The translations under genes and the position numbers were made by a program. From Clostridia bacterium (lineage in GTDB: Bacteria; Bacillota; Clostridia; Peptostreptococcales; Caminicellaceae), in the NCBI GenBank assembly GCA_028278115.1, contig JANQEZ010000008.1, positions 1 to 47,659 of the forward strand: a DNA stretch of 47,659 nucleotides. The letters are read 5' to 3'. The notes beneath the pieces were generated by a model. That model was given only the letters and a program-made list of their open reading frames with translations, was not told where the DNA came from and did not search any database. Below are positions 1 through 47,659 of the stretch, one piece after another; within the stretch, counting starts at the first letter, position 1; each line of letters opens with the position of its first letter.

Positions 1-99
1 TTAGAGTAAAACTTAACTTATACATGACCCAAATATGCGATGATTCTGGGCATTTTGGGGTGTGTATAAGTTGTAGTTTTACCTAAAATACCTATAAAA
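1..99 (+). repeat. Family-A long-hairpin intergenic repeat, copy A1 (may continue left of the window)
   Basis: Differs at one base (position 48) from 13189-13287. The arms GTAAAACTTAACTTATACATGACCC and GGGGTGTGTATAAGTTGTAGTTTTAC form one long imperfect palindrome. Contains TTGTAG-N16-TATAAA (71-98) pointing at the hyd operon. Confidence 0.85.
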
Positions 100-182
100 C
101 TTTTACATTTGAACTAATTGCAAGGATATGTCTGAGCAAAAGGTAAGAAATTTGGAAGGCGTAGTATGCTTTTTGCAGAAAA

Positions 183-227
183 CTTTCCAAAGGATAAGCA
201 ATTTCTTATCTTTTGGAGAGTTTTTTT
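183..227 (+). terminator. Intrinsic terminator inside the 5' leader of the hyd maturation operon (attenuator)
   Basis: 16-bp stem (183-198 pairs with 205-220, two G-U pairs), 6-nt loop, then a run of 7 T. It lies upstream of the first gene. Segment 151-159 (TTTGGAAGG) can pair with 183-191 as an alternative antiterminator. Confidence 0.7.
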
Positions 228-254
228 GTTTTTTAAAATAAAGGTGGTGGGATA

Positions 255-500
255 ATGGATAAGAGAATAGGTGTTGTAGCCATAATTGTTGAAAATGGAG
301 ATAATGTCCAAAGAGTAAACTCTATTCTCACAGGTTACTCAGAACTGATTGTAGGTAGAATGGGAGTTCCATACAGAGAAAAAAAAGTAAAGATAATGTC
401 AATAATAGTTGATGGTACAACTGATATGATTGGAGCAATGACTGGAAAGCTAGGGAGATTAGAAGGTGTGACAGTAAAGAGTGCGTTGACTAAGAAGTAG
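255..500 (+). CDS. TM1266-family putative iron-only hydrogenase system regulator (small ACT/NikR-C-like protein)
   Basis: 81 aa with the pattern RIGVVAIIVEN...ILTGYSELIVGRMGVPYRE typical of Thermotoga TM1266 homologs. It sits immediately upstream of hydG, as in the TM1266-TM1269 cluster. RBS GGTGG lies upstream. Confidence 0.75.
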   Translation: MDKRIGVVAIIVENGDNVQRVNSILTGYSELIVGRMGVPYREKKVKIMSIIVDGTTDMIGAMTGKLGRLEGVTVKSALTKK

Positions 501-592
501 AGGTTGAGGCTAAGGTTGAGGGCTGGGGTCAAGCTGTTAAGATTTTAGAGGTCGACCGGAACTTAACCTCAGTCTTAACCTTAAACCTTGAC
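499..592 (+). repeat. Family-C element, copy C1 (short hexamer array plus a conserved ~50-nt core)
   Basis: GAGGTTGAGGCTAAGGTTGAGG, then the core GGCTGGGGTCAAGCTGTTAAGATTTTAGAGGTCGACCGGAACTTAACC, then a complementary arm CCTCAGTCTTAACCTTAAACC. The core recurs at 2112-2162. Confidence 0.8.
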
Positions 593-631
593 AAATGAGA
601 ATGACCACAAACAAAACAGGAGGTTTGCAAA

Positions 632-2005
632 ATGGATACTCATAAAATTATTAATGAAAGCTATATTAATGAACTTCTTGAAAATGCAAAATCTGCTTCA
701 AGGGAAGATATATTAAATATAATTGAAAAGTCAAGAGAATGCTTTGGATTGACCTTTGAGGAAGCGGCGCTTCTTTTACAGGTGGAAGATGAAGAATTAC
801 TGGAAAAGATGTTTGAAGCTTCCACTTATATTAAGGAAAAAATCTATGGGAATAGAATAGTTATTTTTGCTCCCCTCTATACGAGCAATGAATGTACTAA
901 TAACTGTTTGTACTGCGGCTTTAGAGCTGAAAATAAAGAGCTGCATAGAAGGACTCTACAGCTTATAGAGGTTGTGGCTGAAGCAAAGACTATTCAGGAT
1001 CAAGGACATAAGAGAATTCTTTTAGTATGCGGTGAAGATGAAAGTAAAACAGATGTTGAGCATATAGTTGATTCGGTAAAGGCTATATACGATAATACTG
1101 ATATAAGAAGAATAAATGTAAATGCATCGCCAATGAAGGTAGAGGATTTTAAGCAGCTAAAAAACATAGGTATAGGTACCTACCAAATATTCCAGGAGAC
1201 ATATCATAGAGAAACCTATAAAATAATGCATCCAACAGGGTCAAAATCAGATTATGATTGGAGATTAACAGCCCTTGATAGAGCCTTTGAGGCTGGAATT
1301 GATGATTTAGGTATAGGTGTACTTTTAGGATTATATGATTACAAATTCGATGTGCTTGCAACATTAATCCATTCAGATTACTTAGATAATAAATACCATG
1401 TTGGGCCCCATACTATTTCAATACCTAGACTTAGACCAGCACATAATTCAGGACTTAAGGAGGTACCATGTCCAGTTTCAGATGATGATTTAAGAAAAAT
1501 AGTTGCAATTTATAGATTGGCTGTTCCTTACACGGGTATAATCCTATCGACTAGGGAAAGTGCAAAGCTGAGGGATGAGCTTCTTGAGCTTGGAGTGTCT
1601 CAAATTTCCGCAGGCTCTAAAACAAATCCCGGTGGATATGAAGAGGATGATAATGAAGCTACTCAGTTTGAAACCAGTGACGAAAGAAGTGTAGATGAAA
1701 TGCTTCAGGTAGTTACAAGACAAGGTCATTTACCTAGCTTCTGTACTGCATGCTACCGTGCCAAAAGAACTGGTGAAGCATTTATGGAGCTGGCAAAGGA
1801 TGCCCATATCCATGAATTCTGCCATCCTAATGCCATATTAACCTACAAAGAATATCTAATTGATTATGCTTCAGGTCAGACTAAAAAAGAGGGAGAAGCA
1901 TTAATTGAGATAGAAGTAAATAAGATAATTGATAAGAAAATAAAAGAAGAAACCGTTAAAAGACTTGAAAGAATAGAAAAAGGGGAAAGGGATTTGTACT
2001 TTTAA
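632..2005 (+). CDS. hydG: [FeFe]-hydrogenase H-cluster radical SAM maturase HydG
   Basis: Radical SAM motif CTNNCLYCGF and a C-terminal auxiliary-cluster motif CTACYR...FCHPN. ThiH/HydG-like length of 457 aa. RBS AGGAGG at 618-623. Lies in an operon with hydE and hydF. Confidence 0.92.
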   Translation: MDTHKIINESYINELLENAKSASREDILNIIEKSRECFGLTFEEAALLLQVEDEELLEKMFEASTYIKEKIYGNRIVIFAPLYTSNECTNNCLYCGFRAENKELHRRTLQLIEVVAEAKTIQDQGHKRILLVCGEDESKTDVEHIVDSVKAIYDNTDIRRINVNASPMKVEDFKQLKNIGIGTYQIFQETYHRETYKIMHPTGSKSDYDWRLTALDRAFEAGIDDLGIGVLLGLYDYKFDVLATLIHSDYLDNKYHVGPHTISIPRLRPAHNSGLKEVPCPVSDDDLRKIVAIYRLAVPYTGIILSTRESAKLRDELLELGVSQISAGSKTNPGGYEEDDNEATQFETSDERSVDEMLQVVTRQGHLPSFCTACYRAKRTGEAFMELAKDAHIHEFCHPNAILTYKEYLIDYASGQTKKEGEALIEIEVNKIIDKKIKEETVKRLERIEKGERDLYF

Positions 2006-2020
2006 ATTAAATCCGCTGTA

Positions 2021-2173
2021 AAGGATGAGGATGAGGTTGAGGATAAGGATGAGGTTAAGGTTAAGGTTAAGGTTAAGGTTGAGGATGAGGCTGAGGTTAA
2101 GGCTTAGGCTTAGGGCTGGGGTCAAGCTGTTAAGAGATTAGAGGTCGACCGGAACTTAACCTTAAACTTGACC
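2021..2173 (+). repeat. Family-C element, copy C2 (expanded hexanucleotide tandem array plus the conserved core)
   Basis: About 16 consecutive RAGGNT hexamers (2021-2113; AAGGAT/GAGGAT/GAGGTT/AAGGTT/GAGGCT/TAGGCT), then the core GGCTGGGGTCAAGCTGTTAAGAGATTAGAGGTCGACCGGAACTTAACC shared with 499-592. Confidence 0.85.
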
Positions 2174-2206
2174 ATGTATTTACCTAAAAGACAATGGAGG
2201 TTTAAT

Positions 2207-3523
2207 ATGAATAAGACCGAAATAAAGTATTATCTAATAATGGCAGGCTCCACAAGCCATATGCTTAGAGGTGATAAGCTATTAAAGGATAAGGCTGTGG
2301 GTACGTCCTTGGTGCCAGCACCTTCGGAATATGGTACAGTATGTGCAACAGCCATTAAGGTAAAGATTGAAGATAAAGAGATTTCTGAGAAAATACTTAG
2401 GGAAAATAATATAACCATTGAAGGCATTTATCCCGATAAACCAAGAAGACTAGCTGGATTAGTAGAAAAATTAATGGATTCCGTTATATCTCCGGAATTT
2501 ATGGAAGTCCTCAAAAAAATAGAAGATGGAGAAGATTTAAAGGAGCAAGACATTGTTCTCCTTCTTTCCACGGAAAGAAAGGCTGAAAAGGAAGCACTGT
2601 TTCACGCTGCCGACAGAATGAGAAAAGAAATTGTGGGAGATGTGGTTGATATTAGAGGGGCGGTAGAATTCTCAAATTACTGTCGTAAGGACTGTAGATA
2701 TTGTGGAATAAGAAAAAGTCTAGATGATTTAAATAGGTATAGGATGTGTGAAGACGAAATTATGGAGGTTGTTCACCACCTGCATGAAATTGGTCTTAAA
2801 ACAGTTATACTACAGTCGGGGGAAGACCTATGGTGGACCCCTGAAAAGATTTCTTCCCTTATAAAGAGGGTGAAGGATGAGACTAAGATGAATATAACCC
2901 TGAGTATAGGGGAGAGAGCAAAAGAAGAATATGAGCTTTATAAAAACCTTGGAACGAATAACTTTCTATTAAAGATTGAAACGACAAATAGGAAGCTCTT
3001 TGACTTTATACATCCCGATGATGATTATGACCATAGAGTAAAATGTTCTTCTTGGCTTAGAGAATTAGGTTATCTAAATGGTTCAGGGAATATAATAGGA
3101 CTTCCGGGGCAAACAGTAGAGGATATAGCAAAGGATATTTTATTCTTTAAGGAAATGGGAATAAATATGATTGGAATAGGGCCCTTTGTTCCTGCTAAAG
3201 GAACTCCCCTAGAGGGCTATCCCCAAGGAGATATAGAGATGACCCTTAAGGCAGTTGCGGTAACTAGAATAGTCTGTAAGAGGGTATTTATACCTGCTAC
3301 AACAGCCCTTGCATCCTTAGACCCAGATGGACAAACCAAGGCACTAAAGGCAGGTGCAAACACTATTATGCTTATAAATACACCTGCAAAATATAGATAT
3401 AATTATCAGATATACAGTGATAAAAATATGGTAGACCTTGAGTCAGCATTTATAGCAGTTGAAGAATCAGGTAGAAAAATGCCACCTTATCTTAAGGTTA
3501 AGAGAGAAGACTGTATAAAATAG
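2207..3523 (+). CDS. hydE: [FeFe]-hydrogenase radical SAM maturase HydE with an N-terminal DUF3343-like extension
   Basis: CRKDCRYCG radical SAM motif, and colinear by eye with T. maritima HydE from about residue 95 onward (IRGAVEFSNYCRKDCRYCGIR, VILQSGED, GLPGQT, GIGPF). Start chosen at ATG 2207, preceded by GGAGG at 2196-2200. The track start 2168 is a TTG inside repeat C2. Confidence 0.9.
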   Translation: MNKTEIKYYLIMAGSTSHMLRGDKLLKDKAVGTSLVPAPSEYGTVCATAIKVKIEDKEISEKILRENNITIEGIYPDKPRRLAGLVEKLMDSVISPEFMEVLKKIEDGEDLKEQDIVLLLSTERKAEKEALFHAADRMRKEIVGDVVDIRGAVEFSNYCRKDCRYCGIRKSLDDLNRYRMCEDEIMEVVHHLHEIGLKTVILQSGEDLWWTPEKISSLIKRVKDETKMNITLSIGERAKEEYELYKNLGTNNFLLKIETTNRKLFDFIHPDDDYDHRVKCSSWLRELGYLNGSGNIIGLPGQTVEDIAKDILFFKEMGINMIGIGPFVPAKGTPLEGYPQGDIEMTLKAVAVTRIVCKRVFIPATTALASLDPDGQTKALKAGANTIMLINTPAKYRYNYQIYSDKNMVDLESAFIAVEESGRKMPPYLKVKREDCIK

Positions 3524-3603
3524 ATAAGAGCTTTGTAAGTAGTAGCTCTTTAGATAAAACATTTAAATTAAAAAGTACAGTAAATGATTGGGGGTTAAGA
3601 GCC

Positions 3604-5001
3604 TTGACTTATAGAATCGAAAAGGATTTGCTGGGAGAGAATAGCATAGATAGTAGTAAATATTATGGTATAAATACCAAAAGGGCACTAGAGAACTTTG
3701 ACATAGGTACAAAGACTGTAAATATAAAACTCATTAAAGAGATAGCACTAATAAAAAAAGCAGCAGCAATTGTAAATAGTAAGCTTAAAAAATTACCACA
3801 GGATAAAGCCGATGCCATAGTAAAGGCAAGCGAAGAAATTATTGAAGGTAAATTTGATGATGAATTTAATATAAGTGCATTTCAAGGTGGTGCAGGGACC
3901 TCAACCAACATGAATGCAAACGAAGTAATTGCAAATAGAGGAATTGAAATTTTAGGCGGTGAAAAGGGAGATTATGATATACTACATCCACTAAATCATG
4001 TGAATATGTCCCAATCTACCAATGATGTATATCCTACTGCACTACGAATAGCAGCTATCCACATGCTGAGGGAGCTTAGCAATTCCCTTGCAGACCTACA
4101 GGAAGAATTACAGGTTAAGGAAAATGAGTTCAGTGAAATTATTAAGCTTGGAAGAACTCAGCTTATGGATGCTCTACCTATGATGGCGGGACAAGGCTTT
4201 GGAGCATATTCAAAGGCAATCGCCAGGGATAGATGGAGGGTTTATAAGGTTGAAGAAAGACTTAGGCAAATAAATCTCGGCGGTACAGCGATTGGAACAG
4301 GAATGAATGCATCAATCAAATACATCTATATGATTACAGATTTAATTCAAGATTTAACAAAGCTTGGCTTAGCAAGATCAGAATTTCCAATGGATATAAC
4401 TCAAAATACAGATGTTTTTGTAGAAGTCTCAGGACTGCTAAAGTCATGTAGCGTTAATCTACTTAAGATTTCAAACGATCTAAGACTATTGGCATCTGGG
4501 CCAAAGGGAGGCTTTGGAGAAATAAATCTTCCCAAGATGCAGGCTGGCTCAACTATTATGCCGGGAAAGGTTAACCCGGTAATACCAGAGATGGTGGCAC
4601 AGGTAGCCATGAGGGTTATTGCAAATGATTCAGCCATAACAATGGCAAGCTCTTCAGGTCAGCTTGAGCTTAATGCATTTTTACCTCTAATAGCCGAAAG
4701 TCTATTGGAATCTTTAGAGCTATTGAATGATGCTGTGGTATTGTTTAGAGAAAGATGTATTAAAGGTATAATAGTGAATGAAGATAAATGTAAGGAAAAT
4801 CTTGAAAAATCTACTTCCTTAGTAACTGCCCTTATTCATCATATAGGCTATGATAAAGCCAGTGAAATTGCAAAAAAGGCATTGAAGGAAGACAAGACCA
4901 TAAGAAAATTACTTAAAGAAGAGAATATTCTAAAGGAAGAAGAAATAAATAAGATTCTCAATCCATATGAAGTAACGAAGCCTGGGATACCGGGCAAATA
5001 A
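3604..5001 (+). CDS. Aspartate ammonia-lyase / class II fumarase family protein embedded in the hyd operon
   Basis: N-terminus YRIEKDLLGE...YYGINTKRALENF and the lyase signature GSTIMPGKVNP. 465 aa, TTG start. Same position as the AspA-like gene of the Thermotoga TM1266-1269 cluster. Confidence 0.88.
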   Translation: MTYRIEKDLLGENSIDSSKYYGINTKRALENFDIGTKTVNIKLIKEIALIKKAAAIVNSKLKKLPQDKADAIVKASEEIIEGKFDDEFNISAFQGGAGTSTNMNANEVIANRGIEILGGEKGDYDILHPLNHVNMSQSTNDVYPTALRIAAIHMLRELSNSLADLQEELQVKENEFSEIIKLGRTQLMDALPMMAGQGFGAYSKAIARDRWRVYKVEERLRQINLGGTAIGTGMNASIKYIYMITDLIQDLTKLGLARSEFPMDITQNTDVFVEVSGLLKSCSVNLLKISNDLRLLASGPKGGFGEINLPKMQAGSTIMPGKVNPVIPEMVAQVAMRVIANDSAITMASSSGQLELNAFLPLIAESLLESLELLNDAVVLFRERCIKGIIVNEDKCKENLEKSTSLVTALIHHIGYDKASEIAKKALKEDKTIRKLLKEENILKEEEINKILNPYEVTKPGIPGK

Positions 5002-5018
5002 TTTTGGAGGAATTGACC

Positions 5019-6263
5019 ATGAGTTTAAACGCTACGCCACGTTCAAACAGAGTCCATATAGCATTGTTTGGTAAAAGAAATGCAGGCAAATCCAGTATAA
5101 TAAATGCCATTACAAACCAAGATATCGCCATAGTATCCGATGTAAAGGGAACCACAACGGACCCTGTTTATAAATCCATGGAGATACTACCAATCGGTCC
5201 CTGTGTAATAATTGATACCGCTGGCTTAGACGATATCGGTAATTTAGGAGAGCTTAGAATCAAAAAGACAATGGAGGTCTTGAACAAAACCGATATAGCT
5301 ATATTTGCTATAGATGCCACAACGGGCATATCCGACGATGATAGGATTATTATAGGTAAAATTAAGGAAAAGAAAATACCCCTAATAGTGGTATTAAATA
5401 AAACCGACCTGCTGGAGGTAACTAAAGAAGAGATTATTAACTTCACTAAAGAGCTTAAGACTATCGTAATAGCAATTTCTGCCTTGAAAAAACAAGGTAT
5501 AAAAGAGCTTAAAAAGAAGATTATTAACCTGCTGCCCGATGATGAAGATAAATTTAGAATAGTAGGTGATTTAGTAAACCCAGGTGACTTTGTAGTCCTT
5601 GTTACTCCAATAGACAAAGCAGCTCCAAAGGGAAGACTGATTTTACCTCAGCAGCAGACCATTAGAGATATATTAGAAAGTGATGCTATAGCAATAGTAA
5701 CAAAGGAATACGAGCTAAAGGAAACATTAGAAAATATATCGAAAAAGCCAAAGCTGGTAATAACAGATTCCCAAGCCTTTTTAAAGGTTGCTGCCGATAC
5801 TCCAAAGGATATACTAATGACATCCTTCTCAATACTCTTTGCAAGATATAAAGGGGATTTAGAACAGCTTGTAAGGGGTGCAAAGGAGATTGAAAAGCTT
5901 AAGGATGGCGACAAAATCCTTGTTTCCGAGGGCTGTACCCATCACAGGCAGGCTGATGACATTGGCAGAGTAAAAATTCCAAGATGGATAAGGCAGATTT
6001 CAGGTAAAAAGCTTGACTTCGAGTTCAGCTCCGGAAATTCCTTTCCCGATGATGTAGAAAAATATTCATTAATAGTTCATTGTGGAGGATGTATGCTCAA
6101 TAGAAGAGGCATGCTTTATAGGATTAATAATGCTAAATCCTTGGGAGTGCCAATAGTAAACTATGGCGTTCTAATTGCTTACGTGCAGGGTATACTTCCT
6201 AGAGCACTAGAGCCCTTCCCACTTGCTAAAATGATTTGGGATGAAGAGCTTATAGATGTGTAA
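5019..6263 (+). CDS. hydF: [FeFe]-hydrogenase maturation GTPase/scaffold HydF
   Basis: P-loop GKRNAGKSS, DTAG and NKTD GTPase motifs. C-terminal cluster ligand motifs CTHH and HCGGC. Start at ATG 5019 after GGAGG at 5006-5010. Confidence 0.92.
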   Translation: MSLNATPRSNRVHIALFGKRNAGKSSIINAITNQDIAIVSDVKGTTTDPVYKSMEILPIGPCVIIDTAGLDDIGNLGELRIKKTMEVLNKTDIAIFAIDATTGISDDDRIIIGKIKEKKIPLIVVLNKTDLLEVTKEEIINFTKELKTIVIAISALKKQGIKELKKKIINLLPDDEDKFRIVGDLVNPGDFVVLVTPIDKAAPKGRLILPQQQTIRDILESDAIAIVTKEYELKETLENISKKPKLVITDSQAFLKVAADTPKDILMTSFSILFARYKGDLEQLVRGAKEIEKLKDGDKILVSEGCTHHRQADDIGRVKIPRWIRQISGKKLDFEFSSGNSFPDDVEKYSLIVHCGGCMLNRRGMLYRINNAKSLGVPIVNYGVLIAYVQGILPRALEPFPLAKMIWDEELIDV

Positions 6264-6394
6264 CTTAGAAACTTAACCTTTTTTCAAAATATTTCGTAAG
6301 CCAAAACTACAATGCTTAATTTGGCTAATAGCTAATGGCTGATAGCTTATAGCAAAACCATCGAAAGTAAAACTTATCGGTCACACATCTATAG
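6251..6394 (+). repeat. Family-B MITE-like element, copy B1 (its left terminus overlaps the hydF stop codon)
   Basis: Termini TATAGATGTGTAAC...GGTCACACATCTATAG. Internal hairpin AGCCAAA-N14-TTTGGCT. Four to five RGCTNAY heptamers. Homologous to 8840-8966, 13031-13182, 19771-19913 and 31897-32033. Confidence 0.85.
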
Positions 6395-6420
6395 TGATAC
6401 TTTATAAAAAAAGAACAGTT

Positions 6421-6458
6421 CCTATGACATTTATAAATGTCATAGGGTTTCTTTTTTT
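6421..6458 (+). terminator. Intrinsic terminator downstream of the hyd operon (possibly bidirectional)
   Basis: CCTATGACATTT / AAATGTCATAGG stem followed by GTTTCTTTTTTT. An A-run precedes the stem. Confidence 0.75.
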
Positions 6459-6549
6459 GTAAGAAACCGTAGATTTAAAAGGGTTTTTATGGTATATGTC
6501 GAAATATTGAGAAGATAAAAATTATTAGGATTAACGGTGAGGTGTTAAG

Positions 6550-7371
6550 TTGAATAGAGGTATCAAGCCTATAAAGAGGTCTAGCATTAGGATTGCTTTA
6601 GGGAAATTGTATTATTCCTATAGAAGATATCTTGAATGGTATTTTAGTAGTAAAGCTTACTCAAAGATATTTTGTAAGGAGTTATTACCTGTAACTGTCT
6701 TCAGTCATCAAACTCCACTATTTAGAAAACTAAAGACTGTAGATATGTGGATGCAGCATAATAAAGTAATCAATTTAAAAATTGCAGCAAAGGAAATTGA
6801 TGGAATATTATTAAAGCCTGGAGAGACATTTTCCTATTGGAAGTTAATTGGAAAGCCCAATAGGTTAAAAGGTTATGTAGATGGAATGGTACTTTTTTAT
6901 GGAGGGTTCAAAGCAGGTATTGGAGGCGGAATATGCCAATTATCTAACTTAATATATTGGATGACCCTCCACACACCATTGACAGTAACTGAGCGATATA
7001 GACATAGCTATGACGTATTTCCCGATTCAAAAAGAACTCAGCCCTTTGGAAGTGGAGCAACATGTGTATATAATTATCGTGATTTACAGATATATAACCC
7101 TACAGACCAAATTTACCAATTGCATGTGAGCTTAACAGATGAATTTTTAATTGGAGAATGGAGAGCAAAAAAGGAGCCTTTGCATAAATACGAGGTATAT
7201 GAAAAGCACCATAAAATTACTCATGAGTACTGGGGTGATTATGTCAGACATAATGTTATACATAGAAAAGTATTTGATAAGAATCATAACTTTCTAAAGG
7301 ATGAATACATTACAGAAAACCATGCTCTAATGATGTATCAGCCGTTATTGGAGAATTCCTCTGACCTATAA
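6550..7371 (+). CDS. VanW family protein
   Basis: 273 aa with the GGGICQLSNLIYW motif characteristic of VanW-like proteins. TTG start after GGTGAGGTG. Confidence 0.75.
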   Translation: MNRGIKPIKRSSIRIALGKLYYSYRRYLEWYFSSKAYSKIFCKELLPVTVFSHQTPLFRKLKTVDMWMQHNKVINLKIAAKEIDGILLKPGETFSYWKLIGKPNRLKGYVDGMVLFYGGFKAGIGGGICQLSNLIYWMTLHTPLTVTERYRHSYDVFPDSKRTQPFGSGATCVYNYRDLQIYNPTDQIYQLHVSLTDEFLIGEWRAKKEPLHKYEVYEKHHKITHEYWGDYVRHNVIHRKVFDKNHNFLKDEYITENHALMMYQPLLENSSDL

Positions 7372-7890
7372 CCAAAGTATAAACTTTAATAGTACTAGTA
7401 GATGGAAGGAGAATTCAAATGAAGATAGACTATTCGTTTATCACATAGGTTAGGCTACAGCATCTTTTCAGAGCTTAACAGAACTAGAGGAATTAATTGT
7501 GTAAAAAAGGCAGTCTATATGTCTAATAAAGACTTTGTGGAGAAGTTTTTAGACAAAGAGTTAAAGCTATAGTTTTAATTACAAATATACACCCATAAGG
7601 TTGTCAGTATCTAAATTACAAGCTTTAATAAAAATTATGGATAAGACATTGAATGGTTGGATATGGGGATATAAAAAGGATGATTCATTTACAAAAGCAT
7701 GGGCTCCACTCAATCATTTAGAAGAGATATAAATGTTTTTTGTGTAAAGAATCGCCAAAGGATAGCGGAATTATGTATTTTAGTAAAAAAATTCACAAAC
7801 TATATTGATTATATGCAAATTATTTTTAAATATAATAAAAATAAGTAGATATTAGATTGATAGATTAGATATATTTAGGAGGATTATATT

Positions 7891-8358
7891 TTGTACTTTA
7901 TTAGTATGGTTTCAAATAATGAAGAAAAAGAAAAGATAACAAATGATATATTGAGAGGCCTACCAGAATGGTTTGGAATAGAAGAATCCATAGTTAAGTA
8001 TGTGAATGAAGTAAAGAATACAGATTTTTATGCAGTATACGATTCAAGTTTACCCATAGGGTTTATCAGTATAAAATCTAATAATGTATTTACTTCAGAG
8101 ATATATGTTATGGGGATATTAAAGGAATACCATAACAAAGGAATTGGAAAAAAGCTGATAAGAAAAAGTGAAGAAGTCTTAAAAATGAATGACTATAAAT
8201 TTTTAATGGTTAAAACTCTAGGTGAGTCACATCCAGATAAATATTATAAGTCCACCAGAGAATTTTATAGTAAAGTAGGCTTTTATCCCTTGGAAGAGAT
8301 AAATGAACTATGGGGAAAAGAGAATCCTTGTTTGATTATGGCTAAATTAGTGGGGTGA
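7891..8358 (+). CDS. GNAT family N-acetyltransferase
   Basis: Acetyl-CoA binding motif region VMGILKEYHNKGIGKKLI. 155 aa. TTG start 8 nt after AGGAGG. Confidence 0.75.
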   Translation: MYFISMVSNNEEKEKITNDILRGLPEWFGIEESIVKYVNEVKNTDFYAVYDSSLPIGFISIKSNNVFTSEIYVMGILKEYHNKGIGKKLIRKSEEVLKMNDYKFLMVKTLGESHPDKYYKSTREFYSKVGFYPLEEINELWGKENPCLIMAKLVG

Positions 8359-8852
8359 AGAGATTGATAGAAACTGAAAGAGCTGTATTATATAGACTAC
8401 AGCCCGGGGATTATGAAGATGTAAAAAAGCTTTATAGGGATGAAGAAGTGAGGAAATATCTTGGTGGAATAGTCGATGAAGAGAGATGTAAAATAAAGTT
8501 TTCAAATATGCTTAATTTAGAGGATGATTCATATTATTGGGTCATTAGAGAAAAGGAGAAAAAACAATTTATTGGACTAATTTCTCTTGATTTACATCAT
8601 AATGGCAAGGATACTGAGCTGTCATATCAGTTAATGCCAAAATGGTGGGGAAAGGGTTATGGAACAGAGATAGCCAAAGGGGTCATTAAATATGCATTTC
8701 AAGATCTGAGACTTTCAAGAATATTAGCTGAAACACAAACATCAAACAAATCATCATGCAGGCTTTTAGAGAAAGTAGGAATGATGTTTAAGGAAACAAC
8801 CAAAAGGTTTGGAGCGCAACAATCAATTTATTGTTTGGATATAGATGGGTGA
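8355..8852 (+). CDS. GNAT family N-acetyltransferase (RimJ/RimL-like)
   Basis: WWGKGYGTE motif and ...SNKSSCRLLEKVGM, typical of the RimJ-like GNAT subfamily. 4-nt GTGA overlap with the upstream GNAT. Its last codons lie in repeat B2. Confidence 0.75.
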   Translation: MKRLIETERAVLYRLQPGDYEDVKKLYRDEEVRKYLGGIVDEERCKIKFSNMLNLEDDSYYWVIREKEKKQFIGLISLDLHHNGKDTELSYQLMPKWWGKGYGTEIAKGVIKYAFQDLRLSRILAETQTSNKSSCRLLEKVGMMFKETTKRFGAQQSIYCLDIDG

Positions 8853-8966
8853 GCTAGAAGTTTTACTTTCAATGTTTTGCTGTGAGCCATTAGACAAATA
8901 GGCTTTGTAGTTTTGGCTTAAGAAATATTTTTAAAAAAGGTTAAGTCTCTAAGCAATACATCTATA
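8840..8966 (-). repeat. Family-B MITE-like element, copy B2 (inverted orientation, one terminus degenerate)
   Basis: TATAGATGGGTGAGCTAGAAGTTTTACTTTCAATGTTTTGCTGTGAGCC...GGTTAAGTCTCTAAG aligns with the reverse complement of B1 and B3. Confidence 0.8.
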
Positions 8967-8994
8967 AAAATATTTGAAGGCAGGAGAGAATGTT

Positions 8995-9804
8995 ATGGTT
9001 GAAAGAGTAAGAGAGTATTATAATAATAATGCTGAAACAGAGTGGAATAGATTAGATAATCCCTATTCTAGGGTTGAGTACGAATCAACCCTTTACTTAA
9101 TCAATAAGTACTTTCCTAAAAATGGTCATATTATGGATATTGGCTCTGGTCCAGGTAGGTACTCTTTAGAATTATTAAAAAAAGGGTTTGAAGTTTCCTT
9201 ATTGGATATATCTCAGAAGGAGCTGGATATAGCAAAGGAAAAGATTGAAGCTGCTAATTTATCAGCTGAGGCTTATTATTGTAAAAGCGCATTAGAACTG
9301 GAAGGTCTAGAAGATGAAACATTTGATGGGGTATTATTAATGGGTCCATTGTATCACCTGCATAATTTAGAAGACAGACAAAAGGTTTTACATGACACAT
9401 ATAGGATATTGAAAACTAAAGGTATTGCACTAATATCATATATCAACACTTGGGGTGCGTTAAAGGCAAGTCTTAGTGAATTTCCTGAGAGCTTTAGAGA
9501 TGGAAAGCACTTTCAGAGATATATTGAAGGAGATTTGAAATTTACACAGGAGGAGAGCTTTACCGACACTTTTTTTACTACACCTCCATTAGCAATAAAA
9601 GAGATTAATGCTTCAGGTTTTAGAATAGTATCCTATGCTGGAGCAGAAAGCTTCATATCTGGATTAAATATCCAAATGAAAAATCTATATAAAGATATGC
9701 CAAAGGTTTATGAGAATTATCTTAAGAGTGCACCTAAGTATTGTGAATTGCCTCAATATCGTGATGCAACTGAGCATCTTCATTTTGTTGTAGAAAAAAG
9801 CTAA
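8995..9804 (+). CDS. Class I SAM-dependent methyltransferase
   Basis: Motif I MDIGSGPGRYSLELL and an acidic post-I LLDIS. Start at ATG 8995 after AGGAGAG. Confidence 0.8.
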   Translation: MVERVREYYNNNAETEWNRLDNPYSRVEYESTLYLINKYFPKNGHIMDIGSGPGRYSLELLKKGFEVSLLDISQKELDIAKEKIEAANLSAEAYYCKSALELEGLEDETFDGVLLMGPLYHLHNLEDRQKVLHDTYRILKTKGIALISYINTWGALKASLSEFPESFRDGKHFQRYIEGDLKFTQEESFTDTFFTTPPLAIKEINASGFRIVSYAGAESFISGLNIQMKNLYKDMPKVYENYLKSAPKYCELPQYRDATEHLHFVVEKS

Positions 9805-9871
9805 TGAAATGCATGTAAAGCCAAAGTATATACTTATAGAAATCGAATGTATATCTTAGGAGGTAATATTA

Positions 9872-10534
9872 ATGGATTCTAGAGATAAGGTTTTTCACGA
9901 AATATATATGGATATATTATCATCTAAAAAAGAAGGCAGCCCACTTATAATTGGAATAAATGGCATTGATACCTCAGGCAAAAGCGAGTTTTCAAAGTCT
10001 TTTGAAAAATATTTGAAAGAGAAAAAGCAAAAAGTTCAATTAATCCATCTAGATGATTTTCATAATCCTAGAAAAATAAGATATTCAGGAGAAGATGAAA
10101 TAGAGAATTACTTTTTTAAAAGCTTTGATATAAAAAAGCTAGTCAATGATTTGTTAAAGCCAATAAGAAATAGAAAGCTTCTACAGAAAGAACTTACTTT
10201 ATTAAATCTTCAAACTGATAAATATGATACTGTAAAGGATTATAGTATTGATAAAGAAACTTTAGTTATATTAGAAGGCGTGTTCATATTTAGGGAAGAG
10301 ATTGAGAAATATTTGGACTACAAAATTTTTATAGAGATTCCTATAAGGCTATGCAAAGAAAGGGCAATTCAGCGAGATGTTCCTCTGTATGGAGAAGACA
10401 TACTTAAAAAATATGATACGAAGTATATACCCACACAAAAGTATTATCTTGAAAAATTTCCTCCACAAAAACATGCAGATATTATCATAGAAAATTCCCA
10501 TTGGAATAATCCTAGAGTGGTTTTTAAGAAATAA
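9872..10534 (+). CDS. Uridine kinase / phosphoribulokinase-family P-loop kinase-like protein
   Basis: Walker A-like GINGIDTSGKSEF, then LIHLDDFH and LILEGVFIF segments typical of the udk/PRK family. Confidence 0.6.
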   Translation: MDSRDKVFHEIYMDILSSKKEGSPLIIGINGIDTSGKSEFSKSFEKYLKEKKQKVQLIHLDDFHNPRKIRYSGEDEIENYFFKSFDIKKLVNDLLKPIRNRKLLQKELTLLNLQTDKYDTVKDYSIDKETLVILEGVFIFREEIEKYLDYKIFIEIPIRLCKERAIQRDVPLYGEDILKKYDTKYIPTQKYYLEKFPPQKHADIIIENSHWNNPRVVFKK

Positions 10535-10565
10535 CCATAAAACAACTGGTTTTAGGAGTGATAAA

Positions 10566-11303
10566 GTGTATAAACCTGTGCTCTTATGCTGTGTCCATGA
10601 TCCAAAAGGTGATAATATTATGCCTTTGACGAAAGTTATCAATAGATTAGATGAAGTATATTCACAGAAATATATTACAGTGAGTGATGTAACATGTCAG
10701 AAACTTATAGATAAATTAAGGAAATATAATTTTAAAATAAGAACTATTCCCAAAAGAGGAGCTGCAAATGCAAGACGGGAAGTTTTAAGCTTCGGCTTAG
10801 ATTCCAATGGAGATTATTTTCATTACTGTGATTTTGATAGAATAATCACTTGGGCAAGTAGACATTTTGATGAGCTCAAAAGGGTTGCTGAAGAATTGAA
10901 ATGTTCAAGCTACATAATCTTTGGAAGAACGGAAAGAGCCTTTTCAAGTCATCCAATAGAGTGGCAAGAGACTGAGAAGATAAGTAATAGCATTTGCTCT
11001 ATAGTACTAAAAAAAGAAGTTGATGTAACAGCAGGCTCATGTGGATTTTCTAGGGAATGCTTAGAAGGATTAATACAGTACTCAAATGCAAAGATGACGG
11101 ATTCTGAGTGGCCTATGATTGTAAAAAGAATTATAGGATTAGAAATTGACTATAAGAAAGTTGATGGTCTTGAGTATATTGAAGATATAAATGCCCTTAG
11201 GAGAGAGCAAACTGATAATGAAAAGTGGATTGGCAGGTTAAAGCTCTGTCAAATTATTTGTGAAGCAGTACTAAAGATTGATAGAGAAAATAAGGAAAGA
11301 TAG
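10566..11303 (+). CDS. Hypothetical protein, possibly a GT-A-fold nucleotidyl/glycosyl-transferase-like protein
   Basis: 245 aa. GTG start 7 nt after AGGAG. Has an N-terminal beta-strand-like VLLCCVHD, then RGAANARREVL, then the DxD-like CDFDR. I recognise no confident family. Confidence 0.5.
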   Translation: MYKPVLLCCVHDPKGDNIMPLTKVINRLDEVYSQKYITVSDVTCQKLIDKLRKYNFKIRTIPKRGAANARREVLSFGLDSNGDYFHYCDFDRIITWASRHFDELKRVAEELKCSSYIIFGRTERAFSSHPIEWQETEKISNSICSIVLKKEVDVTAGSCGFSRECLEGLIQYSNAKMTDSEWPMIVKRIIGLEIDYKKVDGLEYIEDINALRREQTDNEKWIGRLKLCQIICEAVLKIDRENKER

Positions 11304-11406
11304 TTTTATTAAAATAAACTACTAAATCAGGATTGTAATAAGACAGCTTTTTGGCAAGTAAATGAAAAATTAAATAGTTTAAATGACTCAAAGGAGAGCA
11401 TGTTTT

Positions 11407-12174
11407 GTGGATAAAATAGCGGTAATTTCTGATATACACAGCAACCTTATAGCTTTAAATGAGGTGTTAAATGATATAAGGGAAAGAGAAGCTGATACAA
11501 TCATATGTCTAGGTGATATTGTTGGCAAAGGACCAAAGCCCAAAGAGGTATTGGACATTATTAGAGAAAGCTGTCAATACGTTGTAAAGGGCAATGTTGA
11601 TGAATTTTGTGCAGGGAATAAAGCTAATACGTTACTTAGAAAGTGGACACAAGAAAGATTAGATAGATCAAGCAGAGATTATATAATGAATTTGCCTATT
11701 GCAGTAGAGTTTTACATGAGTGGAAGCTATATTAGATTATTTCATGCATCTCCTCAAGGGGTGCATAATAAAGTATATCCCTATGATTCTATAGAAAAGA
11801 GGCTGAGTCTTTTTGAAAATACAGAGCATACAACAGATATAGAACCCGACATAGTGGGATATGGGGAAGTCCATACATCCTTTGTTCAGAGGCTATGTAA
11901 TAAAACTATATTTAATCCAGGCAGTGTAGGTAATCCTTTGGAATTAAACTTAAAAGAGGGGGTTGGTAGTTCCATAGAAACTACACAGGCATCCTATGCA
12001 ATAATGGAAGGCTGCTATGGATGTCAGGAAACAAAGCCATTTTCAATCCAACTTATAAGAGTCCCATATGATATTGAGCTAGCAGTTCAGCAAGCTAGGG
12101 AGGAAAGAATTCCACAGCTAAAAGAGTATATAATTGAGCTTAGAAAGGGCATATACAGAGGGGCTCAGAGATAG
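11407..12174 (+). CDS. Metallophosphoesterase (calcineurin-like, YfcE/MJ0936-type)
   Basis: Motifs ISDIHSN, LGDIVGKGP, GNVD and a later GEVH. GTG 11407 preferred (AGGAGA at 11392-11397). The track start 11383 is the upstream alternative. Confidence 0.75.
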   Translation: MDKIAVISDIHSNLIALNEVLNDIREREADTIICLGDIVGKGPKPKEVLDIIRESCQYVVKGNVDEFCAGNKANTLLRKWTQERLDRSSRDYIMNLPIAVEFYMSGSYIRLFHASPQGVHNKVYPYDSIEKRLSLFENTEHTTDIEPDIVGYGEVHTSFVQRLCNKTIFNPGSVGNPLELNLKEGVGSSIETTQASYAIMEGCYGCQETKPFSIQLIRVPYDIELAVQQAREERIPQLKEYIIELRKGIYRGAQR

Positions 12175-12233
12175 AGAATATAAATAAAATACTAAGATTG
12201 ATGCTATTAATAATTACCCAAGGAGTGATGAGA

Positions 12234-12392
12234 ATGATGTCAAGCTTTGCTGCACCGATAATTATTTTTAATCTTGCTTTAACTGGTATTTTAGTTTATT
12301 GTCTGATATTATTTATAAAATTAGCACATCGTGGAATTAGAGCATTGGATATCTACATAGAAAAGAATAATAAATCTGACAAAAATCTTTAA
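12234..12392 (+). CDS. Small hydrophobic membrane protein (hypothetical)
   Basis: One predicted TM helix (AAPIIIFNLALTGILVYCLILFI). ATG 12234 lies 8 nt after AAGGAG. Followed by a terminator. Confidence 0.45.
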   Translation: MMSSFAAPIIIFNLALTGILVYCLILFIKLAHRGIRALDIYIEKNNKSDKNL

Positions 12393-12458
12393 GAGGAGCT
12401 AGAAATTATATATATAAACAACTTTATTAATAATGTCAAAGCTCTTTTTTCACTTCCT

Positions 12459-12493
12459 AAGAGCCAAGAGCTAAGACCAAAGAGCTAAAAAGC
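12459..12493 (+). repeat. Heptanucleotide tandem array (AAGAGCY-type, about 5 units)
   Basis: AAGAGCC AAGAGCT AAGACCA AAGAGCT AAAAAGC read directly. The array abuts the terminator hairpin. Confidence 0.8.
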
Positions 12494-12512
12494 GGCATTT
12501 TTACCGCTTTTT
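12487..12512. terminator. Bidirectional intrinsic terminator between the small membrane ORF (+) and mog (-)
   Basis: AAAAAGCGG-CATTTTTA-CCGCTTTTT, a stem flanked by an A-run and a T-run. Confidence 0.8.
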
Positions 12513-12513
12513 C

Positions 12514-13005
12514 CTACTCACCCCCACACTCTCCAGTAAGCCCCTTAAGTATTTCAAGTCCATGCCTGAGTGCAGGTAGAATAAATTCAAGATTTTCTTT
12601 GACAGCCTTTGGACTGCCGGGGAGATTTATTATGAGGGTTTCACCCCGTATACCCGATACACTCCTACTAAGCATGGCCTTTGGAGTGATTTGAAGGCTA
12701 TAGTATCTCATAGCCTCAGAAATGCCAGGAGCTTGTCTATCTAGTACATCTAAGGTAGCTTCTGGAGTCCAATCCCTCGGTGAAAAGCCTGTTCCCCCCG
12801 TCGTAAGAATCAAATCAAGCTTAAGGTTATCTGACATGTCTATAAGCTCCTTAGAAATCAGTTCCCTTTCGTCGGGCAGTATTTTCCATACTGATACTTC
12901 ATAACCATTTGCCCACATAATATCCTTGATTAACTGGCCACTTTTATCTTCTCTTTCTCCCCTTGAACCTTTATCACTGGCAGTAATTATCCCTAGCTTA
13001 AACAT
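12514..13005 (-). CDS. mog: MogA/MoaB-family molybdopterin adenylyltransferase
   Basis: 163 aa with ITASDKGSRGERED and TTGGTGFSPRD motifs. Confidence 0.88.
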   Translation of the reverse strand: MFKLGIITASDKGSRGEREDKSGQLIKDIMWANGYEVSVWKILPDERELISKELIDMSDNLKLDLILTTGGTGFSPRDWTPEATLDVLDRQAPGISEAMRYYSLQITPKAMLSRSVSGIRGETLIINLPGSPKAVKENLEFILPALRHGLEILKGLTGECGGE

Positions 13006-13030
13006 TCATATCACCATCCCTTTGAATAAA

Positions 13031-13182
13031 TATATATGTGTGACTTAGAAACTTAACCTCTTTATGTATATATTTCTTAACTAAAGCTACAATGCTTAAT
13101 TTGGCTCACAGCTAATGGCTGACAGCTGACAGCTCACAGCGAAGATATTGAAAGTAAAACTTCTGGGTCACATATCTATATA
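13031..13182 (+). repeat. Family-B MITE-like element, copy B3 (largest heptamer array)
   Basis: TATATATGTGTGACTTAGAAACTTAACC...GAAAGTAAAACTTCTGGGTCACATATCTATATA. Six RGCTNAY heptamers at 13103-13144. Confidence 0.85.
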
Positions 13183-13188
13183 GGGTTT

Positions 13189-13287
13189 TTAGAGTAAAAC
13201 TTAACTTATACATGACCCAAATATGCGATGATTCTAGGCATTTTGGGGTGTGTATAAGTTGTAGTTTTACCTAAAATACCTATAAAA
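13189..13287 (+). repeat. Family-A long-hairpin repeat, copy A2 (directly abuts B3)
   Basis: 98 of 99 nt identical to 1-99. Confidence 0.9.
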
Positions 13288-13372
13288 ATCTTAACATTAA
13301 ATACATATATAAACAATTAACTTTTAAAGGGGTAGTGCTTACATTAATGTTAAGGTCAGGTAAGGGAAGATA

Positions 13373-13402
13373 TTGTAAATCTACTATGACATATGTTATA
13401 AT
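13373..13402 (+). promoter_or_regulatory. Sigma-A-type promoter with extended -10, driving the riboswitch and tup operon
   Basis: TTGTAA (13373-13378), 18-nt spacer, TGT-TATAAT (13394-13402). It lies about 30 nt upstream of the aptamer. Confidence 0.6.
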
Positions 13403-13433
13403 TAGGGCAATTGGATACAGAATATTTTGTAAA

Positions 13434-13576
13434 AATTTTTCCGAGTCAATAATTCTAAGGAATTTCTACGAATTATTGACCGATGGGTGTAAAGGGAAAT
13501 CTTTATGCCTCCCGTGTTTGGAAAGGAAAATTTTAATGGTTTATACATTCCTTTCAAGAGGAGTGTTTTTATTTTT
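13434..13576 (+). promoter_or_regulatory. Moco (molybdenum/tungsten cofactor) class riboswitch with a terminator expression platform
   Basis: Conserved elements in the expected order: CCGAG (13441), an 11-bp hairpin GTCAATAATTC/GAATTATTGAC, GCCTCCC (13507-13513) and GGAAAGGA (13520). The terminator is CATTCCT/AGGAGTG plus a T-run (13546-13576). Its 5' arm can alternatively pair with the GGAAAGGA strand. It lies upstream of the tungstate transporter. Confidence 0.8.
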
Positions 13577-13592
13577 GTTAAAATTAGAAATG

Positions 13593-13632
13593 TGTAATTT
13601 GAAAAGCCGGCATTCAAATGTACATTTTTTCT
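13593..13632 (+). terminator. Second hairpin plus T-run in the tup leader
   Basis: ATGTGTAATTTGAA...TTCAAATGTACAT followed by TTTTTTC. Confidence 0.5.
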
Positions 13633-13717
13633 ATTTATTTTTGATTATAATCCATTAAGTATTTTCCTATGCAAAGAGCAATTAAACAAATGAAAAAGGA
13701 TTATAAGGGGGTAAATT

Positions 13718-14560
13718 ATGAAAAGAATGAACAGGGTGTTGATTGGGCTTTTAATTATTACTTTAGCTATAATGAGCTTTGTAGGGTGTGCAGCACAAAC
13801 TGCCGAGGAACAAGAACCTATTATATTGGCAACTACAACGAGTACTGAGAACAGCGGTCTTTTAGATTATATTCTTCCAAATTTTAAAGAAGAAACTGGT
13901 ATTGAAGCTAAGGTTGTTGCAGTTGGTACAGGAAAAGCTCTTCAGATGGGAAGGGATGGAGAAGCCGATGTTTTACTGGTACATGCCAAGAGTAGCGAGG
14001 AAACCTTTGTTGAAGAGGGGCATGGAACAGAAAGATTTGATGTGATGTACAACGATTTTGTGATTATAGGTCCTGAGAATGATCCAGCAGGATTATCTGA
14101 AAAATCAAAAAGCGACGTTATAAAGGCCTTTAAAATTTTAAGTGAGGGACATGGACAGTTTGTTTCTAGAGGTGACGATTCAGGAACCCATAAGAAAGAA
14201 AAGAGCTTCTGGGAGGAAGCTGGTGTTGAAGCTGCAGGTGACTGGTATGTTTCGGCAGGAAAAGGAATGGGTGACGTCATTCAGATGGCAAATGAAATAC
14301 AGGCATATACAATGTCTGATAGAGCTACATATCTTTCCATGAAGGACAAAATAGAATTAGAAGTGGTCGTTGAAGGTGATTCAAAACTATTTAATCAATA
14401 TGGCGTTATTCCTGTGAATCCCAATAAAAGTGAGAAGATTAATGGTGATGGTGCTGAAGCCTTTGTTAAATGGTTATTATCAGAGAATACACAGAAATTA
14501 ATAGGTGAATTCGGTAAAGAAAAGTTTGGTCAACCATTATTTACACCAAATGCAAAGTAA
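13718..14560 (+). CDS. tupA: Tungstate ABC transporter substrate-binding lipoprotein TupA
   Basis: Lipobox LAIMSFVGC and the TupA-type anion-binding motif ATTTSTENSGLLDYILP. 280 aa. Confidence 0.85.
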   Translation: MKRMNRVLIGLLIITLAIMSFVGCAAQTAEEQEPIILATTTSTENSGLLDYILPNFKEETGIEAKVVAVGTGKALQMGRDGEADVLLVHAKSSEETFVEEGHGTERFDVMYNDFVIIGPENDPAGLSEKSKSDVIKAFKILSEGHGQFVSRGDDSGTHKKEKSFWEEAGVEAAGDWYVSAGKGMGDVIQMANEIQAYTMSDRATYLSMKDKIELEVVVEGDSKLFNQYGVIPVNPNKSEKINGDGAEAFVKWLLSENTQKLIGEFGKEKFGQPLFTPNAK

Positions 14561-14641
14561 ATATTAGTGGAGGAAACACATAATTCATACTTTTTTTAAC
14601 ATATAACATTAAAACATGTAATTTAACCGGAGGTGTAGAGT

Positions 14642-15331
14642 ATGGAATATATAGCTGATGGATTTATTGAGGCATTTAAACTTCTTTTATCCTTGGATCA
14701 AGAGGTCTATTCAATAATACTATTATCAATCTATGTATCCCTTACTTCTACACTTATTTCTTCATTAGTGGGAATACCCCTTGGTTTTTTTCTGGGACTA
14801 AAGAAGTTTAGGTATAAAAGGATAGTGACAAGGTTTCTATACACATTTATGAGCCTTCCACCAGTTGTAGTAGGATTAACTGTTGCGGTTATTATTTCAA
14901 GGAGGGGACCGCTGGGAAGCTTAGGCTTATTATTTACACCTGCTGCTATGATTATTGCACAAACTTTATTAGTAACACCCATAATTACAGGTATAATCTT
15001 CAATAACTCTAAAGAACAGGGCCACGTAATAAGACAGGTTTGTAAAACCCTTGGAGGAAATAGACTAGACACTCTATTGCTTTTAATCAAGGAGATGCGA
15101 ATAAATATACTTATTGCAGTAGTAACTGGTTTTGGGAGAGGCATATCGGAAGTTGGTGCAGTAATGATAGTAGGAGGAAATATAAAGGGGCATACAAGGG
15201 TAATGACATCCTTTATAGCAATGAATCACAGCATGGGGAACTATTCCATTTCCATAGCCATGGGAATTGTTTTACTGGCAATTTCTTTCATTACAAATTC
15301 AGTATTGTATAAATACGTAGCAGGAGATTGA
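14642..15331 (+). CDS. tupB: Tungstate ABC transporter permease TupB
   Basis: 229-aa polytopic membrane protein with a binding-protein-dependent transport signature region. Lies between tupA and tupC. Confidence 0.85.
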   Translation: MEYIADGFIEAFKLLLSLDQEVYSIILLSIYVSLTSTLISSLVGIPLGFFLGLKKFRYKRIVTRFLYTFMSLPPVVVGLTVAVIISRRGPLGSLGLLFTPAAMIIAQTLLVTPIITGIIFNNSKEQGHVIRQVCKTLGGNRLDTLLLLIKEMRINILIAVVTGFGRGISEVGAVMIVGGNIKGHTRVMTSFIAMNHSMGNYSISIAMGIVLLAISFITNSVLYKYVAGD

Positions 15332-15333
15332 TT

Positions 15334-16041
15334 ATGGATATAAAAATTGATAACCTAAATAAGGTCTATGGAGATAAATCCGTGGTAAACATTGATAGTT
15401 TAAGCATAGATAAGGGCAAAATTTATGGGATTATCGGTCCAAATGGAGCGGGGAAAAGCACCTTGGTAAGGATAATAGCAGGACTTGAGGAAGCGACTAT
15501 GGGAAATCCAATTTACAATGGCAGAAGCCTTGATACTAAATCCATCAGAGACATCACCTATATGAGCCAAAGACCCTATCTATTTAGAACCTCCGTATTT
15601 AATAACATCGCATATCCCTTAAAGATTAGAAAATATGATAAAAAAGCTATTGAGAAGAAAGTAATAGACATAATGAAAGAATTCAAAGTATCACATTTAG
15701 AGGGTCAACTTGCCACTAGTTTATCCGGCGGAGAATCGCAAAAAGTTGCCTTGGCTAGGGCATTGGTATTTGAACCAAAAGTTTTATTGTTAGATGAACC
15801 CACCGCCAATATTGACCCCAACTCAATAGAATTAATCGAGAAAACGATTTCCAGAAGAAACAAGGAAAAAGGAATTACTGTAATACTCATAACCCATAAC
15901 ATAGGTCAAGCTAAACGCTTATGTGATAAAGTAATTTTTATGAGGAAGGGGAAAATAGATGAATACGGCGATGCTGAGAAGGTGATTCTAAACCCCAAGC
16001 AAAGTACAACCAAAAAATTTTTATCCATTTATTCAATGTGA
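15334..16041 (+). CDS. tupC: Tungstate ABC transporter ATP-binding protein TupC
   Basis: Walker A GPNGAGKST, signature LSGGESQ, Walker B LLLDEP. ATG 15334 lies 7 nt after AGGAG. Confidence 0.88.
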   Translation: MDIKIDNLNKVYGDKSVVNIDSLSIDKGKIYGIIGPNGAGKSTLVRIIAGLEEATMGNPIYNGRSLDTKSIRDITYMSQRPYLFRTSVFNNIAYPLKIRKYDKKAIEKKVIDIMKEFKVSHLEGQLATSLSGGESQKVALARALVFEPKVLLLDEPTANIDPNSIELIEKTISRRNKEKGITVILITHNIGQAKRLCDKVIFMRKGKIDEYGDAEKVILNPKQSTTKKFLSIYSM

Positions 16042-16070
16042 TTTGTAACTATAAAAAGGGGCGTAGCTTT

Positions 16071-17300
16071 ATGAAAATGTTTGAAGTCCATAGTGTTAAA
16101 GATGCAAAAATGAAAATGATTGAACACTTTAATGATTATAGACTGGAAAATGAAGAAATCCATATATCCAAGGCAGTAGGCAGGATTTTAGATGAAGATA
16201 TCTATTCAAGGCTGGATGTCCCCCACTTTAGGAGGTCTACAGTTGATGGGTTTGCTGTATTGGCAAAGGATACCTATGGTGCAAATGAGAGTCTGCCAGC
16301 CTTTTTGCAGGTCATTGGTGAAGTTCATATGGGAAAAGAGGCAGATGTAATAATATCTCCCGGCAAAACCGCCTATGTTCCTACTGGGGGAATGATACCA
16401 AGTGGAGCTGACTCTGTAGTGATGATTGAATATACCGAAAGGCTTGATGAAGAAAACATAGCCATAGGAAGACCAACTGCTTTAAAGGAAAATATAATTG
16501 ACATTGGCGACGATATAAAAATAGATGAGAAGGTTTTAAATAGAGGCTCTAGGATTAGACCTCAGGATATTGGAGTATTAACCTCCATTGGTTTAGATAG
16601 AGTTAAGCTTAGTAAATTGCCAAGGATTTCAATTATATCCACTGGAGACGAAATTCTTGCTCCCAGTGAAGAGGTGAAGCCAGGTCAAATAAGGGATATA
16701 AACACCTATACCCTTGCAGCTATGGCTGAGGAGGCAGGATGCTGTGTAACTAATAAAATAGCCTTACAGGATGAATTTGAAAAGCTAAGGGACATTGTTG
16801 AAGAGTCCATAGATAATAATGATATTGTAATAATATCCGGTGGAAGCTCAGTTGGAACTAAGGATATAACCAGTAAAGTCATAAATTCAATTGGGGAGCC
16901 TGGGGTATTTGTCCACGGAGTAGCAATTAAGCCCGGTAAACCAACCATACTTGCTAAGGTTAAAAATAAAGCAGTTTTCGGACTGCCGGGGCAGCCTGTA
17001 TCGGCTATAGTTGTATTTAAAGTATTTGTTGAGTATTTTATAAAGCATATTCAGGGTATAGATACAGATATAGAGTATACAGTAGATGCAATCTTTTCAT
17101 CAAATATACATTCCGCCCAAGGAAAAGAAACCTATCAAATGGTTACTATAGAGAAAGATGGAGGCGAATATCTGGCTGCACCTGTCTATGGAAAATCAGG
17201 AATGATTTCTTTGATGTCTAGAGCAGCAGGATATATCAAAATTGAGGCTGATAAAGAAGGGATAGTTAAGGGCGAAAAAGTTAAGGTCACAAGAATTTAA
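16071..17300 (+). CDS. moeA: Molybdopterin molybdenum/tungsten-transferase MoeA
   Basis: MoeA N-domain (RRSTVDGFAV), MoCF-binding domain (STGDE...GGSSVG) and GKP...GLPGQPVSA. Start at ATG 16071. Confidence 0.88.
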   Translation: MKMFEVHSVKDAKMKMIEHFNDYRLENEEIHISKAVGRILDEDIYSRLDVPHFRRSTVDGFAVLAKDTYGANESLPAFLQVIGEVHMGKEADVIISPGKTAYVPTGGMIPSGADSVVMIEYTERLDEENIAIGRPTALKENIIDIGDDIKIDEKVLNRGSRIRPQDIGVLTSIGLDRVKLSKLPRISIISTGDEILAPSEEVKPGQIRDINTYTLAAMAEEAGCCVTNKIALQDEFEKLRDIVEESIDNNDIVIISGGSSVGTKDITSKVINSIGEPGVFVHGVAIKPGKPTILAKVKNKAVFGLPGQPVSAIVVFKVFVEYFIKHIQGIDTDIEYTVDAIFSSNIHSAQGKETYQMVTIEKDGGEYLAAPVYGKSGMISLMSRAAGYIKIEADKEGIVKGEKVKVTRI

Positions 17301-17310
17301 ATGAGGGAAT

Positions 17311-17413
17311 TTCATAATTCTGACTTGGCAAAATTGCATAATATGCGAATATTTTCATTAAATAGAGTATTTAAAATAGAAAATATTTCGATGGTATAGC
17401 TATAGGGATTCTA
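17311..17413 (+). repeat. Family-D intergenic repeat, copy D1
   Basis: Aligns over about 100 nt with the reverse complement of 32037-32141. Shared blocks are CATAATTCT.ACTT.GCA, ATAATATGC.AATATTTTC and GATGGTATAGCT.TAGGGA. Confidence 0.75.
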
Positions 17414-17475
17414 AAACTATATATAGTAGTAAGTTTTTCAGGATGGCAATTATGCAATTTGCTCAATTAAAAATT

Positions 17476-17517
17476 TAGAATTAAGAATGAAGAATGAAGA
17501 ATGAAGAATTAAAGAAG
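17476..17517 (+). repeat. Heptanucleotide tandem array (AAGAATG-type, 6 units) in the left arm of a long AT-rich hairpin
   Basis: TAGAATT AAGAATG AAGAATG AAGAATG AAGAATT AAAGAAG. A partly complementary arm AATTCTTAACTCTTAATT lies at about 17575-17595. Confidence 0.8.
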
Positions 17518-17617
17518 CCCCAGAAGAAGTTTTATTGGAGACTAAAGAATTATATTTCTGCCAGTTTTTTAATTTTTAATTCTTAACTCTTAATTAGTTA
17601 AGTGGAGGTTGTTTTCA

Positions 17618-19540
17618 ATGAAAGATTTTGAGAGAAATGTCTATCTTTCCAATGTGGAGCTTGAAGAAGCTAAAAAGATGTTTTTTAATGAAATAAATGA
17701 TGTAATAAGCAATCTAAAGACTAAAAACATAAGTGTCTATGATTCCTTAGATAGAATTACTTCTGAGCCTGTATTTGCTAAAATTTCCTCACCCTTTTTC
17801 AACGCTTCGGCAATGGATGGAATAGGGGTTAAGTCAAAGGAAACCTATGGCGCAGATGAAAGAACTCCTAAGAAACTTATCTTAAAGGAAGACTTCAATT
17901 ATATTGACACTGGAGATGTAATAGAAGAACCATATGATGCGGTGGTAATGATTGAGGATGTTATACCCATTGATGAGGAATCAGTACAGATAATTAAGGC
18001 AGTATCCCCCTGGCAGCATGTAAGACCAATGGGAGAAGATATAGTTGCAAGTGAAATGATTCTACCGGCGTACCATAAAATAACACCAGTTGATATAGGA
18101 GCATTGCTTAGTGGCGGAATAGTTGAGATAGAAGTTTTAGAAAGACCAAGGGTAGGCATATTAGCAACTGGTACTGAATTAATAGAGCCCGATGATGAAA
18201 TAAAACCTGGAAAGATAATTGATTCCAACTCTAGGATGTTTGAAGCTATGGTAAAGTCCTATGGTGGAGAACCTAATAGATATAGACCAATACCAGATAA
18301 TTATAATCTGATAAGGGATATGATTTTAAAGGCTGCACAAGAAAACGATATAGTTGTAATAAATGCAGGATCATCGGCTGGTATGGAGGATTATACATCT
18401 AAGATAATTAGTGAGATTGGAAAGCTCATCCTTCATGGTGTAGCAATAAAGCCAGGAAAGCCGGCAATATTAGGAAAGGTAAATAATAAACCCGTAGTTG
18501 GAATACCGGGATATCCTGTATCGGCATATATAGTTTTTGAAGCCTTCGTCAAACCTATAATTTATAAGTATCAAAAATATAAAGATGCTAGAAAACAGAG
18601 TGTTGAAGCTGTGTTATCAAAGCGTATTATGTCATCCCTTAAGCATCTAGAATTTGTTAGGATGAAGCTTGGCAAGGTCAATGGAAGACTAATAGCTACC
18701 CCCCTAAATAGAGGTGCAGGGGTTACTATGTCCCTTGTAAAGGCAGACGGTATAACAAAAATTCCTAAGAATCTTGAGGGAATTGAAGCTGGACAGAGTG
18801 TTGAAGTAGAGCTTTTAAAGGACTTAGATAGCATAAATAATACAATTGTTTCCATTGGCAGCCATGATATAATAATGGATATACTGGCAAATATGCTGCA
18901 TGTAAAGCATCCAGATATTAATTTGTCTTCAGCCCATGTTGGGAGTATGGGGGGAATTATGGCAGTAAAAAGGGGTGAAGCCCATATTGCCCCGATACAT
19001 CTTTTAGATGGAGAAACCGGAAGCTATAATACTGAGTACGTAAAGAAGTATTTACGAAATATCAAAGTATCCCTTATAAAGGGAGTAAAAAGGCTTCAAG
19101 GGCTTATGGTTAAAAGGGGAAATCCTAAAAATATAAACTCTATTGAAGACTTAATAAGGGAAGACATAGTTTTTGTAAATAGGCAAAAAGGCTCTGGTAC
19201 TAGAATATTACTGGATTTTAAACTTAATAAATTAGGTATAGATACTGCTTCTATAAGGGGATATGAAAGGGAAATGACCACCCATATGACTGTTGCATCA
19301 GCCGTTTTATCGGAAACCGCCCATGTGGGACTAGGTATAAAATCGTCTGCAAAGGCTATGGGGCTTGACTTTATTCCTATTGGGGAAGAAGAATATGATT
19401 TTATCATTCCAAGTGAGTTTATGAATGATGAAAGGATTAAAGGCTTTATAGAAATATTAAAATCAGATGAATTCTCAAACAAGCTTAAAGAGCTTGGCGG
19501 CTATGTAATAGAAGAAGCGGGGAAAGTAGTGGACATATAG
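17618..19540 (+). CDS. moeA: MoeA fused to a C-terminal periplasmic-binding-protein-like domain
   Basis: The first ~405 aa are a full MoeA (SAMDGIGV, ATGTEL, AGSSAG, GKP...GIPGYPVSA). The last ~230 aa (SIGSHD...GSGTR...) resemble a type-2 binding-protein fold. Confidence 0.85.
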   Translation: MKDFERNVYLSNVELEEAKKMFFNEINDVISNLKTKNISVYDSLDRITSEPVFAKISSPFFNASAMDGIGVKSKETYGADERTPKKLILKEDFNYIDTGDVIEEPYDAVVMIEDVIPIDEESVQIIKAVSPWQHVRPMGEDIVASEMILPAYHKITPVDIGALLSGGIVEIEVLERPRVGILATGTELIEPDDEIKPGKIIDSNSRMFEAMVKSYGGEPNRYRPIPDNYNLIRDMILKAAQENDIVVINAGSSAGMEDYTSKIISEIGKLILHGVAIKPGKPAILGKVNNKPVVGIPGYPVSAYIVFEAFVKPIIYKYQKYKDARKQSVEAVLSKRIMSSLKHLEFVRMKLGKVNGRLIATPLNRGAGVTMSLVKADGITKIPKNLEGIEAGQSVEVELLKDLDSINNTIVSIGSHDIIMDILANMLHVKHPDINLSSAHVGSMGGIMAVKRGEAHIAPIHLLDGETGSYNTEYVKKYLRNIKVSLIKGVKRLQGLMVKRGNPKNINSIEDLIREDIVFVNRQKGSGTRILLDFKLNKLGIDTASIRGYEREMTTHMTVASAVLSETAHVGLGIKSSAKAMGLDFIPIGEEEYDFIIPSEFMNDERIKGFIEILKSDEFSNKLKELGGYVIEEAGKVVDI

Positions 19541-19770
19541 TAAGGCTTTTAAGTCGTTGCAGTCTTATAAGATGTGATGTTATGTCGGTTGTGGGTTACA
19601 GGCTCTTTGGTCATATCTAATTGTTCTGTTACAAAACCTTAAGTAACGTTGAAACCGTCCACAAAGTTCCTACCTAATAGATTGCAACTGACCTTTTAGG
19701 ATTTCTAAATAGGAAGTAACGTAAAGTCAAATGTTTCTGATGCAAATAATTATGTTTAGATAGATATAAC

Positions 19771-19913
19771 TATATAGATGCGTGACTGAGAAGTTTTATT
19801 TTCAATGTTTTGCTGTGAGCTGTCAGCCGTTAGCTGTTAGCCAAATAGTCATCGTAGTTTTGGGCTGTGAAATATTTCTAAAAAAGTTAAGTTTTAGGGT
19901 CACACATCTAGAG
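19771..19913 (-). repeat. Family-B MITE-like element, copy B4
   Basis: TATATAGATGCGTGACTGAGAAGTTTTATTTTCAATG...GTTAAGTTTTAGGGTCACACATCTAGAG. Confidence 0.85.
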
Positions 19914-19948
19914 TATAACCTTTGTCTTCTAAAAAAGGAGGTGTCGAC

Positions 19949-20911
19949 ATGCTTGATAATAGAGGAAGAAAAATAAACTACCTAAGAATCTCTGTAACAG
20001 ACCTATGTAATTTGAGATGTAGGTATTGTATGCCGGAAGAAGGCTTATGTAAAAAGAAGCATGAAGATATTTTGAGGATAGAGGAGATAGAGGAGATCGT
20101 TCAGGAGGCTGTGAAGCTGGGAGTAAATAAAGTGAGAATTACCGGTGGAGAGCCTTTAATTAGAAAGGGAATAATGGAGCTAATTAAAAAGGTTTCCGCT
20201 ATAGATAAGATAAAGGATATTGCCATGACTACTAATGGTGCTTTGCTTGGGAAATATGCAAAGGAGCTGAAGGAAGCTGGTTTAAATAGAGTTAATATAA
20301 GTATAGATAGTCTTGATAAAGAAAAATTTTATGAAATAACTAGAGGTGGAAATATTAGAGAGGTTCTAGATGGCATTGAAGAAGCCAAGAGGGTGGGTCT
20401 AATGCCAATTAAGCTGAATACGGTGTTGATTGGGGGCTTTAATGACGATGAAATAGAAGACTTTGTTAATCTAGCAGCTAATGAAGATATAGATGTAAGG
20501 TTTATAGAACTAATGCCTCTTGGACAGGCAAGTACATGGGCAAAGGAGCATTTTATACCTAACACAATTATTTTGGATAGATTTCCAGAATTAATTCCTC
20601 TATGCAAAGATGATAAGGGAAGCCCAGCTCAATATTATAAAATGCCAAAGGGAAGGGGTAGGGTTGGACTTATCAACCCCATAAGCAGGCATTTCTGCTC
20701 AAGCTGTAACAGAATAAGAATTACCGCTGATGGCAGGATAAAGCCTTGTCTACATTCAAACTACGAGTTAAATATAAGGAGCCTTCGTAAGCAAAATATG
20801 GAGCTCTTAGATATTCTAAAGCTTGCTGTTGAATCAAAGCCAAAGGAGCATACAATTAATAACTATGAATTTGAGCCCATAGTAAGGAATATGTACCAAA
20901 TAGGAGGATAG
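19949..20911 (+). CDS. moaA: GTP 3',8-cyclase MoaA
   Basis: Radical [16 protein letters not shown], and the C-terminal cluster motif [21 protein letters not shown] 19949 follows AGGAGG. Confidence 0.92.
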
Positions 20912-20912
20912 A

Positions 20913-21395
20913 ATGGAATTCACACATTTTAATGAAAGCGGAAAGGCCAAAATGGTTGAAGTGGGAGATAAAGAGAATACTAAAAGAGAAGCGATTGCAA
21001 GGGGTACAATAAAAATGAATCCATTAACTCTGAAAATGATTCTTGAAGGTCAGATGAAAAAAGGAGACGTTTTATCGGTGGCTCAGGTTGCTGGGATAAT
21101 GGGGGCAAAAAAAACAAGTGAAATAATACCCATGTGCCATAATATATTTATTACAGGGGCAGATATAAAATTTGAGATTGATGAGGTCAATAACGCTATC
21201 TATATTGAAGCAAAGGCAAGGACCATAGGTAAGACAGGGATAGAAATGGAGGCTTTGAGTGCTGTTTCCATTACAGCCCTTACCATCTATGATATGTGTA
21301 AGGCTGTGGATAAGGATATGGTTATAGAGAATATAAGACTTGTAAAGAAAACCGGAGGCAAGTCCGGTGAATATATAAGGAGAGGGGAGCTTTAA
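20913..21395 (+). CDS. moaC: Cyclic pyranopterin monophosphate synthase MoaC
   Basis: 160 aa with [27 protein letters not shown] and GIEMEAL motifs. Confidence 0.92.
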
Positions 21396-21830
21396 GTGGG
21401 GAAGGTAATTGCCATAAACATAAGTGAAAAAAAGGGTGTCCCAAAGGAAAGTATCCCAGAAGGAAACTTTATCGAGGACTTTGGACTAGAGGGTGATGCC
21501 CATGCAGGAAAGTGGCATAGACAAGTAAGCCTTTTAGGGAATGAAAGCATAGAAAAGATGAAGAAAATGGGAATTGAAGGACTATGCAGCGGCAAGTTTG
21601 CTGAAAACCTTACAACCCAGGGAATAAACCTTTATGAGCTACCCATTGGAACAAAGCTTAAAATAGGTAATACCCTTCAAGAAGTTACACAAATAGGCAA
21701 GGAATGTCATTCAGGCTGTGCCATATTTCATCAAGTCGGACAATGCATAATGCCCAAGGAAGGTATATTTACCAAGGTCCTTAAGGGTGGAAAAATTAGA
21801 GTAGGAGATGACATATCTGTTATAGAATGA
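21396..21830 (+). CDS. MOSC domain-containing protein
   Basis: 144 aa. GTG start abuts the moaC stop. Contains GLEGDAHAG and ...QVSLL, typical of small MOSC proteins found after moaC in Clostridia. Confidence 0.7.
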   Translation: MGKVIAINISEKKGVPKESIPEGNFIEDFGLEGDAHAGKWHRQVSLLGNESIEKMKKMGIEGLCSGKFAENLTTQGINLYELPIGTKLKIGNTLQEVTQIGKECHSGCAIFHQVGQCIMPKEGIFTKVLKGGKIRVGDDISVIE

Positions 21831-21971
21831 TACAGAAACTATATATAAATAGATAAGACCATAGTTTTTTTAATAAAATAGGAAGACTATGGTTGTTTTA
21901 ATGGAAAATTCAGACTTTTTCTAAAGAGTTGTGGTAAAATTTAATTGTATCCACAATAAGGGGGAAATTGA

Positions 21972-23930
21972 ATGGATAGATCAGCCAAGCATGAGACTAA
22001 AAAATACATAATACGGTCCCATGAAAGGTGTAAAAGCATGGGGGTTGACTTAAAGAGAATATATAGTAAGAGGATTATTGAAGGAGATAGGCTTCAAAGG
22101 AAACTGGAGAAAAAGAGAGAGTTAATTATTGCTGCCGAGCCATTCATGAATCAGCTATATGATTTTGTAAAGGGGTCAAATTTCTTTTCCATACTAACCG
22201 ACGAGGAAGGTTGTATTTTGAGTGTTATTGGGGATGAAGATATACTCTCAGAAGCCTTTGCACTTAAAATGATTCCGGGAGCATATATGGATGAGTCAAA
22301 CATTGGAACTAATGCAATGGGAACAGCATTAGCCGAGGGAGTACCTGTACAAGTATCGGGAAAGGAGCATTTTGTTAGAGCATACCATAGATGGACCTGT
22401 TCTGGTGCTCCCATAAGGAATTTTGATGGAAAGGTGATTGGAGCATTAGATTTAACGGGATATAGTGAAAATGTCCACTCCCATACTTTAGGCATGGTTG
22501 TTGCGGCTTCCAATGCAATTGAAAAGATGCTTTACATAAAAAAATATACCGATGATCTTAAAATAGCAAAGATATATAACGATACTATTATGGATTCCAT
22601 TCCTGCGGGAATAATGACTGTAGATTTAAATGGCAGCATAAGGTCAGTTAATAGCTATGTGACAAAAATGTTTGGCTATAGACAAGAAGATATGAGGAAA
22701 ATTAACGCATCTGATTTATTTGAAGGCTGGAAGCGGGTTAAAGGAAGCTTATGCAGTGAAGGGATATTTTTAGATGAGGATGTTTTCGTTAATTCCCGTA
22801 GAAATAAGCTTCAATTTAATCTTAGTGCTTATCCCATAATTGATGATAGGAAAAGAGTAATAAATATTATTCTTGTATTTAAAGAGGTTAAAAAAGTAAG
22901 GAAGTTAGCAAATAAAATAATGGGAAGGCAGGCTATATACACCTTTGATAAGATAATTGGTCAGAGCAAGGAACTGATGGGTACTATTGAATTTGCTAAA
23001 AAAGTTGCAGACAGCAAGTCTACCATACTAATTATGGGAGAAAGCGGCACAGGAAAAGAGATATTTGCCCAGGCTATACATAATTATAGTAGAAGAAATG
23101 AAGAGCCCTTTATAGCAATAAATTGCGGAGCTATTCCTAAAAACCTAATTGAGTCGGAGCTCTTTGGATATGAAGAAGGAGCTTTTACTGGAGCCAAGCA
23201 GGGAGGACAGCCAGGGAAGTTTGAAATCGCCGATGGGGGAACCGTATTTCTAGACGAGATTGGAGAAATGCCTCTGGATATGCAGACAAGACTACTGAGA
23301 GTAATTGAAGAAGGAACAGTAATCAGGGTGGGAGGCTCCAATGAAGTAATAGTGAATATTAGAATAATTGCTGCAACTAACAAGGCCCTTGCTGAAGAGG
23401 TTAAAAAGGGAAACTTTAGGAAGGATTTGTTTTATAGACTTAATGTACTACCCATAAGGCTTATACCATTAAGGCAGCGGAAAGAAGATATACCTCTTCT
23501 TATTGAATATTTCATGAATAGAAAATCTAAAAGGCTTAATAAAAAGAAGGTAGATGTATCTAAGGAGCATATGGAGTATTTGATGAGCTATGAATGGCCA
23601 GGTAATATAAGGGAGCTGGAAAACTTTATAGAGCTGGTTATAAATACTGAATACATTCCAATTGAGCTAGAGGATAAGGATTCTAAATTGAAGCTAGAAG
23701 AAATAATAACTGGAAATAATAATGAGTGTTATAGATTAGAGGAAGTTGAAAAGATACATATAACAAGAGTTATAAAAGTTTGCAATGGCAATATCACATT
23801 AGCTGCAAAGAAATTGGGCATAGGAAGAAATACGTTGTATAGAAAATTAAATAGATATGAAATTGATTGTTCCAAATTTGAACAGTGTTACGATATGGAA
23901 CAGTCAAAATCAATTAATATTGCGCCATAA
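21972..23930 (+). CDS. Sigma-54-dependent transcriptional activator (GAF/AcoR-like sensor, PAS, AAA+ and Fis-type HTH domains)
   Basis: AAA+ motifs GESGTGKE, ESELFGYEEGAFTGA and FLDEIGEM. C-terminal HTH AAKKLGIGRNTLYRKL. Confidence 0.9.
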   Translation: MDRSAKHETKKYIIRSHERCKSMGVDLKRIYSKRIIEGDRLQRKLEKKRELIIAAEPFMNQLYDFVKGSNFFSILTDEEGCILSVIGDEDILSEAFALKMIPGAYMDESNIGTNAMGTALAEGVPVQVSGKEHFVRAYHRWTCSGAPIRNFDGKVIGALDLTGYSENVHSHTLGMVVAASNAIEKMLYIKKYTDDLKIAKIYNDTIMDSIPAGIMTVDLNGSIRSVNSYVTKMFGYRQEDMRKINASDLFEGWKRVKGSLCSEGIFLDEDVFVNSRRNKLQFNLSAYPIIDDRKRVINIILVFKEVKKVRKLANKIMGRQAIYTFDKIIGQSKELMGTIEFAKKVADSKSTILIMGESGTGKEIFAQAIHNYSRRNEEPFIAINCGAIPKNLIESELFGYEEGAFTGAKQGGQPGKFEIADGGTVFLDEIGEMPLDMQTRLLRVIEEGTVIRVGGSNEVIVNIRIIAATNKALAEEVKKGNFRKDLFYRLNVLPIRLIPLRQRKEDIPLLIEYFMNRKSKRLNKKKVDVSKEHMEYLMSYEWPGNIRELENFIELVINTEYIPIELEDKDSKLKLEEIITGNNNECYRLEEVEKIHITRVIKVCNGNITLAAKKLGIGRNTLYRKLNRYEIDCSKFEQCYDMEQSKSINIAP

Positions 23931-23988
23931 TGGAACGGTATTTACTTTTAAACTTGGATTTCCCTTGGAAAATTCAAGTTTTTTCTAT

Positions 23989-24004
23989 TGGCATAAGTAT
24001 TGCG
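23989..24004 (+). promoter_or_regulatory. Sigma-54 (-24/-12) promoter of aor
   Basis: TGGCAT-AAGTA-TTGCG matches TGGCAC-N5-TTGCW. It lies about 40 nt upstream of the aor start and directly downstream of the activator gene. Confidence 0.8.
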
Positions 24005-24042
24005 TATATAAATATTATCTTAATCTTTAGAGGGGGAGTAAT

Positions 24043-25854
24043 ATGTACGGTTATGTGGGAAAGATATTGAGAATTAACCTTAAGGAAAGAGTTGCAAATG
24101 TTGAGGCATTGGATTTAGAGGTGGCAAAGAAATTCATTGGCGGTAGAGGATTAGGGACTAAGATGCTTATGGAGGAAGTGGACCCTAAGATTGATGCTCT
24201 AAGTCCCGAAAATAAGCTTATAGTGGTTTCGGGGCCTTTAACGGGAACACCTACACCAACTGGTGGAAGATATATGGTTGTAACAAAATCGCCATTGACT
24301 GGAACAGTAGCATCTTCAAACTCAGGAGGATATTGGGGAGCTGAATTAAAATTTGCGGGTTACGATGGGATTATCATAGAAGAAAAGGCAGATTCACCTG
24401 TGTATGTAAATATTGAAGATGATAAAGTGGAAATTAAGGACGCCTCTAATCTATGGGGTAAGGTAGTTTCTGAAACAACTGACTTGCTTGAAAAGGAGTA
24501 TGGAGGTAAGGTCAAGGTCCTTACAATCGGTCCAGCCGGTGAAAAGCTTTCAAGAATAGCTGCAATCATGAATGATAAGGATAGAGCAGCAGGTCGCTCC
24601 GGTGTTGGAGCAGTAATGGGCTCAAAGAACCTAAAGGCAATAACAGTAAGGGGTAGTAATAGAAAGGCTAAAGTGAAGGAGCCCGATAAGCTAAAGCAGG
24701 TATTTTCAAGGTCTATCAAGAAAATAAGAGATAATGGAGTTACGGGACAAGGATTGCCCACCTATGGAACTGCTGTGCTTGTTAACGTTATAAATGAGAG
24801 TGGAGTTCACCCTACTAATAACTTCCAGGATGGTTTTTTTGGAAATGCAGATGATATTAGCGGAGAAACCCTTGCAGAGAAATATTTAGTTAAAAAGGAA
24901 GCTTGCTATCGATGTCCAATTGTATGTGGAAGATACTGTAAAGTAGATGATATAGAGGGAGGAGGGCCAGAATATGAAACTATCTGGGCCTATGGCTCTG
25001 ACTGTGGAGTTAATGATCTTGGAGAAATAATTAAAGCAAATTATTGGTGCAACGAACTGGGACTCGATACGATTTCCGCAGGGGCAACCTTGGCGGCAGC
25101 AATGGAGCTTTATCAAAAAGGGTATATAAAGGATGAAGAAGTAGATGGGCCTCCATTGGAATTTGGAAATGCCCATGCCGTTATGGAATGGACCAAAAAA
25201 ATGGGACTTCGTGAAGGCTTAGGGGATAAATTTGCTGAGGGCTCATATAGATTAGCAGAAATGTATGGAGCACCAGAACTTTCTATGTCTGTAAAGAAAC
25301 AGGAGCTTCCAGCATATGACCCAAGGGGTATTCAAGGTCAAGGACTGCAATATGCCACCTCAAATAGAGGAGGATGTCATGTTAGAGGATATCTGATATC
25401 TCCAGAAATTTTAGGACTTCCTGAGAAGCTAGATAGATTTTCACTTGAAGGAAAACCAACATGGGTTAAAATATTCCAAGATTTAACTGCTGTAATTGAT
25501 TCACTAGGATTATGTCTCTTTACTTCATTTGCCTTAGGGGTAGAGGATTATGCTGATCTATATAATGCTGTTTGTGGAACTGACCATACTGCACAGAGCA
25601 TACTTCAAGCTGGAGATAGGATATGGAATATTGAAAAGCTATTTAATTTAGAGTCAGGTTTAGACAGCTCTGATGATACACTACCTAAGAGATTACTTGA
25701 GGAGCCAATACCAGAAGGTCCTTCAAAGGGATGGATAACTAAGCTGGATGAAATGCTCCCTAAATATTATGAAGAAAGAGGATGGGATGAAAAAGGAGTC
25801 CCCACTGAAGAAAAATTAGTTGAGCTTGGACTTTTAATGAAGACTAAGGCATAA
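24043..25854 (+). CDS. aor: Tungsten-containing aldehyde:ferredoxin oxidoreductase (AOR family)
   Basis: 603 aa with an AOR N-domain (GGRGLG...SGPLTGT...GRY) and the [4Fe-4S] ligand segments CYRCPIVC and ...GLCLF. Confidence 0.9.
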   Translation: MYGYVGKILRINLKERVANVEALDLEVAKKFIGGRGLGTKMLMEEVDPKIDALSPENKLIVVSGPLTGTPTPTGGRYMVVTKSPLTGTVASSNSGGYWGAELKFAGYDGIIIEEKADSPVYVNIEDDKVEIKDASNLWGKVVSETTDLLEKEYGGKVKVLTIGPAGEKLSRIAAIMNDKDRAAGRSGVGAVMGSKNLKAITVRGSNRKAKVKEPDKLKQVFSRSIKKIRDNGVTGQGLPTYGTAVLVNVINESGVHPTNNFQDGFFGNADDISGETLAEKYLVKKEACYRCPIVCGRYCKVDDIEGGGPEYETIWAYGSDCGVNDLGEIIKANYWCNELGLDTISAGATLAAAMELYQKGYIKDEEVDGPPLEFGNAHAVMEWTKKMGLREGLGDKFAEGSYRLAEMYGAPELSMSVKKQELPAYDPRGIQGQGLQYATSNRGGCHVRGYLISPEILGLPEKLDRFSLEGKPTWVKIFQDLTAVIDSLGLCLFTSFALGVEDYADLYNAVCGTDHTAQSILQAGDRIWNIEKLFNLESGLDSSDDTLPKRLLEEPIPEGPSKGWITKLDEMLPKYYEERGWDEKGVPTEEKLVELGLLMKTKA

Positions 25855-25877
25855 ATATAAAAAATGTCAATTTCTAT

Positions 25878-25902
25878 ATGGGGCTTCCTTGAGAGGCCCC
25901 AT
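25878..25902 (+). terminator. Hairpin downstream of aor (weak T tract)
   Basis: ATGGGGC-TTCCTTGAGAG-GCCCCAT. Confidence 0.5.
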
Positions 25903-25944
25903 TCAAATATTATATATTTGTAAATATTGCTAGGAGGTAAATGA

Positions 25945-26169
25945 ATGGATATTGAAGTGAGGTTTTTTGCAACATTAAGGGAAGGGAGGGGCAAAAAGGT
26001 TTATTTAGATTATGAAGAAGGAATAGATAGCTATAATATAATAAGGCTTTTTAAGATAAAGGAAGAGGATGTGGCGATTTTACTTATCAACGGAAGGAAT
26101 GGGGAATTAAATACAAAGCTAAGTAAAGGAGATATAGTTTCAATTTTTCCACCGGTTGGAGGTGGTTAA
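25945..26169 (+). CDS. moaD: MoaD/ThiS-family sulfur carrier protein
   Basis: 74 aa with a beta-grasp-like sequence ending ...IFPPVGGG (C-terminal Gly-Gly). Confidence 0.8.
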   Translation: MDIEVRFFATLREGRGKKVYLDYEEGIDSYNIIRLFKIKEEDVAILLINGRNGELNTKLSKGDIVSIFPPVGGG

Positions 26170-26239
26170 AGGATTGTAAGAGTAAAAACAGTAATATACC
26201 TAGAAATAAATTAATAAATATAGGGTAGGAGGTGTACAG

Positions 26240-27583
26240 ATGATGCGTATAAAGTACAGACCTTTTACCCTTTTTCTTTGCCTAGCTTTAATAGTTTTCA
26301 TACTATTTGCTCCTCACATATTGATGAAGCCTCATATAGATGAGTTAGTGGATAAAATTTTCGTAAAAGAGATTCAGTGGAAAGGTGTTATAACAGTTAG
26401 AGATTATCCTAGACTTGATTCAACTACGGGATACAAGTACTCATGGATTATGAGAAAAATCAAGGAATTTGAAAAGGCAAATCCCGGTGTGTTCATAGAA
26501 TTTAAACCCCTAGACTCAGAGTCTGGGCGTATGGAGCTTAATAATGCCATAAAAACTAATTCCTCTCCAGATATAGCACCGGTGGGCTCAGATTTTGAAA
26601 TGATTTCCAAGGGGGTTTTAGAGCCCTTGGATAAATATCTGGTAAGGGAAGAAATAGATAAATACAAGCTAAATGCAATTTCAGCCGTGAAATATGATGA
26701 TAAGATATGGGGTATTCCATATATGATGGAGACTTATTGTGTTTTCTTAAATCTAGAATTATTTGACCAAAGGGGAGTAGAGCCGCCAAAGGACGGAAAT
26801 TGGAGCTATGATGAATTTATAAAGACGGTGAAGGAATTGACCTATGACAAAAATGGTGATGGAGAAGCGGATATATATGGTTTCAATTCCTATATTAGAA
26901 GCAATGCCTATAACGCTTGGGGGATACTATTAAGTGATGGAGGAGAAATAATAGACATTAAAAATGGAAAGTATAATTTTTATGGAGAAAATGCTGTTTC
27001 CGGTTTAAGGAAATTAGCAGATTTGAAGCTTATTCATAGGGTTACACCTGAAGATTTCGGGATTAATTCCCCTAGTCAAGCCTGGCGAAGCTTTGCGGTA
27101 GATAAAAAGGTTGCTGTTTATCCAGGTAAAACATCATTTGTGAACGTTCTTAAAAGACTAAATAGCTTAGGAAAGGGCTTTAACTTTGGAGTAGTTAATT
27201 ATCCAATTGGTAAAGCAGGTATACCTGTATCATCGGGAAATTCTGTATCAGCATATGGAATTTTTAAGCAGCAGGATGAAGAAAAGCTAAAAATGTGTGT
27301 AAAATTTTTAAAGCATTTAACCGATGATGAAGGACAAAAAGAGCTGTATAAGCAAGGGGTGTTTCCAGTAATAAAAAATGTTGGAGCGATATATAATAAC
27401 GATGAACTTATGAAGAATATTGAAAAGAGCTTGCCTTACTCTAAGCCAATTGGCATACATAGCAATTGGAGTCAGATTGATGATATATTGCAAAATCAGA
27501 TTAGAATGGCTATAATAGGGAAAAAATCTCCTAAGGATGCAATAAAGAATGCTAAAGAGAGGATAGATCAGCTTGAATATTAA
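26240..27583 (+). CDS. Extracellular solute-binding protein (ABC family 1, sugar-type), membrane-anchored
   Basis: N-terminal TM anchor FTLFLCLALIVFILF. Has the SBP_bac_1-like length and segments (DIAPVGSDF, KIWGIPYMMETYCVFLN). Confidence 0.7.
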   Translation: MMRIKYRPFTLFLCLALIVFILFAPHILMKPHIDELVDKIFVKEIQWKGVITVRDYPRLDSTTGYKYSWIMRKIKEFEKANPGVFIEFKPLDSESGRMELNNAIKTNSSPDIAPVGSDFEMISKGVLEPLDKYLVREEIDKYKLNAISAVKYDDKIWGIPYMMETYCVFLNLELFDQRGVEPPKDGNWSYDEFIKTVKELTYDKNGDGEADIYGFNSYIRSNAYNAWGILLSDGGEIIDIKNGKYNFYGENAVSGLRKLADLKLIHRVTPEDFGINSPSQAWRSFAVDKKVAVYPGKTSFVNVLKRLNSLGKGFNFGVVNYPIGKAGIPVSSGNSVSAYGIFKQQDEEKLKMCVKFLKHLTDDEGQKELYKQGVFPVIKNVGAIYNNDELMKNIEKSLPYSKPIGIHSNWSQIDDILQNQIRMAIIGKKSPKDAIKNAKERIDQLEY

Positions 27584-27688
27584 TGATAGATGAACTGACC
27601 CTTGTTTTTCTAAAATCAAAAAGGTATACTTATCTTGAATTTAAAGGAATAAAATTATAATAATTAAATAGTGTTAGGAGATGGTTAT

Positions 27689-28597
27689 ATGGATATAAAT
27701 CAAATATATATAGATTTTACTAAAAGGATAGATTCAAGGTATGTACTAAAAAATGAGATGATGAAAAAACATACTTCCTTTAAAATTGGGGGTCCAGCTG
27801 ATGTTTTGGTATTGCCAAATAATATAGATGAAATACAATATGCATTGAATTATTGTAAGGAAAATAATATAAAATACCATGTATTTGGTAATGGAAGTAA
27901 TCTATTAATAAGTGATAAGGGAATTAGAGGAGTAGTAATAAAGATTTCTGATAATTTTAATAATGTAATAATAAATGAAACCACAGTAAAGGCACAATCA
28001 GGTATTTTGCTTTCTCGTTTATCTAAAGTAGTTATGAATCAAAACCTTGAAGGCTTTGAATTTGCCAGCGGCATACCAGGAACTCTAGGTGGAGCTATTG
28101 CCATGAATGCAGGGGCATATGGCGGAGAAATGAAGGATATTGTTACATTAGTATCTGCATTAGACAATGAAGGCAATGTAAGATATTTTGGAAAAGAAGA
28201 ATTGAATTTTGGATATAGAAAAAGTATATTTGGAGAAAAGGGCTATATAGTTTTAGAAGTTGAAATGGAATTAAAAAAGGGTGATTTTGATAAAATAAAG
28301 AGTATAACCGATGATTTAACTATAAAAAGAACAACAAAACAGCCCCTTCATTTACCTAGTGCAGGAAGTACATTTAAGAGACCTGTGGGTTATTATGCTG
28401 GAAAATTGATTGAGGATTCGGGATTAAAGGGTGTAAGGGTAGGTGATGCCCAGGTATCGGATTTACACTGTGGGTTTATTGTTAATTTAGGAAATGCAAG
28501 CTTTGATGATGTATATAATCTTATAAGGCTTGTTCAAAAGGTGGTTAGAGATAAGTTTGCTGTTGAATTACAGACAGAAGTTAAAATAATTAATTAA
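27689..28597 (+). CDS. murB: UDP-N-acetylenolpyruvoylglucosamine reductase MurB
   Basis: FAD-binding segment TSFKIGGPADVLV...GNGSNLL, and the C-terminal PSAGSTFKRP and GDAQVS motifs. Confidence 0.92.
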   Translation: MDINQIYIDFTKRIDSRYVLKNEMMKKHTSFKIGGPADVLVLPNNIDEIQYALNYCKENNIKYHVFGNGSNLLISDKGIRGVVIKISDNFNNVIINETTVKAQSGILLSRLSKVVMNQNLEGFEFASGIPGTLGGAIAMNAGAYGGEMKDIVTLVSALDNEGNVRYFGKEELNFGYRKSIFGEKGYIVLEVEMELKKGDFDKIKSITDDLTIKRTTKQPLHLPSAGSTFKRPVGYYAGKLIEDSGLKGVRVGDAQVSDLHCGFIVNLGNASFDDVYNLIRLVQKVVRDKFAVELQTEVKIIN

Positions 28598-28613
28598 GAA
28601 TAGTGGTGATTTC

Positions 28614-29345
28614 ATGAAAATTTTTGCTGACTATCATACCCATTCTAACTATAGTGGGGATGCCAAGGGTACTATTGAAGATAATGTTGAGGCAGCAAAG
28701 AAAAAAGGACTTAGAGAAATAGCCATAACCGATCATGGGCCAAAGCATATAGGTTATGGAGTAAATAAAAAAGATATAAAAAAGATTAGAAAGGAAATAG
28801 ATGAATTAAATAGAGTAAACACCGACATAGAGGTCAAGTTTGGAATAGAAGCAAATATTATTGGAACCGATGGCAAAATAGATGTGGATGAAGAAATAAA
28901 GAAGGAGCTGGATATATTATTGGCGGGATTTCATTTTGGAAGTATACCAGATAAGCTCATTGAGGGAGCAAAGGTGCAGCTTTATAACATTCTTAGTCCA
29001 TTACTTCCTTCTATTGAAAGAAAATCGAGGGTATTAAATACGAAGGCTGTAGTTGAAGCTCTTAGTAAATACGATATAGATATTTTAACCCATCCAGGAG
29101 CAAAGGCTTCAATAGATACTAGAGAAGTGGCTAGGGCCGCAGTTCAAAATGATACAGCTCTGGAGATAAACAGCAGTCATGGACATTTGACAGTAGAATA
29201 TATAAAGGTTGCAATGAAAGAAGGGGCGAAATTCGTTATAAATAGTGATGCCCATTGTCCTGAAGATATAGGGAATGTCGAAAAAGGTATAAACCGAGCC
29301 ATACAGGCAGGACTCAGCGTAGATAGTATTATTAATGCAGAATAG
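28614..29345 (+). CDS. PHP domain-containing phosphoesterase (histidinol-phosphatase family)
   Basis: N-terminal DYHTHSNYSGDA, later ITDHGP and DAH motifs. Confidence 0.8.
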   Translation: MKIFADYHTHSNYSGDAKGTIEDNVEAAKKKGLREIAITDHGPKHIGYGVNKKDIKKIRKEIDELNRVNTDIEVKFGIEANIIGTDGKIDVDEEIKKELDILLAGFHFGSIPDKLIEGAKVQLYNILSPLLPSIERKSRVLNTKAVVEALSKYDIDILTHPGAKASIDTREVARAAVQNDTALEINSSHGHLTVEYIKVAMKEGAKFVINSDAHCPEDIGNVEKGINRAIQAGLSVDSIINAE

Positions 29346-29427
29346 TAATATATAGAGGCAAGTCTTTAGAGGGAAAGGCTTTAGTCTCTTAAAGAATACT
29401 TTTAACTTACTTTCAACTGAATACACT

Positions 29428-29531
29428 TTAGAGAGATTCCAGTCAAAACTTTAATTTATACACATTAAAAATCCCTAAAATCATCGGATATTTTAATATG
29501 TATAAATTAAGATTTACTATGGATTCTCTAT
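29428..29531 (-). repeat. Family-A-like long-hairpin repeat, diverged copy A3 (opposite orientation)
   Basis: Arms TAGAGAGATTCCAGTCAAAACTTTAATTTATACACATTAAAA / TTTTAATATGTATAAATTAAGATTTACTATGGATTCTCTA. The apical loop AAAATCCCTAAAATCATCGGATATTT resembles the reverse complement of the A1 loop. Confidence 0.65.
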
Positions 29532-29568
29532 ATTAAACCTAAAACTTTACAAAAGATGAGGTGGGTCT

Positions 29569-30420
29569 ATGAAATTTGTTATAATAACGGGTTTGTCGGG
29601 GGCAGGTAAAAGTCAGGCAATGAAATGTATGGAAGATATAGGATTTTATTGCATAGACAATTTACCACCCATACTAATTCCAAAGTTTGCTGAGCTATGC
29701 TTTACTAATGGCGGTGAGATTCAAAAAATTGCTCTAGTTATAGATATAAGGGGAGGCAAATTTTTTGATGATCTTTTTGAGAGCTTAGACGATTTAACCG
29801 ACAAGGGATATAAATATGAAATACTTTTCCTCGATGCATCCGATAAGACATTGATTAAGAGATTTAAGGAGACGAGAAGAGTACATCCCCTAAGCAGTGA
29901 GGGCAGGATAATTGATGGAATAAATGCCGAGAGAAAAAAGCTGGAAAATCTAAAGGTCAGAGCTGATAAAATTATTGATACTTCAAATATGATACCGGGT
30001 GAGCTTAAAGAAGAAATTAAAAAGATATTTATTGAGGGCAGGGCAAATAACATTATTATATCTGTTCTATCCTTTGGGTTCAAAAAAGGAATTCCATTGG
30101 ATGCCGACTTAGTATTTGATGTTAGATTTCTACCTAACCCCCATTATATACCTGAGCTTAAAGAGTTTACAGGAAATGATAAGAGTGTTAGTGAGTACGT
30201 TATGAAATGGCCAGAGAGTATTGAGTTTGTCAAACGACTTAATGACCTTGTTGAATTTCTGATACCTTACTATGAAAGAGAGGGTAAATTTCAGCTTGTT
30301 ATAGCAGTTGGCTGCACAGGAGGGAAGCATAGATCGGTAACGGTTGCTAATATTTTATATAATTACTTGAAAGAAAAAGGGCATAGAGCCAAGTTAAACC
30401 ATAGAGATGTGCCCAAATAG
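29569..30420 (+). CDS. rapZ: RNase adapter protein RapZ (YvcJ)
   Basis: Walker A GLSGAGKS and conserved RapZ segments ([25 protein letters not shown]). Confidence 0.92.
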
Positions 30421-30438
30421 ATAAGGGGTAAGGGGGAC

Positions 30439-31767
30439 ATGAATATATTTTTTTGGTTAAAACCAGGAATTAAAATTAAAAGATGGATAGTTTCAGGTAT
30501 GGTAGGAATCATACTTTTGATGGTTGGTTTAACAAGGATTTTAAATGGTGTAATATCTAAAATTTTAAATGGCAGAGGAAGTATTTTCTTTATTATATCA
30601 GGAAGCGTGATACTATTTATATCAATATATGGAGGAATAGTTCGCCTCAATAGGCTGCTGGAAAAACCCATTTCCAATGGTGGTTTTATTGCTTCAAAAA
30701 ATATAAACAATCTAATAGATAAAAATATTTTAGACCGCGGCTTAAAGGTAGTGGTTATTGGAGGGGGAACAGGATTATCTGTTTTACTCAGAGGTTTAAA
30801 AAGGTTTACTAGCAATATAACGGCAATAGTGACTGTTGCAGATGATGGTGGAGGCTCAGGAAAGCTTAGGGAGGATTTAGGAATGCTTCCTCCTGGTGAC
30901 ATAAGAAACTGCATCTTAGCCTTAGCTGATACTGAACCAATCATGGAGAAGCTTTTTCAATATAGATTTACAGACGGTATATATAAGGGTCAAAATTTCG
31001 GCAACCTACTAATAGCAGCTATGGATGGAATATCCGATGGTTTTGAGGATGCAATTAAAAGGATAAATGACATTTTTGCTGTAGCAGGTAAAGTGCTTCC
31101 TGTTACTGTTGAAGATGTCACCTTATATGCTAGATTAGAAAACGGTAATATAATCAAAGGTGAATCACAAATTCCTAAAAAGAGTAAAGAACTGGGAAGC
31201 CCTATTGAAAGTGTATTTATCAAGCCTAGAAAGGCAAAGCCCCTGGTTGAAGCCAAGGAATCTATAATAGATGCAGATGTTATAATACTTGGACCAGGAA
31301 GCCTTTATACAAGTATTTTACCTAATCTCGTTGTTGATGAAATTACAAAGATGATAAAAAAATCACATGCTATTAAGGTATATGTATCTAATGTCATGAC
31401 TCAACCAGGGGAGACAGATAAATATACTGTTGGAGATCATGTAAATGCAATTTTAAAGCATACCAGCGAAGAAATTATTCAGTATGTCTATGCAAATAAT
31501 AAAAAGATTCCCGGTGAATCCTTTGCGAAGTATAAGGAGGAGGGGGCTAGACCAGTTGAAATTACTGGGAAAGATAAAGAGCTATTTAAAAAATACGGAA
31601 TAAACTTAATTCAAGACAATTTTATAGAAGTTAAAAAAGGATATGTGAGGCATGATGCTTTTAAGCTATCGGAAGAGATATTGGCAATGGTGATAGAGGA
31701 GAGATATAGTAAAGATAGAATAAGATTTATGGAATTGAATTCAATAATGAAGAAGTCTAAAAATTAG
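30439..31767 (+). CDS. yvcK: YvcK/CofD-family gluconeogenesis/morphogenesis factor with an N-terminal two-helix membrane extension
   Basis: The core begins at KVVVIGGGTGLSVLLRGLK (about residue 103). The first ~100 aa contain two hydrophobic helices. Confidence 0.88.
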   Translation: MNIFFWLKPGIKIKRWIVSGMVGIILLMVGLTRILNGVISKILNGRGSIFFIISGSVILFISIYGGIVRLNRLLEKPISNGGFIASKNINNLIDKNILDRGLKVVVIGGGTGLSVLLRGLKRFTSNITAIVTVADDGGGSGKLREDLGMLPPGDIRNCILALADTEPIMEKLFQYRFTDGIYKGQNFGNLLIAAMDGISDGFEDAIKRINDIFAVAGKVLPVTVEDVTLYARLENGNIIKGESQIPKKSKELGSPIESVFIKPRKAKPLVEAKESIIDADVIILGPGSLYTSILPNLVVDEITKMIKKSHAIKVYVSNVMTQPGETDKYTVGDHVNAILKHTSEEIIQYVYANNKKIPGESFAKYKEEGARPVEITGKDKELFKKYGINLIQDNFIEVKKGYVRHDAFKLSEEILAMVIEERYSKDRIRFMELNSIMKKSKN

Positions 31768-31896
31768 AAGATTAGGTTACTGATTTTCTAATTTTTTTGA
31801 ATATTATTTAGAATATTATATATAGAGAAAAACAAACTCCCTTTATAATTAGGGTTTTTTTTATTGTTATGCTCTTAAAAAACTTACTAATATACA

Positions 31897-32033
31897 TATA
31901 TATGTGTGACCCTAAAGTTTTACTTTCAATGTTTTGCTGTGAGCCGTTAGCTATTAGCCAAATTAAGCATTGTAGTTTTGGCTTACGAAATATTTCAAAA
32001 AAGGTTAAGTTTCTAAGTCACACATTTATATAG
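31897..32033 (-). repeat. Family-B MITE-like element, copy B5
   Basis: ATATATGTGTGACCCTAAAGTTTTACTTTCAATG...GGTTAAGTTTCTAAGTCACACATTTATATA. Its reverse complement is closely similar to B1. Confidence 0.88.
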
Positions 32034-32036
32034 ATT

Positions 32037-32141
32037 TAAGTTCCCTAGAGCTATACCATCAAAATAATTTTTATATAAAATACTATAATAAAGGAAAATA
32101 TTTGCATATTATATAGTCCTGCTAAGTTAGAATTATGCTGC
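32037..32141 (-). repeat. Family-D intergenic repeat, copy D2 (abuts B5)
   Basis: Its reverse complement aligns with 17311-17413. Confidence 0.75.
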
Positions 32142-32328
32142 TTACTCAAATAATTCTGGTTGAAATTATTACCATACTATGTTAACTTTATTATGGTATA
32201 CTATTAATAAATTGTTCCGAATGATAGTATTTTTTAATATATTATAATATGACCTAAATTACTTAGGTATAAGAAAAAATGACACTAATTATTATAGAAT
32301 TTGACTTATAGAAGTTTTAGCATAAGGA

Positions 32329-32763
32329 GTGGAACAATTGAGAGAAGAAGTTAGTGCTGGTGGAGTTGTATATTTCGGAAATGCAATTTTACTGCTTAAA
32401 AAATATAATGGAGATTGGGTTTTACCTAAGGGCAAAATTGAAAAAAATGAAGACAAAAAGGATACATCAATTAGAGAAGTATTTGAAGAAGGTGGAGTTA
32501 AGGCCGACGTTATAAAATATATTGGAAAGATTCAATACTCCTTTAAAAATAGCTGGAGAAATAATGAGATTATCAATAAGACAGTTCATTGGTATTTGAT
32601 GAAGGCCAGAGGAATGTCGTGTAATCCTCAAAAAGAAGAGGGTTTTATAGATGCAAGATTTATTCATATAGATAGAGTTAAAAATATGGCAAAATACGAA
32701 GATGAAAAAAACATTATTGACAAAGCTATAAAAGAAATAAAAAAACTGAGACCTAATGGTTAA
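32329..32763 (+). CDS. NUDIX hydrolase
   Basis: Nudix box GKIEKNEDKKDTSIREVFEEGGV. The start is GTG 32329 or TTG 32338 (AAGGAG at 32322-32327). Confidence 0.8.
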   Translation: MEQLREEVSAGGVVYFGNAILLLKKYNGDWVLPKGKIEKNEDKKDTSIREVFEEGGVKADVIKYIGKIQYSFKNSWRNNEIINKTVHWYLMKARGMSCNPQKEEGFIDARFIHIDRVKNMAKYEDEKNIIDKAIKEIKKLRPNG

Positions 32764-32821
32764 TCAGGCCTCAGAACATCAATAGTCTCAGACCTCACTT
32801 CTAGTGGGGTCTTTTAAAATC

Positions 32822-33001
32822 TTAATATGTCTGGTTAATATCTGATTTTGATATAAATGTTGAACAAGCAGTACCATCACTGGTTTTAGCATAGCCATCA
32901 CCCATAGCGTTTACTTCTAAGGATTTAGCCTGGCAATAATTTTGCTTGTTATACTTACAATTTGATACAGAGCATTTTACTTCCATTTCAGGTGTGTGCA
33001 T
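32822..33001 (-). CDS. DUF1540 domain-containing small cysteine-rich protein
   Basis: MHTPEMEVKCSVSNCKYNKQNYCQA...CSTF. The pattern C-x-V-x-x-C...C...C-x-x-F is typical of DUF1540. ATG 33001 follows AGGAGG. The track start 33058 is an upstream extension. Confidence 0.7.
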   Translation of the reverse strand: MHTPEMEVKCSVSNCKYNKQNYCQAKSLEVNAMGDGYAKTSDGTACSTFISKSDINQTY

Positions 33002-33032
33002 AATTGTACCTCCTATATGGAATATATATCTA

Positions 33033-33194
33033 TTAGCCTTGAGGCTCAAAGCTTCCACAGTCCGTACATTCTACTGTAGTAGCAGTCCCAGTATGCTTTA
33101 CTACATCTATATGATTTAAGCTACAGTAAGATTCTGTCTTAGCGTGATGTTTGCATTCTATTACATTACATCCAATACTTCTATTTGTTGTCAT
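33033..33194 (-). CDS. DUF1540 domain-containing small cysteine-rich protein (53 aa, below the ORF-track cutoff)
   Basis: My translation is MTTNRSIGCNVIECKHHAKTESYCSLNHIDVVKHTGTATTVECTDCGSFEPQG. GGGAGGTG RBS upstream. Paralogous to the adjacent ORF. Confidence 0.65.
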   Translation of the reverse strand: MTTNRSIGCNVIECKHHAKTESYCSLNHIDVVKHTGTATTVECTDCGSFEPQG

Positions 33195-33506
33195 TAATTC
33201 ACCTCCCTAGTCTTACAAAAATATTATTCTCATTTTAAAGAATGATTATTCTTTATGAGTAATCACAAAATTTGCTACTTTTTTATTTGCATTGCAATTA
33301 TAGAATTAAAATTATGATATAATAAAATAAAAAATGAAAGCAATCCTTCACTTTAAATAGCTTGACAATCCTTATATTTAGGGAAAAAATAACACTTTAC
33401 ATTTTTTTGAAAAATAGTAAAATTAAAATAAAATATCCATAAGAATTTTTTGAAATTTAATATATACTATTCTAAATATACTTACTTAAATAAAGACGGT
33501 GATTAA

Positions 33507-34463
33507 ATGTCATTTTCATCAAAGACGAAAAATGAGCTTGTAAGAAAAATGTTTGAAAATAAATGTTGTCAATTTGCTGAAGCATCATCTTTGCTTAGGA
33601 TGAGTGGAACTATACAGTTAGCAGGATTAAACAGAGTTAATATAAAAGTAACAACTGAAAATCCCGCAATTGCAAGACTTATTTTTAAGCTGTTTAAGAA
33701 TAATTTTGGTGTCGATACAAAGGTTTTGGTTAAAAAGAATAAAGTATTGAAAAAAGGAAATACCTATGTAGTTTCAATTTCAAATGCAAAGGATATATTG
33801 CAGGAGCTTGAAATTATTGGATTTGAGAATAATAGTTTTAATATAAATTATAAACTGCCTCAAAAACTCTTGAATAGTGAGTGCTGCAAAAGGGCATATT
33901 TGCGAGGGGCATTCTTAGGTGGCGGTTCTGTCAGTGATCCGGAAAAAACCTACCATCTTGAGTTTGTTACCCACAATGAAGAATTTAGTGGGGAGTTGTC
34001 AAAACTAGTCAATAGCTATGGACTTAAGGCAAAGATTATCCTAAGAAAAAACAATTATGTAGTATATTTGAAGGAAGGGGACCAGATAGTCGATTTACTT
34101 AATATAATAGGAGCCCATAACGCATTAATGCAGCTTGAAAATATTAGAATAATCAAGCAGATGAGGAATAATGTTAATAGAATAGTAAACTGTGAAACTG
34201 CAAATCTCAGTAAGATAGTGGAAGCTTCGATACGTCAAATCAAAAATATTCAATATATTGAGAGAACTGCTGGGTTTAAGGTTTTACCAGATAACTTAAG
34301 AGAAATAGCTGAACTTAGGCTTAAATATAAAAATGCTAGTTTAAAGGAACTGGGTCAAATACTTAATCCTCCCGTAGGCAAATCTGGAGTAAATCATAGG
34401 TTGAGGAAAATTGAAAAGATAGCTGAGCGACTGAGAAAGAAGGGAGAATTTCATAATGATTAG
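33507..34463 (+). CDS. whiA: DNA-binding protein WhiA
   Basis: FSSKTKNEL...CC N-terminus, LAGLIDADG-like middle domain and C-terminal HTH (SGVNHRLRKI). Lies in the rapZ-yvcK-whiA context. Confidence 0.92.
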   Translation: MSFSSKTKNELVRKMFENKCCQFAEASSLLRMSGTIQLAGLNRVNIKVTTENPAIARLIFKLFKNNFGVDTKVLVKKNKVLKKGNTYVVSISNAKDILQELEIIGFENNSFNINYKLPQKLLNSECCKRAYLRGAFLGGGSVSDPEKTYHLEFVTHNEEFSGELSKLVNSYGLKAKIILRKNNYVVYLKEGDQIVDLLNIIGAHNALMQLENIRIIKQMRNNVNRIVNCETANLSKIVEASIRQIKNIQYIERTAGFKVLPDNLREIAELRLKYKNASLKELGQILNPPVGKSGVNHRLRKIEKIAERLRKKGEFHND

Positions 34464-34722
34464 AAAAGATTTTGAAATAAAAAATGATATGGGTCTACAT
34501 GCTAGAGCAGCTGCACTATTTGTACAAACGACCAATAAATTTGCATCGGATATCTTTGTTGAAAAGGATAATGCCAGGGTAAATGCTAAAAGTGTAATGG
34601 GAGTTATGGCTCTAGGTATTTCAAAGAATTCAAAGATTACCATAATAGTAAATGGCATAGACGAAGAAGAAGCTATGGAGGAGTTGTCAAACTTAATCGG
34701 AGTCAAATTGATTAACCTATAG
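34456..34722 (+). CDS. HPr-family phosphocarrier protein (Crh/HPr-like)
   Basis: GLHARAAA (His-15 site) and KSVMGVMALG (Ser-46 site). 8-nt overlap with whiA. Confidence 0.88.
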   Translation: MIRKDFEIKNDMGLHARAAALFVQTTNKFASDIFVEKDNARVNAKSVMGVMALGISKNSKITIIVNGIDEEEAMEELSNLIGVKLINL

Positions 34723-34750
34723 GTGCTGTAAAATATCAGCTCCTTTTTTT
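34722..34750 (+). terminator. Intrinsic terminator after hpr
   Basis: GGTGCTG...CAGCTCC stem with one mismatch, followed by TTTTTTT. Confidence 0.55.
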
Positions 34751-34830
34751 ATTGCTAAGGAACTCTATCACAAGTAAAATATCGTGTTCTAATTACCTTC
34801 TTCTTAAAACCTATTAGAAAGCCCCTAATA

Positions 34831-34872
34831 CTTGCAACTTGGAACTTAGAACTTAAAACTTGCAACTAAAGC
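34831..34872 (+). repeat. Heptanucleotide tandem array (CTTNNAA-type, 6 units)
   Basis: CTTGCAA CTTGGAA CTTAGAA CTTAAAA CTTGCAA CTAAAGC, followed by the palindrome CAAAGGCCTTTG. Confidence 0.8.
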
Positions 34873-35184
34873 TTGTCGCCAAAGGCCTTTGTCCTTTTAA
34901 ACTATTTTCAGTTTGTATGAAAATTTTTCCGAAAAAAGGGTATAAATTATATTAACTTTTGGGATAATTAATGTAAAAGCTTATTTATAAGCATATTCGA
35001 GTTTAAACTGAGAAAATTAAATTACTAAGTCGTAAATCTATATGAATGCAGCCATTATACATTGAATTTAGGACTCTGACCCTAAAAAAAAATCTTGATT
35101 ATTGGAGGTTTTTAGTAATCAATGTCGAAACATACTAATGGTTAAATTTTTACTAATTATTCTCAATTATTGGAGGACTTCATA

Positions 35185-36285
35185 ATGGGCAGTAAACTCA
35201 TCAAAATTAATGTTGCTGAGCTGGAAGATGGAATGATACTAGGAGAAAATCTATTTGATGCCATGGGAAACATATTGATTAGTGATGGAATTACTCTAAA
35301 GAAATCATATATAAAGAAAATAATTAACCATGATATAGATAAGGTCTATATAAAAGAAAAAGTTAAATCAGAGAATGAGGAAGAAGGCAAAAGTACTCCT
35401 TATATTATAAAGACAAGATTAGAAGCAAAAAAACTCATTGGGGAAGCGATGGAGGCTTTATCTTTAAATGGAGCTATAGTCGAAAAAGTCTTAGTTATTG
35501 TAAATAAACTTATAGAAGATTTATTGGACAATGATGAAATCATTAGTAGTCTAGGAAAATTAAGGTCCGTTGATGATTATACATTAGAGCATTCCGTTAA
35601 TGTCTGTATAATGTCATTGATACTGGGAATTTCATATGGAATTAAATACGATGATCTGATTGACTTAGGAACAGGAGCTATACTCCATGATATTGGTAAA
35701 ATGATGATTCCACAGGAAATTCTCAATAAACCAGGTTCTCTAACAATTGATGAGTATGAAATAGTAAAGAGGCATACTGAATATGGCTATGAGATATTAA
35801 AAAACATTAAAGGTATAAGCGATATAGCTGCCGAAGTGGCATTAAATCATCATGAACGATTGGATGGTAATGGATATCCATATGGGAAAAAAATAGATCA
35901 AATTAAAATATATTCTAGGATTGTGGCGATATGTGATGTTTATGACGCATTAACCTCCGATAGAGTATATAAGAAAAAAATTGAGCACTATAAAGCTTTA
36001 GAATACATATGTAAAATGGTAAATTCCCAATTCGATAACGAATTAGTAAAAAAACTACTTAACTGTGTAAAAATATATCCCATTGGCAGCATGGTTAAAC
36101 TCAATACAAATGAAATAGGGTTAGTGGTTGATATAGCTAAAATCAATCCTTCTAAGCCTGTAGTTAGAATTCTTATAGACGAAAAAGGGGACAAAGTAGC
36201 TGATTATTTAGAAGTAGATACCAATAAAAACATAGATATTCAAGTTACAAATGTATTCCCAAGATTTCAAGGAAATTTTGGATAG
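35185..36285 (+). CDS. HD-GYP domain-containing protein (putative c-di-GMP phosphodiesterase)
   Basis: HDIGK and HHERLDGNGYP motifs. Start at ATG 35185 after GGAGGA. Confidence 0.88.
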   Translation: MGSKLIKINVAELEDGMILGENLFDAMGNILISDGITLKKSYIKKIINHDIDKVYIKEKVKSENEEEGKSTPYIIKTRLEAKKLIGEAMEALSLNGAIVEKVLVIVNKLIEDLLDNDEIISSLGKLRSVDDYTLEHSVNVCIMSLILGISYGIKYDDLIDLGTGAILHDIGKMMIPQEILNKPGSLTIDEYEIVKRHTEYGYEILKNIKGISDIAAEVALNHHERLDGNGYPYGKKIDQIKIYSRIVAICDVYDALTSDRVYKKKIEHYKALEYICKMVNSQFDNELVKKLLNCVKIYPIGSMVKLNTNEIGLVVDIAKINPSKPVVRILIDEKGDKVADYLEVDTNKNIDIQVTNVFPRFQGNFG

Positions 36286-36309
36286 TATATAATTAAAAGT
36301 AGATATTTA

Positions 36310-36339
36310 AGAGCTTCCTTTATGTAAAGGGAGCTTTTT
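36310..36339 (+). terminator. Intrinsic terminator after the HD-GYP gene
   Basis: AGCTTCCTTTA-TG-TAAAGGGAGCT followed by TTTTTA. Confidence 0.7.
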
Positions 36340-36472
36340 ATAATTAACCTAGATTATTCATAGAGTTTTAAAAGAAATAATTAGACTTATTTATGTTTTA
36401 CATAGTATAATGTAGACATATGAAGAAGAAATACTTGATACTTTGTATTGTGATTAGAAAGGATGAAGGAAT

Positions 36473-39400
36473 ATGTCAAATAAGTTTGTACATCTTCATC
36501 TTCATAGTGAGTACAGTTTGTTAGATGGATATACAAGGATTTCAAAGCTCTTTTCCAAGATTAAGGAGCTGGGAATGGATTCTGTTGCCATCACCGATCA
36601 TGGAGCAATGTTTGGTGTGGTAGACTTTTATAAAGAAGCTATGAAACATGGAATAAAGCCTATAATAGGCTGCGAAGTTTATACAGCGCCAAGAACACGA
36701 TTCGATAAAGATCCCCTTAAGGATAAAAATATGGGACATCTCGTTCTGCTTGCTAAAAACAATAATGGATACGATAATTTGATAAAAATTGTATCCAAGG
36801 GCTATACAGAAGGCTTTTATTATAAGCCCAGAATTGATTTTGATTTGCTTAAAGAGCATAGTGAAGATATAATTTGTCTTAGTGCATGTATTGCAGGAGA
36901 CGTCCAAAGAAAAATTCTAAATGGGGATTATGAAGGTGCAAAGCAAATGTCCCTGATGTTAAATGAAATTTATGGACAAGATAATTTTTATTTAGAAATA
37001 CAGGACCACGGAATAGAAGAACAAAAAACAATAAATAGAAATTTAATAAAGTTAAGTCAAGATACAGGCATACCGTTAGTTGCAACAAATGATGTGCACT
37101 ATTTGAATAAGGACGACTATACAAACCACGATATACTCCTCTGTATCCAAACTGGCAAGACCCTAGATGAAGAGGGACGAATGAAATTTCCTTCAAATGA
37201 GTTCTATCTTAAATCCTATGATGAGATGCTAAAGCTATTCCCCTATGCTAAAGAGGCATTAGACAACACTGCAAAAATAGCTGAAATGTGTAATGTGGAA
37301 TTTGATTTCAATCAAATGCACCTACCGGGATTTGATGTTCCTAAAGAGTACAGCCACAGCCAGTACTTGAGGAATCTGTGCTATGAAGGACTTAATAAGC
37401 GGTATGAATTAGTAACGGACGAAATAAGAGAAAGACTAGAATACGAACTAAGTACCATAGAAAATATGGGTTATATAGATTACTTTTTAATAGTTTGGGA
37501 CTTTATAAAATATGCCAAGGATAATGGAATCATAGTAGGACCTGGTAGGGGAAGCTGCGGAGGAAGCATTGTTGCCTATACACTGAATATTACTGATATA
37601 GATCCCATAAAATACAGCTTGATTTTTGAGAGGTTTCTAAACCCTGAAAGGGTTACAATGCCTGATATAGACATAGACTTTGAAGATGAAAGACGTCAAG
37701 AGGTAATTGATTACGTTATAAGGAAGTATGGCAAGGAGAAGGTTGCACAGATAATTACCTTTGGAACAATGGCAGCTAGGGGAGCAATTCGAGACGTAGG
37801 AAGAGCAATAAACATGTCCTATGGAGAAGTGGATAAAATAGCTAAGCAGATTCCCCATCAGCTAGGAATAACAATTGAAAAAGCGTTAGAGCTAAACCCA
37901 AAGCTTAAGGAAATGTATCAGAATGATGAAAATGCAAAATACCTTATAGACAGTGCTATGGCGGTGGAAGGCTTACCTAGACATGCTTCAACCCATGCCG
38001 CAGGGGTAGTTATATCAAAGAAAGCCGTTGACGAATATGTACCGCTATACCTACATGATAATAATGTCACTACACAATTTAATATGAATTTACTAGAGGA
38101 ATTAGGGCTTCTGAAAATGGACTTCTTAGGACTCCGTAACCTTACAGTACTAAAGGAAGCCACAAAACTGATTAAATATAATAGAGGCATAGATATAGAC
38201 CTTGAGAAAATTCCCTATGATGATAAAGGAACCTATAAGCTCATAAGTAGTGGAGAAACATTAGGAGTTTTTCAGCTTGAAAGCTCTGGGATGAGACAGT
38301 TTATCAAGGAGTTAAAGCCTGAGTCCCTTGAGGATATTATTGCAGGAATCTCCCTTTTTAGACCTGGACCTATGGAATCTATTCCAAAATATATTAAAAA
38401 TAAAAATAATCCAGATGAAGTAACATATCTGCATCCAAAACTGGAGTCTATACTTAAGGTTACCTACGGCTGCCTTGTATATCAGGAACAGGTTATGCAG
38501 GTGGTTAGGGAGCTTGGCGGCTATAGTTTTGCCAGAAGTGATTTAGTAAGAAGGGCAATGGGCAAAAAGAAGATGGATGTCATGAGAAAGGAAAGAGAGT
38601 ACTTTATCAATGGAAAACTAGATGAAGATGACAATATTGAGATTGCTGGATGTGTGAGAAATGGTGTTAGCAAGGATATTGCCAATATTATTTTTGATGA
38701 TATGATAGATTTCGCTAAATATGCATTTAACAAGAGTCACGCTGCAAGCTATGCTGTTTTAGCCTATCAAACGGCATATTTAAAACACCATTATCCAGTT
38801 GAATTTATGGCAGCACTCATGACAAGTGTAATGGGCAATTCTTCAAAGGTAGCACAATATATAGGGGATTGTAAGAGACTTGGAATTGATATATTACCAC
38901 CCCATATAAATGAGAGCTTTGCAAAATTTACTGTTTCCAAGGATAAAATTAGATTTGGATTATTGGCAATAAAAAATGTCGGTAATGGCATCATTAGCTC
39001 TATAGTTAAAATGAGAAAGAGCCAAAAATTTACTAGCTTTATGGACTTTTGTGAAAGAATAGAGACTAAGGAATTAAATAAAAGAGCTGTTGAAAGCATG
39101 ATAAAGGCTGGAGTATTTGACTCATTAAACCTTACCAGAGCAGGTCTGCTGGCAGCCTATGAAAGAATAATTGAAGGAATACATCAAGATAGAAGAAGGA
39201 ATATAGCAGGTCAAGTTTCTCTTTTTAACACTTTTAATGAAACTCTGCCCGACACTATAAAGAGTGAGGTCCTTGCAGATGTTAAAGAGTTTCCAGACAA
39301 ATATCTATTAAATTTTGAAAAAGAAATCCTTGGAATATATCTAAGTGGACACCCTCTATCGGAATATGAAGAGTTGATAGGCAAAGTGGCAACAGCTAAT

Positions 39401-39976
39401 TCAAGTGATTTAAAGGAAATTCAAGATGAAAATAATGCTTTAGGGCTTAGGGATGGACAAAAAATTATAGTTACGGGTATAGTAATGAAAAAGCAGGATA
39501 AAACTACCAAAAACAATAATCTAATGGCCTTCCTAACACTGGAGGATTTGTTTGGAACAATAGAAGTTATAGCCTTTCCTGGAGTTTATGATAGATGTAT
39601 TCAGCACTTATATGAAGATAGCATTATAATAGTGGTTGGGAAAATCAATTTAAAAGAGGATGAGGAACCAAAAATAATTGCAGAAAATATAGTTCCTCTT
39701 ACTGAAGAAAAAGTTAATATGATTATAAGTAGAAAAAAACCCTTTCTAAAGAGAGCTAGGAAGGTATATCTTAAGCTTAGAAATAGAGATAAAGCCCTAA
39801 TGGGTAGAATAAGACAAATACTTCAGAAAAATAAAGGTACTACTCCCGTTTATCTTTACATTGAATCAGAAAAATTAAAATTATTAGCTGATAAAGATTT
39901 ATGGGTAGATATAGATGAAGAAATGATAAATGAGTTAAAAAAGGTCATAGGTGGAGATTCCATAAAGGTATGTTAA
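36473..39976 (+). CDS. dnaE: DNA polymerase III subunit alpha DnaE
   Basis: 1167 aa with an N-terminal PHP domain (HLHLHSEYSLLDG), a polymerase core (GPGRGS, PDIDIDF) and an OB fold near the C-terminus. Confidence 0.95.
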   Translation: MSNKFVHLHLHSEYSLLDGYTRISKLFSKIKELGMDSVAITDHGAMFGVVDFYKEAMKHGIKPIIGCEVYTAPRTRFDKDPLKDKNMGHLVLLAKNNNGYDNLIKIVSKGYTEGFYYKPRIDFDLLKEHSEDIICLSACIAGDVQRKILNGDYEGAKQMSLMLNEIYGQDNFYLEIQDHGIEEQKTINRNLIKLSQDTGIPLVATNDVHYLNKDDYTNHDILLCIQTGKTLDEEGRMKFPSNEFYLKSYDEMLKLFPYAKEALDNTAKIAEMCNVEFDFNQMHLPGFDVPKEYSHSQYLRNLCYEGLNKRYELVTDEIRERLEYELSTIENMGYIDYFLIVWDFIKYAKDNGIIVGPGRGSCGGSIVAYTLNITDIDPIKYSLIFERFLNPERVTMPDIDIDFEDERRQEVIDYVIRKYGKEKVAQIITFGTMAARGAIRDVGRAINMSYGEVDKIAKQIPHQLGITIEKALELNPKLKEMYQNDENAKYLIDSAMAVEGLPRHASTHAAGVVISKKAVDEYVPLYLHDNNVTTQFNMNLLEELGLLKMDFLGLRNLTVLKEATKLIKYNRGIDIDLEKIPYDDKGTYKLISSGETLGVFQLESSGMRQFIKELKPESLEDIIAGISLFRPGPMESIPKYIKNKNNPDEVTYLHPKLESILKVTYGCLVYQEQVMQVVRELGGYSFARSDLVRRAMGKKKMDVMRKEREYFINGKLDEDDNIEIAGCVRNGVSKDIANIIFDDMIDFAKYAFNKSHAASYAVLAYQTAYLKHHYPVEFMAALMTSVMGNSSKVAQYIGDCKRLGIDILPPHINESFAKFTVSKDKIRFGLLAIKNVGNGIISSIVKMRKSQKFTSFMDFCERIETKELNKRAVESMIKAGVFDSLNLTRAGLLAAYERIIEGIHQDRRRNIAGQVSLFNTFNETLPDTIKSEVLADVKEFPDKYLLNFEKEILGIYLSGHPLSEYEELIGKVATANSSDLKEIQDENNALGLRDGQKIIVTGIVMKKQDKTTKNNNLMAFLTLEDLFGTIEVIAFPGVYDRCIQHLYEDSIIIVVGKINLKEDEEPKIIAENIVPLTEEKVNMIISRKKPFLKRARKVYLKLRNRDKALMGRIRQILQKNKGTTPVYLYIESEKLKLLADKDLWVDIDEEMINELKKVIGGDSIKVC

Positions 39977-40003
39977 GGATTTTTAATGGCTTTGGTAAAA
40001 ATA

Positions 40004-40465
40004 TTAGGCATCCCTTGAATGAGCTAGTCTTGCAGATGCTGCTGCTGCAATACCTGCAACAATGTCATCTAAAAAAGTATGGACTCGAGGGCCTTTGACA
40101 TTAAGCTCCTTTAAAATACCGATTTTTTCTTTATCCAAGTATCCAAAATTTGTTAAACCAATTGATCCGTAGATATTTGTTATACTTAGAGCCAGTATTT
40201 CATCAATGCCATAGAGAGGTTCGTCTCTTTTTAGTATACTAAGCAGAGGTTCATCAACGCCATCGTTTTCTGCTAAAATATCCAATGCTACACCTGTTAG
40301 TACAGCATGTTGAACCTCTCTTTTTCCTAAAACTTTTTCTACGCTTTCTATACATTCTTCAATTGTAAGCTCATAGTATTTTGATTGCAGGAAATAGACT
40401 AGGTTTGCTATGTCTTTAATCTCTACGCCTCTGTCAATCAGCATATTTTTTACAATATCTTTCAA
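40004..40465 (-). CDS. Phosphatidylglycerophosphatase A family protein (YutG-like)
   Basis: 153 aa. The C-terminal DDIVAGIAAAASARL segment is typical of PgpA-domain proteins. TTG start after GGGAGG. Confidence 0.65.
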   Translation of the reverse strand: MKDIVKNMLIDRGVEIKDIANLVYFLQSKYYELTIEECIESVEKVLGKREVQHAVLTGVALDILAENDGVDEPLLSILKRDEPLYGIDEILALSITNIYGSIGLTNFGYLDKEKIGILKELNVKGPRVHTFLDDIVAGIAAAASARLAHSRDA

Positions 40466-40674
40466 TACAAAGCCTCCCTTATAATATAATAAATAGTACT
40501 ATATTTATTATATTATAAAATCCTATAATTATGATTTAAAATAGGTGGCAAAGGGCTTATGAAAAGTATATGTAGAAAATATACTTGAATAATTGTATAG
40601 TTTGTCGTATTGAAATTTCTTGAAAAATGATTTAAAATATAAAACGAAATTATGTTTCAGAAGGGAAGACTAAT

Positions 40675-40860
40675 ATGTGGACTGTAATACATGTTGCACA
40701 TCAAGAAGAAGAGGCACAAAGGATAAAAGAAAAGTTGAATACAGAAGGCTTTCTAGTTAAATTTAGGAAGATTGGGAAATTGGATGATGCTATATTTGAG
40801 TTATTAGTTCCTGAATCTGAAGCTGGTGAAGCACATGGCGTTATTAATAATCAATATTAA
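40675..40860 (+). CDS. Small hypothetical protein (61 aa)
   Basis: Good RBS (GAAGGGAAG) and acidic/charged composition. I recognise no family. Confidence 0.5.
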   Translation: MWTVIHVAHQEEEAQRIKEKLNTEGFLVKFRKIGKLDDAIFELLVPESEAGEAHGVINNQY

Positions 40861-41082
40861 ATCTGGATTTAATGCTCTATTTACAGAAATATAGTATAAT
40901 ATACTATATTGATTTAACTGAGTACTTTATTACTAAGATATATATTTATAAAACTACTTATAGATACTCTGCGTAGTAGAATATTAAAGGGGTTTTAATG
41001 GTATAGTTATTGCAATATGTAATATAAACTCTGTGAAGATAATCAAAGCTGTTTTTAATAAATAATATTGAGGAGTGATTAA

Positions 41083-42042
<960 letters not shown>

Positions 42043-42070
42043 AAAAATAATAATATTAAGAGGTGAAAAT

Positions 42071-43828
42071 ATGAGAAAAACAAAAATAGTTTGTACAATT
42101 GGACCAACAAGTGAATCAAAGGAAATGTTTTCAAACCTAGTTAAAAGTGGGCTTAATGTTGCAAGGCTAAACTTTTCCCACGGAGACCATGACGAGCATC
42201 TTCAAAGAATTAAAATGATTAAGGAAGTTAGAGAAGAATTAAATCTTCCAGTAGCCATTTTACTAGATACTAAGGGTCCTGAAATAAGAACTGGAAAATT
42301 TGCAAATGAGGCTGTTGAGTTAGTTGAAGGACAAGAATTTATACTTACTACAGAAGATATTGCAGGTGACGAGACGAAATGTAGCATTACATATGACAGC
42401 TTACCTGGTGATGTAAAAAAAGGTGATAAAATCTTAATAGATGATGGCTTAATAGAGCTTGAAGTAATTGAAATTTTAAATGACAAAGAAATTAGATGTG
42501 AAGTTAAAAATGGTGGAACAGTAAAGAATAAAAAGGGTGTAAACGTACCGGGTGTTAAAATAAATCTTCCTGCTATAACTGCAAAGGATATAAGCGATAT
42601 TGAATTTGGTATAAAGAATGGAATTGACTTTATTGCTGCTTCATTTATTCGTAAGGCGGATGACGTTCATGCTATTAGAAGAATCTTAGAGGTAAATAAT
42701 GCCCACGAAGTTCAAATAATCTCAAAGATAGAAAATCAAGAAGGTCTTGACAATATTGACGAGATAATTGAAGTATCCGATGGAATAATGGTTGCCAGAG
42801 GAGATTTGGGTGTGGAAATACCTACAGAAATGGTTCCATTAGCTCAAAAGACAATGATAAGAAAGTGTAATGAAGCAGGAAAGCCAGTTATTACAGCTAC
42901 TCAAATGCTTGACTCCATGATGAGAAATCCAAGACCTACAAGAGCAGAAGTAACTGATGTTGCAAATGCAATATTCGATGGAACCGATGCTATAATGTTA
43001 TCCGGTGAAACAGCAGCAGGAAAATACCCTCTAGAAGCAGTACAAACAATGGCAAATATTGCTGAGAGAACAGAGCAATCCCTTGATTATGAAGGAATAT
43101 TAAGAAGAGGCGCAGATAATAAACAAGCCAGTGTTACATATGCTGTAAGTCATGCAACCTGTACAACAGCTCATGATTTAGGAGCAGCGGGCATAATCAG
43201 TGCAACTTCTTCAGGATTTACTGCAAGGATGGTTTCAAAGTTTAGACCAAAGGCTCCAATAATAGCTGCTACAACTAAAGAGGAAATGGTAAGAAGATTA
43301 ATATTAATATGGGGTGTACAACCAGTATTAATTGGAGATGCAAAATCAACAGATGAAATCTTTGACTTATCAGTTGAAAAGGCTATAGAGCAAGGCTATA
43401 TAGATAATGGAGATTTAGTAGTAATCACAGCGGGAGTTCCTGTAGGAGTTTCTGGAGCTACTAATCTTATAAAGGTTCATATAGTTGGAGAAGTATTAAT
43501 GAAGGGTATGGGGGTAGGAAACAACGCTGCTTCAGGTAAAGTATGCAGTGCTAAGACGGTTTCAGAGCTTGGTGACAAGTTTGAAGAAGGTGATGTAATA
43601 GTAAGTGTTGCAACTGATAAAGATATGATAAAATATATAGAGAAAGCCTCAGCTATCATAGTAGAAGAGGGAGGTCTTTCTTCCCACGCTGCTATAGTTG
43701 GACTAAGCCTTGGTAAGCCAGTTATAGTAGGTGCAGAAAATGCTATAAATATATTAAAAGATGGACAAATGGTAACAGTTGATGCAATAAGAGGTCTAGT
43801 ATATAGTGGAAAAACAAGAGTACTTTAA
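42071..43828 (+). CDS. pyk: Pyruvate kinase with a C-terminal PEP-utilizer mobile domain
   Basis: MRKTKIVCTIGP, ARGDLGVEIP and MLSGETA motifs. The extra ~100-aa C-terminal domain carries GGLSSHAAIV, as in Bacillus/Geobacillus Pyk. Confidence 0.95.
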   Translation: MRKTKIVCTIGPTSESKEMFSNLVKSGLNVARLNFSHGDHDEHLQRIKMIKEVREELNLPVAILLDTKGPEIRTGKFANEAVELVEGQEFILTTEDIAGDETKCSITYDSLPGDVKKGDKILIDDGLIELEVIEILNDKEIRCEVKNGGTVKNKKGVNVPGVKINLPAITAKDISDIEFGIKNGIDFIAASFIRKADDVHAIRRILEVNNAHEVQIISKIENQEGLDNIDEIIEVSDGIMVARGDLGVEIPTEMVPLAQKTMIRKCNEAGKPVITATQMLDSMMRNPRPTRAEVTDVANAIFDGTDAIMLSGETAAGKYPLEAVQTMANIAERTEQSLDYEGILRRGADNKQASVTYAVSHATCTTAHDLGAAGIISATSSGFTARMVSKFRPKAPIIAATTKEEMVRRLILIWGVQPVLIGDAKSTDEIFDLSVEKAIEQGYIDNGDLVVITAGVPVGVSGATNLIKVHIVGEVLMKGMGVGNNAASGKVCSAKTVSELGDKFEEGDVIVSVATDKDMIKYIEKASAIIVEEGGLSSHAAIVGLSLGKPVIVGAENAINILKDGQMVTVDAIRGLVYSGKTRVL

Positions 43829-43874
43829 TTTAGCATGAATATATAGATTCATGATGCTTAAAGAGGGGGATTAT

Positions 43875-44291
43875 ATGTATACAAAGGATGCAAGGATTAG
43901 AGTAAGATATGCAGAAACGGATCAAATGGGGGTAGTATATCATGGTAACTATTACACTTGGTTTGAAGTAGGTAGATCGGAATTCTTTAATTCTTTAGGA
44001 TATACATACAAGGAATTAGAGCAGGAAGGTATAATACTTCCCCTGACTGAAAGTTATTGTGAATATATTAAACCTGCAAAGTATTTTGATGATATTATTA
44101 TAAGAACTAAAATTATCGCTTTAAAGGGTATAAGGATTACCTTTGGTTACGAAGTAATCAGAGAAGAAGACCATGCTTTGCTTGCTAAGGGAAAGACCAC
44201 ACATGCCTTTGTAAATAAAGAATTAAAGCCTGTAAGGATTAAGAAAGTCAATAAAAAGGTATGGGAGCTTTTAGAAAAATGTGTTAATTAG
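43875..44291 (+). CDS. Acyl-CoA thioesterase (YbgC/4HBT hot-dog fold)
   Basis: RVRYAETDQMGVVYHGNY N-terminal catalytic motif. Confidence 0.85.
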   Translation: MYTKDARIRVRYAETDQMGVVYHGNYYTWFEVGRSEFFNSLGYTYKELEQEGIILPLTESYCEYIKPAKYFDDIIIRTKIIALKGIRITFGYEVIREEDHALLAKGKTTHAFVNKELKPVRIKKVNKKVWELLEKCVN

Positions 44292-44475
44292 CTGGAATTC
44301 ATTGAGCTTGTGGAATTATACTTTAAAAGTTAAGCACCAATTTATTCTTATAAATAGAAAAAATTTATTAAAATTAAAAAAAAGATGTATAAACTTAACA
44401 AATATGTACTATAATTTAAAGGAGCAGTTAAGATTTCGTAATCTTTACGATGTGTAACTGATTCTAATATATTAA

Positions 44476-44508
44476 TGGCACCCCTATGGGTGCCAAATTT
44501 TTTTCTTT
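44476..44508 (+). terminator. Strong intrinsic terminator
   Basis: TGGCACCC-CTAT-GGGTGCCA followed by AAATTTTTTTCTTT. Confidence 0.8.
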
Positions 44509-44533
44509 ATTATAGACTTAAACACTTTTATCC

Positions 44534-45898
44534 TTAATTCTCTTCAATATTAATGAATTTAGGAGCAGACATTGGAACAGAAAGATTTACTCCATTAAAC
44601 TCAGGGACTTTATTACCCTCAACCTCTATGGCAACCATTGAAACATCTGGGATACTGGTAAAGGTATATAAGATACTCTCAAGCATCATATCCTTCATAT
44701 CAATTCTCTGACTATATACACTTAGGAAATCTTTGCTTAGATTTAGCGTTAATATACCTTTATCATATTTATGATTTAAGAGATTTACACTCTCAGGAAC
44801 AGTTGAAGTTAAGCTTTCGTGCACATTACCGTTGATGGTTGAGTTCTTTAATGATTCAAAAAGAATTGGGACCAGACTGTCTACGGACATATCGTTTTTT
44901 AAAATATCTATTGGAGCAAGTAAAAATCTCTCAGCACTAGTTTCAAGACCTAGATATACTTTAGGAGAATTGTTTCTTTTAAAGGGCTGCGTTACATCTA
45001 TTCCGTGAAATAAGGTTTCCACTTCTCTTCCTTCACTTAAGAATTTTACACTATTTATTACATCTAAGGATGTTAATGTGTTTACAAAGGAATTTACTGC
45101 AAATAGGCTGACAGAAGAGCCTTGTTCGTATTCACCAAGATTCCTTGGAAGATGTAAAGAGGCTAAACCTTGACTAACCCAAATCCTTGGTGCATTTGGA
45201 ACGGGTGAAGCTTCCATTAAAGCCATAGAAGGCTTTGGACCAAGCTCAAGATTATCTAAAACGAATCTTATAGAATAATCATCAGATTTTATCTTACGTG
45301 AAACAGGTACTAAGTATTGAAAATCTTCATCAATAAAATATAAAGTTAAATACAAATACCCATCATCAACTATATCCTCGGAAGATACATATTTTGAATT
45401 GCTTAAATAACTTACGGTGAGTTCATAGGGTTCAATATCTTTAAAAATATCGGCTGTAGAATAGATTGAAAATTTATATGGACCACCGTATAATTTTAAA
45501 TTTTCCTGGGAAATATCAAAGGAGTAGCTTTGCATATTTTCAGCACTATGGGTATCAATGACACCGGTTACAAAATCCGTATTAACATAGCTTTTTATCA
45601 AATTTCCATCACTAAAAACTTCTAAAACCATATCATGACTATTGCTTAAAGAAAAAGTCCCTTTATCAAAGTCTCCAATCATGGTAAACTCTATATTAGT
45701 TGGATTATAAAGAAGAGTATCACTGACACTTGCCTCATAGCTGCTGATTATGGTCTCTATTTCAGTAGATGTTTGACGTGGTAAAAGGTTTTCAAAGAAA
45801 TTCTTAGAAAAATCTACATAAGATGAATTCAGCGGAATAAAAGAAGCTAAAGAACAGATAATAGCAATTAAAATTAGATTGAATATAGTTTTAGGCAC
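44534..45898 (-). CDS. GerMN domain-containing sporulation/germination protein
   Basis: N-terminal membrane anchor and GerMN-like segments (YLYLTLYFIDEDFQYLVPVSR; the second is near ILTLNLSKDF). GTG 45898 preferred (GGGAG RBS). The track start 45991 is the upstream alternative. Confidence 0.7.
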   Translation of the reverse strand: MPKTIFNLILIAIICSLASFIPLNSSYVDFSKNFFENLLPRQTSTEIETIISSYEASVSDTLLYNPTNIEFTMIGDFDKGTFSLSNSHDMVLEVFSDGNLIKSYVNTDFVTGVIDTHSAENMQSYSFDISQENLKLYGGPYKFSIYSTADIFKDIEPYELTVSYLSNSKYVSSEDIVDDGYLYLTLYFIDEDFQYLVPVSRKIKSDDYSIRFVLDNLELGPKPSMALMEASPVPNAPRIWVSQGLASLHLPRNLGEYEQGSSVSLFAVNSFVNTLTSLDVINSVKFLSEGREVETLFHGIDVTQPFKRNNSPKVYLGLETSAERFLLAPIDILKNDMSVDSLVPILFESLKNSTINGNVHESLTSTVPESVNLLNHKYDKGILTLNLSKDFLSVYSQRIDMKDMMLESILYTFTSIPDVSMVAIEVEGNKVPEFNGVNLSVPMSAPKFINIEEN

Positions 45899-46119
45899 AA
45901 TATCACACTCCCGGAACAAGCTTATAGATATATTATAAAACATTTTTAAAAAGTTTTCTATTTTAAAACGAATTATTAATAGAAAATTCATAATTGAGGA
46001 AAATTTGATAATTGCAGCTTGGAAAAATTACACAATGTACATATTATTGATCTAAGAGTTTTAATGTGGTAATTATGGAATTTGTTCAATTAATATACAT
46101 ACTTTTAGGAGGACAATAA

Positions 46120-47493
46120 ATGGTTAATATACCCGTTGAAGAAGGAAATAGATATAAATTAACTATTGAAGATATAGGAGATAGCGGAGAAGGGATAGGA
46201 AGAATTGAGGGATTTACCATATTTATTAACGATGGAATACCTGAAGATAAAGTCCTAATAGAAATTACTAAAGTAAAGAAAAATTATGCAATGGGAAAAA
46301 TAATAGAAATAATTGAAAAATCACCCTTTAGAATTGACCCTGTTTGTGCAGTATTCCATGAATGTGGAGGATGTCAAATTCAAAACATTGATTATGAAAA
46401 GCAACTTCTTCTAAAGAAAAATAAAGTTAAGTCAAGCATTGAAAGGATAGGTAAGCTGGAAGGTGTCTTAGTACATGATACCTTAGGCATGGAAATTCCA
46501 TTTGCATATAGGAATAAAGCTCAGTTTCCAATAGGGAAAGAAAATGGTAATACATTAATAGGTTTTTATGAAAAAGGAACACATAAAATAGTAGATATTA
46601 ACGGATGTAAAATACAGCATGAGATTAATAGTAAGATATTAGATGTTTTAAAGGCTTTTATAGATACACATAATATATCAACCTATAATGAAAAAACCGG
46701 TAAAGGTCTTTTAAGACACGTACTTACAAGAATTTCCTATGCTTCCAAGGATATAATGGTTGTAATTATAACCAATGGCAAAAGCCTACCATTTAAAGAT
46801 GAGCTAATACAAAAGCTTACAAAAGAAATTCCCGAGATAAAGAGCATAGTTCAAAATATAAATACTAAAAAAACAAATGTAATACTTGGACGTGAGTGCA
46901 GAACAATGTATGGACAAGATAAAATATTAGATTACATAGGAGATTTAAAATTTGAGATTTCCCCGCTGTCCTTCTTCCAAGTAAATCCATTCCAAACTAG
47001 GGTTTTATACGATAAAGCCTTAGAATATGCAAAACTAGAAGGAAATGAAACCGTATTTGATATATACTGCGGAATAGGAACAATATCACTCTTCCTTGCC
47101 CAAAAGGCAAAGAAGGTATACGGCATAGAAATAATAGATGCAGCAATAAAGGATGCCAGAAGAAATGCAAAACTAAACAATTTAAGCAATACAGAATTCT
47201 TTGTTGGCAAGGCGGAAGAAGTCGTTCCTAAGCTATACAAAGAAGGCTTAAGGGCAGATGTGGTTATAGTAGACCCTCCTAGAAAGGGCTGCGATAGAGA
47301 AGTACTTAACACCATAGCTAGTATGAATCCTAAGAGAATAGTTTATGTTTCATGTAAGCCCAGTACTATGGCGAGGGATTTAAAGATACTTGATGAGCTG
47401 GGGTATAGGACTGTAGAGGTTCAGCCTGTGGATATGTTTCCCCATACAGCTCACGTCGAGACAGTGACAGTGCTCTATCGTCAAGACTCTTAA
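46120..47493 (+). CDS. rlmD: 23S rRNA (uracil-5-)-methyltransferase RlmD/RumA family
   Basis: N-terminal TRAM domain, the Fe-S motif CGGCQ, the SAM motif DIYCGIGT, and the catalytic DPPRKG and SCKPST motifs. Confidence 0.92.
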   Translation: MVNIPVEEGNRYKLTIEDIGDSGEGIGRIEGFTIFINDGIPEDKVLIEITKVKKNYAMGKIIEIIEKSPFRIDPVCAVFHECGGCQIQNIDYEKQLLLKKNKVKSSIERIGKLEGVLVHDTLGMEIPFAYRNKAQFPIGKENGNTLIGFYEKGTHKIVDINGCKIQHEINSKILDVLKAFIDTHNISTYNEKTGKGLLRHVLTRISYASKDIMVVIITNGKSLPFKDELIQKLTKEIPEIKSIVQNINTKKTNVILGRECRTMYGQDKILDYIGDLKFEISPLSFFQVNPFQTRVLYDKALEYAKLEGNETVFDIYCGIGTISLFLAQKAKKVYGIEIIDAAIKDARRNAKLNNLSNTEFFVGKAEEVVPKLYKEGLRADVVIVDPPRKGCDREVLNTIASMNPKRIVYVSCKPSTMARDLKILDELGYRTVEVQPVDMFPHTAHVETVTVLYRQDS

Positions 47494-47659
47494 TAATCAA
47501 GGAATTTACACACTTCTGCGATTATTCTACCTTTAGTACTGACATAGCAAATTTCAGAAATAAGAACTTTAATAGAGAAGTTACGGTGCGTATTGCTATC
47601 AAAATAGGTACTGAGTAGATATGTTCAGTCAGTACTGAACTAAGGTAGGGCGTGAGTGG

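Follow-up and report, generated by a model that had tools for sequence, protein, structure and literature searches.

The stretch of DNA analysed here (the window, 47,659 nt) carries at five places a short repeat, family B, with inverted termini and an internal block of heptamers, one copy of which lies between a Mog-like gene and a riboswitch. The question raised by this locus is what sort of element family B is and, if it is mobile, what kind of enzyme would move it. The original prediction, made from the letters of the sequence, had placed the copies at 6251-6394 (+), 8840-8966 (-), 13031-13182 (+), 19771-19913 (-) and 31897-32033 (-), and all of them were recovered by the nhmmer profile used here. 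We argue below that family B is very probably a MITE family that inserts at, and duplicates, the dinucleotide TA and that is mobilised in trans, most likely by a source of the IS630/Tc1-mariner type.

Results

The host and its genomic setting

The window has a G+C content of 30-36% and a strong positive GC skew, and its genes, almost all on the plus strand, are of the housekeeping kind (hydE, hydG, hydF, rapZ, yvcK, whiA, dnaE, pfk, pyk and molybdenum-cofactor genes). Its HydF protein is 86-88% identical to those of Caloranaerobacter azorensis, C. ferrireducens and strain TR13 and 91-93% identical to proteins from metagenome contigs, which makes the host an uncultured bacterium akin to the thermophilic Caloranaerobacter. 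Logan contigs of SRR20820740 are 100% identical to the window and end inside B5, inside copies of two further repeat families (A1, A2 and D1, see below) or inside a hexamer array, L001 being the contig that ends in B5; contig ends at repeats are the usual behaviour of short-read assembly. A look-up of the TM1266-like protein returned only contigs that break in family A, and exact-protein look-ups for the Mog-like protein and for MoaC found none on record.

The copy that prompted the question has a neighbourhood of some interest in its own right. At 13427-13544 there is a Moco/tungsten riboswitch (RF01055, 83 bits). An ABC-transporter operon follows it downstream, as do moeA, moaA and moaC and, at a greater distance, a gene for aldehyde:ferredoxin oxidoreductase. 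Both B3 and A2 are found between this riboswitch and the divergent Mog-like gene, 26 nt from the Mog-like start codon.

Copies and architecture of family B

An nhmmer profile built from the copies finds exactly five full-length matches in the window, with E values from 1e-32 to 1e-42 (Table 1), and no sixth significant match anywhere in its 47,659 nt. A 30-nt degenerate pattern of the right end also matches five times, as against 0.01 matches expected from shuffled sequence. The five copies are 84-92% identical to one another, and the alignment of the five stretches has a mean column identity of 75%, with conserved blocks at both ends and in the middle. Each core starts with TAGATGTGTGAC and ends with GTCACACATCTA, is 123-146 bp long and has a G+C content of 29-37%. 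The outer inverted termini to which the original prediction had pointed, TATAGATGTGTGAC and GTCACACATCTATA, are seen in every copy; they comprise 14 nt and extend in all five to ~20 imperfect pairs.

The flanks of the copies are mutually unrelated and their orientation to the flanking genes is mixed (two plus, three minus), while all five fall within 26 kb of each other. That all copies are intergenic, as had been stated, holds except for B1 and B2, which cut into the 3' ends of the HydF and GNAT genes. The nesting described earlier was found again, B3 adjoining A2 and B5 adjoining D2; the B-terminus-like stretch reported at ~17518-17538, on the other hand, is below significance in the profile search. 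The internal hairpin AGCCAAA-N14-TTTGGCT had been attributed to most copies, but it is perfect only in B1 and B5, degraded in B2-B4 and missing from the related copies L009 and L010, and it is therefore not a feature of the family.

Stop codons interrupt most reading frames of the copies, and the stop-free six-frame segments of all five, concatenated and compared with 5.8 billion sequences, matched no protein at E<=1. The element also has no match to a named family, as originally supposed: Rfam gave no match (at the gathering score or at E<=1), nor did phage and plasmid records, and the terminus string, when searched for in the literature, led to nothing relevant.

Table 1. Family-B copies and their heptamer blocks in the window
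Feature	Positions	Strand	Composition	Detection	Setting
B1	6251-6393	+	TA 6251-6252, core 6253-6391, TA 6392-6393	nhmmer E 3.5e-42	5 codons ahead of the original HydF stop
B2	8840-8966	-	TA 8840-8841, core 8842-8964, TA 8965-8966	nhmmer E 1.9e-32	last GNAT codons and short spacer ahead of methyltransferase gene
B3	13031-13180	+	TA 13031-13032, core 13033-13178, TA 13179-13180	nhmmer E 1.6e-39	between divergent Mog-like gene and Moco riboswitch, adjoining family-A copy A2
B4	19773-19912	-	core 19775-19910, TA on one side, TC on the other	nhmmer E 3.3e-39	between moeA-like and moaA genes
B5	31897-32030	-	TA 31897-31898, core 31899-32028, TA 32029-32030	nhmmer E 2.3e-39	downstream of yvcK (CofD family), adjoining family-D copy D2
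B1 heptamer block	6323-6353	+	4 RGCTNAY units + partial	TRF period 7, 4.3 copies	
B3 heptamer block	13103-13140	+	5 units + partial, longest in window	TRF periods 7 and 14	
B4 heptamer block	19812-19841	-	4 units	TRF period 7, 4.3 copies	
B5 heptamer block	31939-31959	-	3 units	unit count	

The heptamer block

The number of full RGCTNAY units runs from a single one in B2 to the five of B3, each array being followed by a partial AGC, and the original estimate of about two to six was thus a fair one. TRF reports period-7 arrays inside B1, B3 and B4. In the predicted folds of the copies adjacent units pair as mini-hairpins; because AGCT is self-complementary, neighbouring units can form slipped mini-hairpins, which makes it likely that the VNTR arose, and that the block changes its length, by replication slippage.

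Heptamer arrays are also present elsewhere in the intergenic DNA of the window, at 12459-12485, 17477-17509, 17569-17595 and 34830-34867, with units that are unrelated to RGCTNAY (AAGAGCA, AGAATGA, TTAATTC and ACTTGCA). Of these, the pair near 17.5 kb is arranged in inverted orientation about a central segment, and about one in three TRF rows for the window is an array of period 7 or 14.

Filled and empty sites at hydF

The HydF ORF (5004-6263) runs 13 nt into B1. Contig L006, which comes from sister run SRR20820734, matches window positions 3391-6252 over 2,862 nt at 99.27% identity and is without B1: its empty site reads GAAGAACTTA followed directly by GCGATACTTTATAAAAAAGAACAGT, where the window reads GAAGAGCTTA, then B1, then TAGTGATACTTTATAAAAAAAGAACAGT. 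There is a single TA in L006 at the place where the window has TA-element-TA (CTTA, TAGATG...CATCTA and TAGTGATACTTTATAAAAAAAGAACAGT in the window; CTTA and GCGATACTTTATAAAAAAGAACAGT in L006). The filled site is accordingly longer than the empty one by the element and one further TA, and this amounts to a 2-bp TA target-site duplication. L005, a 93% relative, has this empty site too (TTTAGTGATAC), and in L003, a 92% relative, the region downstream of HydF is likewise without the element, so that it is the insertion that is derived.

The protein ends agree with this account of the DNA. From the comparison with L005 we had predicted an empty allele in which ...TTA is joined to GTGATAC... and the protein ends in ...WDEELSDTL*, and this was before the HydF of L006 (P0002) had been matched; the prediction proved exact. 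P0002 is identical to the HydF of the window except that it has SDTL in place of IDV, so that the WDEELIDV of the window corresponds to WDEELSDTL in the empty allele, and removal of B1 with one TA restores the C-terminus found in relatives. The polymorphism of B1 between strains that are 99.27% identical shows that the family has moved recently. Within the window the closest relative of B1 is B5, at 92% identity. Since B1 was inserted after a strain split of 0.7% and its nearest copy here is only 92% identical, its donor must lie outside the window.

A further difference is seen ~25 nt past the empty site, where L006 (2888-2902), reading ACAATATAAAAAGCT, diverges from the window (6419 onward), reading TCCTATGACATTTAT, and the end of the contig follows. 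This points to another repeat, or to a second structural change, immediately 3' of hydF in the L006 strain.

B2 and the other TA flanks

The GNAT ORF (8355-8852) extends into B2, and both it and the HydF ORF stop at a TGA or TAA at terminus positions 11-13, which in HydF is a TAA. For B2, the relatives L013-L015, found through a search for homologues of VanW (closest VanW 85%), were used as empty sites; that search returned no near-identical strain and nothing closer than 85%. The spacer between the GNAT and methyltransferase genes is 121 nt in the window as compared to 24 nt, or an overlap, in L013-L015. When the B2 core and one TA are removed, the GNAT C-terminus becomes ...QSIYCLDKNI*, which is homologous to the ...QSIYYLENNIL* of the orthologues in L013 and L014, where the spacer is 24 nt. 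Comparison with L005 had offered another reading, in which the GNAT gene ran into B2 after losing its stop codon; we rejected it, as L013-L015 show that it is the L005 gene that is short and that B2 sits in the true 3' end. L005 itself has, 3' of its GNAT orthologue (5050-5075), the string TATAGATAGGTGTTGGC, which resembles a family-B terminus at about the B2 position and is below profile significance; this may be the relic of a terminus or a chance resemblance.

Four of the five window copies, and the copies L009 and L010 of another organism, have TA on either side, and the TC/TA of B4 is one point change away from this. The B3 empty site could not be read in L003, where the intergenic DNA is too diverged. 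The target-site duplications for which the original prediction had proposed a search are thus 2-bp TA duplications, as judged by the B1 empty site, the removal of B2 and the TA flanks. The terminus, TA-TAGATGTGTGACTTAG, carries a stop in each reading frame within ~20 nt, so that an interrupted ORF ends at once; the insertions in HydF and GNAT therefore merely swapped the last 3-4 residues.

Dispersal in relatives

A scan of metagenome contigs with the terminus pattern TAGATGTGTGACNNNRAARYTTWAC found three contigs, all from assembly MDTG01 (GCA_001757525.1), which is also the assembly that contains the 93% relative L005. By nhmmer these hold two full copies and one right half (E 1e-12 to 1e-17) with the same layout, TA flanks and a heptamer block of 3-4 units, and the genes on either side of them are unrelated housekeeping genes and include no transposase. 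Identity between the two full copies is 86%, as compared to 73-80% between them and the window copies, and the two so form a sister subfamily. As diverged copies at unlinked loci of a related organism, they establish that the family is dispersed, and the possibility raised with the original prediction, that the copies are restricted to this window, is answered in the negative.

Closer to the window loci, L014, whose VanW is 85% identical, has a decayed B-like right half at 7485-7545, with heptamers and the sub-terminal box, upstream of a signal-peptidase gene, and a weaker trace of such an element is visible at the matching place in L013 (about 7650-7760). No family-B copy is present in the syntenic stretches L003, L004 and L005. 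The relic in L014, together with the absence of copies from L003-L005, indicates that the family is old in the clade and that its insertions are lineage-specific.

Searches further afield were blank. The right-end pattern, run against one genome for each of 185,579 species, gave a single chance match in Staphylococcus, with no other similarity, and it had no match in JGI metagenomes or in viral contigs. The terminus pattern too had no match in viral contigs, and blastn of the copies against plasmid and phage records found none.

The search for a mobilising enzyme

Pfam scans of the 39 main ORFs of the window gave only housekeeping-type families, in agreement with the earlier statement that the window has no transposase; nothing in Pfam matched the ORFs at 10566-11303 and 14642-15331. 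It had also been proposed that an autonomous element with matching termini be sought. This was looked for in the window, in the loci of relatives and in metagenome contigs, and none was found: no transposase or longer element with such termini occurs in any relative locus examined, and the terminus-pattern scan of metagenome contigs turned up MITE copies and no autonomous element.

Other small repeats of the window

Family A is a ~100-nt long-hairpin repeat with inverted ends GGGTTTTTAGAGTAAAACTTAACTTATACA, present at 1-105 (A1) and 13183-13284 (A2), the two being 97% identical. A2, a complete copy, is flanked by TA, as is the right end of A1; the start of the window falls inside A1. Against Rfam it gave only sub-threshold matches to plant miRNA hairpins, which we took as generic long-hairpin noise, and it is probably a second TA-targeting MITE family. 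Family D is a 111-nt repeat with inverted copies at 17313-17423 and 32027-32137 that are 80% complementary, one of which adjoins the left end of B5.

Arrays of hexamers (AGGTTG, AGGATG, AGGTTA) with up to ~18 units lie at 485-603 and 2006-2196, just downstream of the TM1266-like gene and of the first radical-SAM hyd gene. Each is followed by a complementary array of the CCTTAA type, so that a transcript could form one long hairpin. Because the 92% relative has a shorter version in its own hydE/hydG spacer (L003 5060-5199), this feature is a conserved one and not a recent insertion. Its dense GGA or Shine-Dalgarno-like motifs might bind a regulator or the ribosome.

Several of these repeats had been grouped in the original prediction, on account of shared sub-terminal motifs, as one superfamily of modular elements. 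Family A does have a GTAAAACTTAAC-like box as well as TA flanks, which speaks for the grouping; the AACTTAACC of the hexamer arrays, however, is the complement of GGTTAAG repeats and speaks against it. Over the window TAAAACTT occurs 17 times where 6.5 occurrences are expected, and AAACTTAAC 7 times where 0.8 are expected. Taken together, the idea of one superfamily is weakly supported.

Discussion

The analysis supports the view that family B is dispersed, MITE-like and non-coding, has inverted termini and a heptamer VNTR, and matches no named family. Its copies are below ~300 bp, have no coding capacity, end in terminal inverted repeats, duplicate their target as read from filled and empty sites, and occur in several dispersed places, which is what is understood by a MITE; family B is thus a new family of a known and ordinary kind of element. 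As it encodes nothing, an enzyme encoded elsewhere must move it. Insertion at TA with a 2-bp TA duplication is typical of the IS630/Tc1-mariner group, and a source of that type would be the most likely one, an assignment that draws on the TA duplication and on no other character. We envisage that a DDE-type transposase from elsewhere in the genome would recognise the inverted termini, and that the element would be excised and then integrated at a TA, which would be duplicated, by what we suppose to be cut-and-paste chemistry. Insertions would persist at places where the damage is slight, namely a short spacer or the last few codons of a gene.

REP and BIME elements were considered and rejected. 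These are ~20-40-nt G+C-rich imperfect palindromes that make no target duplication and are associated with RAYT/TnpA(IS200). The copies described here are 123-146 bp long with 29-37% G+C, and have long inverted termini and a TA duplication, and the Pfam scans detected no RAYT-like gene in the window.

How far do other explanations account for the same observations? That all five copies lie inside 26 kb might suggest that they arose by segmental duplication or recombination of this region and are not a mobile family at all, yet their flanks are unrelated, the empty site in the 99.27%-identical strain is clean and bounded by TA, another organism has copies at unlinked loci and the donor of B1 is not in the window, and the chance that this explanation is right is vanishingly small. 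It is also extremely improbable that the copies are primarily structured RNAs (an sRNA, a terminator or attenuator, or an RNase III target) for which repetition is secondary. B1 and B2 lie within transcription units and so must be transcribed, and each copy does fold so that its ends form a long stem (z-scores as low as -4.7); the stability of that stem, however, simply results from the inverted termini. Across the seven full copies the RNAalifold covariation term is +0.29, double changes are seen in only two of 30 pairs, mismatches in the terminal stem are uncompensated, and the internal fold varies from copy to copy. Nor do the mixed orientations relative to flanking genes, the lack of any Rfam match even at E<=1, or the promoter and terminator scans, which found no conserved signal inside family B, favour a role of this kind. 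A somewhat different proposal accepts the MITE and holds that its heptamer block was co-opted as an array of sites for a DNA- or RNA-binding protein or as a contingency-type switch that rewires the expression of neighbouring genes. The block is indeed the best-conserved internal part between window and MDTG01 copies, whose left halves differ strongly, heptamer arrays are common in the intergenic DNA of the window, and the repeat-bearing MITE BrickBuilt is able to carry promoters (PMC4596501). We nonetheless regard co-option as very unlikely, as the unit number varies freely from one to five without relation to context, orientation and distance to genes are inconsistent, no promoter-like signal rises above chance, and the homogeneity of the heptamers is expected from slippage alone.

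The alternative that deserves most attention leaves family B a MITE and changes only what moves it. Some IS5-group elements likewise make 2-bp duplications. The enzyme could thus be of the IS5 group, or an unidentified activity like that behind the Correia elements, which have long inverted termini and a TA duplication and no known transposase (PMC2229807), or the partner could have been lost and the family be decaying. In line with this, an autonomous partner was found neither in the window nor in the relatives' loci nor by the terminus scan, the copies are fairly diverged (84-92%), and there are relics in relatives. Set against it are the age of B1, which is younger than the 0.7% strain split and so requires that a mobilising activity existed very recently, and the TA duplication itself, a hallmark of IS630/Tc1-mariner elements for which RUP and IS630-Spn1 are a Firmicute precedent (PMC2229807). 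On balance we see a non-IS630/Tc1-mariner enzyme as possible, though the less probable case. A bolder version would make families A and B and the other small repeats a co-mobilised set served by one transposase or host factor that reads the GTAAAACTTAAC-like box, with the heptamers perhaps a functional module for protein binding or the tuning of expression. We know of no IS with family-B termini, and for that reason the enzyme might be of an undescribed type; even so, we consider such a set improbable. The reading that we prefer is that of a TA-duplicating MITE family mobilised in trans, with an IS630/Tc1-mariner-type source as the probable one.

Several described elements resemble family B on this reading. 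RUP is a Firmicute MITE of ~107 bp with inverted termini, TA duplication and stops in all frames (PMC2229807; PMC10969869), and has been proposed to be mobilised by IS630-Spn1 (PMC2229807). The two families share inverted termini and the TA duplication, and RUP, as family B does, occurs mostly between genes and is found clustered or nested with other small repeats (PMC2229807; PMC10969869). They differ in that RUP has a candidate partner IS with matching termini where none was found for family B, and in that its terminal pairing is shorter (9 bp contiguous; PMC2229807) and it has no internal tandem-repeat block; no sequence similarity was seen between them, the comparison being one of descriptions and not a direct alignment. 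The Correia or NEMIS elements of Neisseria are similar to family B in their length (~107-155 bp), long inverted termini (~24-26 bp) and TA duplication, and also in having length variants of an internal segment, in lying next to or inside the ends of genes, and in having been defined by filled and empty sites (PMC2229807). They belong to another phylum and have no sequence homology to family B, whose pattern gave no Neisseria match among the genomes of 185,579 species, and their length variants stem from a 50-bp indel in contrast to the heptamer VNTR described here. Correia termini start with TATAG.

BrickBuilt, from Porphyromonas gingivalis, is like family B a species-restricted, intergenic MITE with an internal tandem repeat of varying unit number (PMC4596501). 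Most of BrickBuilt, however, consists of its repeat, a 23-nt minisatellite, and its inverted ends are small, whereas family B has a 7-nt block of 1-5 units between long termini. The Stowaway-type MITEs, which are derived from Tc1/mariner elements, have the same TA duplication, inverted termini and small size, reach high copy numbers, prefer genic surroundings and are mobilised in trans by a related transposase. Their hosts are eukaryotic, and any kinship with family B is one of mechanism class, which depends on the putative IS630/Tc1-mariner assignment.

Family B leaves the understanding of how such elements work unchanged, and its significance is more local. It explains the altered C-termini of HydF and GNAT, the inflated spacers of operons and the breaks in short-read assemblies, and its presence or absence and heptamer number provide a strain-typing marker for this uncultured, thermophilic relative of Caloranaerobacter. 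With it, the TA-duplicating MITEs confined to a lineage gain one more member, and the polymorphism of B1 shows that a mobilising transposase is active, or was very recently active, in this clade.
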